Shown piece after piece: positions 1 through 64,000 of a DNA stretch of 64,000 nt; within the stretch, counting starts at the first letter, position 1, and each line of letters begins with the position of its first letter. The notes beneath the pieces were generated by a model. It made no database searches and was not told where the DNA came from. It saw nothing but the letters and a program-made list of their open reading frames with translations. Location of the stretch: contig NC_058133.1 in assembly GCF_016433145.1 (NCBI RefSeq), positions 35,214,492 to 35,278,491 on the forward strand, given 5' to 3'. Position numbers and translations under genes: made by a program. The DNA comes from Gracilinanus agilis. Its lineage: Eukaryota.

Positions 1-94
1 CGCGACACTCCCAGAGGCCACTGTCCGTGGGGCTCACGGGCGGCACCTGGAACTCCGACGTGGTCTTGTCCACTTCCATGATGGCTTTGGATGG
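1..94 (-). CDS. TIE1: TIE1 exon 9, partial (Ig-like domain 3; continues off the window)
   Basis: Acceptor ccccAG at 95-96. Phase 0. Reads PSKAIMEVDKTTSEFQVPPVSPTDSGLWECR, like human STKAIVEPEKTTAEFEVPRLVLADSGFWECR. Confidence 0.95.
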
Positions 95-249
95 CTGGGG
101 AGCGGTCATGGGATGCTTGGTTAGCACACAGACAGAGGCGTGTATTCACAGCCCATATCCAGGAGAGGCAGCCCGGGAGAGTGCAGGGGACGATCCAGGC
201 TAGCTCTCATTTTATGAAGAAGAGCATGGACGAAGCCCTCCCCCGAGGG

Positions 250-278
250 GTGCGTGCGTGTGTGCGTGTGTGTGCGTG

Positions 279-310
<32 letters not shown>
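250..310. repeat. (TG)n / (TGTGCG)n microsatellite
   Basis: Directly visible, in TIE1 intron 8. Confidence 0.95.
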
Positions 311-739
311 AAGGGGAAGGAGTTTTGTGATGCTGACATTTGCCAGAATAGGGGCTTAGGCTGAGGGCAAAGTGGACATGAGGCCAGCCAAGGACTGACC
401 AGAAGGCTAAGAAAGTGGTCAGTGGGTCACAGGATTAGAGCATCATCTATCTAGGAAGGAAAGCATCGGCCCCAACCCTGTCCCTTTACAGAGGAGAACA
501 CTGAGGCCCAGGGAAAAGGAAGTGACTTGCCCAAGGTCTTGTGGGCAGTAGACATCTGAGGGGGGATTTAAACTGGGCTCCTCTGCCCCTGGAGCCCAGG
601 CTCTTTCCATTCATTGCCCCAGGCTATCCGCAGTGGTTCAGAAGATGTCAGGATGGGGTCCCGGTGGACCAACCATGAAGACAAACGGGGAGGTTCAAGA
701 CCACAGAGGATAGTTGGAGGGACGAGGACGGGGGCTGAC

Positions 740-885
740 CATAAAGACAGTGCCGTCAGGTCTTTGTAGCTCCATGCTGCCCCGTACAGGAGGCGGGTTC
801 CCTGTCGCCGCACAGCTGACCACAGGCTTGGCTCCCACGTTGAAGTCCAGCTCTGAGGCCATGTTCACGATCTCTGGGATTCGAT
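740..885 (-). CDS. TIE1: TIE1 exon 8 (146 nt)
   Basis: ctcAG|ATCGA...TTTATG|GTcag. Reads DRIPEIVNMASELDFNVGAKPVVSCAATGNPPPVRGSMELQRPDGTVFM. Confidence 0.96.
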
Positions 886-1075
886 CTGAGGGTGGAGGAG
901 ATACTCAGAGCTCGTAGCCACCCAAGGACCCATGGAGAGGCCAGGACGTGGCTGAGACATGGCAGAGCACATGGCTGTCCCAAGACTGTGCAGCCCACCC
1001 GTGACCCCCAGGACCCTCCCCTGGCCTGCCTTGTCTGCCCTAGCCCCTCATTCCTCCTCTCAAGCCCTCTCAGAC

Positions 1076-1204
1076 CTGATTTCTCGCAGTGTTCCCCGTG
1101 CCATCCTGAGGGGCAGACGCAGCCACTGAATCGGTCGCAGGTGCCTCCATTCTGGCATCGGCACTGCAGGTAACAGGACGCCCCAAACCAGCCAGGGGCA
1201 CAGG
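1076..1204 (-). CDS. TIE1: TIE1 exon 7 (129 nt, EGF-like 3)
   Basis: AG/GT flanked. Reads ACAPGWFGASCYLQCRCQNGGTCDRFSGCVCPSGWHGEHCEKS. Confidence 0.97.
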
Positions 1205-1653
1205 CTGAGGGGACGGGGGAACATTAGCCAAGCAGACAGAGGGCATACGGGTCAAGGAGGGAGGAAGAAAGGGAGAACGGGCAGATGAAGGGGGCACCGG
1301 CTGGGAAAGGATGGAGTGGGCACAGGCAGGAGGGGGCAGACCGAGGCCATACAGCCAGCTTCTGCAGGAAGATTTCCTGCGTCCCTGGCAGCCGAGGAGT
1401 CTTCCCCTCTACAGTGACCGTCTTTTCTGCAAGTATATCATATGGACCCCTTCTCTCCATTAGAATGGAAGCTTCTGGAGGACAGGCAGTCTCTGTGTCT
1501 GCCTTTCTCTGACCTCTCAGCCCTTAGCAGTAGCCTGGGAGGGTGAAGTGGGCAGGGGAAAGAGGAGTCCTCTAGCCTGGGGGATGGGGTGGCTCTGGGC
1601 AGTTAGGATGGTCAGATTGTCAGGCAACATCGACAGAACCAGCAGTTACCTAC

Positions 1654-1794
1654 CTTCCTGGCACTGGCTACCACCCCAGCCAGCCCCACAGGAGCAACCA
1701 TAGGGGTCTGGGAGGCAGAAGGTGAGGCCACGGCAACGGGATGTACCTGGACACTGCTGCTGACAGCCTTGACCGAAGCGGCCTTCTCTGCAGG
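1654..1794 (-). CDS. TIE1: TIE1 exon 6 (141 nt, EGF-like 2)
   Basis: cccAG|CCTGC...GAAG|GTagg. Reads ACREGRFGQGCQQQCPGTSRCRGLTFCLPDPYGCSCGAGWGGSQCQE. Confidence 0.97.
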
Positions 1795-2043
1795 CTGGGA
1801 TAGGCAAGTGTATCTGTGATACTCTGACCCTGTGCCCCAGGAACCCTCTCAGGACTTCCTGAGCCTCCCCACTATCTCCCGACCCTTTTTCTGGGCCATA
1901 TGACAGCCCCTACCCTTAACCTACCCTTTGCCCCTTCCCTGAGACCTGGCCCTGTTCCAGCCCTACCCCCCCTCCCAAATGCTGTGCCCCCAGCCCTCCG
2001 GGATCCTGTCACCCCGCTCCATCTTGATGCACGGACGCCTTAC

Positions 2044-2175
2044 CCTGCTCACAGCGGGTGCCTGTGAAGCCAGGGGGACACACACACTCGCCATTCTGGT
2101 CATGGCAAATGCCACCATGCAGGCAGCTCGGACAGTCCTTGGCACAGCCTGGCCCCCATCGCCCTGCGCCGCAAC
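2044..2175 (-). CDS. TIE1: TIE1 exon 5 (132 nt, EGF-like 1)
   Basis: Reads GCGAGRWGPGCAKDCPSCLHGGICHDQNGECVCPPGFTGTRCEQ. ccAG acceptor, GTaagg donor. Confidence 0.97.
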
Positions 2176-2318
2176 CTGGAGGAGAGAAGTTGCCAGCTAG
2201 ATCTGCCTCCCTCCCCCAGTGCCCATGCCCATTAGCTTCGTGCATTGCCCAGCCTGTGTTCTTCACCCACCCCAGCTCTGCCCCCACCCCTTGATGCTCC
2301 ATTCATGCCAGCTCTGAC

Positions 2319-2474
2319 CTCGGACAATGACCCTGAAGAAGGCACTGGCCAGGGGGTTGCCCTGCAGGTAGGTGGCACTGTAGATGCCCCCGTCAGAGGC
2401 CCTCAGGTTTGGAAGCTGCATGGTGAATTTCCCATCCCGGGCCTCATGCCAGTCCAGGGTATAGAAGTAGGAGC
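2319..2474 (-). CDS. TIE1: TIE1 exon 4 (156 nt, Ig-like 2)
   Basis: Reads GSYFYTLDWHEARDGKFTMQLPNLRASDGGIYSATYLQGNPLASAFFRVIVR. AG/GT flanked. Confidence 0.97.
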
Positions 2475-4677
2475 CTGGGAAGGAGATAAAGAAGAGGAAA
2501 GTGGGGGGTGCCCAGTCAGGACCCGCCATCCTTGCCCCCTGCTCCGGCCAGCCCATGCCCAGGCTTCCGTGTAAGGTTCCTTTCTGCTTGAGTCCCCGGG
2601 CTATCTCGGGGCTCAGAGCAGAGGACGGCCCTCGGGGATTGGGGGGTTAGTTTGCTTCTGTTTTCGCTTCAGTGCCCCATTCCCCAAGCGGTTCTCCCTC
2701 CTAGCATGAGCTAAAAGCAAGCTTCATCAAGGCCTTTCACCTTCAATGCTGACTGAGGGTAGCGACACAGACACACACACCACCCTGAGGAGCCCCCAGG
2801 CCCAGGCGAGGGTGGGCATGCCCTCCAGGGAGGGGGTGAGGAGGCAGAAAGGGGAGATGGCACAGCAGCGTGGGTTGCCCATTGCTATAGTGTAGTCTTG
2901 CCGGGGATGTGCCCATTCTAGGAGCTGAGGTGGTCTGGAGGAGAGGGAGAATTACGGAGGGGAATGGGATGGGGGGGTGCTTAGGAAGAGCCTGGGGGTG
3001 CTACGCTATTTGGACAAGTGAACACGTTTATTCTGGAGAAGCCGAAGGGGCCAAGTATGTGAAGGGTCTCTGGAGCAGGGGTTAAACCTGCCCTACTCAG
3101 TCCTTTCAGAGGGCAGAGCCAGAAGTCCTGGGGGGAACTGGAGGGAGGTACGCCGAGTCTGGGGCTGCCTCTAGAGGATAGGGGAGCAGAGGCTGCTTTC
3201 ATGTCTTGTCAGGAATATTGAAGGGGAAGCAGTATTCTGCCAAGGACTATGGCGGTGGGGCGCCGGGGGAGCAGAGCAGGGACTGGCAGGCTGACTGAGG
3301 CAAAGGCCCTACCTGAATGAGGAAGGATAAGTGGGAGCTATGGGCTTCTGGATATCCAAGGTCAGCCCTCCGACTAGAGAAGGAATCAGATGCAGAGGGC
3401 CCCGGTGGGTGGGTGGGTGTCCCAGTACGCCAGAGCAGGAGGGCAAACAGGAAGGGACCATCTGAATTGTGGGCCCCAGATCTATGGCATTGGGGGACTG
3501 GCTCTGGCTCGTCTCAGGACAGTGAGGAAAGAGGTGTGGGCACAGGGAGAGGCCAGGGGGAGCCCCTAATCAGACAGATGTGAGCTCGTGCTGGGTGCCT
3601 GGAAGTCAACGGGACAAGCTTGCTATATTTGCTGTCTCCCTCGCCAGCTCCTAGCTTCTGTGGCTGAGTGCCCCGGGCTTCTGGCTCCTAAATGGGCTCA
3701 GAGGCAGCTTGAGCTTGTCTGGAGCAGAACGTGCCCGGCTTGCAGCCACTAAGGCCAGGGCGATGTCTAAACTCTGTCCCACAGCCTGTCCAGGGCTGAA
3801 CAAAGCTTGGCCAGTGGGATGGAATTGGGGCTTTCCCAATCTCCGTTTCTCAGATGCCTTCCCACCAGAGAACAAAATGGCAGACAGATTCTTCCCAGGT
3901 TACGCAATAACCAAGTGGCATGGCTGTAATGGGGAAGGATGGATGCGTAGTAACCCTCCTCCCCTGGTGGTGGCTGGGAGGTCATGTCTGTCCCTCACAG
4001 GCCATCCCAGGGACTAGCCAGCGGCTCTTTCCTCCACTCTGACCCAGCTGTTTGGGGACGGTTTGCTCAGCTCTCCAGCAGTTTAGTCAGCTCTCATCCC
4101 TGGCTTTGTCAGGTCACGCTGGGACGCCAGCGTGGTCCAGATGGGGCCCACTCCCAGATGGCCACCGCTCCCGGAAAAAGGAAGCCTTCCTTTGGCCCAG
4201 CTTACCGGTTTCCTTTTCTGTCCCCTGACCCGTGTGGTTCCTGTCTCCTTCTCTGACACTTTTTTAGTAACTCACTGGTTCTCACTTCTGCTTTCCTGTC
4301 CATTCACCTTCTGATCCCCCAGCTCTGGCCAGTGAGGGTCCCTGACCAGATAGGATTGTCACCAGGAAAGTGCTTTGTAAAGCATGAATGTGACGTGTTC
4401 TCGCAGGGGGAAGCAGGGCCAGAGATGAGGACACAAAGATGACGAGACATGGTGCCTACCCGAGAGGTATCCATAATCTCAGACAGGAGATGAAGCCTGG
4501 GCACACATAACTCCTGGACGAGGGAGGGTGGCTGGGAGGAAGAGCAGGCTTGGAGGGAGGGGTGTGTGGGGTGCTCAGGAAACATCTGCAAGGGGCTAAC
4601 AAGTAGGGCAGGAGGACCGAGCCAAAGACTTAGGAGTTATATACACTAAGGGCATGGACAAAGGGCAAAGGCTTGTG

Positions 4678-4900
4678 GGGGCAGCTAGATGGTGCAGTGA
4701 ATAGAAAACTGGACCTCCAACTAGGAAGAGCGGAGTTCAAATTTCACCTCAGACATCTACTAGCTATATGACTCTAGGCAAGTCACTTTGTCTGTGTCTC
4801 TTAGTTTTCTTATCTGTAAAATGAGGATAATAACAGCATCTACTTTCTAAAGATATCATAAAGATAAAATGAGATGATATATGTAAAATTCTATATAACT
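4678..4900 (+). mobile_element. MIR/Mar1 CORE-SINE
   Basis: ggggcagctagatggtgcagtg head, agttcaaat B-box, gcaagtcactt...tctgtaaaatgaggataata core. Confidence 0.85.
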
Positions 4901-5029
4901 GTTGATTATTATTATTATTATTATTAGCAGAGATGAAGGAGTTCTTAGAGGGGAGAGGCTAACGATGTAGGAGAGAGTGATAAGAAAAGCTTGGGGTCCA
5001 TTCTTGTTTCTGCTTTATCTGTCCCTACT

Positions 5030-5800
5030 CCCTGGCTGTGGAGTTTTGCTTGGCTGCGTCACAAACATCTGAATTCCCTCTCTGCAGGTCCGTATTGACA
5101 ACTTCTCTGGGGCCCTCACCACTGTGTGGCAATCCAGCTAACCTTGTTGCCTTCTTTCCTTCCCTCGTCCTCCACAGCATCTACTCCCAAGCTTCTCCTC
5201 TTTCCTCACTTCCCCATCTGTGTTCTTTCCTGCTTCCCTTCATCCTTTTCTTCTCTCTATATACTGTTTCACTTGGTGATCTCATCAGCTCCTATGGATT
5301 CAATTATCTCTGTACAGTGCAGACAACTCTCAGATTGATTTGCCCAGCCTTAACCTCTCTCCCAGCCTCTGACTGCCCCTTGGACATCTCAAACAAGATG
5401 TCTGCAAGACATCTTAAACTGGACATGTCCAGAAATAAACTCATTCCTTTTCTCCTCAAGCTCTTCCCTATTATTGTGGAGGATACCATCATCCTCTCGG
5501 GCCCCCCAACCTAGGTGGGTGTCATCCTCAACTCCTCACTCTCTCATCCTCCTATGTCCAGTCAATTGTGAAGTCCAGTCATTTCTGCCTTTGCAACATT
5601 TCTGATATATGCCTCCTTCTCTCTGCTTACAGAGAAGTGCCACGGCTCTGGTATAGTTCCTTATGTTCTCATATCTGGACTATTGCATTAACCTGCTGGG
5701 TGGTCTCCCTGCCTCCCGCCTCTCCCCATTCTAATCCGTCCTTTACTCAGCTGTCAAAATGACCCTCCTAAAATGTAGATCTGACCCTATCATCCCCCTA
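5030..5800 (+). mobile_element. L2 LINE 3' ORF2 remnant
   Basis: Typical L2 text (ggacatctcaaac...catcttaaactggacatgtcc...ctcattcc; ccatcatcctc). Boundaries approximate. Confidence 0.75.
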
Positions 5801-6134
5801 TTATCTCCAGCCTCCTCTTGGGCTCTGACCCCGTCCCCCTCCTATTGCCTCCAGTACCCTGCCCCAGGGCTCATCCCTTTGCCTTCCCAGATTTCCAACG
5901 TCTCTCTCTTCAAGGCCTCCTCATTTGCTTAGAAATGTGTTCAAGCCTCCCAGGTCCTTAGGAACCCTAACCACCCTTTCATGCCTTCCAGCTCCGAGTG
6001 CTGAGTTCAAAGGGAAGCCTTGTGCCTTCAGAGCTAACAGGGAGGGATCCAGAATGAGAGACAGGGCACGCTGGCTTTAGGTCTCTTCCACCAGGGCAGG
6101 GCAGGGGATACTACTGGGTACCATACGTCTGGAT

Positions 6135-6335
6135 GTCAGCAAGGCACTTGGCCAAGTCTCCCATGACCTCCCAAGATGGAGAAGGAGCTGGAAGATGGCA
6201 TAGCAAGAGGGACTGAATGGGGAGTCATTATTGGGTCTGTGTTAGCATGGTGCAGAAAGTCTCCAGTGGCGTTCCCTGGACATCTGTGTGGATTCCCACG
6301 CTAGTTAACATTTTTATCAATGACTTGAATGAAGT
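6135..6335 (+). mobile_element. CR1/L3 LINE RT fragment
   Basis: Translates VSSGVPWTSVWIPTLVNIFINDLNE, resembling the CR1 motif [24 protein letters not shown]. Confidence 0.75.
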
Positions 6336-6719
6336 TTGGAGGCTCCCTCAGAGAAGGAAGTCTGTGGAGGACATGAAGCCAGGAAGGATCAATAAGGGGG
6401 GACACACTGTGACAGAGTCCAGACCCACCAAAAGGCGAGAGACCTCAGGCTGTATGGCAAGGCCCCTGGAGAAGCACAGAGTCGGGGAAAGGGGTGGTGA
6501 TTCAGGGTTGAGCCGTCCTGGGGACCTGGATTCTGGGGTGAGGGTGAGCTCAAGGGCATGGATGAAATGGCTCAGCCAAGGAAGTGAGAACAAAAGAGGC
6601 ATGTGTGTATGTGCACGTATAGCGTATGTGTGTGCACACATGTGTGTTGTATGTGTGTTGTATGGTATGCACGTGTGGGTGAATAGAAGAGGGGAGGGTT
6701 GGGAACACAAAGGAGGCAG

Positions 6720-6795
6720 CATTGATGATCATGATGAAGATGATGGTGATGAAGGTGATGATGATGAAGATGATGGTGGAGATGGTAGTGATAAG
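6720..6795. repeat. (GAT/GGT)n imperfect trinucleotide repeat
   Basis: gatgatcatgatgaagatgatggtgatgaaggtgatgatgatgaagatgatggtggagatggtagtgat. Confidence 0.9.
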
Positions 6796-7534
6796 TCATT
6801 TTATTTGAGAGCAGATCTGGCGTGTCACTGGTAAAGGGAATTTCCAAGGAGAAGATTCTCTCCACTGAGGAAGAACAGCCCCCCCTTTAGCGTCTTGGCG
6901 TTACTTGCCGGGGGCCCTGAGGCAACTTGCTAAAACTCGCCCAGCCACTTAGGTGTTAGAGGGAGGGCTGGAGGCCAGGTCTGCCTGGCTCTAACCATTG
7001 CCCCGTGCTGCCCCTACAGCAATGGCTGATGCCTGGGTCACAAGCAACCCTCATGAAGTGGATGGTTGTACTCTGGTTATTCCTGTTTTATAAATGAGTT
7101 CACTGATGCTCAGACGGGTGAAAGGACTTTCCCAAAGTTGCACAGAGGCTGAGGGGCAGAGCTGGGCCTTGAACCCAGGGCCAGAGCCATATGACTGGAC
7201 AAATTCAAGAAGAGAAGCATGGAGAATGGTGGTCAAGGAAGAGTGTGGGAGCCTTCCAGAACCGATGGGATGACAAGTCAGGATGTGGTAGCTGAAGCCC
7301 ATGAGGAGGATAGGGGCCCGCAGGGCACGCTAACAGACTGAGCCTGGCGCCCACTTGGAGGGAAGAAGGGAGGGTTTGAAAGCCAAGGAGGAGGCTTGAA
7401 AGCTAAGAAGGAGGCTCGAATGAGGAGACATTTGAAAGAAGGACAGGTTTCCAAGAGATGGTGCCAGAGTATGGGTCTCCCAGGGGTGATGGAGGCAAGG
7501 ATGCCGGCCCTTCCCATTGGCCACAGTTGTTTGC

Positions 7535-7535
<1 letters not shown>

Positions 7536-7598
<63 letters not shown>
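7536..7598. repeat. (TG)~31 microsatellite
   Basis: Pure TG run in TIE1 intron 3. Confidence 0.97.
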
Positions 7599-7600
<2 letters not shown>

Positions 7601-8803
7601 CAGGGGGGTATGGAGGCTAGTGTGCGGAGTTGGGACAAGGAGATGCCAGGAGAGGTGGAGGAGATGACTCCCAAGAGAACAGGGCCACAAGTCTGAGGTG
7701 AGGCGGGTGGAGACACAGGCCAGCTGCAACAGGGCTGTCTGCAGTGAGATGCTGGGGGTGGGTTGGGGTGGTCTGAGTGCCAGGAGAAGGAGGGAGGCTA
7801 TGGTAAAGAAGGCAGAGAGAACAGCTAGTAGGGAGTCTTGGGGAGGAGAAATACCAGACCAGAGTGGCCTTCCCCTGCCTCCATATTGTCCCAGTCCCAC
7901 TGAAGCCAGGCTAATGCTCCTAAAATCTCATGCGCACCCTGACAAATCCTGCAGCTTTCCACCTAGGCACCTGGCTTGGGATACTTCTTTTTTGGCATTC
8001 CCCGCACTCTCCAGGGGCCAGCCCCAATGCTGCTTCCTCCTCTGTGAGGCCAACCCTGATTTCCCCAGCTCAGAATATTCCCTCCCTCCTCTGGCTTCTG
8101 TCATCCACTTCGCTGGAGGATGGATATCTGAGCCCATAAGCCCATCTTCCTATTAAGTGGTAAGCTCACCCAGGTCAGGGCCCATCTTATTCATTGATGT
8201 TTCCCTCACCCCCTTCTCTATCTCCCTCAGTGCCCAGCATCAGAACTTGCAAATGAAGGGGGGCAGGAAAATCTGCTGGGGCAGATGGAATACCAAGAGC
8301 CTGCCTGTCCTCCAGATATACCCGAGCAAGTGCCCAGATGTGGGGAAACTGTCTTCCTGGAGCCTTCTCTCTGGCTTAGCTGGAGCTTAAACTCTGTGGA
8401 AGAGAACACCATGACCCAGCTGGACAGGGCAGTGGTGCCACAGGGTGGAGGGCCTTGAATGTCAGGCCAATGAATCCAAAATCTCTCTAGGAAACAGGGT
8501 ACAATGGAGAGACTGACTGACCAGCTAAGAGTGTGAGGAAGGTCAGTTAAGTCTGGCACTGAGCGGGGATGAGGGAAAGCCAGGAACTGTTAGTGCTGGA
8601 GTGGGTTGGCCCCTCTTTGTAGAATCCCAGGACGTGGAAGGGCCCTTCGATGTTGCCCAGGCCAGCCTTCTCATTTTACACACTGGAAAACTGAGGCCCA
8701 GGAAGGCCCAAGGAGGGGGCAGGAATGTCAAAGGCCATACAGAGTCTGACACGTGCATGTTTGTTTGGTGGTAGATGTGCGTGGGATGGGGGAGAGCACT
8801 CAC

Positions 8804-8914
8804 CATTACTTTTCCAGATGACGTCCACTTGCTTTTCTGTGCGGACTCGAGCGGACAGCGTAGCTGTGTCCCCAGCATTCACGGTGTGAGTCACCTTGTC
8901 TGGGAGCAGGTGGG
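8804..8914 (-). CDS. TIE1: TIE1 exon 3 (111 nt)
   Basis: ctcAG|CCCAC...AATG|GTgagt. Reads AHLLPDKVTHTVNAGDTATLSARVRTEKQVDVIWKSN. Confidence 0.97.
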
Positions 8915-9008
8915 CTGAGAGCCCAGGGTGAGGTCAGGAGGGAGGTCTGGCCAGCATCGGCCCCAAGCCCCCATTTTAGCCCTCTCCACACCCCCTGTTT
9001 CAGCTTAC

Positions 9009-9326
9009 CCCCAGGACTATTGTGTACATAGATTACACGTGTGCGCCGGGCCCCAGTCCCGCCGATGCAGGAAAACACACCAACGAGGTCGGAGGGCTGG
9101 GAAAAGCCTCGAAGGGTGATGTGACGAGATCCGTTCCTTGTAGAGTGGAGGGGTTGTCGGGGTGGGAAGGCCCGAACAATTCGGTCATCCTTCTCCAGAA
9201 GCAGCGGAGGGTCCCAGACATCTAGGCCCCGCCCTGCCCCGGGCTCCCCAGACACACAGGTCAGAAAAAAACGTTGGGGGTCTGTGAGGCGAAGGTCCGC
9301 CAGCAGGGTAAGGTCCATGGCTGCGC
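9009..9326 (-). CDS. TIE1: TIE1 exon 2 (318 nt, Ig-like 1)
   Basis: cctAG|GCGCAGCCATG...GGGG|GTaagc. Reads GAAMDLTLLADLRLTDPQRFFLTCVSGE...RRTRVIYVHNSPG. Confidence 0.98.
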
Positions 9327-9556
9327 CTAGGGTCCGAGACAGGAGACTGAGCCCCTGACCCAGCTGACCCCTACCCTGCCTTCTCACCTTACCCCGATGA
9401 CCAGGACTCTTTCTGAAGGGCCCCAACCACTGGTTGAACCTGATGGACCAGGACCCCATCATCCCCACAGAGCCCAGGCCATCCTCAGCTTCTGCTGAGA
9501 GGGGGCCGACAGGAGAGAAAATAGGCCAGAGGTTTGGTTCTGGGGGTTAGACTTAC

Positions 9557-9608
9557 CTGCATAGGAGGTGAGGAAGATGAGGAGAAGAAGGGGGCCTATT
9601 TGGCCCAT
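9557..9608 (-). CDS. TIE1: TIE1 exon 1 coding part (signal peptide, 52 nt)
   Basis: gccATGG Kozak with an in-frame TAG just upstream. Reads MGQIGPLLLLIFLTSYA+G. CAG|GTAAGT donor; phase 1 matches exon 2. Confidence 0.93.
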
Positions 9609-10260
9609 GGCCTAGAGCTAGTCAGGCCAGGACTCCGGTGTGCGGCCCGATTTGGTTCTGGATGTACAGAAGGCCTTCTTTCTGCTTTCCTTTCGTTCAC
9701 AGGGGGGTTCTGTATTGGTCTAGATCTCTGCCCATCAGTGTGGATGGGTCAGAACGTGTGTGAACACAGAGTGGGTGTGTAGCTGCGCCAGTGAGTGTCT
9801 CTGCCCACCAATGTGTGTGTCTCCATCAGTGGTTGTGGGTCAGTGTGTGTATGTTGATGCTGGTGCCTGGGTTGCTGTGTCCTGGTCCTCCTCTCTGGGC
9901 CCCAGGAGGAAATGAGGCCGCTGGGGCTGGTGGGGTGGGGAGTGAGAGGGGGAAGGGAAGTTGTAGAGGGAGGGTCTGGAACCTCTGAAACCTGGGGTTC
10001 CCTTCCTTTTTCAGGGCCTGCTGGTGTTCCCCATGGCGTAGGGGAAGGGGTTCAGTGCCCAGGCTGGTCAGAAAAACAAGGAGGAACCCCCTAGGACAGC
10101 GGGTACCCTCCAGAGCAGGGGGCACCACGATGCCCCCTCCCTCTCCTTCTCCAGCCGGCCACCCTGCCCCCTCCCAGCCCCTAGGCAGGAAAAGGAGGAA
10201 ACAGGCTGGGCTTCCGACCATTCAGGGGGAGGGATAGGGGCAGGGAGAGGGGGAGGGGAA
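9609..10260 (-). promoter_or_regulatory. TIE1 5'UTR and proximal promoter
   Basis: Position upstream of the ATG. GGAA/ETS cores (e.g. aggaaatg ~9908, ggaggaaac ~10195) and degenerate GT repeats. TSS not determinable. Confidence 0.55.
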
Positions 10261-10479
10261 GAGCCATTGTCCTGGCCCGGGAGGGGGCGGGCAGAATACA
10301 TAGGAGAGTCCACTTCCCTCCCGCCTCAATGCACTGAGGGGCCATTCTCGGGGTTGTCCTCTGGGCCAGCCCAGCTGGGGAGAACGTCCCACACCCTCAC
10401 TCCAGTTCGGGCTGTCAGATACCCCTTCTCCAGCACACCCACAGACACGGACACGCCTCGAACACGGGAGGTGCCCGCT

Positions 10480-10800
10480 AACCACTGGTTCAATGATCAA
10501 TCAGAGCTCTACGGCTACCTGGGGCCCCAAGCAGCAGCGTCTCCCTGGCCCCGCCCACTGCCTCAGGCCCGCCCCTCACTCCTGGCCGGCCATTGGCGGC
10601 CTGGGAGGGTGGGCGGAGCCTTCGCCCCCGCCTCGGCCCAGGTAGGGCTCCGCCCCCAGACCCAGGTAGATCCCTGCCCAGGTAGGACCCCGCCCCCATC
10701 CGTTTGCCCGGAAGTGTGGCTCTGGAGGCGCAGGTACGGCGGTCTCGAGGAGGGGAGGAGAGCTGGGTTCTCCGGCACTTGGTAACGGTACATAGGAGTG
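10480..10800. promoter_or_regulatory. CpG-rich GC-box/ETS promoter-like element between TIE1 and C1orf210
   Basis: About six GC boxes (CCGCCC/GGGCGG), ATTGG ~10592, CCGGAAGTG ~10708, + donor CAG|GTACGG ~10733, - donor CAG|GTAGCC ~10518. Confidence 0.65.
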
Positions 10801-11449
10801 AGTGGGTCCTTGGGTGGTTGTATGTGCGTGTGCATGTGCGTGTGCGTGTATACGCGCACTTATTGCCCTGGCGGGGGAGGGGGGGCGGGGCTGCCAGTGT
10901 GTGTCTCTGGGGTGGATCGCTGGGTATCGGTGGGCATGAGGGCTTGGGGGGGCATTGGGTCCTTGCTCCGGGGTAATGGTCAGTGCGTGCTAGTGTATTC
11001 CGGGCTGCGGGGGCGGGACGTGGTGGTCGTGGTTCCTGGGGGGCTGGGGCTGGGGGATCCCTCCGCAGTGACAGCTTTAGGCTTCCACAGTTAGGCTCCT
11101 TGATTGTCTTCCTCCTGGGGGCTCTCCCGGGCACCTGCTGATTCCTGGGTCTTAACCTTCATCTTCAAAACCAACCCCTTTGAGTTTGTGTCTCCGAGGG
11201 GCGCTCATGTCTTCAGTGTATCTCAGTGTTTTCTGTTCTGTTTGGGTGCAGAGCACGTGGTAGGACAGGGAGGGGCCCAGGGCTTCCCTTGAAGTTTTGT
11301 CCCAGAGGATTTGGAGATTCTCAAGGCAGGGATTTGGGGTATGTGTGTGCCCTGAGCCCCCCAGACTGCCAAGGCTTAGTGGGGTGAAGATGACTGTACT
11401 CCTGAGGGGTGTTGCTAGGACTGCCATCCCTCCTTTCATCTAGTTCCCA

Positions 11450-12000
11450 ATTTTTCTTCCCCCTGGCATCCCTTCTCTTAAGCTTCTTGCAAAGCCTAGG
11501 AACTGAGCTAGGAGTTGGGATTTCAGTGACCAGAACAAGTGATCCCTTCCCTGAAGGAGCTTATATTCCACTAGGGATACAGCTAGGGAAATACCAGGTG
11601 GCATGAGGAGGGATGGAGCACTAATGGGGTGGGGAGCCAGAAAGACTTCCTGGAGGAAGTGGCACCTTAGATAAGCACTAAAGGAAGGGTTCCTATAGAG
11701 ACAGAAGGAGGGCAGGAGGGCATACCAGGCATGACTGACGGCTGATGTAAAGGGTCAAAGATGGAAAATGGAAAACTGAGTCTGGAGAAACAAGTGGGCC
11801 CTCATGTTTATAAGGTTAAGCATGTGAACCAAAGTGATACGGAATCACCATGGAGAAACAAGCAGGTTAGAGCCAGAGTATAAGGCCTCTAGGGGCAATA
11901 GGGAGGCCCTGAGGTTTCTTGAGCAGCAGAATTATGTCTGTGCCTTGGGAAGATGATTTTGTCAGCTGGGTGGAGAATGAATTGGAGAGGGAGAGTTGTG
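11450..12000 (-). mobile_element. L2 LINE remnant
   Basis: L2-typical reverse-strand text (gaaagacttcctggaggaagtggca..., gccttgggaagatgattttgtcagctggg). Boundaries approximate. Confidence 0.65.
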
Positions 12001-13536
12001 GAAGCCAGGAGAATGAGAGAAGTTATCATAATTATATTTAATATAGTGCTTTGACAAATGTTTGCAAAGTGCCTTATATATGTTAACCCATTTGAACTTC
12101 ACAAGAACCCCGGGAGGTTATTGTAATAGTCAGTCCACAAGACTTATTAAGTACCTACTGTGTACCAGGCACTGTGCTAAACCTTGAGGGTACAAAGAAA
12201 AGGTAAACACCAGCCCCTGCTCCCAGGAAACATGAAAACAATTTATATATAGTATAAGGTATATAATATATAGCCTAGGAATGATGTATAATATAGATAT
12301 CTATTATAGATATATGTGAGAGAGCAACATTTATATATATATATATACATATATATGCACATATATATGTAACATATGTAAAGGGTAAATTGGAGGTAAT
12401 AGGCAGAGAGAATGCACTAGCATTAAGGGTTATGGGGGAAGGCTTCTTATAGAGGGTAGGATTTTAGCTGAAACTTAGGGGAAGCCAGGAAAGCTGGGAG
12501 GCATGAATGGGGAGGGAGGGAGTTTAAGGTAAGAGAGACTACAATGAAATTGCCTGGACCTGGGAGGTGTGACTTGGTTGAATAACAGTAAGGAGGTGCT
12601 AGTGTCCCCAGGACCAGAGGACTTGGTGAGGAGGAGGGGGATCCAAGGAGGAAGAAGATAGGAAGCAGTCAGGTTATGGAGGGCTCTAAAACCTAGATAG
12701 GATTTTCTATTTGATCCTAGAGGTAATCCACTGGAATTGACTGGATGGGGCATCATGGGGATTTGAGAGATGGTCTGACTTTCTCTTTAGGAGGTCAGCT
12801 TGGCAGCTAAGTGTAAGATGGAGTGGAAATAGGGAAAGACTTGGGATAGGGGGTTATTCCAGGTATGAGGTGATGAGGGCTGGCACCAGAGAGGTAACAG
12901 TGGCAGAGGAGAGAAAGATGTTACAAAGGTAAAATTTTCAGGTCTTTTCCACTCCTTGGATATGAAGGGCGAGAATGAGGCAGGGGTCAAGGAGGACACA
13001 TAGGTTTTGATCCTGGGTAACCTGGAGGCTGGTGATGCCCTTGAAAGCCATAGGAAAGTTAGGAAGAAGGGAGGGTTTGGTTATGAGAAGATATTGAGTT
13101 CACTTTTGGACATGTTGAGTTTAAGATGTCCATGAGGTATCTAGTTTGAAATGTCCAATAGGCAAGTGGAGAAATGAGACTAGACGTCCGGGAAGAGGTA
13201 AGGGCTGGACAAATAAATCTGAGAATCGTTTACATAGAGATGACAGGTGAAACCATGGGAGCTGATGAGATCACCAAATGAAATAGTTTATCAGGAGGAG
13301 AGAGAATCTGTTCCAGAACTTTGGGAGACACACACAACTGATGGGCTTGATCTGGATGAAGATCCCGCAGAAGAGACAGAAGGAACAGTCTGCCAAGTAG
13401 GGGGAGAACCAGGAAAGAACAGTGTCATAAAAGAAAGAAGAGAATGTCAAGAAGATGGTGACCCTTGGCAGCAAGATCAAGAAGGATGAGAATTGAGAAA
13501 GGATCATTAAATTTAGTTACTAAGAGATCACTGGTA

Positions 13537-13712
13537 CAAAAATGAACAATCTGGAAATATGCTATGTATGATAATACATGTGTAACCCAAATTGAATTAC
13601 TTGCCAGCTCTCAGAGCTGGGAGGGAAAGGAAGAAGGGAGATAATTTGAATCATCTAACTTCGGAAAACTTATGTGGAAATTTATTACATGTAGTTGCTT
13701 AAAAAAAAGAGA
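13537..13712 (+). mobile_element. Marsupial L1 3'-end fragment inserted in L2
   Basis: L1-like 3'UTR plus A-tail. Near-identical flanks aagagatcactggta (13522-13536) and gagagatccctggta (13713-13727). Confidence 0.7.
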
Positions 13713-13768
13713 GAGAGATCCCTGGTAACTCTGGAGGAAGCGTTTCAGTTGAATGAAAAGGTCTAAAG

Positions 13769-13959
13769 CAGTGGTTCCCAAACTTTTTTGGCCTACCACC
13801 CCCTTTCCAGAAAAAATATTACTTGGCACCCCCTGGAAATTAATTAAAAAAAAATCTTATTAGCAATAGGAAAGATAAATGCACCTGTGGCCATCACCGC
13901 TCCCCTGGATTGCTGCAGCACCCACCAGGGGGCAGTGGCACCCACTTTGGGAATCACTG
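13769..13959. mobile_element. Non-autonomous hAT (Charlie-type) MITE, 191 bp
   Basis: TIRs CAGTGGTTCCCAAA / TTTGGGAATCACTG (13 of 14 match). Perfect 8-bp TSD GTCTAAAG at 13761-13768 and 13960-13967. Confidence 0.92.
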
Positions 13960-16119
13960 GTCTAAAGCCAAACTGTTGAGAGTAAAAAGAAAGGGAGTGG
14001 AACTTCTGTGGACAGCCTACTCTTGTGATTTAGACACAAGGGAGAAGAGCTATAGGATGATAATAGGGATGGATGGATCAAATGAGGGTTTTTTGAGGAT
14101 GAGGGAATTATGGGCATTTTTGTCTACAGGATAGAAACAACTATTAGGAAAATTGAAGATAAGTGAGAAAGCAGGGATGATAGAGGACTATCTGATGGAG
14201 AAGACAGGGAGAATGGGATTCTTGTATATGGAAATGATTTTGCTTTGGCAAAGAGAAGGGCGACTTCTTTCTGGGAGATTGATGGAGGGAAAAATGATGG
14301 AAGGCATCTGGAAAGAGAAGGAAACAAGCATTTATTATACATCTACTAGGTGCCCAGGGACACACAGTTAGTAAACATCTGAGGCTGGATTAGCACTAAA
14401 GTCTTCCTGACTCCAGGCTCAGCACTCTTATCTGTTGAGCCACCAACCTGCCTCAGTGGTAATGTGAGATAAGAAGGAAACTCTTACCAAATGATCTCAG
14501 TTTTTTCAGTGAAATATAAAGCTAGACTCCGACCCAGGAGAATGGAGGCTAGAGGAGCCCTGAGAGTTTTGAAGAGGGATGAAAAGTTTTGAAAGAGCCT
14601 CTGTGGAGGGTAGGACAGTGAGTGGATTAGGAAGCTGTGCAAGGACTTCCTTATCATAGTGAGGTCCCTGTTGAGATTATATGATATGAATTTGTAAGGG
14701 ACCCAATCAGTACAGCTCTGTGATTTTCTCCAGCTTGAGTAGGGCTGGTAGCAGGAGATGGTGGGAGTAGTTCAAGGCTGAAGGCTTGGCAAGACAAGAT
14801 TGATGATAGGGTAAGAGAACAAGAGGCTCTAGAAAGAAAGAAAGAGAGTGTAGAGTTGATCTGGTTCCCCAGAGGGTCAAGATGAGGAAGGGAGGAGAGT
14901 GTAGTTAGTATGGGGGTGCTGATCTGGAAAAGAACAGGGATCATCAGGTTGGAGAGACAGTGACAACAGAGCAGAGTTTAGGGTTGCAAGGCAGAAGGAG
15001 AGGCGGAATGACAACTCCTTGTGAGCAGATGAGGGAACTTCAGGATTCCAGAATATGAGGGTGATCCCTTTTGTGAATTTGTGAATGATGGCAAGATGAT
15101 GGAAACGACGTGGAGGAAGTAAGGAGCCCAGGAACTGAAGATAAGGGGCTTGTGGGAGTATCAATGTGAATATCAACAATCAAAGACACCTAGTGTGAAG
15201 GCAGGAGTTAGGAAGAATAGAAAGATTGTGAGCGAGGTACTGAACTCCTGGAGGAAGGAAGGGAATGGCCTGGAGGGTGGCAGTCAGTAACCACCAGGAT
15301 TTTGATTGGGTGATAGACAGGTGCGGATTGAGTAAACCTCAAACCAAGCAACCGAGTGACGGTAGGAGAGGGAGAACCTGGAAGTGGCATTCTGACTTTT
15401 CCGTCTTAGTTGTGAATTGAGAAAAAGAATAAAAGTACAACTAGTGCTGGAAAGGGTATGTGAGCAGGTTGTGTTACCAAGAGGGAGCCGAGTCATCATG
15501 AGAACCAGAAGATAAAGGAGCTGGGGAAGGAAAAGTTTGAAGATGAAAGTAAATTTGTTACCAACAGAGCAGAAGGGACATGGGAGTCTTAGAATGGGAG
15601 TTGGGGGTGGGGGAAGAATAAGGCAGAGGGGGCAGAGAGTGGTGCTTGAGTGATGACAACTCGGGGTTTGGAATCCCTGGGACGGAGAGGGTATGATCCG
15701 GGGAAGCCGGGTAATCATGTGAAGAAGATCTGAATGAACCAGAGCGGTGGCTAAGTGAGTGGAGAGTGGAGTGATGACAGAGATGCTGTGGGGGTGGAAG
15801 CAGCTAGATTTATTACCTGGTTAGATGTCTGTGTGTGTCTGTGTGTGGGGGGGGTGCCGATGGACAGGGAGGAGCTGAGGATGAGGTGGGAAACTTGGAG
15901 GGGAGGACAGAGACCGTGTGGGGGGAGGCTCCTACTCTTTTCAGACAGGCCTGATCCAGACTCCTTCCTTCCTAGATTTTTTGGGCCTGGAGATTTCAGT
16001 TTTCTCTCTGATTCACTGCTGAGGGTCAAAGGGCTGCCGGAGCCCTGTGGCCTCCTGGGTTCCAAGACTGGTCCCTGAGGTTGGCTGGCAAAGAAGGAGG
16101 CAGCTCTGGCTTCAGGATC

Positions 16120-16138
16120 ATGACAGAAGCAAACACCA
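16120..16138 (+). CDS. C1orf210: C1orf210 first coding segment (19 nt, MTEANT+A)
   Basis: ATGACAGAAGCAAACACCA|GTGAGT. Phase 1 joins the acceptor at 16468 in frame, giving 113 aa. Confidence 0.85.
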
Positions 16139-16436
16139 GTGAGTGTAGTGACAGGGGGTGGCGGGGAGCTGTGGGTACCACCTGCCACACTTGTTTTCTG
16201 TTTTCTGGGATTACTACCTCTATTCTGCACTGGGCACGAGATCCGAGAGGGGCAGGAGAGTGAGCAGATCACCTCTCCCTGGCCCTAATCTCATCCTGTC
16301 CTTTTCTCTTAGCCTGCTCTTGGTCATGCCCTTTTCTCTGACTTCTTTCTTCTCTTTGCCCTCAATAAGCCTTCCTTTTGGCAACTCCCCCCAGACCCCA
16401 AGGAGAGGCCCAAACCTGGCCTTAGCTTCTGGGTGA

Positions 16437-16790
<354 letters not shown>

Positions 16791-16849
16791 GACAAGCCCC
16801 TTTCTCCCTGCCAGTTCTTCTCTTCCTTCCACTGTGCTCTGGGATGCCC

Positions 16850-16855
16850 AATAAA
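16850..16855 (+). terminator. C1orf210 polyadenylation signal AATAAA
   Basis: 60 nt after the stop codon, followed by GT-rich sequence. Confidence 0.75.
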
Positions 16856-17277
16856 CTCAGACCTGAAGACTGTGTAGACAGCTCTGCCCTGTCTGTGTCT
16901 GAGGGGGGTGGGAAGAAGCACACCAGGCACTGAGGGTATAAGGGAAGCATGGGCACAACGGATACCCTGGACACCAGGTGCAGGAGTATTGGCGGTATGG
17001 CAAATTCAGGGAGTGGTTGGTACTGCGTACCCTTTGGAGAGTTCCCAGCTTCACTGCAGCAGTGCCAGCACCCCATTAATCAACCTTTCCCCCTATCCTA
17101 GCCTGGCCAGAAGGGTGACACTTCTCTTCAGAGATAAGGAGAATTGGGGACCTTCTGCTTCCCTGCTCTTTGGGACCAGCCCAGATTCCTCCATCTTGTC
17201 CACAAGGATGGGGAGTGATCTCTGCTCCTGGAGAAAAAAGTTTAGGATCCATTGGAATGCCAAATTTCACAATAGAG

Positions 17278-17450
17278 GGATCAGAGGATCAGAGGATCAT
17301 AGATTTAGAGCTGAAAGGCACCTCAGAAGTCAAGACACAGCTCTTTCATTTTACAGATGAGAAAACTGAGATAAAGAGCCTTGACTCAGAGTCATAGGGC
17401 TAATAAGTATCTGAGGCAGGATTAGAATTCAGGCCTTCTAGACTCTTGGG
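17278..17450 (-). mobile_element. MIR-family SINE
   Basis: gatcatagatttagagctgaaagg...ttttacagatgagaaaactgag. Confidence 0.8.
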
Positions 17451-17751
17451 GAAAATCCTTGCTGACTTCCAGCTCAGTGAAGATCCAGCAAGAGCCCATC
17501 TCTGCTCTCTCCATCTAGATGCCTTGCTTTGATTGCAAGGCCATTGATCTTTGGGGAATGGGGGGAACTGCCAAAAGGAAGGCTCATTGAGGGCAAAGAG
17601 AAGAAAGTAAACCCTGAGGAGCCACTAGTGGCTCAGTAGATAGAAACTCTCTTGTTGGGAGTTCTTTAGTGGCCATGGCTTGGGTTGGGGTTTGGGTGGC
17701 CACTGAGGTGTCTTCCAGTTCTGAGATTCTGGAATCTGTGCTAAAAGGGGG

Positions 17752-17950
17752 TGAGGTGGGTAGCTCAGTGGATTGAGAGCCAGGCCTAGAGACGGGAGGT
17801 CCTGGGTTCAAATCTGGCCTTAGACACTTCCTAGCTGTGTGACCCTGGGCAAGTCACTTGACCCCCATTGCCTACCCTTACTGCTCTTCTGCCTTGGAGC
17901 CAATACTCAATATTGACTCCAAGACGGAAGGTGAGGGTTTAAAAAAACAA
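17752..17950 (+). mobile_element. Opossum-type CORE-SINE (SINE1_Mdo/Mar family)
   Basis: gggtagctcagtgg A-box, gggttcaaatc B-box, gtgaccctgggcaagtcactt core, A-tail. Confidence 0.9.
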
Positions 17951-18353
17951 CAACACATACACAAAAAAAGGGGGGAAGGTTCATCCGGTCCAACCTAGTC
18001 TGAGTGAATCCCTGCTGGCTGTTGTGGGGAATATTTTCCTCTCTAAGAACTCGGGAATCGTCTCTTTTATGATATTTCCTAGAATTTCCCCAGGACTCAA
18101 AGAGCAGTGACCTGGCCTGGAGTTATAAGAGAGTTGGGACCTCTGCCCACGACCAGTCCTCCAATGGTTTCTCCATTCTGGGAAGGCTTTCAGAGGAGCC
18201 TGACAATGGCTCAGTGGTCACATCCACCCACTGGCATTTTCAACTCCCAAGGATGGAATTCTGGGCCGAGCCTTGAATTCTTTTGTTCTGTGTTTTCCAG
18301 GCCCAAACCCAAACTCATTGGTAGAAGAAACAGAAGTAAAAAAAAGTAGGTCT

Positions 18354-18560
18354 AGGAGGTAGTTAGTGGCTCAGTAGTTAGGGCTCCAGGTCTAGAGGTG
18401 GGAGGTCCTGGATTCAAAATGGGCCTCAGACACTTCCTAGCTGGGCGACCCTGGGTAAGTCACTTAACCCCAATTGCCTGCCTAGCTGTTACCATTCTTC
18501 TGCCTTTGAATTGATACTTGGGACTGATTCTAAGACAGAAGGTCAGGGTTTAAAAAAAAA
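18354..18560 (+). mobile_element. Opossum-type CORE-SINE (older copy)
   Basis: Same head, core and tail layout, more diverged. Confidence 0.85.
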
Positions 18561-18566
18561 AATAGA

Positions 18567-18743
18567 GGGGGCAGCTGGGTAGCTCAGTGGAGTGAGAGTC
18601 AGGCCTAGAGACAGGAGGTCCTGGGTTCAAACCTGGCCTCAGCCACTTCCCAGCTGTGTGACCCTGGGCAAGTCACTTGACCCCCATTGCCCACCCTTAC
18701 CAATCTTCCACCTATGAGACAATACACCGAAGTACAAGGGTTT
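18567..18743 (+). mobile_element. Young SINE1_Mdo-like SINE inserted in the A-tail of the preceding SINE
   Basis: Intact GGGGCAGCTGGGTAGCTCAGTGG head. TSD AAAAAAAAATAGA at 18554-18566 and 18744-18756. Confidence 0.9.
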
Positions 18744-19244
18744 AAAAAAAAATAGATCTGGGAAGTTCTACATTTTCCCTTTCATCTGTATGCATCATCC
18801 CATCCCCCATGATGGGTCTGTCCCTTCCTTGATCCTCCTCTCAGCTAGCATAGGAATGGGAAAAAACCAGCAATCAAGTGCTAACAGACTGCCCCAGGGC
18901 AGAGGCAGCTGGCATCTCAGGGCTTTCCGGGAGCCGTTGCTGCCCACAGGTGAGGAGGAGTGTTTCTGGACACCATGTCCTTGGACTCCAAGTGCCAGGA
19001 CCCATGAGGGTCTGTGGTATGGGCACATTAGCTTCTGAATGCCAAGTTTGGGGAACAGCAGTAAGATCCTGGATAGAGGAGGTGGGATTGCTCTGTGGGC
19101 TGGCTCAGGCTTCTGTGGAAGGAGCCCCCTCTTTGTGCTGGGCCTGAAAGATGAGGGGTAACTGGCAAGATCTCAAGGGAGCAGGGAGTGGAGGAGAGGC
19201 TTGGGCCCTCAGTGGTGCTGCCCAATCCTTTTTATTTTTCTTCT

Positions 19245-19652
19245 CTTAAACCCTTCCTTTGTCTTAGTAACACCTCTGAGACAAAAGGGCAAAGGCTACG
19301 CATTTGGGGTTAAGTGACCTGCCTAGGATCACATAACTAGGAAGTGTCTGAGGCCAGACTGGAACCCAGAACTTCCCATCTCCTAGCACTTTGTGCCAAC
19401 TAGTTGCCCCTTGCCCAATTCTTCATGGCCAGCCTCAACCCCACATGACTCTTTTTTTTAAACCCGTACCTTCTGCCTTAGAATCATTATTAAATATCAA
19501 CTCCAAGGCAGAAGAGTGGTAAGGGCTAGGCAAATGGGGCTAAGTGACTTGCCCAGGGTCACACAGCTAGGCAGTATGTGAAGCCAGATCGGAATCCAAG
19601 ACCTCTCATCTCTAGGCTTGGAGCTTTCTCCACTGAGCCACCTAGCTGCCCC
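19245..19652 (-). mobile_element. Two tandem CORE-SINEs, minus strand
   Basis: Two copies of ...ggggttaagtgacttgcccagggtcacacagctagg...gccagat; heads at ~19410 and ~19652. Confidence 0.85.
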
Positions 19653-21039
19653 CTGACCTGACTCTTACAGGACTGGGCTTTGCTATAGGATTTATCCTCT
19701 ACCCCTTCTTACTTTCTCTTCTAAAGTATAGCCAGTTCAGCCATGGGATCTCCAACACTGTGTTCTTGAACCCTACACTGGTAGAAGAACTCCCAGAAGT
19801 TGATTGAACCCAGGAAGGTTTCTAAGCATTTATTATCTGAGAAGTATCTTAGCCAGGTCTGAGGAACCTGGTGGTCTGCTTTGGGTTGAGGGACTGCTCA
19901 CCCCAGGGACATCATGGACTGCTTTGGCTCCCATCTTCTGTCCAGGTGCTTTTACAAGCTGAATTAGCTTGGGAGCTCCCTGTGCATCCACATTGGTCTT
20001 TGCAGAGAGCTCCGCTACCCCCATCGGAATCATTTGTGCTTGACCTCTCAGAATGACATTCCTGAGAACTTCCCCTCAGCAAACTATCCCTGTGGAATCT
20101 GAGGCCACAGGCTCCTTTCCCTGTCATTAAACGGACCCTTCCTAAGCCTGGGGCATGCATTAGATGCCCATCCCAATCTGAAGGACAGGCTGCCTTCCTT
20201 CCAGTATTCTCTTCTCCTCTCCTTCAGCATCCTGTTGTAATGAATCAGCATCAGGACCAGAAGAGCAGGCCCCTGCTCAGGTCTTCTCTTTTTTGAAGAA
20301 TGAAGTGGCCGCTCGGGCAAGTCAGGAATTTGCCAGATGCCTCACTTGGGTCAGAAAGAGAATCAGAGCGTGTGTCCTGGGCCTCCAGCCTGTCCTGTGT
20401 CCCCAGAGCTCTTGCAATGTCTCTGACGGCCCCGGAGCCCTCCGGAGCCCTCTGAAGCTCTCTGATCTTTGGTCTCCCCAGCCCCTAGCCCAGTGTCAGG
20501 CACCCGACAAGCACTCAGTTCATGTTTGTCCATTAGGGTTAGGGTTGTGATGAGATCATGGGAGTTCCTTTGGTGTGGGGGTCCGATTTGATGACGACGG
20601 AGGTCCCCTCACTTCTCACATCCTCTGATGCTGTGACTGATTGAAAATATCTTCCCAATAGATAGTTCTATCCCCCCAGAGAAGACAAAGAAAAAATGGT
20701 AATGAGCATTTATATAATTTCCACTATGTACCACGCACTATACTCAGGGCTCTAAGGAAGTATGAGTTTATTCAGTCCTCACAACAACCTTGGGAAGTAG
20801 ATGCTATTATCGTCCCCATTTTACAGTTGAGCAAAATGAGGCAAACAGAGGTAGACAGAGAGGATTCTCATTCAAGTTTAGTTGGACTCAACAGCCTTGA
20901 TGGTACCGTCTAGCTTGGAGATCTGGGATTCTGCAATTCAGCCCCTGCCCTAAGGAAGTCGACCCTCCAAGCGCCATATTCTACCGTCTCTGAAATGCTT
21001 AGGCAGTCGAGGCCGTCGTCTCATTGGAAGCTCCTCCTT

Positions 21040-21310
21040 ATGGAGTTAGTGCCCCCAAAGGGCCCCTCCACCAGGCACCCTGGACTCAGGCAGGCGCATT
21101 CCCAGCTTCCTGTCTCCTGACATTCCCTAAGGGATCCGGCTGAGTTACAGTCTGTTTCCTGTAATTCTTCCCTCCCTACCAGCGCACCCCCCAATCTCAC
21201 GTTGCCCCTGGTCCTGCCTTTGGGGCCCAGCAGAACAAGGCCAATCTGTCTTCTATGTGACAGCCCTTTAAACACTTGGAGACAGTGAAGTTCCTCCTGA
21301 ATCTGGGCCA
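21040..21310 (-). mobile_element. L3/CR1 (MIR3-related) 3' fragment
   Basis: Minus peptide LQVFKGLSHRRQIGLVLLGPKGRTRGN resembles the CR1 C-terminus (FKYLKGCH..EG.DLF..AP.GRTR.NG). Confidence 0.7.
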
Positions 21311-21494
21311 AGTCTAATCAGATGAAATCTCAGAGGGAAGAAACCTCCCCACGTAAAAAGCACTCACTGCCCAGGTTCAGGATAAGAGGTGTGCTGTGGC
21401 TCATGGGAAAAGAATTTGGGAGTCCCAATGGCCCACAAGCCATTGAGGAGTCATCGGTGTCATGCCAATGGAGCAGGATTGGGGGGTGCATTCA

Positions 21495-21705
21495 ATTTCT
21501 TTTTTTTTTTTAAACCTTTACCTTCTGTCTTGGAGTCAATACTGTGTATTGGCTCCAAGGCAGAAGAGTGGTAAGGGCTAGGCAATGGGGGTTAAGTGAC
21601 TTGCCCAGGGTCACACAGCTGGGAAGTGTCTGAGGCCAGATTTGAACCTAGGACCTCCCATCTCTAGGTCTGGCTCTCAATACACTGAGCTACCCAGCTG
21701 CCCCC
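21495..21705 (-). mobile_element. SINE1_Mdo-like SINE
   Basis: T-tail at left; ...gagctacccagctgcccc head at right. Confidence 0.9.
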
Positions 21706-21769
21706 TGTGTATTCAATTTCATTCAGCAAAATGCTTATATTGTGCCTAAATGGTGAAAGTCACTAGAAG

Positions 21770-21950
21770 GGCACTAAGGTGGTTCAGTAAAAGATGGGAG
21801 ATCCTGGGTTCAAATCTGGCCTTATACACTTCTTAGTTGCATGACCCTGGGCAAGCCACTTAATCCCCATTGCCCAGTCCTTGCTGCTCTTCTGCCTTGG
21901 GGTCAATAATTGATATCAGTTCTAGGAAGGTATTTAGAATTGATTTTAAG
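21770..21950 (+). mobile_element. CORE-SINE, head-to-head with the previous copy
   Basis: gggttcaaatctggcc B-box, gtgaccctgggcaag core. Confidence 0.85.
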
Positions 21951-21959
21951 CATAAGATA

Positions 21960-22270
21960 AGGGGAAAGAAAGGAAGGAAGAAAGAAAGAAAACAAGAAGG
22001 AAGGGAGGAAGGCAGGGAGGGAGGAAGAAGAGGAGGGAAGNNNNNNNNNNNNNNNNNNNNNNNNNNNNNNNNNNNNNNNNNNNNNNNNNNNNNNNNNNNN
22101 NNNNNNNNNNNNNNNNNNNNNNNNNNNNNNNNNNNNNNNNNNNNNNNNNNNNNNNNNNNNNNNNNNNNNNNNNNNGGGAGGAGGAGGAGGAGGGAAGAGA
22201 AGGAGAAAGAGAAGGAGAAGGAAAGGAAGGAAGGAAGGAAGGAAGGAAGGAAGAAAGGAAGGAAGGAAAG
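21960..22270. repeat. Polypurine (GGAA/GAAA/GGA)n tract containing an assembly gap
   Basis: Nearly pure A/G. 155 N at 22041-22195. Confidence 0.95.
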
Positions 22271-22799
22271 AGTCACTAGGCTGAATAGTTCTTGTCCTCA
22301 AGGAATTTGTGCTTTATTGCATGGGGAGGAAGGAAGAAGAGTCCAATAAATACTCTTCGGAAACGGCATCCAGACAGGGGGAGAAGTCAGTCCCCCCTGC
22401 CTCCAGCCTTGGTCAAATGGCATCTAGACAAGTACATTCCCTTTGGGCCCCCATGTTTTCAGAAAGAGGTTGGCAAACTAAAGTGTACCCAGAAGTAGCT
22501 GGCCAGAATTAGCGAGATGGTTAGAGATCATGAAGGGATTGGGGATGTTTGGCTCGGAGGAAAGGAGACTCAGGGGCCATAAGATCTCTCTTCCGGCATC
22601 TGAAGGGCTGTCCTGTGGAAGAGGGATCAGCCTTGTTCTGCTGGGCCCCAAAGGGCCAAACAAGGAGCAGTTGGGAGGGGAGGGAAGGGGAGGATTGAAC
22701 CTGGTGTCAGGACAGACTTTCTAACAATGGGAGCTGGCCCAGAGTGAAATGGGTGGCCCAGGACTCTGAGGACTTCAACCCTGAGCCAGGCTGAGCTAG

Positions 22800-23510
22800 T
22801 CATTAGTCAAGTCAAAAAGAATTTATTGCTATGTGCTAGGTATGTGCTGTGCTAAGTGCTCAGGATCAAAGAAAGGGGAAAAGTCTCTTCTCTCAAAGAG
22901 CTCACAGTCCAGTGGGGGAGACATCATGCAAAAACAAGATTTAGATAGGATAAACTGGGGCTAATCTGTAAGAGAAGGCCCTAGCATGAAGGGGGGAGGA
23001 AATGGGCTCCCCCAGAAGGTGGGCTTTTATCTGGGACTTGAAGGAAGCAGGAAAGCCGGAAGGAGGTGGAGACGAGAAGGGACAGAATTCCAGGTTTGGA
23101 GTAAAGCTGGTGGAAATTCCCAGAATTAGAGATGGAGTGTTTGGGGCCCAGGACAACAGAGACCAAAGTTCCTAGTCTATAAGGGGGATTAAGGGGTAAG
23201 AACACTGGGGAGGTAGGAAGAGGCCAGGCTGTGAAGAGCTTTAAAAGCCAGAGGATTGGATATCAGATCTTAGAGGTAACAGGGAGCCACTGGAGCTGAT
23301 TGGCCCTGGGGACGTTATGGTCAGACCTGCATTGTAGGAAGGCCAATTTGATAGGTGAGTTGAGGGGTGGACTGAGACTTAGGCAGGCAGACCCCTCAGC
23401 AGCTCTTGCAATAGTCCAGGTATGAGATGATGAGGGTCTGTACAAGGGGGCTGGCAGTGTCAGAGGAGGGAAGGAGGTGAATTCAAAAGATGCCACGGAA
23501 GGGGCAGCTA
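22800..23510 (-). mobile_element. L2 LINE 3' region
   Basis: Reverse L2 tail (aagaatttattgctatgtgctagg) followed by typical L2 body. Confidence 0.8.
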
Positions 23511-23880
23511 GGTGATTCAGGGGCTTGAGAGCCAGGTCTAGAGATAGGAGGTCTCGAATCTGGCCTCAGACACTTCCTAGCTGGGTGACCCTGGGCAAGT
23601 CACTTCACCTAGCCCTTATTACTCTTCTGCCTTGGAACTAGTAGCTAGGTAGCATAGTGAGTGGAGTGCCAGACCTGGAGTCGGGAGGGCCAGGGTTCAA
23701 ATGTGCCTTCAGACACTTTCTAACGATGTGATCCTAGGCAAGTCACTTAACCCCAATCCTCTAGCTCTTCCTGCTCTTCTATATTAGAATTGATACTAAA
23801 ATCCTATAAGCATGGAAAAATATTAAAAAACAAAAAGAATGATACTAAGTCAGAAGGAAAGGGTTTAAAAAAGAAGCCAA
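23500..23880 (+). mobile_element. Two tandem CORE-SINEs
   Basis: Heads at ~23500 and ~23642, both with cores. Confidence 0.8.
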
Positions 23881-25219
23881 AAGAGGAAGGCCTGAAGATG
23901 AGCGGGGGAGAGAGCTGGGAAAGCCGAGGAGGCCTGGGAGAGAAGGGGAAGCAGGGCAATCAAATGCCTGGCACTGAGAGGGCCTAGGGCATCCCAGGCA
24001 CAACCACGCAGCAAACTAAGGACTGTAGATATCATTGTCCCCATTTTAAAGATAGGGAACTTCAATGAGTGAGGTAGAAGCAGTTGAAACAGGATTTGAA
24101 CCCAGATCTTCCTGATTCCCAAGCCCAAAGCTCTACCATCCCCAGGGCTTGTGGGAGAGGCAGTGAGGCTCCTGTCTTACTGGATGCAGAAATTAGCAGC
24201 AGAGATGTTTGGCTTATAAGCTCTTGTTTCCTGTGTCTTAGTCACCCTGAGTTGTTTAGTAAAATTACTTTTGGGAAAATTCCATTGGCTCTCTCTGCAA
24301 CTAGGAGAATGTCCACCCGTAGGCCCTGGCCTAGAAGGTCTCAGTGCCCTTGGAGGGCAGTGAGCAGGTACTTGGGGGCAGGGCCAGGCCTTGGCTAAGC
24401 AGGCTGGCAGAGAGGCCCAGGAAAGAGGGGAAAAGGAAAGCTTGTGGACATTGACCCCATGGTGACTGGGCTGGGCGTTCCCCCCTCCCTACCCACCTTG
24501 TGCAGTTCTGGGTTGTCCTGACCTTCCTGGAGGGTAGAAACTGATGTGGGGGAAGGAGGGAGAGCCAAGGAGACAACTCGTACCCACGTTTCAGTTCCTG
24601 TGCCCGCCGGGGCCTTGAGCCTGCTTTGGTCTCCCTTTTTGTCCTCTGCCCCCCACAGGATCCTGGTTCTTGTCCAGTGGCCCCTTCAGGTCACTCTGGC
24701 TGGGTCCAGGGCACCCTCTGGCTCACCCTACATTCCTCAGGAGGCAACGACCTCTACAGCCTCCTCAGGAGTCTTCCTGTGCCCTCAGCATCCCAGGAAC
24801 ATGCCCAGTGGCCCTTTAAGTTCTCACGGGACCTCAGTGGTGGCCAGGCACACTTATGGAACATGTTCTCTGTCAACTTGTCCTTGTAACTTCTCATGGG
24901 AGATTCCACTTAGCACCATCATAGCCCCATTATCCTCTCTCCTCCAGACCCAAAAGGACCCCAACCACATCTGGACAGCACCGTTTCCCTCATGACTAGA
25001 GCTCAGGGACCAGTAAGGATCCCCCAAATTCTAGGGACCCCCCCAAACCAAGGGTACTTAGAAAGCTCCCCAGCCTCAGAGGGAGAAACCCTGAGGGGAC
25101 CTTCGAGTCATTCAGTCCTCCCAGTACCTGAGCTTGCATCCTCTTGGAATCATTTCCCACATTTGCCTGGAGGCCAGAACACAAACCCCTCAATTGGGCC
25201 CTGAAAGATCCCCCCAGTC

Positions 25220-26050
25220 TGGCCGGAGCCCACTTTTCCACACATGACTTTCCTGTTCAAATTTGCCATTCCAGCTGAATTGGCTGATTCTATCTCCCCA
25301 TCTTTGAACCCATGTCTGGAATGCCTTTCCTGCTCACCTGTCTCCTTCCTAGAACCTTAGCTTCTTTGAAGGTTTACTCACATGCTTATTCCTACAGGCA
25401 ACCTTTCTTTAACCTCTCTAATTGATAGATTCTCTCTTCAAAGTCTCGTTTTTGCTTCTCGATTGCTAAATCTTGTCATTTCTGCCTTTGGGACACCTCT
25501 CAAATACACCTCTTTCTCTCCTCTGACACTGCTGGCCTTCCGGTGCAGACCCTCATCACCCCCCTCTTGGACTAGTGGTGGTGACTCTCCCAGCCTCAGG
25601 TCTCCCATCATCCATTCAGTCACTAAAGCAATTTGCCTAAAACACAGTTTTGACCATGTTCTCCCACTATACAACAAACTCCAGTGGCTCCCTATTACCT
25701 CTAGGACAAAATATAAACAGCTCAGAAATTTCACAGCTTGGCATCTTCTTGCATTTCCAGAACGCTGGCTTCCTTACTGTTCCTGGAAGAACAAGACACT
25801 TGCTTACAATGGAATGCCAGTCTGTTCACGTCTGCCTCTTGGAATCCTTGACTTCCTTGGAGACTCAGTTGAAATCCCACCTTCCCTGAGACCTTTTCCA
25901 GCCCCCCACCTCAAAACTACCTGTGTATTTGGACATGCTGTTCTCCTTCCCCTTTGGAACTTAGGTTCCTTGAGGGTAGATCTTCATGTATTGGTATCTC
26001 TATCTCCCAATGCAAAGCTTGGCACACCATCGGTCCTTAATGAAAGGAAA
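25220..26050 (+). mobile_element. L2 LINE 3' fragments
   Basis: ccatgttctcccactatacaacaaactccagtggctccctattacctctagg; terminal gcttggcacacc...taatgaa. Confidence 0.75.
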
Positions 26051-26399
26051 GAAGAGTGTTGAGCAGTACCACGCACTGTAGCAAGGCTTAAGGCTCCACG
26101 TATGGCAGCAGGCTGAAGGGAGGCAGAAAAGAGCCCTCTAGCCTTGTCTCCCCCCATTATCCTTCGTGGGTTCTTGGCAGGAGGGGCAGTGGGAGGCACT
26201 GTGCTCTCCTCAGAGAGAAAGAAAGGTGCCTCTCTGCTCCTTTAAAAATTATTAGACATGGGTATAGGATCAGGTTCGAACTAACTTGATTGCTCTGTCA
26301 TTTTGGGAGGTGGTGGGGATGCCTAGCTCTTTCTCCAAGGCTTGTTCCCTTTCTAACCAAATACCAGTTCCATGAGAAACACATATAGCAATGAGCCAA

Positions 26400-26975
26400 G
26401 AAAACCCATTTATCAGAAAAAAAATTGGAAAATGAGGGGATGCTCTTTGACTGGGGAATGGCTGAACAAATTGTGGTATATGATGGGGATGGAATAATAT
26501 TGTACTGAAAGGAATGATGATCTGGAGGAATTCCATGTGAACTGGAAAGACCTCCAGGAATTGATGCAGAGTAAGAGGAGCAGAACCAGGAGAACATTGT
26601 ACACAGAGAGGGATAAACTGTGGCATAATCAAATGTAATGGACTTCTCTATTGCAGCAATGCAATGATGCAGGACAATTCTGAGGGACTTATGAAAAAGA
26701 TGCTAACCACACCCAGAGAACTGTGGGAACGGAAACGCAGAAGAAAAACATAGGATCAGTCATGTGGTTTGACAGGGATATGATTGGGGTTTTGGTGTTA
26801 AAAGATCACTCCACTGCAAATATGAATAACATAGAAAATAGGTTTTGAACAATTTATATGTGTGTAACCCAGTGGAATTGCTTGTCAGCTCTGGGAGTGG
26901 GGAGGAAAGAGGGGTGGGAAAGATCATGAATCAGGTGACCATGAAAAAATATTCTAAATAAAAAGAAAAAAAAAG
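26400..26975 (+). mobile_element. Marsupial L1 3' end (ORF2 tail + 3'UTR + A-tail)
   Basis: ggggaatggctgaacaaattgtggtat...gaattccatgtgaactggaaagacctcc...aataaaaagaaaaaaaa. Confidence 0.88.
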
Positions 26976-27138
26976 AATCAATATTGGTTTCAACCCCCAT
27001 TGCCTAAGGGCTAGGCAATGGGGTTAAGTGACTTGCCCGAGGTCACAAAGCTAGGAAGTATCTGAGGTCAAATTTGAACCCAGGACCTCCCATCTCTTAG
27101 GCCTGGCTCTCAATGCACTGAGCCACCTGGCTGTCCCC
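26975..27138 (-). mobile_element. CORE-SINE with an internal micro-inversion
   Basis: Standard minus-strand copy whose 3' part is replaced by an inverted 12-15 bp segment (see findings). Confidence 0.85.
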
Positions 27139-27319
27139 TGGGCCATTTCTTTCTCCTTTTCTTGGGACTTCTTTTCCTCAGATGAGCACTGCCTGGGTCA
27201 TGATGACCTACCAGAGTACCCAGGGGTGGGAAAAACATGAATCATGGAACCATGGAAAAATGCCCTAAATAAACAAATAAAAGAAAAAAGAAAACCCATT
27301 TGTCCAAATTGCAGCAATT

Positions 27320-27900
27320 TGGTGGTGGTACAGTATATAGAGCCCTGGCCTTGGAATCGGGAAGATCTGAGTTCAAATCTTAGCCTCAGATATTTACTAG
27401 CTGTGTGACCCTGGATAAATCACTAAACCTCTTTCTCAGCCTCAGTTTCCTCATCTATAAAATGGGGATAATAAAAGTACCTTACTTCTCAGGGTTGATA
27501 TACAAATGCTAACTATTATTAATTATTATACTGCCCTTAGTTAGAAGGAGACCACTCAAGGCAGCCCCTTCTACTTTGGGGAAACTAATACAATTGTTAC
27601 AAGTTCTCCCTGATGTCAAACCTAAAGTGACCTCCCACAACTTCTAATTGCTCCTGGTTTTGCCCACTGGGGCAAGCTAGGTGATACATTGAGTCAGGAA
27701 GACCTGAGTTCAAATCCAGATCCATACACTTACTAGCTGTGTGGCCCTGGGCAAGTCACTTAAGTCTGTTTGCCTCAGTTTCCTCATCTTTAAAATGAGC
27801 TGGAGAAGGAAACGGCAAACCACTCCAGGATCTCTGCTGAGAAAACCTCAAATGGGGTCAGGAGGAGTCCGTCATGCCTGAAACAATGGAATGAATGTCC
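27320..27900 (+). mobile_element. MIR and Mar1-type SINEs with an L3 fragment between them
   Basis: cctcagtttcctcatctataaaatgggg; gagctggagaaggaaacggcaaaccactccagg. Confidence 0.8.
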
Positions 27901-29329
27901 CAAACAGAATCGCAGGCCTTCAGATATTGAAGATGATAGGAATCTCTTGAATTTCTCAGGCTATATAAGCTGAGGTCCTCCAACCAATCAGACTGAAGGT
28001 CCTTCCCCATTCTAGTTGCCCTCCTCTGGACACTGCGATTGCTCAATGCTCTTCCTGACACATGCTGCCCTGAACTGAACCCAGTTCTCCAGACGAGGTC
28101 TGGCTGGGCCAGAGGGCAAAGGGCAGAGAGCAGTCTCCTCCTTATTCCCGAAGGCTCTGCTTCTCTCCAGATGGCACCTGCTCTTGTTCGCTGCTCGCTG
28201 CCTATCAGGAAACCTGCCCACTAAACCCCACACCTACCCTCCCTTCCCCAGGAGCGTTGCCATAGAGCCGCAGCGGCATCCAGACGTCACCAAAAACTCC
28301 CCAAGTTTCTGTGGAATTTTTGGCTTTGTAAGAACTTTCTTCAACCATGAAGGCCCAGATGAAATGAGGGCAGCCGGGGCAGACCCGACCCCCACTCTTG
28401 CAGTGGGGGGAATCTTGCATGAAGATAAGGAGGGATGCTGTTGGGTCAGGTGGGGGCAGGGACCAGGAGGGGAGAGCAGGCCAGAAGGAGGGGTAGAGGG
28501 GGGGAAGACTATACCAGCCCAGCCTCCATTTCCCTGAGTGTTGTCCTGGAGAAACACCATTTATTTCTCTTCCAATTGATGGAAGGGCAGCCTCAACCCT
28601 CGAGGCCAGTGGAGCCTGAATTAGGAAGGCTGTTTCTTTGCCTTCCTGTTTTATTGGCAATTGCTATTAAAAGGTTCAGCCAATTTACAAGGATTTGAAT
28701 CAAAGCCAACAAATACCTGGTTGGGGATTGAGAGAGGGGAAACTAACTCCTGGGAGATTTTCCTTAGCTCAGGCTGAGAAGGGAACCGAGCCTAGGAGAG
28801 AGTTAATTAATGCAGCTAATGATACCTGAGATCCCCATACCCCAGACTGCTGGTGACCTCAGGAGAGACTTGACAATGAAATGAGCCAGTAAAAAGGGGA
28901 GGTGGTGGTTGGGGTGTTTATTCAGGTAATCACCGCCCTGCCTAGCACCCAGCCAACACCCCACCTGACTACATTTATCATCCCATTTCCTTTTAAATTA
29001 TTTAATATTATTGATCTCTTTTATCACCTTCACTTACAAATGTACCCTTTCTTCCTCCTCTCCCCAGAAAATAATCCCTTGGGACAAAGAAAAAAGGAAA
29101 TATTAAAAAATAGTTCAGACCAGCGTATTGACCGTGTTCTGTACCCATAACCCTCTGCCTCTGCACACAAGGCTGGGAGGGGTGTTTTCTCATCTCTCCT
29201 CCAGGTCCAACCAGTCATTACAGTTGCATAACATCATTTCCCATTTTTTTGTTGGGGGTGTTCATTCCATTTACATTGTTGTAGTCACTGTGCAGGTTTT
29301 CTGATTCTGGTTACCTAACTTTGTATCAG

Positions 29330-30570
29330 TCAGTCGGTTAAACTAGCATTTATTAAATACCTATTACATACTGCTGATGCAAGACAGCAAAATCACAGTC
29401 CCAGCCCTTTAGGAGCTCACAGTCTAATGGAAGAACCCAAATGCAAAGCAGATGTCGACAGACTGAATTGGTGGACCTCCACAGAGGGAAGGTGCCAGCT
29501 TTAAGGGGGATTGGGAAAGGCGTCTTGTAGAAGGTAGGATTTCATCTGGGACTTGAAGGAAGCCAGGGAAGCCAGGAGATGAACCCGAGATGAAAAGGCA
29601 TAGGACGAAGTGAGTGAAAATCCTGGGAGTAGGTAGAGTCTTGTAATTAAGGAAGATCAAGGGGAGGGGACTACTGTACTTGAAACAAAAGGTCCGTGGA
29701 GGAATGTAAGGTATGAGAAGACTAGAAAGGGGGGGCAGCTAGGTTGCACAGTAGATAAAGAGCCAGATCTGGAGTTGGGGGGATCTGGATTAAAATCTGG
29801 TGTCAGATAATTCCTAGATGTGTGACCTTGGGCAAGTCACTTAACCACAATTACCTAGCCCTTGCCCATCTTTGGTCTTAGATACTAAGATACTTAGAAA
29901 TTAACACAGAAGGTAAGAGTTTAAAAAAAAAGACTGGAAAGGTAGAAATGAGAAGGATCATGAAGGGCTTTGAAAGCCAAATAGGGGGTTTTATAGCTAT
30001 CTTGAGGGTAATGGGAGCCATTGGAATTGAGGGCAATGATAGGGTCAGAACATTTTAGGAATATCACCTTGACTGCTGAGTGGAGGAAGGGTTGGAGAAC
30101 GGGATAGACTTAAGTCAGGGAGATCAACCAGCAGACTATTACAACAGTCTAAGAGTGAGGTGATCAGGGCTTCTCCCAGAGTAGTGCCAGTGCCAGAGGA
30201 GAGAGAGAGGGGAATAGAGAGATGATATTCAGGAAGGTCAAGTTGGCAGGACTAGGAACCAGATTGGAGACAAGGAATGAGAGTGAGGAGTCGAGGACAG
30301 CACCTCCATTTTGAGCCTGGGTGACTGGGAAGATGGTTGTGCCGTGGACAGCATAAGGAAAGTTAGGAAGAGGGGACCATTTATGGGGAAAGACAAGAAG
30401 TTCAGTTTTGGACAAGATGAGACTTCTAAAAGGCACTTGGACATATGAGACTTGGAGATCAGGAAAGAAGTTAGGATTGCACAGGTAGATAGGAGAGACA
30501 TCTGCGTAGAAATGATCATCCGGACCAGGGGAGCTGATGAGATCCCCAAGCGAAATAATCTAGAGGGAGA
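29330..30570 (-). mobile_element. L2 LINE 3' region interrupted by a SINE (29722-29930, +)
   Basis: Reverse L2 tail (gcatttattaaatacctatt) at ~29345; L2 body resumes after the SINE. Confidence 0.78.
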
Positions 30571-30984
30571 AGTTCCTGTAAGTTTTCCCAGGCTTCTTTG
30601 AGTTCTTCATGCTCATTATTTCTTGTAGCCCAGCAAAATTCTATTACGTTAGTGTATCTTAATTTGTTTAGCCATTCCCCATGGATGGAAATCTCCTTTG
30701 TTTACAATTCTTTACTATTACAAAAAGAGATGCTGTGAGTATTTTTACATCTATAGGATTAATTTTTTTGTCTTTGTCCTCCTTGGAGTATGTGCCTAGT
30801 AGTGTGATCTCTGGGTCTATCAACATTTTAGTCACTTTTTTTGTGTGATTTCAAATTTCTTTCTAGAATGACTGGATCAATTTAGAGCTCCACCATCTAG
30901 GCATCAGTGTACCTATCTTTCCACAGCCCTTTCAATATTGATCACTTCCATCTTGGGTCAATCTGCCAGTTTTGGGGGTATTAG

Positions 30985-31155
30985 GTTTAAAGCCTTACCT
31001 AGAGATGGGAGATCCTGGGTTCAAATCTGGCCTTAGATACTTCCTAGCTGTGTGACCCTGGGCAAGTCACTTAACCCCCATTGCCTAGCCCTTACCACTC
31101 TTCTGCCTTAGAACCAATAGGCAGGATTGATTCTAAGATAGAAGGTGAGGGTTTA
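30985..31155 (+). mobile_element. CORE-SINE inserted in a minus-strand L1 fragment (30570-31260)
   Basis: cctagagatgggagatcctgggttcaaatc...gaaggtgagggtttaaa, flanked by L1 ORF2-end text. Confidence 0.8.
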
Positions 31156-31379
31156 AAGTCTTCGAGCTACTTTCATTTCTCTTATTAGTGATTTGTAACA
31201 TTTGCTCATGTGGTTGTCGATACTTTGTAATTCTTTTGAAAATTGTTGGTTTATATTCATCAAACACTTTTCTAGTCCCCCAGATTTTTCCCCCTCACAG
31301 GAACTATCATTTAGCTATGTCTCCTTAATATTATAATTGTGCAAGTGATTTTTTTAAAAACATGAGCACAAGACTTTAT

Positions 31380-31640
31380 ATATAGCCCTACTAAATTTCA
31401 TCTTATTACATTCATTTTTATGCCACAGTCAAATAATATATATTTGGGTCTTGAATCTCTCGTTCAGTGTGTTAATATTCCTCCCAGCTTTGTGGCATCT
31501 GAAAATATAATGAGTGGGCCATTGATTCCTTTAAGTAATTGATAAACTATGTCAAATAGCACAGAGCCAAGTATGGATCCTTGTGCCACTGTTCTAGGGA
31601 CCCCCTTCCAAGTTGACATTAACCCATTAAAGACAACTTC
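31380..31640 (-). mobile_element. CR1/L3 RT fragment (motifs 4-5)
   Basis: Reads VPRTVAQGSILGSVLFDIVYQLLKGINGPLIIFSDATKLGG, matching CR1 QGS.LGP.LF / FADDTKLGG. Confidence 0.85.
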
Positions 31641-33095
31641 CTGGATCAAATCATTCAATAATAACCACATATAGCATTTGAATGGGCAGCTAGGTGATGC
31701 AGTGACTAGAATGCCAGGCCTGGGGCCAGGAAGACTCATGAGTTAAAATTTGTCCTCAGATACTAGCTATGTGACTGTGGGCAAGTTGCTTAACTTTGCC
31801 TCAGTTTCCTCATCTGTAAAATGAGAAGGAAATTGCAAACCACTCAAGTATCTTTAAGAAAACCCTAAATAAAGTCATGTAGAGAGATCTACGACCGAAA
31901 GAGGCATTTAAACAGTGTTTTAAAATTTGCCAAACCATATATTATTTAATCCTCACAATAGCCTACCCAAGAAAGTGCTGTTATTCTTCTTCTCATTTTA
32001 TAGATAAGGAAACTGAGAGATTTTCCCAGGGTCATACAAAGTCTCTGAGGTAGAATTTGAACTCAGGCCCTCCAGATTCCACATCTAGCTCTTTTTATGC
32101 ATGAACATATGTACCTACCTGCACTATAATACAGCCTGCTTCTCTCCATCTTTAGCATGAAAAGCTTCAGGATCCCAAAGAACTTAGAAATGCCAGAGAT
32201 ACTCCCTACTGCTGAGGTCTCACTATATGTCAGAGATTCTTAAGATTTTAGAGGCCTTGGAGAAGCTGGAGTTAGAGATGTCAGAGAAAGACCTAACTGG
32301 GCTGCCTCAGTTGGAGCCATGAGTGACCTCTGTGGTCAGTTCTGGGAAGTAGGTTAGGAAGGGCTTTGCTCAGCCCCAGAGTGCCTGGGGGAGCCAGCCA
32401 GGACTGTCCCTGCCCCAGGGATGGAGGCCCTCAGTGCACCAAGGCCTGACATCTGTAGACCATGCTGGACCCCTGCCCCTTGTCCCCTTGGATTTTCACA
32501 ACCTCACAATCCCATGAGACGAGTGGGACAGACGCCACGACCCCCGCCTGACAGATGAGGCTCCTGAAGGTCAAAGGACTTGCCCAAGATCACATAGTTT
32601 GTGTCAAAGGTGGAATCTGAGCCCAAGTCTACACCAGGCGCAGAAGAGAGAGCTGAGGGGCTGTGGGCAGTGGTGTTCACTTCTCTGAAGGCTTTCGTAG
32701 TGTTAATATGTTGTTTGGCTCTAGAGGACGCAGCCAGAAGTTTAAAATGTGTGTGGCTAATAATATAGCTTAGCAGAATATTGGAGTGGAAAGAGAGCTG
32801 GATCTGGCATCAGTTCAAATCCCACCTTTGACACATTACTTTCCACGTGGCCCTGGGCAGGTTCTCGTCTTTTGTGGAGCCTCAGTGCCCTTGTCTGTGT
32901 GAGGGGAGGGCTGGTTCAGAACGTTTCAAAGCTCCATTGGAGTCTGCACTTTTCCAGCGGGTTCACTTTGAGTTGGGGCTATCAGGCCTCTCTCCTAAGC
33001 CCTCTCTAGGGCCCGAACTGGGTTTGAGCTAAACACTCAGTACACAGGAGATGCTCCATAAATGTGGACGGCTTTGCATGTTGTTGTTCTGCACC

Positions 33096-33101
33096 TTTAT
33101 T
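33096..33101 (-). terminator. Candidate distal TMEM125 polyA signal (AATAAA); a second, L2-derived one lies at 33401-33406
   Basis: tttatt on the + strand, ~790 and ~480 nt downstream of the stop. Confidence 0.5.
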
Positions 33102-33110
33102 TGGGAACCT

Positions 33111-33392
33111 GATCTGAGATGAGAGGGGTTAGCTGGGCCAGAGGGGGAGAGTCTCTGAGCTGGGGTAGGAGTCAGAGGAGAATTCCTGGGCTGGGCTAGG
33201 GTGGTCAAAGGGGGTCCCTGAGATGGGATGGGGATCACAGGGGGATCTTTGAGCTGGGATGGGGGACTTAGGGGATCCATGAACTGTTATAGGGGCCAGA
33301 AGAGGAATCTCTGAGCTGAGATGGGGGGGTCAAAAGGGGTTCCTCTTATGGGATGGGGGTACAGAGGAGTCTCTGAGCTGGGATGGAGGAAT
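33111..33392. repeat. Degenerate ~30-bp minisatellite (about 8-9 units)
   Basis: Recurring ctctgagctgggatggggg-tcaaagggg unit. Confidence 0.8.
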
Positions 33393-33888
33393 AGTAAGAA
33401 TTTATTAAGTCCTTTTGTGCCAAGTCCTGTGCTAAGGGCTTCTCAAATATTCTCATTTAATGGGCTCTGAAAGAGTCTCCGACTTGGGATGGAGGATTTT
33501 CTGTTTGTCGGCTTTTCGGGGGTTGTTGGAAGGTGGGAGGTTTTGGGATCCCCAAGAAGGATGGAGAAATGGTCTGCAGGACAGGTAAAGGGTTTCTGAT
33601 TCCAGATAACTTCTAACTGCCCAAGCAGGACTAACATGTGAGCCAGACCTGTTAGTGATGATGGGAAATGGGAGGACAGAGATGGGGGCCTCAGGGGAGT
33701 CCTGGAGATGGGAGTTCAGGTGAGGAGGCAAATCCTGGAGGTCAGAGATGGATGGAAGAAGGTGGAGGCTCAAGGGCAGAGACAAGCGGTGAAGGTGGCC
33801 CCTGATGGAGGTGGGAGGCCAAAGGCTGGTCGTTGGACCTAGAGGTCACCAGTGAAAGTCAAAGGAAAGGCAGCTGCTCCGAGGTCAG

Positions 33889-34596
<708 letters not shown>

Positions 34597-34919
34597 CTAG
34601 GCTGGAGCTAGAGAGGACCAGGGTAGGAGAGTTCTGGGAGACAGAGGGGGAGTCACAGGGGCTTCAAGGGCTTAGCCTCATGGCTGCCTCCTGCCCCACA
34701 GCTGGCCTAGACCCTGGGGGTCTAGTCCCTCCACATAATCCACAGCAAAGACATTGTCACCTAAGAGGACAGAGACATAGTTGAGATCCTTGCTTGCTGC
34801 TCCTGAAAGATACCCTCTTCCTCCAGATTATCTTTCCTAGGAAGATCTCTGTTATCCTTTCTCCAGCACCCCTCCCTGGGGTCCTTTGACAATTCCTCCT
34901 TTCCAGCAATGCCCCTCTC

Positions 34920-35115
34920 CTATTCTCCCAGCAGACCCTCTCCTCCATCCATCTTTCTCTTCCTTCCTTCCCTTTTTTCTCTTCCACCTTTCAAGATTCC
35001 TTTCCTTCTTCCTTCCCTCCCTCTCTTCTTCCCTTCCCTCTTTCTTTTCTTCCTTCTCCCTTCCATAATATTTTTCTCCCCCCCCCTCCCCCCATGTAGA
35101 AAGAATTTTTTTCTT
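34920..35115. repeat. Polypyrimidine (CT-rich) low-complexity tract
   Basis: Nearly pure C/T on the + strand, in the intron upstream of the TMEM125 coding exon. Confidence 0.9.
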
Positions 35116-36429
35116 GCCCACCTTTCAAGATTCCATTTTTCTGGCTCCTTCATGTTGAGCTGGTTGGGTCCCTATCTGGACAGCTCCAAAGCTGTGCTCA
35201 CAGCAGCATCCCCAGCAGTGCCTGGAATAAAAAGGCCCATTGAGACTCAGGCCACTCCCATGACCTCAGCTGCCTCTTGTCACCACCAGCTCCATGGGGC
35301 TGCAGTGTAACTGTTTAGCACCCAGAGAGCTGGAACCCCTTATGCCCAGGGCCTAGTCTCTTTCCCAAAGGAGAAGGGGTTCATCCCTAGGGGTCATTGT
35401 CTTGGCTAATTGCAGGCACTTGCTAGGTAGTAAATTCAGGATAGGGCCCTTAATGCTCACCCATGATCTGAAATCTAAAGACACAAGAGCCCCTGGTCAA
35501 TAAGGAGAAGAAGAGAGCAGGTGAAGCTTTGGCCAGATGCCCAGTGGTCAGAGGCCCATCCCCGACACCAGGTGCTCTGGAAGCCCTGAGACATTAATCA
35601 ACTTACCTTGATCTCAGACTTCTTTCTCCAACCCAGGGATTTTCAGATTTTTTGGTCCAGATTCCTTTATACTTTTAAAAATTTCCCATCACCCCCAGGA
35701 ATTTTTATTTTTGTAGAATATACCTTTTGACATTTACTTTATTCAATACAAAAACATCTTGGTATTATTACGAAGATAGTTTTGATTTCAAAGACCCCCT
35801 GAAAGGGGACCCTTAGAAACCCAGGAGCAGACTTTGAGAACTGCTCTTCCAGTGATCCTTCCCCTTTCTGGCATTCACTGAGTCCTTGCTTCTCTCCCCA
35901 ACCCCAAAGATATGGCATCCCTGGCCATCATCTCCAGCCCTGCCTATACCTCCTCTCCCCAAGTCCTGTGACAAAGTCAGAATCCTCTTTGCTCCTCACT
36001 GCTGCTTCCAGAACCTTCCTTTGTTGCCATGGCTCACCATGGCTGCCATGAGGTTCAAGCTCTCCAAGTTTGCCACCCAACCCATATCCTAATAGCCATT
36101 ATCTACCAGCTCCAAAATCATTCCCCTTCTTTCATGAGGGATTCAGTTCCTGACTTACTGCCTTGTCATCTAACCCTTTACCAGGAGGCTTCAATGTGCA
36201 TATTGATGTTCCCCCAAACACTCTGAGCTCCTAATTTCTCAGGCTCCTCAATTACCATGACTGCCTCCTCCTCCTCCTTTCTTTCACTCAGTTTTCTCAC
36301 GCAGGGATGGATGGTGACACCTTTGATCTTACTGTCATCCACAAGTGTTCACAAAATCTGGAAATCCTTTATCTGCTCCTAATCTCCCATCATTCCATCT
36401 CTCCTTCTGCCTTATTCTTCTGAAACTTA

Positions 36430-36730
36430 TTCCTCAACTAAACTAACACTATTTGCAGATGATATGACAGTATACTTAAAGAATCCTAGAGAAATAATCA
36501 ATAACCTTAGCAAAGTGACAGGATCTGAAATAAACCCACATAAATCTTCAGCATTTCTATATGTTTCCAACAAAGTCCAGCAGCAAGAGAAAGAAAGAGA
36601 AATTCCATTTAAAACCATTCTAGACAATATTAAATACTTGGGGATCTATTTGCCAAGCCAAACACAGGAATTATACTAACACCATTACAAAACACTTTTC
36701 ACACAAATAAAGTTAGATCTAAACAATTGA
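36430..36730 (+). mobile_element. L1 ORF2 RT fragment
   Basis: Reads LFADDMTVYLKNPRE...INPHKSSAFLY...IKYLGIYL. Confidence 0.92.
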
Positions 36731-37215
36731 AACTTATCACCCACAATCAGCATGACCTCCCCTCCCCTGCCTTCCTTAGACCCCAGGTCATTTCCCTTGC
36801 TTTGGCTTTATTTTCCTCCCTTCCAATCTTGATTTTGGAGCTGACTAGTTTGTTTTCACATTGTCCTCTCTCCTTACATCTTTTGTCCTATCAGTTCTTA
36901 TGAGAGATTAGGAAGTCACCCAATTGTGCCTACTAGATCCACTATCAATCTGTTAGCTAACTTACTTGGGTCCTTACCTCAGTAAGGTAATCCTTTGATT
37001 CTTGCTATTAGTCCTCTCTCCACAAGGAATGTTCCCAACTTTCTCTTTACTTTCAGCCTTCACTTCTCAGCTGAGAACCTTGCCTCATACCTTTACTGAG
37101 AGAATTGAGACCATTCACCTTAAGCTACCTTTTCTTCCCTTCTCCTCATCTTACACTTTCCTGACAGAACTTTCTCACTTTCTGTTCCTTCACTCTTGTT
37201 TCTAAAGAAGGAACC

Positions 37216-37218
<3 letters not shown>

Positions 37219-37248
<30 letters not shown>
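37219..37248. repeat. (TC)n microsatellite
   Basis: Directly visible, at a SINE tail. Confidence 0.95.
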
Positions 37249-37252
<4 letters not shown>

Positions 37253-39589
37253 ACCCTTACCTTCCATCTTGGAATCAATACTGTGTATTGGTTCCAAGGC
37301 AGAAGAGTGGTAAGGGCTAGGGATGGGGGTTAAGTGACTTGTCCAGGGTCAAACAGCTAGGAAGTATCTGAGGCCAGATTTGAACCCAGGACCTCCTATC
37401 TCTAGGCCTGGCTCTCAATCCACTGAGCCACTCAGCTGCCCTCAGAAGGAACCCTTTTCAGCTATAAAACTGCATACATTTTGACCTAGCTATAGTGCCA
37501 CTAAGTCTGTAACTCAAGAGATCAGAGGAAAAGGAAAAGGACTCACAAGTACAAAAATATTTATAGCTACTTCTCTTGTGGAAATTGAAAGGATGCCCAT
37601 CAATTGGGGAATGGCTGAACAAGTTGTAGTATATAATTTTGATGGAATACTATTATCCTTTAAGAAATGATGAAGGAGATGGTTTCAGAAAAACCTAGGA
37701 AGACCTATATGAGTTGATGCGAAGTGAAATGAACAGAACCAAGAGAACACTGTATGTACATGACAACAGCAATATTATAAAGATAATTGACTGCAAAAGA
37801 CTTAGCTCTAATCAATACGATGATCCAAACAAAGGATTCACAATGAACAATGCTCTCTATCTCTAGAGAGAGAACCAATAAACTCTGAAATCAAATGAAA
37901 GCACTGAAAATCTTTTATTTTATTGCTTTTTTTGGCCACACAATGTGTGAAAATGTTTTGTATGACTTCATATATATAATGGATATCTTTTTTTCTGCCT
38001 TCTTAATGGGTATGGGAAGAAAAAAAATAGCCCTTCTCGCCAAGGAGGGCCCCTCTACAAGTACAGGAGTTCCTATTCTATTCCATCTTCTCCAATAGAT
38101 CAGCCCCCACTACCTTGCCCTACCTCTCTCTAATCTTCAATCTCTTCCTGTTTTTCCTTGCTACCTACAAACACACTCATATCTCCCCTAATTTGAAAAA
38201 AACAACAACCCAACAAACTTACTTGACCCTACCATCCCTATCTCTCCTCCCTTTCACAAAGTCCTAGAAAAAGCTATCTACACTTGTGGTCTCTTCCTTT
38301 TCTCTCCCTCACTTCTCAACTCTGCTTCCAACTTCCAACCCAAACTGCTCTCTTCAAAGCTACCAGTCCCTCTTCATCCTTCTTGAGTTCTCTGTAGCCT
38401 CTGACACATTGATAACCTCTTCCTCTCCCCTCTCTAGATTCTTGAGACACTGCCCTCTCCTTGTTTGTCTTCTACATGAGTGACCATTCCTTCTCAGCCT
38501 CTTGAGCTGGGTTTTCATTCTCCTTCATACTCCTTCACTGTGGACATCCCCCAAGGCTCCGTCCTGGGTCCTTGTTTCTTTCTCCAGTTTTATTTGTGAC
38601 TCTCATAAGATCAATTATCATCTCCAGGCAGATGACTACCAGATCTATACATCCAGCTCTCCTGAATTTCAGTCTCACACCATTAAACCAGAGAGGTCAT
38701 TAAATAGGGAACTCCTTGAGGTTGGAATAGCCTTTTACCTTTCTTTGTAACCCCAAAACTTAGCACAATGCCTGGAATGGAGAAGTGGCTTAATAAAGGT
38801 TTTTTGACTGGCTGTCTTGAAGAATAACAGCCAGAATGAGGAAAAGCTTGGAATCTATGGCATAGGATGCTGGACTGAAAGAACCCAGAGTGTTTTGCCT
38901 AGAGTAGGTTTAGGGAAGGCTGGAGAGCTATCTTTAGGGATCTGAAGGATTCTCAAGGGAAGGAGGGATGGGGGCAGAATCAGGAGCACATGGGGGGAAG
39001 TTGAAAAGAGGCCAAATGAAGCTGAATGCTCACTGATAGCTATTCCAGAGTGGAAGAGGCTGATGGTAAGCTTCTGACCCTCAGAAGGCTCCCAGCAGAG
39101 AGGAGACAACATTTGGCCCAGGATCTAGCTGAAAAGGCCTGACTACGGCTCCTGAGGATGGAATCCTTGAACCCTGAGGGTGTGAGAGGCTATGATGGGG
39201 AGGTGTGTACTTTTAGCTGTTCAGTCTTGTCCTTTTACCTCCATGGACCCTAAACATATGCTACTCCTCATCTCCCCTCAGTGCAGTTCTGGGAGGTGGC
39301 CAGGGCAGATCACCTTTAGTCATCTTTATTTGATAAGAGGAGAAATGGAGGCCCAAGGAGGGTCAATGACTTGTCCAGCAGAGGTGGGGGTGGGGGTGGG
39401 GAGGCATACCCAGGGCTCCTTCCTGTGGGAATCTCAGGGATTTCAGGAAGGTACAGGCTGAGGACTGACCTGCAGGCAGAGGTGGGGTCCATAGGGTCCA
39501 AGGACTGAGAAGGCTGGGCGGCAAGGAGGGGAGGTGTTGAACTGAGCCCGGAAGGAAGCCTAAACCCTGAAGAAAATCCAGATGGAAGA

Positions 39590-39790
39590 TTACCTGCCTT
39601 CACTGAGTCTCAGGTGAGCTGGGAAGGAGGCAGGGCAAGCAGCAGGTGGCCCTTCCTGTCCCTGAGCCTTCCCTGGATTGGCTGCAGCTGGTCTGCCTGC
39701 CCGCCTCCAGGCCTCCCCCCCCCCCCCCCTGCGGGACCTGGGCAGGGACATTCCCCAGTTGGGTAGGGCGGGGGCCTTGCTGGAAACTGA
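39590..39790 (-). promoter_or_regulatory. Candidate TMEM125 promoter and short non-coding exon 1
   Basis: On the minus strand, in order: GC boxes (39766-39771, 39699-39705), CCAAT (39677-39681), ACAGGAAG (39652-39659), then donor CAG|GTAATC at 39593. Confidence 0.55.
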
Positions 39791-40439
39791 ATCTCTTCAA
39801 TTCAGGGCCACCCTGCCCTGGGAGAAGAAGGAAAAGAGAGAAGAAGAGGTGCGGGCTAGGAGGGGAGGAGGAATGCTGCCTGTCCACCCTGATCCTCTGG
39901 TTCCCCTAATTTCCCAAAGCCCCAAGAACACTGAACCCTCTTGATACACCCTACAACTCCCTACCTGTCCCCATCACATACTTTCTACCCAGTTGCTACA
40001 CCCACTGATCCTGTAGAGCCTTCTTGATATACTCTTGGCCCTCTGACTGCCCCCCAAATCCCACTTCCCCAGGCTTATCCACGCTTGCCTCTACTGACCC
40101 AGCAGGATGCTCCTACTTTGGCCTCAGGTGCTCTAAGTGCTCCCACCTCCACGGTTCCAGGTTCCCTCACTGCCTGCCCTGATATGCCTCGAAGCCCTGG
40201 TGCCCAGAATGGTTCCTGAGCCCCTAGATCTCTCATTGCTCCCAGTGGGGCTCTGGCTGTCTTCTGGGCCTCATCCCTTCAGGATGTTTAAAGCTGATGT
40301 CTGGGGACTGGGGAGTATGTAGGTCTCATGGGGAGCTCAGCCCAATAGGATAGTTTGAGTCTTGCTCTATCTGATAGGTCCTGATGGAAGGGGGTCTGCA
40401 TTCTGCCGAGCCTTGTTGAGCCTATCCCTGCTTAGTCTC

Positions 40440-42850
40440 AGTTCCAACCTCCCTCCAGTGAACATTTATTAATTCCCAAAGTCCGTATCCTCATGGAGTT
40501 TACATTCAACTGAGGAATATGACCTGTATACAGACAAGTCCTTACCTGATGATTTAGTGGGAGCACCTGAGACAAGCCAGGGATTCAAGGAAGTCAGACA
40601 TTCTAAGAAACAGACTGGAGGAACAGCCTGGGCAAAGGCACAGTGCTGGTAGATGAAGTGTTGTGTACAGGGAACAAGCAAGGCCAATTTAGCTGAACTG
40701 ACAAGTGTGTGAGGAAGACTCATGGGTCATAAAGTGAGAAATGTTGGTTGGATGCAGGTTGTGAAGATGACAGGGGCTGAAGGTCGAGAGACCAACCTTA
40801 TGGCTATGTGAGTGAAGAGGAGTCAGAGAAATGTGGAGAGATGACAAGATATAGCAAATCTCTGGAAATATGGGGTGAGAGGGAGAATGAGGAACCAATA
40901 ACGAGGAGGTTGTGAGCCTGAGTGACCAGAAGGATGATGGTGATCTGGGCAGAACATGGCAGGGATGGAGGGCAGGGAATATGACAAGTTTTGTTTTGGT
41001 CATGTTGAGTTTGAACAAATTGTTCTCCTCCACCCATTCTGTTGGTGGGGTCTTTACATGCTTCGGGTAGATATATCCTAACTAACTTATGGGTTTGAGT
41101 TCTGTTAGTTACCCTCAACGTGGTTCAGCAAATCAAGACATGACCTGGTGATGCCACTGGTCCTCTTTGAAAATGAAGGATGAACAATACCATCAACAAA
41201 AAACTAGGAAGTGTCTAAGAGTAGATATACACTCAGGTCTTCCTAACAAGTCCAGTTCTCCCTACTGTAGCCCTCAGCTGCCTCTAGAATTCTCCCCACC
41301 CACACCCTCTATCCTCCTATCTTTCAGGCTCTTCCTCTTTGAGTTTTACATCTTTCACTATTTCCCTTGGTTTTTGGTCTTCCAGTCTTCTTCCTCAATC
41401 TGTACCTCTGTTCATCCCTTTCTTTGCTAAGCACTGGGGATACATAGAAAGGTAAAAACACATTCCTTGCCCTCAGGTAGCTTACAGTCTACTCACGATG
41501 TAGATATTCAGTAGAAAGTGTGAGCCTAGAGCTGGAGAGAAGAGGGCTGGGATCATAGTTTATTTGTATAGAGATCGCTGAAGCCATGGGAACTGGAGAC
41601 ATCACCAAGTGAGAGTAAAGAGAAGAGGGCCAAGGGCAGAGCCCTGTGGGCCACCTATAGGGGGTGATGGGGGGATGAGCTAGGGAAAGTGACAGATTTC
41701 TGACAGGAGACCCAGGGGAGAACAATGTGATGAAAGCTGAGGGAGGAGGGTGCGGGAGGAGGCTAACAGCAAACAGTATAAAAAACTGGAGGTGGCAAGC
41801 TAAATGAAGACCGAGGAAATGTCATTGATTGAGACATTGAGAAATGTCATTGGTTGAGATCTTTTGATGATCTTGGAGAGAGCATTTCTGTGAAGTGGTA
41901 GAGTTGGAAGCCCAGCTGGAGGGATTTGATAAATGAGTTGGAGGCAATGGACACCAAAGTGTAGACAAAGCTTCCTGGGGGTTTGGCTGTGAAAGGGAGG
42001 AGAGATGATGCCATTAGACCTGACCCTGAATCCCAGCCCTGCCACTATCAGTGGAACCATAGGCAAATCAAAATCTCTCTGGCCTCAGTTTTCTTCTCTG
42101 TAAAAATGAGAGGTTGGCGACCACCATATTATTTATAATTTTCATATAATTTAGTCAACCATTAAAATTGAATTCTTACGACACATAGTGCTTAATGCTT
42201 TTTCATTCATTCATCCTATGATAAGATAGAGGGTGTCAGGGGGACACTAGGATCAAGGGAAGGTTTATTTTTTAAGAACGGGGGAGATCTGGGCATGTTA
42301 ATGGGTATCCGAGAAGAGCCAATAGAGAAGGAGAGTTTGAAGATGAGAGAATTGGATCAGGTGCAGTATAGGTGGAAGGCCTGGCCCTGGAGAGGAGAAG
42401 GAACTTGTGGTGAGTGGCCTCGATTTTTAGAGGTTCTCTGTTGGGATATGGGGCTGGAGGAGAGAGGAGGTTTGGAACAGCTACTGTGGAGAGGGCAATT
42501 AAAAAGTCAATCAGAGGAGAATTAAAGGCTTCTGGGCAGTGGGGAGGACCCAGCTGAGATTTAATGACCCATTTGTCATGCATCCAGTCATCAAGGTCAC
42601 ATATCTTTCTCCAGGAGTGTGTGGCAGGAAATGTAGACGGGGAAAAGAGGAAGTAACTAAGGGCTGGGGCTTGGCAAGGAGGATTTGGGCCTGAAGGGTT
42701 CAAGGGGAGCTGATGAGGTAGAGTTGAATAGGCCGGAATACATGAAAGAATGAACAGAGGAAGAGTAAGACCAAATGACCCAAAACCAAGGGAAAGAATG
42801 AACAATACAAAATTCCCAGGGAGTCAGAGAAGAGACTGAAAGATAGGAGG
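40440..42850 (-). mobile_element. L2 LINE fragments (with MIR and other inserts)
   Basis: Reverse L2 tail (aacatttattaa) at ~40465; L2-type peptide DWMHDKWVIKSQLGP at ~42560. Boundaries approximate. Confidence 0.7.
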
Positions 42851-44387
42851 TGGGTGGACAGCTGGGTACCACAGTGGGTAAAACTGGGCTTGTGGTTAGA
42901 AGACTTGAATTTGAATTCAGTCTCAGCCACATTCTAGCTTTGTGACCTTGGCTAAGTCTAACTTCTGTTGACATAAGTTTCACTTGTCAAAAAAAAAAAA
43001 AATGGGGATAATAATAGCATCTGTCTCTCGAGGCTGTTTCGAGGCTCAAATGTGATAACCAAGTGCTTTGCAAATCTTCAAGTTCCATTCAAATGCTATT
43101 GTTATTGTTGTTGCTATTGTAGCCGACTAGAGCAAAGAGACGGTCTGGGAGAGACTTCTTCTGGTCCAGGGTATGAGAGGAGCATCCCGGACTCAAGACG
43201 GTGCCTAGGGATGTGGGGTCTCTCCTGTGAGAAGTGGGGGGGAGGAGCATGGAGGGAGCCTTAGTCTGTCTTCCTGGAAGTTCGGGGTGCCAACGCCCTG
43301 GAGTCGTCTTCACTCATACCTTGTTAACCTTCTTAGCACCGCAGCTGCTGGGCAGTGACGCCCGTCTTTGCCTCCTCTCACTCATTTCCCAGAAGCTGCC
43401 CGCTCTCCTCAGCAGGTCATCTCTCCCCTTGGGTTTTCCTTATCCAGTCCTTGTCACCCGGGCTGTGTCCCCCCTCCCCAAGAGACTGGGAGCCCCTGGA
43501 GGGCAGGGAGCCCTTGGCTTCTTGTCTTTTTCTCTTCAGAACTAACCATGCCCACAGTAGGCATCCAGGAAATGTGGGAGCCTTTTGCAGACGCTGTAAA
43601 GAGGCGTCTTTGGGCTGGATGGTACATGTGTCTTTCTGCCAATGAGTCATCCCTCTGAAGAACGGGCTCCCTGGAGAGATGTGGTGTTCCCTTCCTTGGA
43701 AGTTTCCCTGGGCTCATACATAGGCCTAGAGCTGGGAGGGACCTTGGAGGTCCTTGAGCTCTTCTCCCCCTCTCCCTGCCCCTATGGGAGCTCAGACAAG
43801 TCAAAGTGGATGGCCCAAGACCAAGTGGGCAAGGATTCAATCCAACCCAGGTCCTCTGACCCCAAATTCTCCCACACTGATGGCTGCCAACGGGTCAAAG
43901 GCAATAAAGAGGGGCTTTGTGTTTGCATATGGGTTTGTCTGGATGCCTCAGAGGGTCCTTTTACATCTGAGATTCTGTGACTCTCTTACTGTGCCTGGAT
44001 GGGTATCCCAACCCTTGCCCCATTCTCATGAAACATCCTGTCTCCTAAATGGGTTCTAGAGGTAACAGGGGATCCAGGAATCGGGACCAGATTCTAGTCT
44101 TGGCCCCATCCCTTCCTGGGAGAGTGAGTGACCTCGCCACCATCACGACCTCTCCGAGCCCAAGACCAGAGACGGTCAGAAGTGAAGAGGACCTTGTGCT
44201 TCGAGCAGCAATCCGGTTTTTTCTTTTTAAGCCCTTCCTCTCTGTATTAGTAACAACATTTACTATGTTGCAGGGGCACAAAGAAAGGGGCACAACAGGC
44301 AAAGGCTAAGTCTGAGCCAGATACAGGCAAATGGGAGGTAATTTAGGGGCAAAGTGCAAAGGTGTGTGTTGGGGGACAGGAAAGACT

Positions 44388-44585
44388 TTTTTTTTTTTTT
44401 AATTTTTTTAAACCCTTAACTTCTGTGTATTGACTTATAGGTGGAAGATTGGTAAGGGTGGGCAATGGGGGTCAAGTGACTTGCCCAGGGTCACACAGCT
44501 GGGAAGTGTCTGAGGCCGGATTTGAACCTAGGACATCCTGTCTTTAGGCCTGGCTCTCAATCCACTGAGCTACCCAGCTGCCCCA
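44388..44585 (-). mobile_element. Young SINE1_Mdo-like SINE
   Basis: Long T-tail at left; intact head (cagctgcccc) at right. Confidence 0.92.
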
Positions 44586-44703
44586 TGAGTCTTGAGGATG
44601 GGAAAGCCAAAAGATGGAGGTAAGGAGGTAAAGCATTCCTGGTGGGAAGGGAGATGGTGAGTGCTGAGGCTCAGGCCTGGCTCTATTAAAAAATGTACAT
44701 AAG

Positions 44704-44895
44704 GAGGCAGCTGGGTGACTCAGTGGATCGAGCCAGCCCTAGAAATTGGAGGTCCTGGGTTCAAATCTGGTCTCAGACACTTCCTAGCTATATGATACTG
44801 GGCAAGTCACTAACTCCCAACTGCCTAGCTCTTGCTGCCCTTCTATTTTAGAATTGATACTAAGACAGAAAAGGCTTTTTTTGTTTGTTTTTTTA
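44704..44895 (+). mobile_element. CORE-SINE, head-to-head with the previous copy
   Basis: gaggcagctgggtgactcagtgg head, core, tail. Confidence 0.88.
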
Positions 44896-45196
44896 AAGGC
44901 ACAGCTAGGAGCTGGAGCCCCCTGGGTAGGGTGGGTGAGGGGCTGGCACGATTCAATTTTGACAAACAAGAAAAAAACATTTGATGAGACGACTTCCTTT
45001 TTCCTCGTTTGCCTGAATTTACTGGCAGCGAAACCAGTAGGGGAAGTAAGGAGGCAGGTGGTGCCTGGCTGTACAGGGGATGAGGAGCGCGCAAGGCCCT
45101 GGGGCCCAGCAAGAAAGGGTAGCGACAAGCCATGGGAACCCCCCGGGCCTCCTGCCCAACAACTGAGGCTTCGAAGGCCAAGGGCAGGCATCTTTC

Positions 45197-45202
45197 TTTA
45201 TT
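45197..45202 (-). terminator. CFAP57 polyA signal AATAAA
   Basis: tttatt on the + strand, ~150 nt after the stop. Confidence 0.75.
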
Positions 45203-45350
45203 CCTCGGCTCCCCTCTCCCCTGCCTTCCACAGGACCCAGGACTCAGGGCAGCGGCGGAGCGGGCCCATATCCCGCGGGGCCAGGGAGGGCAGAGGCCTC
45301 CCCGTGGCGGGCCTCAGCTAGCTCCAGAGTCGTCTCCCCGGACGGGAGGC

Positions 45351-45556
45351 TCAGTTGCTGCTCTCCAGATCCTTCTCGCTGTCCAAGGAGGGCAGCCTCC
45401 CGGGGGGGTGCAGCCCCATGATCATCTCCTGTTCCAGGATGTGGTCTCGGAGGCGCCGGATCTCCAGGCGCTGCATCTCTATGATTCTCTCCGTCTCTTC
45501 TTCCTCGTGCAGTCTCAAGATCCCCGTCGTGACGGGCTTCTCCGCGGTGGTTACCG
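45351..45556 (-). CDS. CFAP57: CFAP57 last coding exon
   Basis: ttgccttctAG acceptor, phase 1. Reads [44 protein letters not shown]...[15 protein letters not shown]. Confidence 0.93.
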
Positions 45557-45959
45557 CTAGAAGGCAAAGAGGCGGGAGAGACGGGGCTCCACGAGCCACC
45601 CTCGGGCCTAGCCGAGCCAGTGCTCCGATAACCCCACACAGGAGGCCCGGGGACCCGGCCCAGGGGACGCAGCTATGCGGGCCAGGCCCGAACCTCAGGC
45701 ACGTTTAGGGGGGAGCCCTGAAATCACACGCACGAATGAGGCTGGGGGGGGGTCTAGAACGTGAGAGCCCTCGACAAAAGCGAGGGAGCTCCCAGGCTGG
45801 GCACCCCAGACACGAGACCCAGAGGCCCAGGACGTGAGGCAAAGGCACAAGGCCGGGGAAGGAGGCGAGGACATCCAGAAGAGCAGAACCGGGGATGGGA
45901 TGGAGGCTCTAGAATATCAAACAAAGGGCTCCATCTGGGGATCCAGACCAAGACAGGGG

Positions 45960-46105
45960 NNNNNNNNNNNNNNNNNNNNNNNNNNNNNNNNNNNNNNNNN
46001 NNNNNNNNNNNNNNNNNNNNNNNNNNNNNNNNNNNNNNNNNNNNNNNNNNNNNNNNNNNNNNNNNNNNNNNNNNNNNNNNNNNNNNNNNNNNNNNNNNNN
46101 NNNNA
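45960..46105. other. Assembly gap (146 N) in the last CFAP57 intron
   Basis: N run. The flanking exons join in frame, so no exon needs to be hidden here. Confidence 0.99.
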
Positions 46106-46223
46106 ACGCAGGGGCCTTTCCCCATTTCCTGCCTGGCTCAGCCTCCTGACGGGGATCCGGGGTGGAAGGGCCCTCTCGGGACCTCTGCTGGGCCGGGCCG
46201 AGGCTCCTCTGGCTCAGGCTCAC

Positions 46224-46356
46224 CTGCTTCGGGCGTCTCCTGGTGTCGAAGCTTCTTGGTGAGTCTCAGGGCCGACTCGAGGTCGTGCACCTGCGTGCGG
46301 GTGATCTTTAGCTCCCTGCGCAGCTCGTTGATCTCCTTGATCAAGCTCACGTTTTC
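46224..46356 (-). CDS. CFAP57: CFAP57 exon (133 nt)
   Basis: Reads [44 protein letters not shown]+G. GTgagc donor. Confidence 0.96.
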
Positions 46357-46582
46357 CTGCACAAGAGAAGGCGGCCACCCTTGCCAGCCCCTTCGGGACA
46401 GCGGGATCCCCCAGGAGGGGGACTTCAGGCTGACTCTTCCCTTGGAGAGGGGCAGGAGACGAGGGCCGTCTCGGCCCGGGGCGGCGGGGGGCAGCTCTCC
46501 CTCTTCATCGCCCAGGGCCACCGATGCCAGGCGTTGGCGCCGGCCGGTTCAGAGCGGGGCCCTGTGCCCGGGCAGCGGGTAC

Positions 46583-46726
46583 CTGCATGATCCGGACGTT
46601 GTCGGAGCGGTGCAGCTCATTCTCCTTGAGCACCTTCTTCTTGAGCGTGGCCAGGTTCCTCTCCAGGTGCTCCCTCTGCCGGATGTACTCCTGCTGCAGG
46701 TCCGTGTCCACCCCCACGATCTCCAC
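46583..46726 (-). CDS. CFAP57: CFAP57 exon (144 nt)
   Basis: Reads [48 protein letters not shown]. Confidence 0.97.
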
Positions 46727-46815
46727 CTGCGAGGGGGGCAGCAGGGCAGGCCAGGTGGGTGGGGGGGCACCAGGCCGGTGGGGGCCGAGGAGGGGGCTCA
46801 TGGGGTCCCACTCAC

Positions 46816-46950
46816 CATGTCAGCCTGCTGGACGTACTTTTCAAAGAGGTTGCGGATCTTGTCCTTCAGCTGCCGGGGCTCCTGGATGAAGCCCACACAG
46901 TTGTGAAGGTCGATCTTAAACCGCTTGACCAGGGCTTCCATGTCCCGCTC
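46816..46950 (-). CDS. CFAP57: CFAP57 exon (135 nt)
   Basis: Reads [45 protein letters not shown]. Confidence 0.96.
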
Positions 46951-47257
46951 CTGAAAGGAGCCCCAACTCAGCGGCTGGCCGGGGCGAGCAGATGCCCCTA
47001 CCCTGGGCTCTGGCTGGGTCTGAGGACTCCCAATTCCCCTGCCTTTGCAGGGGCAGATGCGGCCTGGAGTCTGATGTCACAGGCACCCAAGGGTTGGGGA
47101 GCTCTGCTTCTGTGTCCCACCCAGCCCCCACCCTTCTCAGCGGGGAGTCAGGCAGTTGAGAGAGAGATCCTGCATCTGAGCCCTGCCGTGCCAGGACCAA
47201 CTTCTGCCTATCTCTAGGTCAGGACTCTGGCCCTCGGGGCTGGGCCTCGGCTGGTAC

Positions 47258-47374
47258 CTTCTGCCGCTCTCGGCGCATCTCCTGATCCGTAGCCCTGAGC
47301 TTCTGCCACAGCTCTGTGATGTTTAATTCCAGCTGGGTGTTCTGTTTGTGGAAGCGCTCTAACTCAGCCTCCAT
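47258..47374 (-). CDS. CFAP57: CFAP57 exon (117 nt)
   Basis: Reads [39 protein letters not shown]. ttttctgtAG acceptor. Confidence 0.96.
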
Positions 47375-47929
47375 CTACAGAAAATAAGAAGGAAGGCCTC
47401 CAGTGAAGTGGCACAAGCTAGGGGGCGTTTATTCAGCATCCCCTATTCTGAGTAAGAGAAATACAAAGACAAAAGCAAGAGTCTGTGCCCTTGAGGAGCC
47501 TACATGGGGCAAAGGGAACAGGGAACAGGGAAGAGAAATGTATTTAGAAAATTAAACCCAAAGCAATTTGCCTTGAAGCAGGAAAGGCTTCCTGGATGAG
47601 GTGATGCCTAAATGAAGCTTCGAAGGGGTTCTAAGAACCAGTAAGGAAGGAGGGCATTCCAGGCAGCTATCCCAGCTGCCTGGGTAAAGGCATGGAGATG
47701 GGAGATGGGGTGCTGCAGTGTGTACTACACAGCAAGCAGGCCAGCTGGTTGAAACACAGAAGGTGCAAAGGAGATGAAACGCCAGTCAGACACTTCCTAG
47801 CTAGGTGACAATGGGCAAGTCACTTAACCCCTGTTGTCTAGTCCTTACCACTCTTCTGCCTTGGAACCAATACACAGGATTGATTCTAAGATGGAAGGTA
47901 AGAAGAGAGAAAAAAAAGAATGAATGAGT

Positions 47930-48146
47930 CAAAGACCAAATCATAGAAACAATAATTTCATTATAGAATGGCAAACAAAGAGACAATATACTAAAATTTA
48001 TGGGATGCAGCCAAAGCTGAAATTTATATCTCTAATTGTTTAATTTAATAAAAGAGACAAAAGAACAGATCAATGAACTGGGAATACAACTAAAAAAACT
48101 AGAAAAAGGCCAAATAAAAAATCCCCAATACCAGATTGGAAATCTT
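47930..48146 (+). mobile_element. Older L1 ORF2 fragment (continues at 49269-49335)
   Basis: aatttatgggatgcagccaaag corresponds to L1 NLWDAAK. Confidence 0.8.
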
Positions 48147-49268
48147 TTTTTTTAATATTATCTTTTAATTAACTAAATTATATTAATGAAGAATAGTACT
48201 AACAAACAGGCTAACCCTATGAGTAGAAACCACTGGCTTATGCTACAATGGCCACCTCAGGAGAACCCTCAAGTATGGAGAAGTAAACAAGGTGTCTGCT
48301 CACTTCAACCTCCACCAAATAACTGACTCCAACCCTTCTCAACTGCCCCCTCACCCAAAGTTCTCCAGGGGGGTCCCCTGGAATTCTGGGTGAGGCTATC
48401 CCTGTACCTTTGCAGGGATTCCATGCTTTGCATCTCCACACAACAGTAAATCCTAAGAACATTTTTCCATGGTTACAGGATTCATGTTCTATCCCTCACC
48501 TCCTCCCATTCCCTCCTATAGCCGACGCACAATTCCACTGGGTTTTACATGTGTCATTGATCAAGACCTATTTCCATATTATTGATATTTACGCAAGGGT
48601 GCTCATTTTGAGTCAATATCCCTAATTATATCCCCATTCACCCATGGGATTAGGGAGTTGTTTTTCTTCTGTGTTTCTATCCCTATAGTTCTTCCTGAAT
48701 GTGGATAGAGTTCTTTCTTTCTCATAGGTCCCTCATAGTTGTCCTGGATCACTGCATTGTTGCAAGTAGAGAAGTCCATCACATTCAATTTTACCACAGT
48801 GTATCAGTCTCTGTGTATAATGTTCTCCTGGTTCTGCTCCTTTCACTCTGCATCAATTCCTGGAGGTCATTCCAGTTCACATGGAATTCCTCCAGTTAAT
48901 TATTCCTTTGAGCACAATAGTATTCCATCACCAACAGATACCACAATTTGTTCAGCCATTCCCCAACTGAAGGGCATACCCTTGTTTTCCAGTTTTTGGT
49001 TTTTTTTTTTTGCCACCACAAAGAGCACAGCATAAATATTTTTATACATATCTTTTCCCTTATGATCTCTTTGGGGTATAAACCCAGCAGTGCTATGGCT
49101 GGATCAAAGGGCAGGCAGGCAATCTTTTAGCACTCTTTGGGCATAGTTCCAAATTGCCATCCAGAATGGTTGGATCAATTCACAACGCCACCAGCAATGC
49201 ATTAATGTCCCAATTTTGCCACAAACCCTCCAATATTCATTAATCTCCCCTACTATTATTTTAGCCAT
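48147..49268 (-). mobile_element. 5'-truncated L1 (1.1 kb, ORF2 end + 3'UTR + polyA) with 14-bp TSD
   Basis: TSD AGATTGGAAATCTT at 48133-48146 and 49269-49282; T-run tail at left. Confidence 0.9.
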
Positions 49269-49539
49269 AGATTGGAAATCTTACAAGTCAAAGAAGAGAT
49301 AAATAAAATGAAAAATAAAAAGACCACTGAACTAATAAATAAAGCTTGGAACTCCCCATCTTAGCCAGGATGGAAGTGCAGGGGCCACTCGGGGGTCTGA
49401 GCTCACTGATGACCAATGGGGGACCTTTGACCTGCCTCGATTTCAGCCTGGACTGGATGACCCTCCAATCAGTGTAGGCCACTGTAGCAGCCTAGATCAA
49501 GAAATTCCCCCATGGGCAGCCCGGTTCGTCAGGGGATAG

Positions 49540-52010
49540 CGTCAAGTTTGGAGGGGGGTGGTCCTGGGGTCAGATCTGGCCTCAGACACTCCCTAGTTGT
49601 GTGACCCTGGGCAAGTCTCTTAACCCCAAATGCCTAGCTCTTACTGCTCTTCTGCCATATATGGTATTTATTCTAAGAGGGAAGATAAAAGATTAAAAAA
49701 GCAAACAAACAAAAAAGGGACCCTCCCACCTCTGTTGCCCTGGCAGCTGGGATTCCAGGTGTGCCACCACACCCACCAAGCCATGCTATACGCTTAAAAA
49801 AATACCCAAACCTCTAATAAATTCCACACTTTCCTTTCCTAATCCTACTCCCAACTGCCAGTGACTAATAAGCAGTTATAACTAACAACGTCACTCCTTC
49901 CTCAATAAATTCCAATGGCTCCATATCATCTCCAAGATCAGATATAAGGTAATCTCTGACATTTAAAGTCCTTCATGATGAATCTCCTGACACTCTACAC
50001 CCTGTGGATTCTACAGTCTGGGCACACTGGCTTCCTGGCTGGGCCTCTACTCCAACATTCCATTTCCCTCCTCTGGGCCTTTCTACTGGCTGAGCCCCAT
50101 GCTTGGAGCACCCTTCCTCCTTATCTCAGACTCTTGTCTATACTGCCCTTCCTTTCTTTTTGTGCCTTCCCTTTGGGATTACTTCCATTTATATTGTGGA
50201 TATTGTATGCCTGCTGTCTCTCCCTAGAGCATGAGGTGAGCTCCTCCAAGGCAGAGATTTTTTTCCCCCATTTTTCTTTTCCTTAGTACCTAGGACATTG
50301 TTTTTGTTTGATCGTTTCTGTTATGTCTTAACTTTTTGTGACTCCATTTGGGTTTTTCTTGGCAGAGATCCTGGGTGGTTTACCACTTCCTTTTCTAGTT
50401 CATTTGACAAATGAGGAAACTAAGGTCAACAGGGTGAAGGGACTTATCCAGGGTCACACAGCTAGTATCCAAGACTGCATTCAAACTCACAAAGATGAGT
50501 CTTCCTGACTCCAAGCCTGTACCACTTGGCTGCCCTATATGCCTGGCACATAGTAGAGGCTAAATAAATGCTAGTTCGAGGGGGCAGCTGGGTGGCTTAG
50601 TGATTAGAGAGCCAGACCTACAGATGGGAGGTCCTCGGCTCAGACCTGGCCTTAGATACTTGCTAGCTGTGTAACCATGGGCAAGTCACTTAACCCCAAC
50701 AGCCCAGCCCTTACCACATTTCTGCCTTGGAGCTAATACTTCATATTGATTCTGAGACTAAAGGCAAAGATTTTTTTAACTGCTTGTTGATTGACTCTCA
50801 AAACTGCCCTGCTGGCTCGCGCTTTCTTCTGAACTTCTCTCTTCTCCCCAAAACAGAGAAAAGAAACCCCTCCTAACAAATAGGCCCCCAGTTTCCCGGA
50901 GTGGCTTCATCCCCAGAGGTCTGAATGTCTGTTCCTCCACCCCGCCTCTCCAGCAGATCTCGCAGGTCCTGTGAAGGTAGAGTCCCGGTTCTTCGCCTGG
51001 CTCGGGCCTTGCTGCTTTCTAAGTCTTCTTCTAGAGTCGTCATCTTCGTCTACATTGTTCTGCTGCTTCTGTTTCCTTCGCCCCAGCTGAGTGTGGGTTG
51101 GGAGCTGCACTGTGGGACTGCGTAGTCTGAAGGCGAAGTTCCTTCCAGTGTCTGTCCATCGGTCCAGGAGGCTGCCCCGGAAAGAGGAGGAGCAGAGGGA
51201 GCCGGCGTCTGGAAGGCAGCGGAGAAGCTTCTGAAGGAGGAGCACCTGCTCAGGTGGGCTTCAGGGCATTCGGGCTGGGGCAGGGAGGCGGCTTTCCGCT
51301 GTGGCTTTGCCCATTTCTTCTGCTGAGGACTGAGGACAAAAAGGACTGCAACCTACATGTACTATTGAAGCCACAACACCTCCTGACCCAGATGGCACAC
51401 ACAGGAAAGCTGGGGGTTCAGGGAGGGAGCCCCTGCATAGCTGCTCTGGCCCAGGCCTCCCAAAGTGCCGGGCCATGCATGGAGGCCCCTGATATGGAAG
51501 GGAGCACAGAAGAGGGGAGATGAGGCACAACAGTGAAGAAGAACAAATATTTGGATCTTTTTTAAAGGAAAGTAATAATAATACTTAGCATTTTCATATT
51601 TCATTTTATTAATCCTTACCTTCCATCTTGGAATCAATACTATGTATGGGTTCCAAGGCAGAAATGTGGTAAGGGCTGGGCCATTGGGGTTAGCACGGCT
51701 AGGAAAGATCTGAGGTCAGATTTGAACCCAGGACCTCCCAGTCTCTAGGCCTGGCTCTGGATCCACTGACCCAGCTGCCTCCCATTTACATATTTCAAAG
51801 TTTACAGAGCACTTTCTACATGCTGTCTCATTTGATCTTCCCTGAGGGTCAAGCCTGGGACATGGGTGCTAATATGGTCGTCATTTTTACACTGGAGGAA
51901 ACCCAAACGGAGAAAGGTGGTTATTTGCTCAGGGTCACACCGCTGTGAAGGGTCCAAGGCAGAATTTGAAATCAGGTTTTCTTGACTTCAAGTTCAGTGT
52001 TCTAGCCACT
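49540..52010. mobile_element. SINE cluster: + copies at 49540-49715 and 50580-50780; - copies at 50290-50535, 51590-51782 and 51785-52010
   Basis: CORE-SINE, Mar1 and MIR signatures; boundaries approximate. The range also spans non-repeat sequence at 50830-51500. Confidence 0.75.
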
Positions 52011-52059
52011 CAAATCTCAAATCTTTGAGTTTAATCTGTGAGCTCAGAAAATTCTAGAC

Positions 52060-52385
52060 CTGTTCATTAAAGAGATGGTTGGCTGAACATCCAGAAAGGG
52101 AAGTAATGATTGCAAAGAACCTGCTGGCTTCGTCAGGAACAGGTCATGCCAGACGGCAGATGATGAGGAGGGAGTCTACTTGAATTAACAAAGCTTTGGA
52201 TAAAGCGCCTCACAGTATCTTGGTAGAGAAGACAGAGATGTGGAGGAGCCAATAATGCACTTGGATGGATCCAGAATGGGTGGGATGGTAGAACTCCGAG
52301 TCATTTTGTGAGCCCACTGCCAAGGAAAGGGAAAAGAGATGGGCGTAGAGGGCTCCAGGGATTGGGGCTGGCCCTATTTAAATTA
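52060..52385 (+). mobile_element. CR1/L3 RT fragment
   Basis: gaacaggtcatgccagac (RSCQT) and aaagctttggataaagcgcctcacagtatcttgg (KAFDKV.H.IL-like). Confidence 0.75.
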
Positions 52386-53677
52386 ATTAGCTAATTTAAT
52401 AAGTAACAAGTTAATAATTAAATAAGTTAATAGTCAAACTGTTCACTATGAAACTATTTCTAAAAAATTTTAATGTTAAAAGTGGTAAACTACTTATAAA
52501 GATATTAATGGCCCCCATTAAGGCATAGATAATACATCTGCATTTGAGATTAAGTCAGAAGAGAAGCCCATCAGTCTGCCAGGATTCTTAAATGTCTGCT
52601 ATGGGCCAGGTGCCATGCTATGTGCAGAGATACAAAGAAAGGAAAAACTGGTCTCCTTGAGGAGCCCACAGTCTCATGGAGGACACAAAACCATAAGAGT
52701 AATGAGGTGCAAATAAACTCTAAACAGGATAAATTGGAAGAGGAGGAAGGGGAGGAGGAGGGGAGGAGGCTCCCAGGAATACTTGGGCTGACCTCTTGCC
52801 CCTGAAGGCCAGTAAGTGTAAAAGGTGGATCAGCTTTGTTACTCCTGGCTCCAGGAAGCACAATGAGGACCGCCTGGGAAAGTTGTAGAGAGCCAGATCT
52901 TGGCTCTGTGTCATGAAAAGCTTCTCCATGAGGAAAGAGTTGCCTTGGAAAATGGCGGGGCTCATCCTCTCTTGAAGGCCTTCACCTAGAGGCAGTCCAG
53001 CCCACCCCCTGGGATCCCAGGTTTGGGGCCAGTCTGTGCCCAGAGGGAGGGCCTTGTCCCAGGTTGCTCAGGTAGTGAGAGTCAGAGGTGGAAAGGTTGG
53101 TGTGTCATAGGGAAGAATCTAAAGCTGACACTCAGTCAGAGCTCATCCCCACTGCTCAGAGACAAAGAAGCAGAAGGAAGAAGATGGAGACCGAGAATTC
53201 CAGGACATCAAAACCAAACCTGAGGGAAAACTTAGGGATGAAAAGGAAGCCAACACGTGGCTCAAAGGACGGGCATTCCGTGGAAGGTGAGGCCCCCTGT
53301 TCTGTGGTGAGGAGCTGAGAGGGGCAGAGAGCAGCTTCTGGCCCCAGGCAGAGCTGAGGAGGGACTGCAGGCTGAGCCAGTCAGGCAGGATCCCTTCCTA
53401 CAAAGGTGCTGGGAGGCCCTGGGGAGTCTTGGCCAAACCCCTTCTCTGAGCATCTGCCTGGGGACGCTGAGGCCCTGATCCTGAAAGTGCTGGAGAGACG
53501 GACCTGCTGTTGGGCCTGAAAGAAACCCTCTGGACCCACCTGATGGAGTCACATAATTGCCTTTCTTGGCTGTGTTCTCCCCAGGGTGCAGGTACTGTCC
53601 CTCCAGCTGGGGGCTGCCATAGGGAGGGTAGGGGCCTGCCCAGAGAGGCAGCCCGTGAGGAGAGGGGAGCAGCTAAC

Positions 53678-53821
53678 CTCCTGGATCTGCTCCTTCATGG
53701 CCTTGATCTCATTCTCCCTGGGCTCGATCTGCTTCTTCAGCTCCTTGATTTTGTAATCCAGCACAAACTTGAACTTCTCCAGCTCCTGGTTCTTTTTTTT
53801 CAGGTCATAGATTCTTCTTTC
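53678..53821 (-). CDS. CFAP57: CFAP57 exon (144 nt)
   Basis: Reads [48 protein letters not shown]. Confidence 0.97.
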
Positions 53822-54107
53822 CTGAGGAGAAAAGTGTTGTAAAGACTCCTGTAAGGACTTGGGGAGCTGGGCACAGGGAGGAATCTAAGCCTTTCCCTTT
53901 CCCCTCTGCTCCCTGATCTGATTGGGCCTGGGACACCTTGGAGGGGAAGCTCATTTTTGGGGCTGGAGGTGAAGGGGCATGCTCTAGGGGCAGCCCCTTG
54001 GCCAGGGGCAATCAAGCTGAGGCCATGATGACGAATTTAGGTGCCCTCCCACTGCCCTCGTGGGCTGTGCCCCTGGAGCTAGGTGCTGGGGACAGCTGCT
54101 TGGGCAC

Positions 54108-54266
54108 CTTGTCCTGGATTGTCTCGTCTCTCTCCTGAATCTCCCGTTTCAGGCCTTGGATATCCTTCTCCAGGGATTTGATGACACCTTGGAGTTTCAA
54201 CTGCTCCACCTTCAGGGCCTCGATGTCCGTGCTCCGCTCCTCAATCTCCTTCTGCAAGCTGCTGAA
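54108..54266 (-). CDS. CFAP57: CFAP57 exon (159 nt)
   Basis: Reads [53 protein letters not shown]. Confidence 0.96.
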
Positions 54267-54551
54267 CTGAACCCCCCCACCAGGGGACAGTTGGTGACCT
54301 GCATCCCTGGGTGTCCCTAGTGGCTTCCTGCAAAGGGATGGCCCCGGAGCATCATGCCCACAGTGGCAGGACTCCAGGAAGTGGTGTGTGAATGCCAGGA
54401 GTGTCCGGGGGCTGGTGAGGATGAGGAATCCCTCCCAGCAGCCAGAAGTGGCCCAGGGATGTGGCCTGGTGATGGTGGGCTAGGGGCCTGCTGTCCTAGG
54501 ACCAGCCCGGATGAGTTTGGGGGGCTCCTCACTGAGCTGGTTCTAGCAGCT

Positions 54552-55257
54552 TGTGGGAAGCCATTAAGAGAAACAATTTTGAATAGATATTTTTATCTGG
54601 ACCCCATCAAAAGGTCAACACAGCCTGGCAGAGTTGTGTGTTAACCCTTCTGATAATCAGAGTGAGACTGAATTGGGCTATCTAAGATAAAAATCTGAGA
54701 TTCCTTTTTTGATTCCTTTTTATGATTCACACCTTTTCTTATTAGAAAGCAATATAGTCTTCCTGGAAAGCTTTAAGCTCTTAGCAAACCATCAGTCAAG
54801 AGGTTAACATTCTTCTCTTTTGGTCAGGAATGCAGCTGCTTGGCAAGCCAAGGTTGAAACCTTAGGTTAGCAGGGGCATTTCGCCCCTGAGAGAAGTATT
54901 CCCAGACTTAGAATAAACTGCTTGGTCTCAAAAGTAATCAAGGCTGAAAAAGTCAGGGGCTTCCCGTCCTACCAAAATATTCCCACTTAGCTTGCTGATA
55001 ACAAAGTAGCTGAAAGTTTAGCATTGAAGTTTCTAAAGCCTTTTGTATTGTCTGTTAAAAATGCAACTCTGGCAGCTGTGAGAACTTCCCCTGTGCTTTT
55101 GGGTGATCTTTTACTTCATATATAATAAACCTGTGACTCCATTGTACCTCGAAGCACTTTGAGCTAACAAGCCAATGCTTCTAATCTGTTTTGTTCTTTA
55201 TATCCGAGGACCACCCTTGGCCACTCAGGAAACCCCTGGTGTATAGAGCAGTTCTCA
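54552..55257 (+). mobile_element. Probable solo LTR (~700 bp)
   Basis: TG...CA ends, AT-rich U3-like body, TTAAAAA at ~55055, AATAAA at 55124-55129. No TSD found. Confidence 0.5.
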
Positions 55258-55775
55258 TGGACCATGGCTGAGGCCAAGTCCCAAGGACAGACTCCTGGAT
55301 CCTTGCAGCATGGGTGGATCAGGTCACGTGGCACATTGAGATTACTGAGAGTCTCTGAAGCTCCCCCAGGACAAGCTGCTCTGGGCAGACAACGTGGGGC
55401 TCTGCTCTGGGCCCCCCCTTTTAGGAGGGAGATGCCACAAGATGAGGACTGGCAAGCTAGACTGAAAGAGGATGGGGGAAGGAGTCAGGTCTGTGTAGCC
55501 TGCAGCAGAGAAAGGGTTCTGGGCTGTTTGCCTTTGTCTCCAGGGTGCTTAAACAACATGCTGTGTTGGCCATGAATCAATGTTTGTGGAAGGAGTGGAT
55601 GGAGAGGCTGGCCCGGGGTCATCCCCAGTGTGATGAGAAGGTTCAGGGGCCGCCAAGAGAAGGACAAAGGGACAAAGAAAGGGGAGCCGGGCTGGCGGGT
55701 CCCTCCTTGGCTGTCCTCCTGGACACGTCCTCTGGCTGGGCCAGAGGCTCCTCTCAGCCCCCCCTCAGCCCTCAC

Positions 55776-55949
55776 CTTCTTCCGCATGATGCCTGTTTCT
55801 CCTTTGAGTCGCAAGTTGGCTTCTTTTTCATCCCGGAGCTTTTTCTCGTATTTGGTTTTGATGTCCTGGATTTCTCGGTCTTCGTCTTCTTCAATCTGTT
55901 TCTTTGTCTCTTCAAACTCTCGCAGTTGTTGCCTCGCATCATCCTGAGC
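55776..55949 (-). CDS. CFAP57: CFAP57 exon (174 nt)
   Basis: Reads [58 protein letters not shown]. Confidence 0.97.
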
Positions 55950-56104
55950 CTGGCTCAGAGATTGGGGGTAGGGGGAGGACAGGAGGGATAAGGAGCCTCA
56001 CCCTGCTCCCCGAGTGTGCCTGTGAGCAGGGGGCTCGAGCTTTGCCTTACTCCCTGGACGTGCTGGGAATGGGTAAGAGCCAGTAGGCAGGGAACCTGGG
56101 TTTT

Positions 56105-56157
56105 GAGGCGATGTGTGAGAGAGGTGATGTGTGAGAGAGGTGATGTGTGAGAGAGGC
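56105..56157. repeat. 16-bp tandem repeat x3.3 (GAGGYGATGTGTGAGA)
   Basis: Directly visible; one mismatch. Confidence 0.92.
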
Positions 56158-56389
56158 TCAGGCCTTTGGCTCCCTGTGTGCCAGGAAATGGCCTAAGGGT
56201 CACTGGACTCTACATGAAGGAAAGGGGGAGACGGAGCACCCCCATGGATGCTCCCTGGATGTGGGGCTGGGCCCTGCCTCCTGCCCACGGTGTCCTCATC
56301 CCCTCCCCTTGGCCAAGCCACCTGTGGCTGGGGATCCAGGCAATCAGCCATGTCAGCAAGCCACAGCCTTGCCCTGGGCCCTCCCGCAC

Positions 56390-56580
56390 CTCCTCCAGCA
56401 GGCTGGTTTTCTCGTGGAGCTTGGCCTCGTAGTACTCGGTCAGCTCCTCCAGGGCCTGGCTCTTGGTCTCCTCATTGTCCCGCAGCTGTTTCTCGTATTC
56501 TTCTTGCATCCGCTGAGACTTGAGCTGCAGCTCCTGGTACTTCTCATATTCCAGCAGCAGCTTCTGATTGTTACAGCACT
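56390..56580 (-). CDS. CFAP57: CFAP57 exon (191 nt)
   Basis: Reads [64 protein letters not shown]. Confidence 0.97.
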
Positions 56581-58419
56581 CTGGAAGGGATGGCGGCAGA
56601 CACGGAGAGTGAGTGCAGCCCTGCTCGGGGGGCTGGGACTGGCTGCCAATGGCTGCCCCCCAAAGCCATCTCCTCCCAGAGAAAGGGCAGGGCCAAGGGA
56701 GGGGGCACTGCACGGCTGCTGCCTGTGTCAGCAAATCATCTATCCATTCGACACCTGCTGCGGGCACAGTACTGAGCTCCAAGCTGAAACCAGAGGCAGC
56801 TCCTGCCCAGACATCCACACATAGGCTGAGGGACAAAGTGGGACACAGTGAAGGAGAGACACAAGACAAAGGCTGCCCACAACTGAGGCCCATTCCATTG
56901 CTTTTGGCCTAGGGGCACTGGGGACGTTTCCCTCACAGCTGCCTGTCAGAGCCACGGAACATGGAAGACAAGAGCTGACTGGGCAGTGAACAGAGGTCCA
57001 CAAAGGCGGTCTAGATCTTTGGACCACAGCTTTGAGGACAGGAGTGTCCTACAAGGCCAGTGGGAAAATGGGAAGATCTTTGTGGGGTGTCTTGCAAATG
57101 GGGTCTGTGAAGTCTGGTCCCCAGACAAGGTCTTCCTGCTCCAATTAAAGGAAAGAAGAGCTGCACAGACTCAAAGGTCACAGGGAGCCAGTGGTCAGGC
57201 CTGGGGCTTGTGCTCCCAAATGGCCAAAGCTTCAGTGACACAGGAGGACCTGGGGTCCGGACCCAAGGAGACAAAGGAGACCTCACAGGCCTCACTGAGA
57301 CTCGGTGGGACAAAACAGGACCCGCTCTGTACATTGCCTTTCCATCCCCAGCGAGCAGCAGAGCCCTTGGCACACTAGATGTTTAATGCTTGCTGAACTG
57401 GTCTGTGGCTCTGGAGGTGTAGCAGTCACCAAACAGGTACTCACTAGGTGTGTGCTTGCTGTGCTAAGATACGAAGGCAAAAAGCAGGCCCTGCCCTCAG
57501 GGAGCTGACAGTCAAGAGGGGAGACAATATCTAAATGACAAGACTGGGAGGTAATGTTGGAGGAAGCCCCGGTTGTGTGGTGGCAGCACTGGATCTGGAA
57601 GAAGCTCCTTCAGAAGACAGGAGGTAAACTGAGTCTTAAGCTACTGACCCACACAGGGTTTCTAGGAAGGAGACAGCAGGGCCAGCAGGATGGTTTGGCT
57701 TCTCTGCCTTATTCCTCTGGGGGGTGAGGGGAGGTGCCTGGAGTCCCCCAGGCCTCCAGTATCTATCCCTTGAAGCCAGGCCTCCCTGACTCCTAAGTCA
57801 GCTCTCCAACCATGACTACACACTGCCTTTCTGCATCCAAAATATGGAAAAGAGAAACCTGCAGCCTACCTCCTGCCCCACGGACAGAGAGCAGAAAGAC
57901 CTGGGGGAAGGGACTGAGCTGCTGGCTGGGTAGAGAAACAGATTCCCAAGTTTGAATTCTGACCCTGACCCAGAGCCCAAGGGAGTTTGTAGGGAGAAGC
58001 AGGCAGATGTGAGGGGGAGCCCCTGGGGATGGCTGCCAGCATGGATGGCCTGAGGATGTCTGAACTTGGGTGAAGGGATGACACACATCTCTGTGCAGGC
58101 ACAAGCCGGACACCCTTTCTCCTTTCCTCTGTCCCTGTCCGAGAGGGCGGGGTGGGGGGGTGCACTGTGGTTATGGGCTCACTTTAGACTCTGGGCTTCT
58201 CTCTGGGACTTGGGAAGTTGGGAAGAGGGGAGAGGATGCAGGCTTGCATCAGGGGGTGGCTGTGTCAGAGGGGAGATGCTGCCGAGCTGAAACCAAAGGG
58301 CCTTGGCCACGGCTTGGCTGTGGAGGGTGGGGTACGGAGAGAAAGCGGGGAGCTGAGGCTGACACCCGGGCCTTGATGCTGGCTGCTCCTGCCAGTAATG
58401 GGGAAGTTAGGAAAAGGGG

Positions 58420-59150
58420 GAAGGTTTGAGGAGGAAAGAGAACGAGTTTGCTTTCAGACAGGTTGAGTTTATGCTATCTCCCAGCCATCCGGTTTGAAAT
58501 GTTCAACAGGCAACTGGAGATGGGAGCCTGGAGGTCAGGAGAGAGGCCAGGCCGGACAGAGAATTCTGAGAACCATCCATCTGCAGATGCTGGGTGAAAC
58601 CATGGGAGCCGCGAGATAACCAAGTGAGAAAATGCAGAGGGAGGCGAGCCCAGGACAGAGCCCTGGGGGACACCTGTGGTTGTGGGAATGACCTGGACGT
58701 CCAGCAAAGGACACTGAAAAGTTACCATGGGAAAGGTAGGAGGAGAACCAGGAGAGAACAATGTCAGGAAAACCCAGAGAAGGGAGAGTATCCAGGAAGA
58801 GGTGATCAGCAGTGTTAAAGGCTGTAGAGAGGTCAAGGAGGGTAAAGACACAGAAGAGATTTGGTAATGAAAATGTTGCTCTGTGAGGAAAAACAACTGC
58901 TTGAACACATGGGCTGTTGGGGATATTATTGGGGATGAAGACATTAAATGATAACTCTAGTCCAACTATCAATAATATGGAATTAGGTATTAATCAATGA
59001 TAACATGTAAAACCCAGTGGAATTGTGCGTTGGCTACGGGGGCGGGGGCGGTGGGAGCTTGGGGGAGAGGGAAAGAACATGAAACATGTAACTATGGGAA
59101 AATACTAAAAATAAAAATAAAAATATTTTTTTAAAAAAAAGAAAATGTTG
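58420..59150. mobile_element. L2 fragment (minus, 58420-58880) with an inserted L1 3' end (plus, ~58890-59145)
   Basis: L2 minus peptide [13 protein letters not shown] and PQGSVLG motifs; L1 3'UTR with A-tail. Confidence 0.78.
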
Positions 59151-59691
59151 CTCTGAGACCCTGGGCAAGTCACTTAACCTAGTTTGCCTCAGTTTCCTCA
59201 TCTGTCAAATGAGCTGCAGAAGGAAATGGCCAACCACTCCAGGATCTCTGCCAAGAAAACCCCAAATGGGGTCACAAATAGTTGTACACAACTGAAAAAT
59301 GATTGAACAACTTTGCACTTTCAGCTGAATGATTGGATCAGAAGGCAGACCTCAGAGGAAGGGGATGGTACAAGCATTTGTTAGGCAGCTTCTATTTGCC
59401 AGGCAAAGAGCTGTATAAATGTTTCTTTCTATCATTCCCCATACCTGGGAGGTAAGTACTATTATACCCATTTAACAGTTGAGGAAAATGAGGCTGACAG
59501 GTTAAGTGACTTTGATGTTCACCCAGAGCATGTTCCCCTCCATGCTCAGGGCTCCTGTGCCTTGGCCTGGCCCTGGTAAAACCCAGCTCTGGGGTCCGAC
59601 CCCACTCTGAGGTCTCCAGGTGTCTGCATGGACAGGACAGGCACTTCCACCCACCTCAGGGCCCCCCTGCTAAGCTGGCTCCCTCACCCAC

Positions 59692-59785
59692 CAATGTCCT
59701 GGAGTTCTCTGCCCTGCTTTTCCATGAGGTCGTCTATGTAGTTACTATGTGTGACTTCTTGCTTCTCCCTCTCTGTTTTCAGAAC
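59692..59785 (-). CDS. CFAP57: CFAP57 exon (94 nt)
   Basis: ttttgtttggatttcAG acceptor. Reads VLKTEREKQEVTHSNYIDDLMEKQGRELQDI+G, phase 0 to 1. Not in the ORF track. Confidence 0.94.
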
Positions 59786-59809
59786 CTGAAATCCAAACAA
59801 AATAAGTCT

Positions 59810-62030
59810 TTTGGTACTATTTCCTGTTTAAGAGTTCCTGGGAGGATGGATGAAGATCCCTGAAGCCAGGTGGGACTTCGGAGGGCAATTTCTCTTAAAG
59901 GACCATCCGGCCTTCCCCGGCATCCTTCCAGGGATAATCATGGAGGGAGGGTTCTGCTAGCCCTGTGACAATAACAACTGCTTCCTTTTCTAGGGTACAC
60001 TGATCCTCCCAACAACCCTGGGATGCAGGCATGATTGTTACCCCCATTTTATAGAGGAGGAAACTGAGGCAGGCAGAGGTGAACTGACTTGCCTAAGGAA
60101 AGCTACATAGCCAGGAAGTATCTGAGGCTAGACTGGAACTTGGATCTCCCTGATCTGTTGCAGAGTGCCCAGAAGAGGTCCAAGCATAGACTGGTGCTTC
60201 TTAAAGCCTTACTGATTGATTTCCTTCTCAAGCGCTTCAGTCCTTCAAGGATCTGTGACGCTCTGGTGTGGGTAGTCTCTCCCCCAGCACTGATGGCTAC
60301 ATCTCCGAAACAGTGTGTGGTCATTCAGAGTGGCCATTGCTGAGATAATGACTGTCCTGTAGCAGCTCTGGTGATGCTGACCCACAAGCCTTCCCAGGCT
60401 TAGAGAACCTACAGTTCCCTCCACCCTTCCTACCATGCTCTGGTCCTGAGGATTCTGAGGAGCGCTAGTAGCAGTTAACCTCCGCTCCCTCCAAAGTCCT
60501 TCATTGCCATGGACTTGTTCCTCATGAACACTGCTGGATTTGAGGCAGTGTGGCACAACGGGTGGACAAAGGAGTTGGTCCACGGGTGTCCATTTCACTG
60601 ATAGCTCTAAACATGGGCTTCCCATTCAGCGGTCACTTGAGGATGCCAGTTGCTCTCTTAATATCCACAGCCTCAGATTTCTCCCGGAAAGCCCTAGGCA
60701 CACTGTGTTTTGCTTAGAGAAGACAAAGATGTTAGTAAGAATTACTGTTGTCCGTGGGTTAAACCTGGCCTCTGGTTTTGAGCTCAGAGCCTTTACTGTC
60801 TTCTAGGACCCAGGAGAATTTTAGATGTATCACATCCAAATGACATTTTGCTAAAGTTGGAGGAAGTTTCTTTGAGATGTGGGAGCTGCTCAAAGTGCTC
60901 TCGAGTGGAGCTGTACCCCTTGGTGCCATGCACGTACATCCAGGGATTTCCACAACTCCCTCTGACTTGAAGGTCGTACTCATTATTACTCGGGAGTGAC
61001 GAGACTGGATTTATGGCGAGGAAGGACCGTAGTGGGCTGAAGCTGCCTCTGGGGGAGATGCCATACTATATATCAATATTGTTCTTGATGTTATTATATT
61101 GGTCATTTCCATGTAAACGTCAAATACTCTAACAGTCTTGATATGCCTGGCTGTAAAGCTGTGAATAGAAAAACGGTGTGATTATAAGCAAAGGCAGTAT
61201 AAAGGATGGGGTGGCAGCTCATTCAATAATTCCCAGATTGACAAAGAATTGTTCTTTATACTCCCGAGACTTTCTGGGACACCCTTTTTGCTCCTTCATC
61301 AGGATATTGTTTTCTCATGAATGTCGGTAATTTTTTCTAAGAATGCCTCCTGTCGGGTAATAGGGGAGGGGTTGCTGGTGGGCTCCTCTTCTGGCAATCA
61401 ATATAGGATGCCTTCCATCAGGTTTGCAGCAGGGACGAGGCTGGTAATGCTCCACGGGTGAGCCAATAAGTGATAGATCATCTTGGAATCTGTCCCTCAG
61501 TGGCTTGGCAGAGAAGCTCCAGTTTCAATCCTCCCAAGCCGTGGCTTCTCAGACCTCTGGTAGATGATTTCTGAGGGAGGCTGGATTTTTCACTTTTTGC
61601 TGTTCATTTCTTCATCAGTTTGCTTCTCATTCTGGCTTATGGACATGAAGAATGCCTGGCACATTCCCCACATTGTATTCCTCCAGTTCTTTTTTGTGAC
61701 CTTGAATCGTGTGGCCTCTACCTCCCAGGGTGGTGGCAAGGGTCAAATGAGATGCTGTTTGTAAAGACACCCCGTAAATGCTTTAAAAAAAAAAAGAATC
61801 TGCTACTACAGATACCAGAGGTGAGCTTCCAATGTCTTTGCCAAAGGGGGTTCCTGAGTTTTCCCAGGCTGATGGGTGTTTGAGGCTTGTCCTTAGGAGT
61901 ATTTCTAAAGAGCTCCTCCTTCTTCCCTAGGGTCCTTGCCTCGGCAACACCATGTGAGGTCCTGAGATAGTCAAACACTCTCCATCAGACATTGTGGGAG
62001 AAGGTACTGCAACAGCTATATTCCATGATC
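59810..62030 (-). mobile_element. Fossil R4/Dong-clade non-LTR retrotransposon (Mam_R4-like), interrupted by SINEs
   Basis: Manual minus-strand translation gives ENNILMKEQKGCPRKSREYKEQ, GI..RGSFSPL.SFLAINPVS, MYVHG (decayed YVDD) and KMSFGCDTSKIL. The core 60480-61460 is well supported; the ends are tentative. Confidence 0.75.
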
Positions 62031-62039
62031 CCCTACCCT

Positions 62040-62260
62040 TAGGTAGCAAAGTGGACAGAATGTGGAGCCTGGAGTTAGGAAGATCCAAGTTCAAATCTGA
62101 CCTCACACACTAGCTTTATGACCCATGGAAAGTCACTTCACCTCTGTATGCCTTAGTTTCCTCAGCTGTAAAATGGAAATAACACTACCTACACCTCTCA
62201 GGGTTGTTGTGATGATCAAATTTGTAAAATGCCTGATGCACAGTAGGTGTCTGTGAATGT
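62040..62260 (+). mobile_element. MIR SINE
   Basis: ggagttaggaagatccaagttcaaatc...cagtttcctcagctgtaaaatgg. Confidence 0.85.
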
Positions 62261-63353
62261 TTATTTCCCTCTCTTTACTACCACCCCTCCGAATTCTGCA
62301 CTTAAATGTTACCAGAAAGGAGTACTTTCATAGACTTGAAAGAACGGATAGTGACAGTCCTATTGGAAACTGCAAATCCCTATTATAAACAGTTGGCTTT
62401 TCTTTGCAGGATCTTGGCTCCTGGGGGCTGAGAAGCAATCACTCAGTGGGTTACTCTCAAAGCTGTCCTGCTTGTCTGGGATGCCTTCAGTTCCCTTTGA
62501 TGCATTTTGATGACTGACTCTTCCCTCTTTTTTGGGGGAACCCTGAAAAGTGAAATCTTTGCAATAAGTATGCAGAGTCAAGCAAAAGAAATTCCCATTT
62601 CCCATCCTTTCCGTGTCTGAAATGTCGTTCTGGCTTTTGACAACTCTATTTTGGTGGTCAGTCTATTAGCTGAAATGATGCCATTAGACTAAAAAAAAAA
62701 TATTTTTGGAAATTTTTCTCTGAAATAGTTCAATTCACTGAAGAACTTGAAAGATTAAATTGAATAAAATGGAATAATAATGAAATGAAATGGAAATCAC
62801 CTCCTCCTTCCCACAGGATGACTCCACTGGAGTAATCAAGTGGACTGATGAGTCCTTGCTCAGAGCTGTCATATTCCCATTAGTCCCAGCCACACTGCTC
62901 GTTTGCCTCCTCTCCTTCCCAGCTTACTGTCAATCTGTCCCACTTGCCCACTGGCCCTCTTCCCCCCATGCTAGTCCCTTCTCCCCCACTTTCCACCTCT
63001 CTGTACGTGTCGTAAAGCTCCTTGAGGGAAGGGACCATCTTGTTTTTATATCTTCAGCGATTGGCATGGCTTAGCCTGGCATGTAGTAAGTGATGAACAA
63101 ATGGCTGTCTGTATTTGCCACGTGTTCCAGGGCTCTCAATGCCCTTGTGTGTTCAGATTTCAGCCACTCCCTTACTCCCGCCCATGTTTCATCTCAGCTG
63201 GGTCTAGGATTGAAGGGATTTTTAGTAATGAGGATCACCAGCCTCCCTTCCTGCCCAGGTGGGGTGTGTGCGTCATCACCACAGATGGACGGCTACACGG
63301 ATGGATGGAGGCTGGGATGACTTTTCTGGGAGCTCCCTCGAGCACAGACATAC

Positions 63354-63509
63354 CTGGTTCTTTGTCTTCAGAGACTCCATCTCCTGGACAAACTTTTCTG
63401 TCAGCTCCTTGATCTTCTCTGTGTAATTCATATCCTTTAGTCGTAGCTGGTACTCATTTTCCATCTTTAGCTCCTCCACACGAGTCTTCAGTTCCAGCAT
63501 GATCTGAGC
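63354..63509 (-). CDS. CFAP57: CFAP57 exon (156 nt), start of the coiled-coil region
   Basis: ctctacAG|GCT...CAG|GTatgt. Reads [52 protein letters not shown]. Confidence 0.97.
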
Positions 63510-63689
63510 CTGTAGAGGGAGATATCACAGCCTTAGGACAGGCTGTCCTGGGCAATGGGCCCTTGTCTTGGGTGAGGATTGCATTCATTCACGGGGGCAG
63601 CCCTATCCCTGAGGGAAGGGCCCCTGTCTTGTTGTATTAGTTAGCTTCTTCCCCACCATCTGGGTGTCTAACACTCACAGTGCTGGCTT

Positions 63690-64000
63690 TGCTGATGACT
63701 TCTATTATTTATTTTATTTTAATAACAAATTTCCACATAAGTTTTCCAAAGTTATAGGATCCAAATTGGCTCCCTCCTTTCTTCCCTCCTCCCTCCCAGA
63801 GCTGGCAAACTATTCAATCTGGGTTATACATGTATTATCACACAAAACATTTTCACATTATTCATTACTGTAAGTAATAATTTTAAAAAGCCAAAACCCC
63901 CAAACATATACCCAAATAAACAAAAGAAAAACTGTATGCTTTCATCTCTATGCCTATTCCAACACTTCTTTCTCCTAAGTCCCTCGGAATTGTCCTAGAT
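63690..64000 (-). mobile_element. Marsupial L1 3'UTR end
   Basis: T-rich tail, then ataacaaatttccacataagttttccaaagttata...gggttatacatgtattat. Confidence 0.8.

Follow-up and report, generated by a model that had tools for sequence, protein, structure and literature searches.

A decayed, fragmented copy of a probable R4/Dong-type retrotransposon family in a CFAP57 intron of Gracilinanus agilis

The window analysed here (the whole stretch of 64,000 nucleotides from Gracilinanus agilis) includes one intron of CFAP57 that contains, in the sense of the gene, a decayed and fragmented copy of an old, high-copy repeat family with R4/Dong architecture. We consider this reading, with the likely lack of function of the copy, highly probable. 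The fossil is likely an R4/Dong-type (restriction-like endonuclease, RLE) non-LTR retrotransposon, as the preliminary description of the window had suggested, and this is supported by the architecture of the family, its TAA-rich flanks and its insect RLE-type relatives. The copy belongs to the family, consists of six collinear pieces, is interrupted by an inserted SINE and has lost the catalytic aspartates. It is an ordinary member of the family, one weak copy among many better-preserved ones.

The host intron and the pieces of the element

The host intron (63353-59786, minus strand) was bounded by matches of the flanking exons to consecutive residues of CFAP57. The exon at 63509-63354 matched residues 697/698-748/749 of CFAP57 PDB chains (E 9e-24), and the exon at 59785-59692 matched residues 750-780 of the solved CFAP57 structures (E 2e-5). 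The features of the intron and its borders are listed here, with positions in the ~3920-bp element given where they apply.

63354..63509, minus strand: CFAP57 exon that precedes the intron (52 codons, with its donor at 63353; splice sites read from the sequence)
63152..63215, minus strand: fossil piece 1, N-terminal coding region (element ~641-704; 5' family profile E 5e-6)
62629..62712, minus strand: fossil piece 2 (element ~853-938; E 7e-8; region score 42 against a null maximum of 21)
62039..62228, no strand assigned: high-copy SINE between pieces 2 and 3 (up to 78 overlapping matches at unrelated genome loci)
61544..62007, minus strand: fossil piece 3, split by an 80-bp insertion (element ~968-1428; E 3e-23)
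61712..61780, no strand assigned: SINE fragment inside piece 3 (33 other genome matches)
61459..61533, minus strand: fossil piece 4 (element ~1607-1680; 48/74 identical; score 33 against a null maximum of 24 in 200 shuffles)
60600..61447, minus strand: fossil piece 5, decayed reverse transcriptase (element ~1720-2702; E 1e-114; 608/845 identical; 67 bits)
60793..61065, minus strand: stop-free stretch of 90 codons, apparently neutral and not a gene (the YMDD of the family reads YVHG)
60588..60598, minus strand: last detectable element bases, KW motif (element ~2745-2755; 10/11 match after a 42-nt deletion)
60168..60587, no strand assigned: no family similarity and no other genome match
60000..60167, no strand assigned: high-copy SINE outside the detectable element (genome matches)
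59692..59785, minus strand: next CFAP57 exon (acceptor AG at 59787-59786)

All pieces are collinear and on the CFAP57 strand, spanning element positions ~641-2755, and the matched DNA amounts to ~1.5 kb of the ~3.9 kb element, spread over 2.6 kb. Piece 5 was matched by a DNA profile that included 42 genome copies and excluded that of the window, and its 608 identical positions correspond to 72% identity to the family. A frameshift-aware protein profile was aligned with the decayed reverse transcriptase (RT) at 61421-60600 with 67 bits, compared with a maximum of 20 in 40 shuffles, which places the RT fossil beyond chance; the piece carries frameshifts, stops and many deletions of 7-25 bp. Piece 1 scored 49-52, compared with null maxima of 20-24 in 40 shuffles. 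A search for inverted pieces on the plus strand gave no match below E 3.6 to the family profiles, and the scores for extra pieces in the gaps 63216-63353, 62713-63151 and 62230-62628 were within the null.

The peptide strings quoted in the preliminary description were all recovered on the minus strand where it had placed them. It had drawn a continuous element of 2.2 kb ending at 59810; the similarity stops at ~60588, and in the other direction the element reaches 62007 and continues at 62712-62629 and 63215-63152. The SINEs at 62039..62228, 61712..61780 and 60000..60167 are taken by us to be of MIR type, on the basis of a motif and not of a repeat library. Since the profile columns on either side of the SINE at 61712-61780 are adjacent, this SINE is younger than the element. 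The view that such SINEs interrupt the element and postdate it thus holds for at least this one, whereas the one at 60000-60167 falls outside the part of the element that can be detected.

Identity of the window copy to the family majority was 72.7%, with a range of 70.8-77.7% (median 74.7%) in the 42 others. The implied equilibrium GC of 60600-61447 was 0.56, the highest among 43 copies (others 0.24-0.47); substitutions in this segment are biased to G/C and deletions far outnumber insertions, as expected of a high-recombination GC-rich region. Owing to the GC shift, BLAST-like searches likely see the copy poorly. Compared with the family, bases lost from the window at 61336-61340 and at 60598 are still present in a related organism, so some of the deletions are recent and lineage-specific. 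The ~420 bp at 60168-60587 are common to the window and the related organism with ~95% identity, and a genome search with 60165-60600 returned itself as the sole match.

The 3' boundary was first placed at 60600 by anchored tests and moved to ~60588 after comparison with the related organism, which has 33 bases at ~60598 where the window has one. The first 14 of these are the next bases of the family, and the KW motif after them matches the family at 10/11 positions, so the proposed KWT, located at 60595, is likely a real remnant. The remaining 3' motifs of the preliminary description (HCLKSS, GETTH and RPD) did not stand. It is improbable that the element runs to ~59810 with its 3' third diverged beyond detection and with these three as true remnants, even though they are in the right order at roughly plausible spacing, the copy is deletion-rich and GC-shifted, and the KWT, likely real, was missed by the first anchored tests. 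None of five tests raised the family score of 60587-59786 above the null; the methods applied to the proposed 3' continuation included nhmmer as well as local, anchored, forward and protein-level scoring. Forward scores past the KW motif were reached by 45/60, 12/60 and 12/60 shuffles at three divergence levels, and the protein-level score was 12.8, below the null mean of 14.7. On the diagonals of HCLKSS, GETTH and RPD the flank identity was 18/72, 13/72 and 16/72, respectively (18-25%), as against 54/72 and 44/72 for two control motifs and 72% in the adjoining core. Moreover, RPD and ETx(x)H are common by chance (8% and 12% of shuffles, respectively), GETTH is without the knuckle cysteines, and the RPD at 59913-59905, thought to end ~25 bp before the splice acceptor, lies ~120 bp from the acceptor at 59786. 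We therefore keep the boundary at ~60588, beyond which no match was found and neither knuckle nor endonuclease was detected in the window copy. Because the window copy matches the family at E 1e-114, the missing knuckle and endonuclease reflect loss and not a different family.

The family in the genome and its relatives

The genome searched for family copies comprises 3.7 Gb and has seven very large contigs. A DNA search of the genome found 12 other loci; one weevil protein gave at least 49 matches (best E 2e-56; 41 scored of 25,772 candidates), and the 5' part gave at least 42 (40 scored of 209 candidates). With the same protein scoring, the window copy received 67 and the 42 other copies 52-335 (median ~181), 40 of them above the window copy and 2 below; 30 of the 42 had been chosen as best protein matches and 12 by DNA likeness to the window copy, and among these 12 there are still 10 that outscore it. 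The belief that so long and readable a copy is uncommon, and would be of special value for a consensus or for dating, was not supported, since some of the other copies are nearly full-length and better-preserved ones exist in the same genome. Two loci, L053/L118 (G000:C7:35447244-35454398) and L046/L123 (G000:C4:232796967-232804274), hold decayed, nearly whole elements of ~3.9 kb and would serve annotation much better than the window copy does. For other mammals, Table 2 of PMC9631953 gives 12,719 Dong-R4 matches (4.9 Mb) in antechinus, and Table 1 of PMC3428314 gives 550 Dong-R4 elements (120 kb) in human.

Several arrangements were recorded among the other loci. At L108 (repeat-trimmed positions 7-870 and 1029-2467) the 3' end of one copy is directly followed by the 5' part of a second, head to tail, an arrangement that would be expected were the TAA tail itself a target. 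The 3'-end profile is also matched by L123 and L103, and L048 and L063 have a second, partly repeated piece of the 3' region of the element downstream.

Standard scans with the frames of the window itself did not pick up the peptide strings. Five frames matched no Pfam family and gave PDB matches at chance level only, and a word-based homologue search with a window frame scored 0/154 candidates. Exhaustive phmmer with the frame 61338-60775 against 1.84 billion proteins returned 16 matches with E up to 0.001. RVT_1 is present in 12 of the 15 that were scanned, and the other 3 are repeat proteins of the cadherin or fn3 type; the two best E-values do not belong to RT matches, one being a cadherin-repeat protein and the other a protein too long to scan. 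The full-length RT matches are proteins of 1100-1200 residues with RT, CCHC knuckle and RLE motifs. In the reverse direction, 95 of the 146 collected relatives were used as tblastn queries; they matched 61421-60597 (best E 5e-13), and the sole match elsewhere was an isolated one at E 0.034. The ESM Atlas returned RVT_1 clusters without a clade name, some of which list Chordata as commonest, with few members.

Translated, the family majority extends over 821 codons, interrupted by 3 stops and 2 frameshifts. It has YMDD and, in this order, a C-x2-C-x7-H-x4-C knuckle, RHD, PD, D-x-x-x-P and K-x-x-K-Y. A C-terminal CCHC knuckle and a restriction-like endonuclease motif (PD...D...K) are thus present at the family level. 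The 5' part of the family continues the same protein profile and aligns with insect N-termini at up to 43%; for a member of the R4/Dong clade, a divergent SANT/Myb-like domain and no zinc fingers would be expected at the N-terminus. Over 825 residues the majority is 58% identical to Sitophilus oryzae proteins and one further protein; identity to a mid-ranking relative is 45%, and that to the L1-like RTs of the same genome (22 of 30 loci translated, one group) is ~24%. The alignment made from 18 unmended RT segments reached 281 bits on the weevil protein, compared with 61 bits on R2 structures. In a tree of 39 rows (2 left out), the family falls in a clade supported at 100/98 with weevil, medfly and further elements and nests among insect RLE-type proteins, none labelled R4 or Dong.

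Two records in the collected set deserve mention. In the tree, P0127 falls among the insect elements, although this R4/Dong-like protein is recorded for Streptomyces narbonensis; the record is probably contaminated. P0091, likewise R4/Dong-like, has an additional domain at its N-terminus (PF02338 in precomputed annotation), which we take to be an OTU-like protease.

TAA-type trimers on the sense strand were enriched at the family junctions, with 6.5 vs 2.6 in controls at the 3' end (18 rows, p 2e-5); at the 5' end the values were 4.5 vs 2.4 (15 rows, p 0.035). At both ends the windows were chosen after viewing the alignments and the rows include duplicates. A cruder TAA test at the 3' end was weak (1/15 vs 3/60). 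The window copy gave no match to the end profiles and has lost both junctions, so TAA insertion is a family-level result.

Taken by its architecture, TAA flanks and insect neighbours, the family likely belongs to R4/Dong. From comparisons that covered insect RLE-type proteins, R2 structures and the L1-like RTs of the genome, we consider a LINE of another clade (L1, RTE, L2, CR1, or another RLE clade such as R2) very improbable in view of the C-terminal knuckle with the RLE motif, the 58% identity to an RLE-type insect protein as against ~24% to L1-like RTs, the much lower score on R2 than on the weevil protein, and the nesting within the insect set. For L1, which had been named as an alternative, the L1-like RTs also gave no tblastn match below E 0.5 to the region.

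The 90-codon stretch

The stop-free stretch of 90 codons at 61065-60793 exists as described. Two substitutions separate the codons at 60936 from YVDD, as had been stated, and three separate them from the YMDD of the family. Differences at codon positions 1, 2 and 3 of the stretch number 20, 29 and 26, respectively, and dN/dS is 0.56, while the corresponding stretch of 32 other copies has a median of 0.49; values below 1 in all copies are likely a counting artefact, and the informative comparison is that between copies. An equally long open frame occurs in 16/42 other copies and in 22% of 1000 shuffles. In the related organism, which is ~91% identical, the stretch has a 2-bp and a 1-bp deletion and a 171-bp skip. 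Its contig covers 60663-60990 with 27 substitutions and skips 60990-61162, and these frameshifts rest on one contig in one run.

The stretch is thus under no coding constraint, in a copy that likely evolves without function. Exaptation of the RT-derived stretch as a coding or otherwise selected element is extremely unlikely, and for a coding function it is largely refuted. In its favour, the copy is common to the window and the related organism, and human Dong-R4 fragments have a high share of constrained bases (Table 1 of PMC3428314 gives 25,967 exapted bases against 120,346 in the genome). On the other side, YMDD has become YVHG, substitutions fall evenly on the three codon positions, runs of 90 open codons are common and the relative has frameshifts and a deletion here.

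Relation to known elements and history of the family

PMC7998251 describes Dong of Bombyx mori, together with Dong-like members of the R4 clade, as having RT and RLE and as inserting in (TAA)n, and places an element of Sitophilus oryzae among the R4/Dong relatives. The present family resembles Dong in that a single ORF encodes RT and RLE, the flanks are rich in TAA when read on the sense strand and neighbouring copies can lie head to tail (L108), and from RT, RLE and TAA-rich flanks it follows that the family works like Dong. Its best named matches are the S. oryzae proteins, which may or may not be the weevil element of that paper. Unlike Dong, the family is long dead, with copies ~25% from their majority, and the window copy is without knuckle, endonuclease and both junctions. 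R2 proteins (PDB 9nl2, 9nl3, 9dou and 8gh6), which are RLE-type and use target-primed reverse transcription, are the nearest solved structures, yet R2 is far more distant from the family (61 vs 281 bits); according to PMC7998251, its target is rDNA and it bears zinc fingers and Myb at the N-terminus.

Among vertebrates, Rex6 of fish and R4 of Anolis are named as members of the R4 clade in PMC4350176 and PMC5389967; the Anolis R4 is polymorphic in populations, and both are putative relatives of the present family. In passages of PMC9004415 and PMC5753468, Mam_R4 (Dong-R4 of RepeatMasker) and X4_LINE (R4 clade of Repbase) represent the sole RLE-type LINE relic annotated in human before 2022. The present family is probably the same as Mam_R4/X4_LINE. 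Human fragments of Mam_R4 are few and short, while some copies in this genome are nearly full length.

The active ancestor would have been ~3.9 kb long with one ORF of ~1200 codons. Judging from the domains of the family and established R2/R4 biology, its C-terminal restriction-like endonuclease would have nicked a TAA-rich site, and its RNA would have been copied at the nick by target-primed reverse transcription. Target-primed reverse transcription begins at the 3' end, so the 3' third that the window copy now lacks (knuckle, endonuclease and tail) would once have been there; it was likely lost later by deletion, extreme divergence being the less likely alternative. Neutral decay would then have followed, with deletions, SINE insertions and loss of both ends, and the copy may be hard to see because deletions and A/T-to-G/C changes built up in the GC-rich region that holds it.

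It is conceivable, though rather unlikely, that the mammalian Dong-R4 entered early mammals horizontally from an arthropod as a TAA-targeting Dong-like element. The 58% identity over 825 residues to an element of the living rice weevil, closer than most insect relatives tested, and the nesting of the family inside insect elements point in this direction. Several points speak against such a transfer: the sequences compared had been collected for their similarity to the weevil protein, with no named element from a vertebrate among them; PMC9004415 reports that one human Dong-R4 fossil predates the amniote split; and Atlas clusters near these proteins include chordate members.

In the open-access literature, no paper with a near-full-length mammalian model or with the closeness to the weevil element was found. 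The window copy itself matters little, and the family-level results are modestly useful. The genome holds enough copies to model a nearly full-length mammalian R4/Dong element of ~3.9 kb with both ends; the junctions of the family keep a TAA footprint, and, with R4 sequences of lizard and fish included in the comparison, its closeness to the weevil element makes vertical versus horizontal origin testable.
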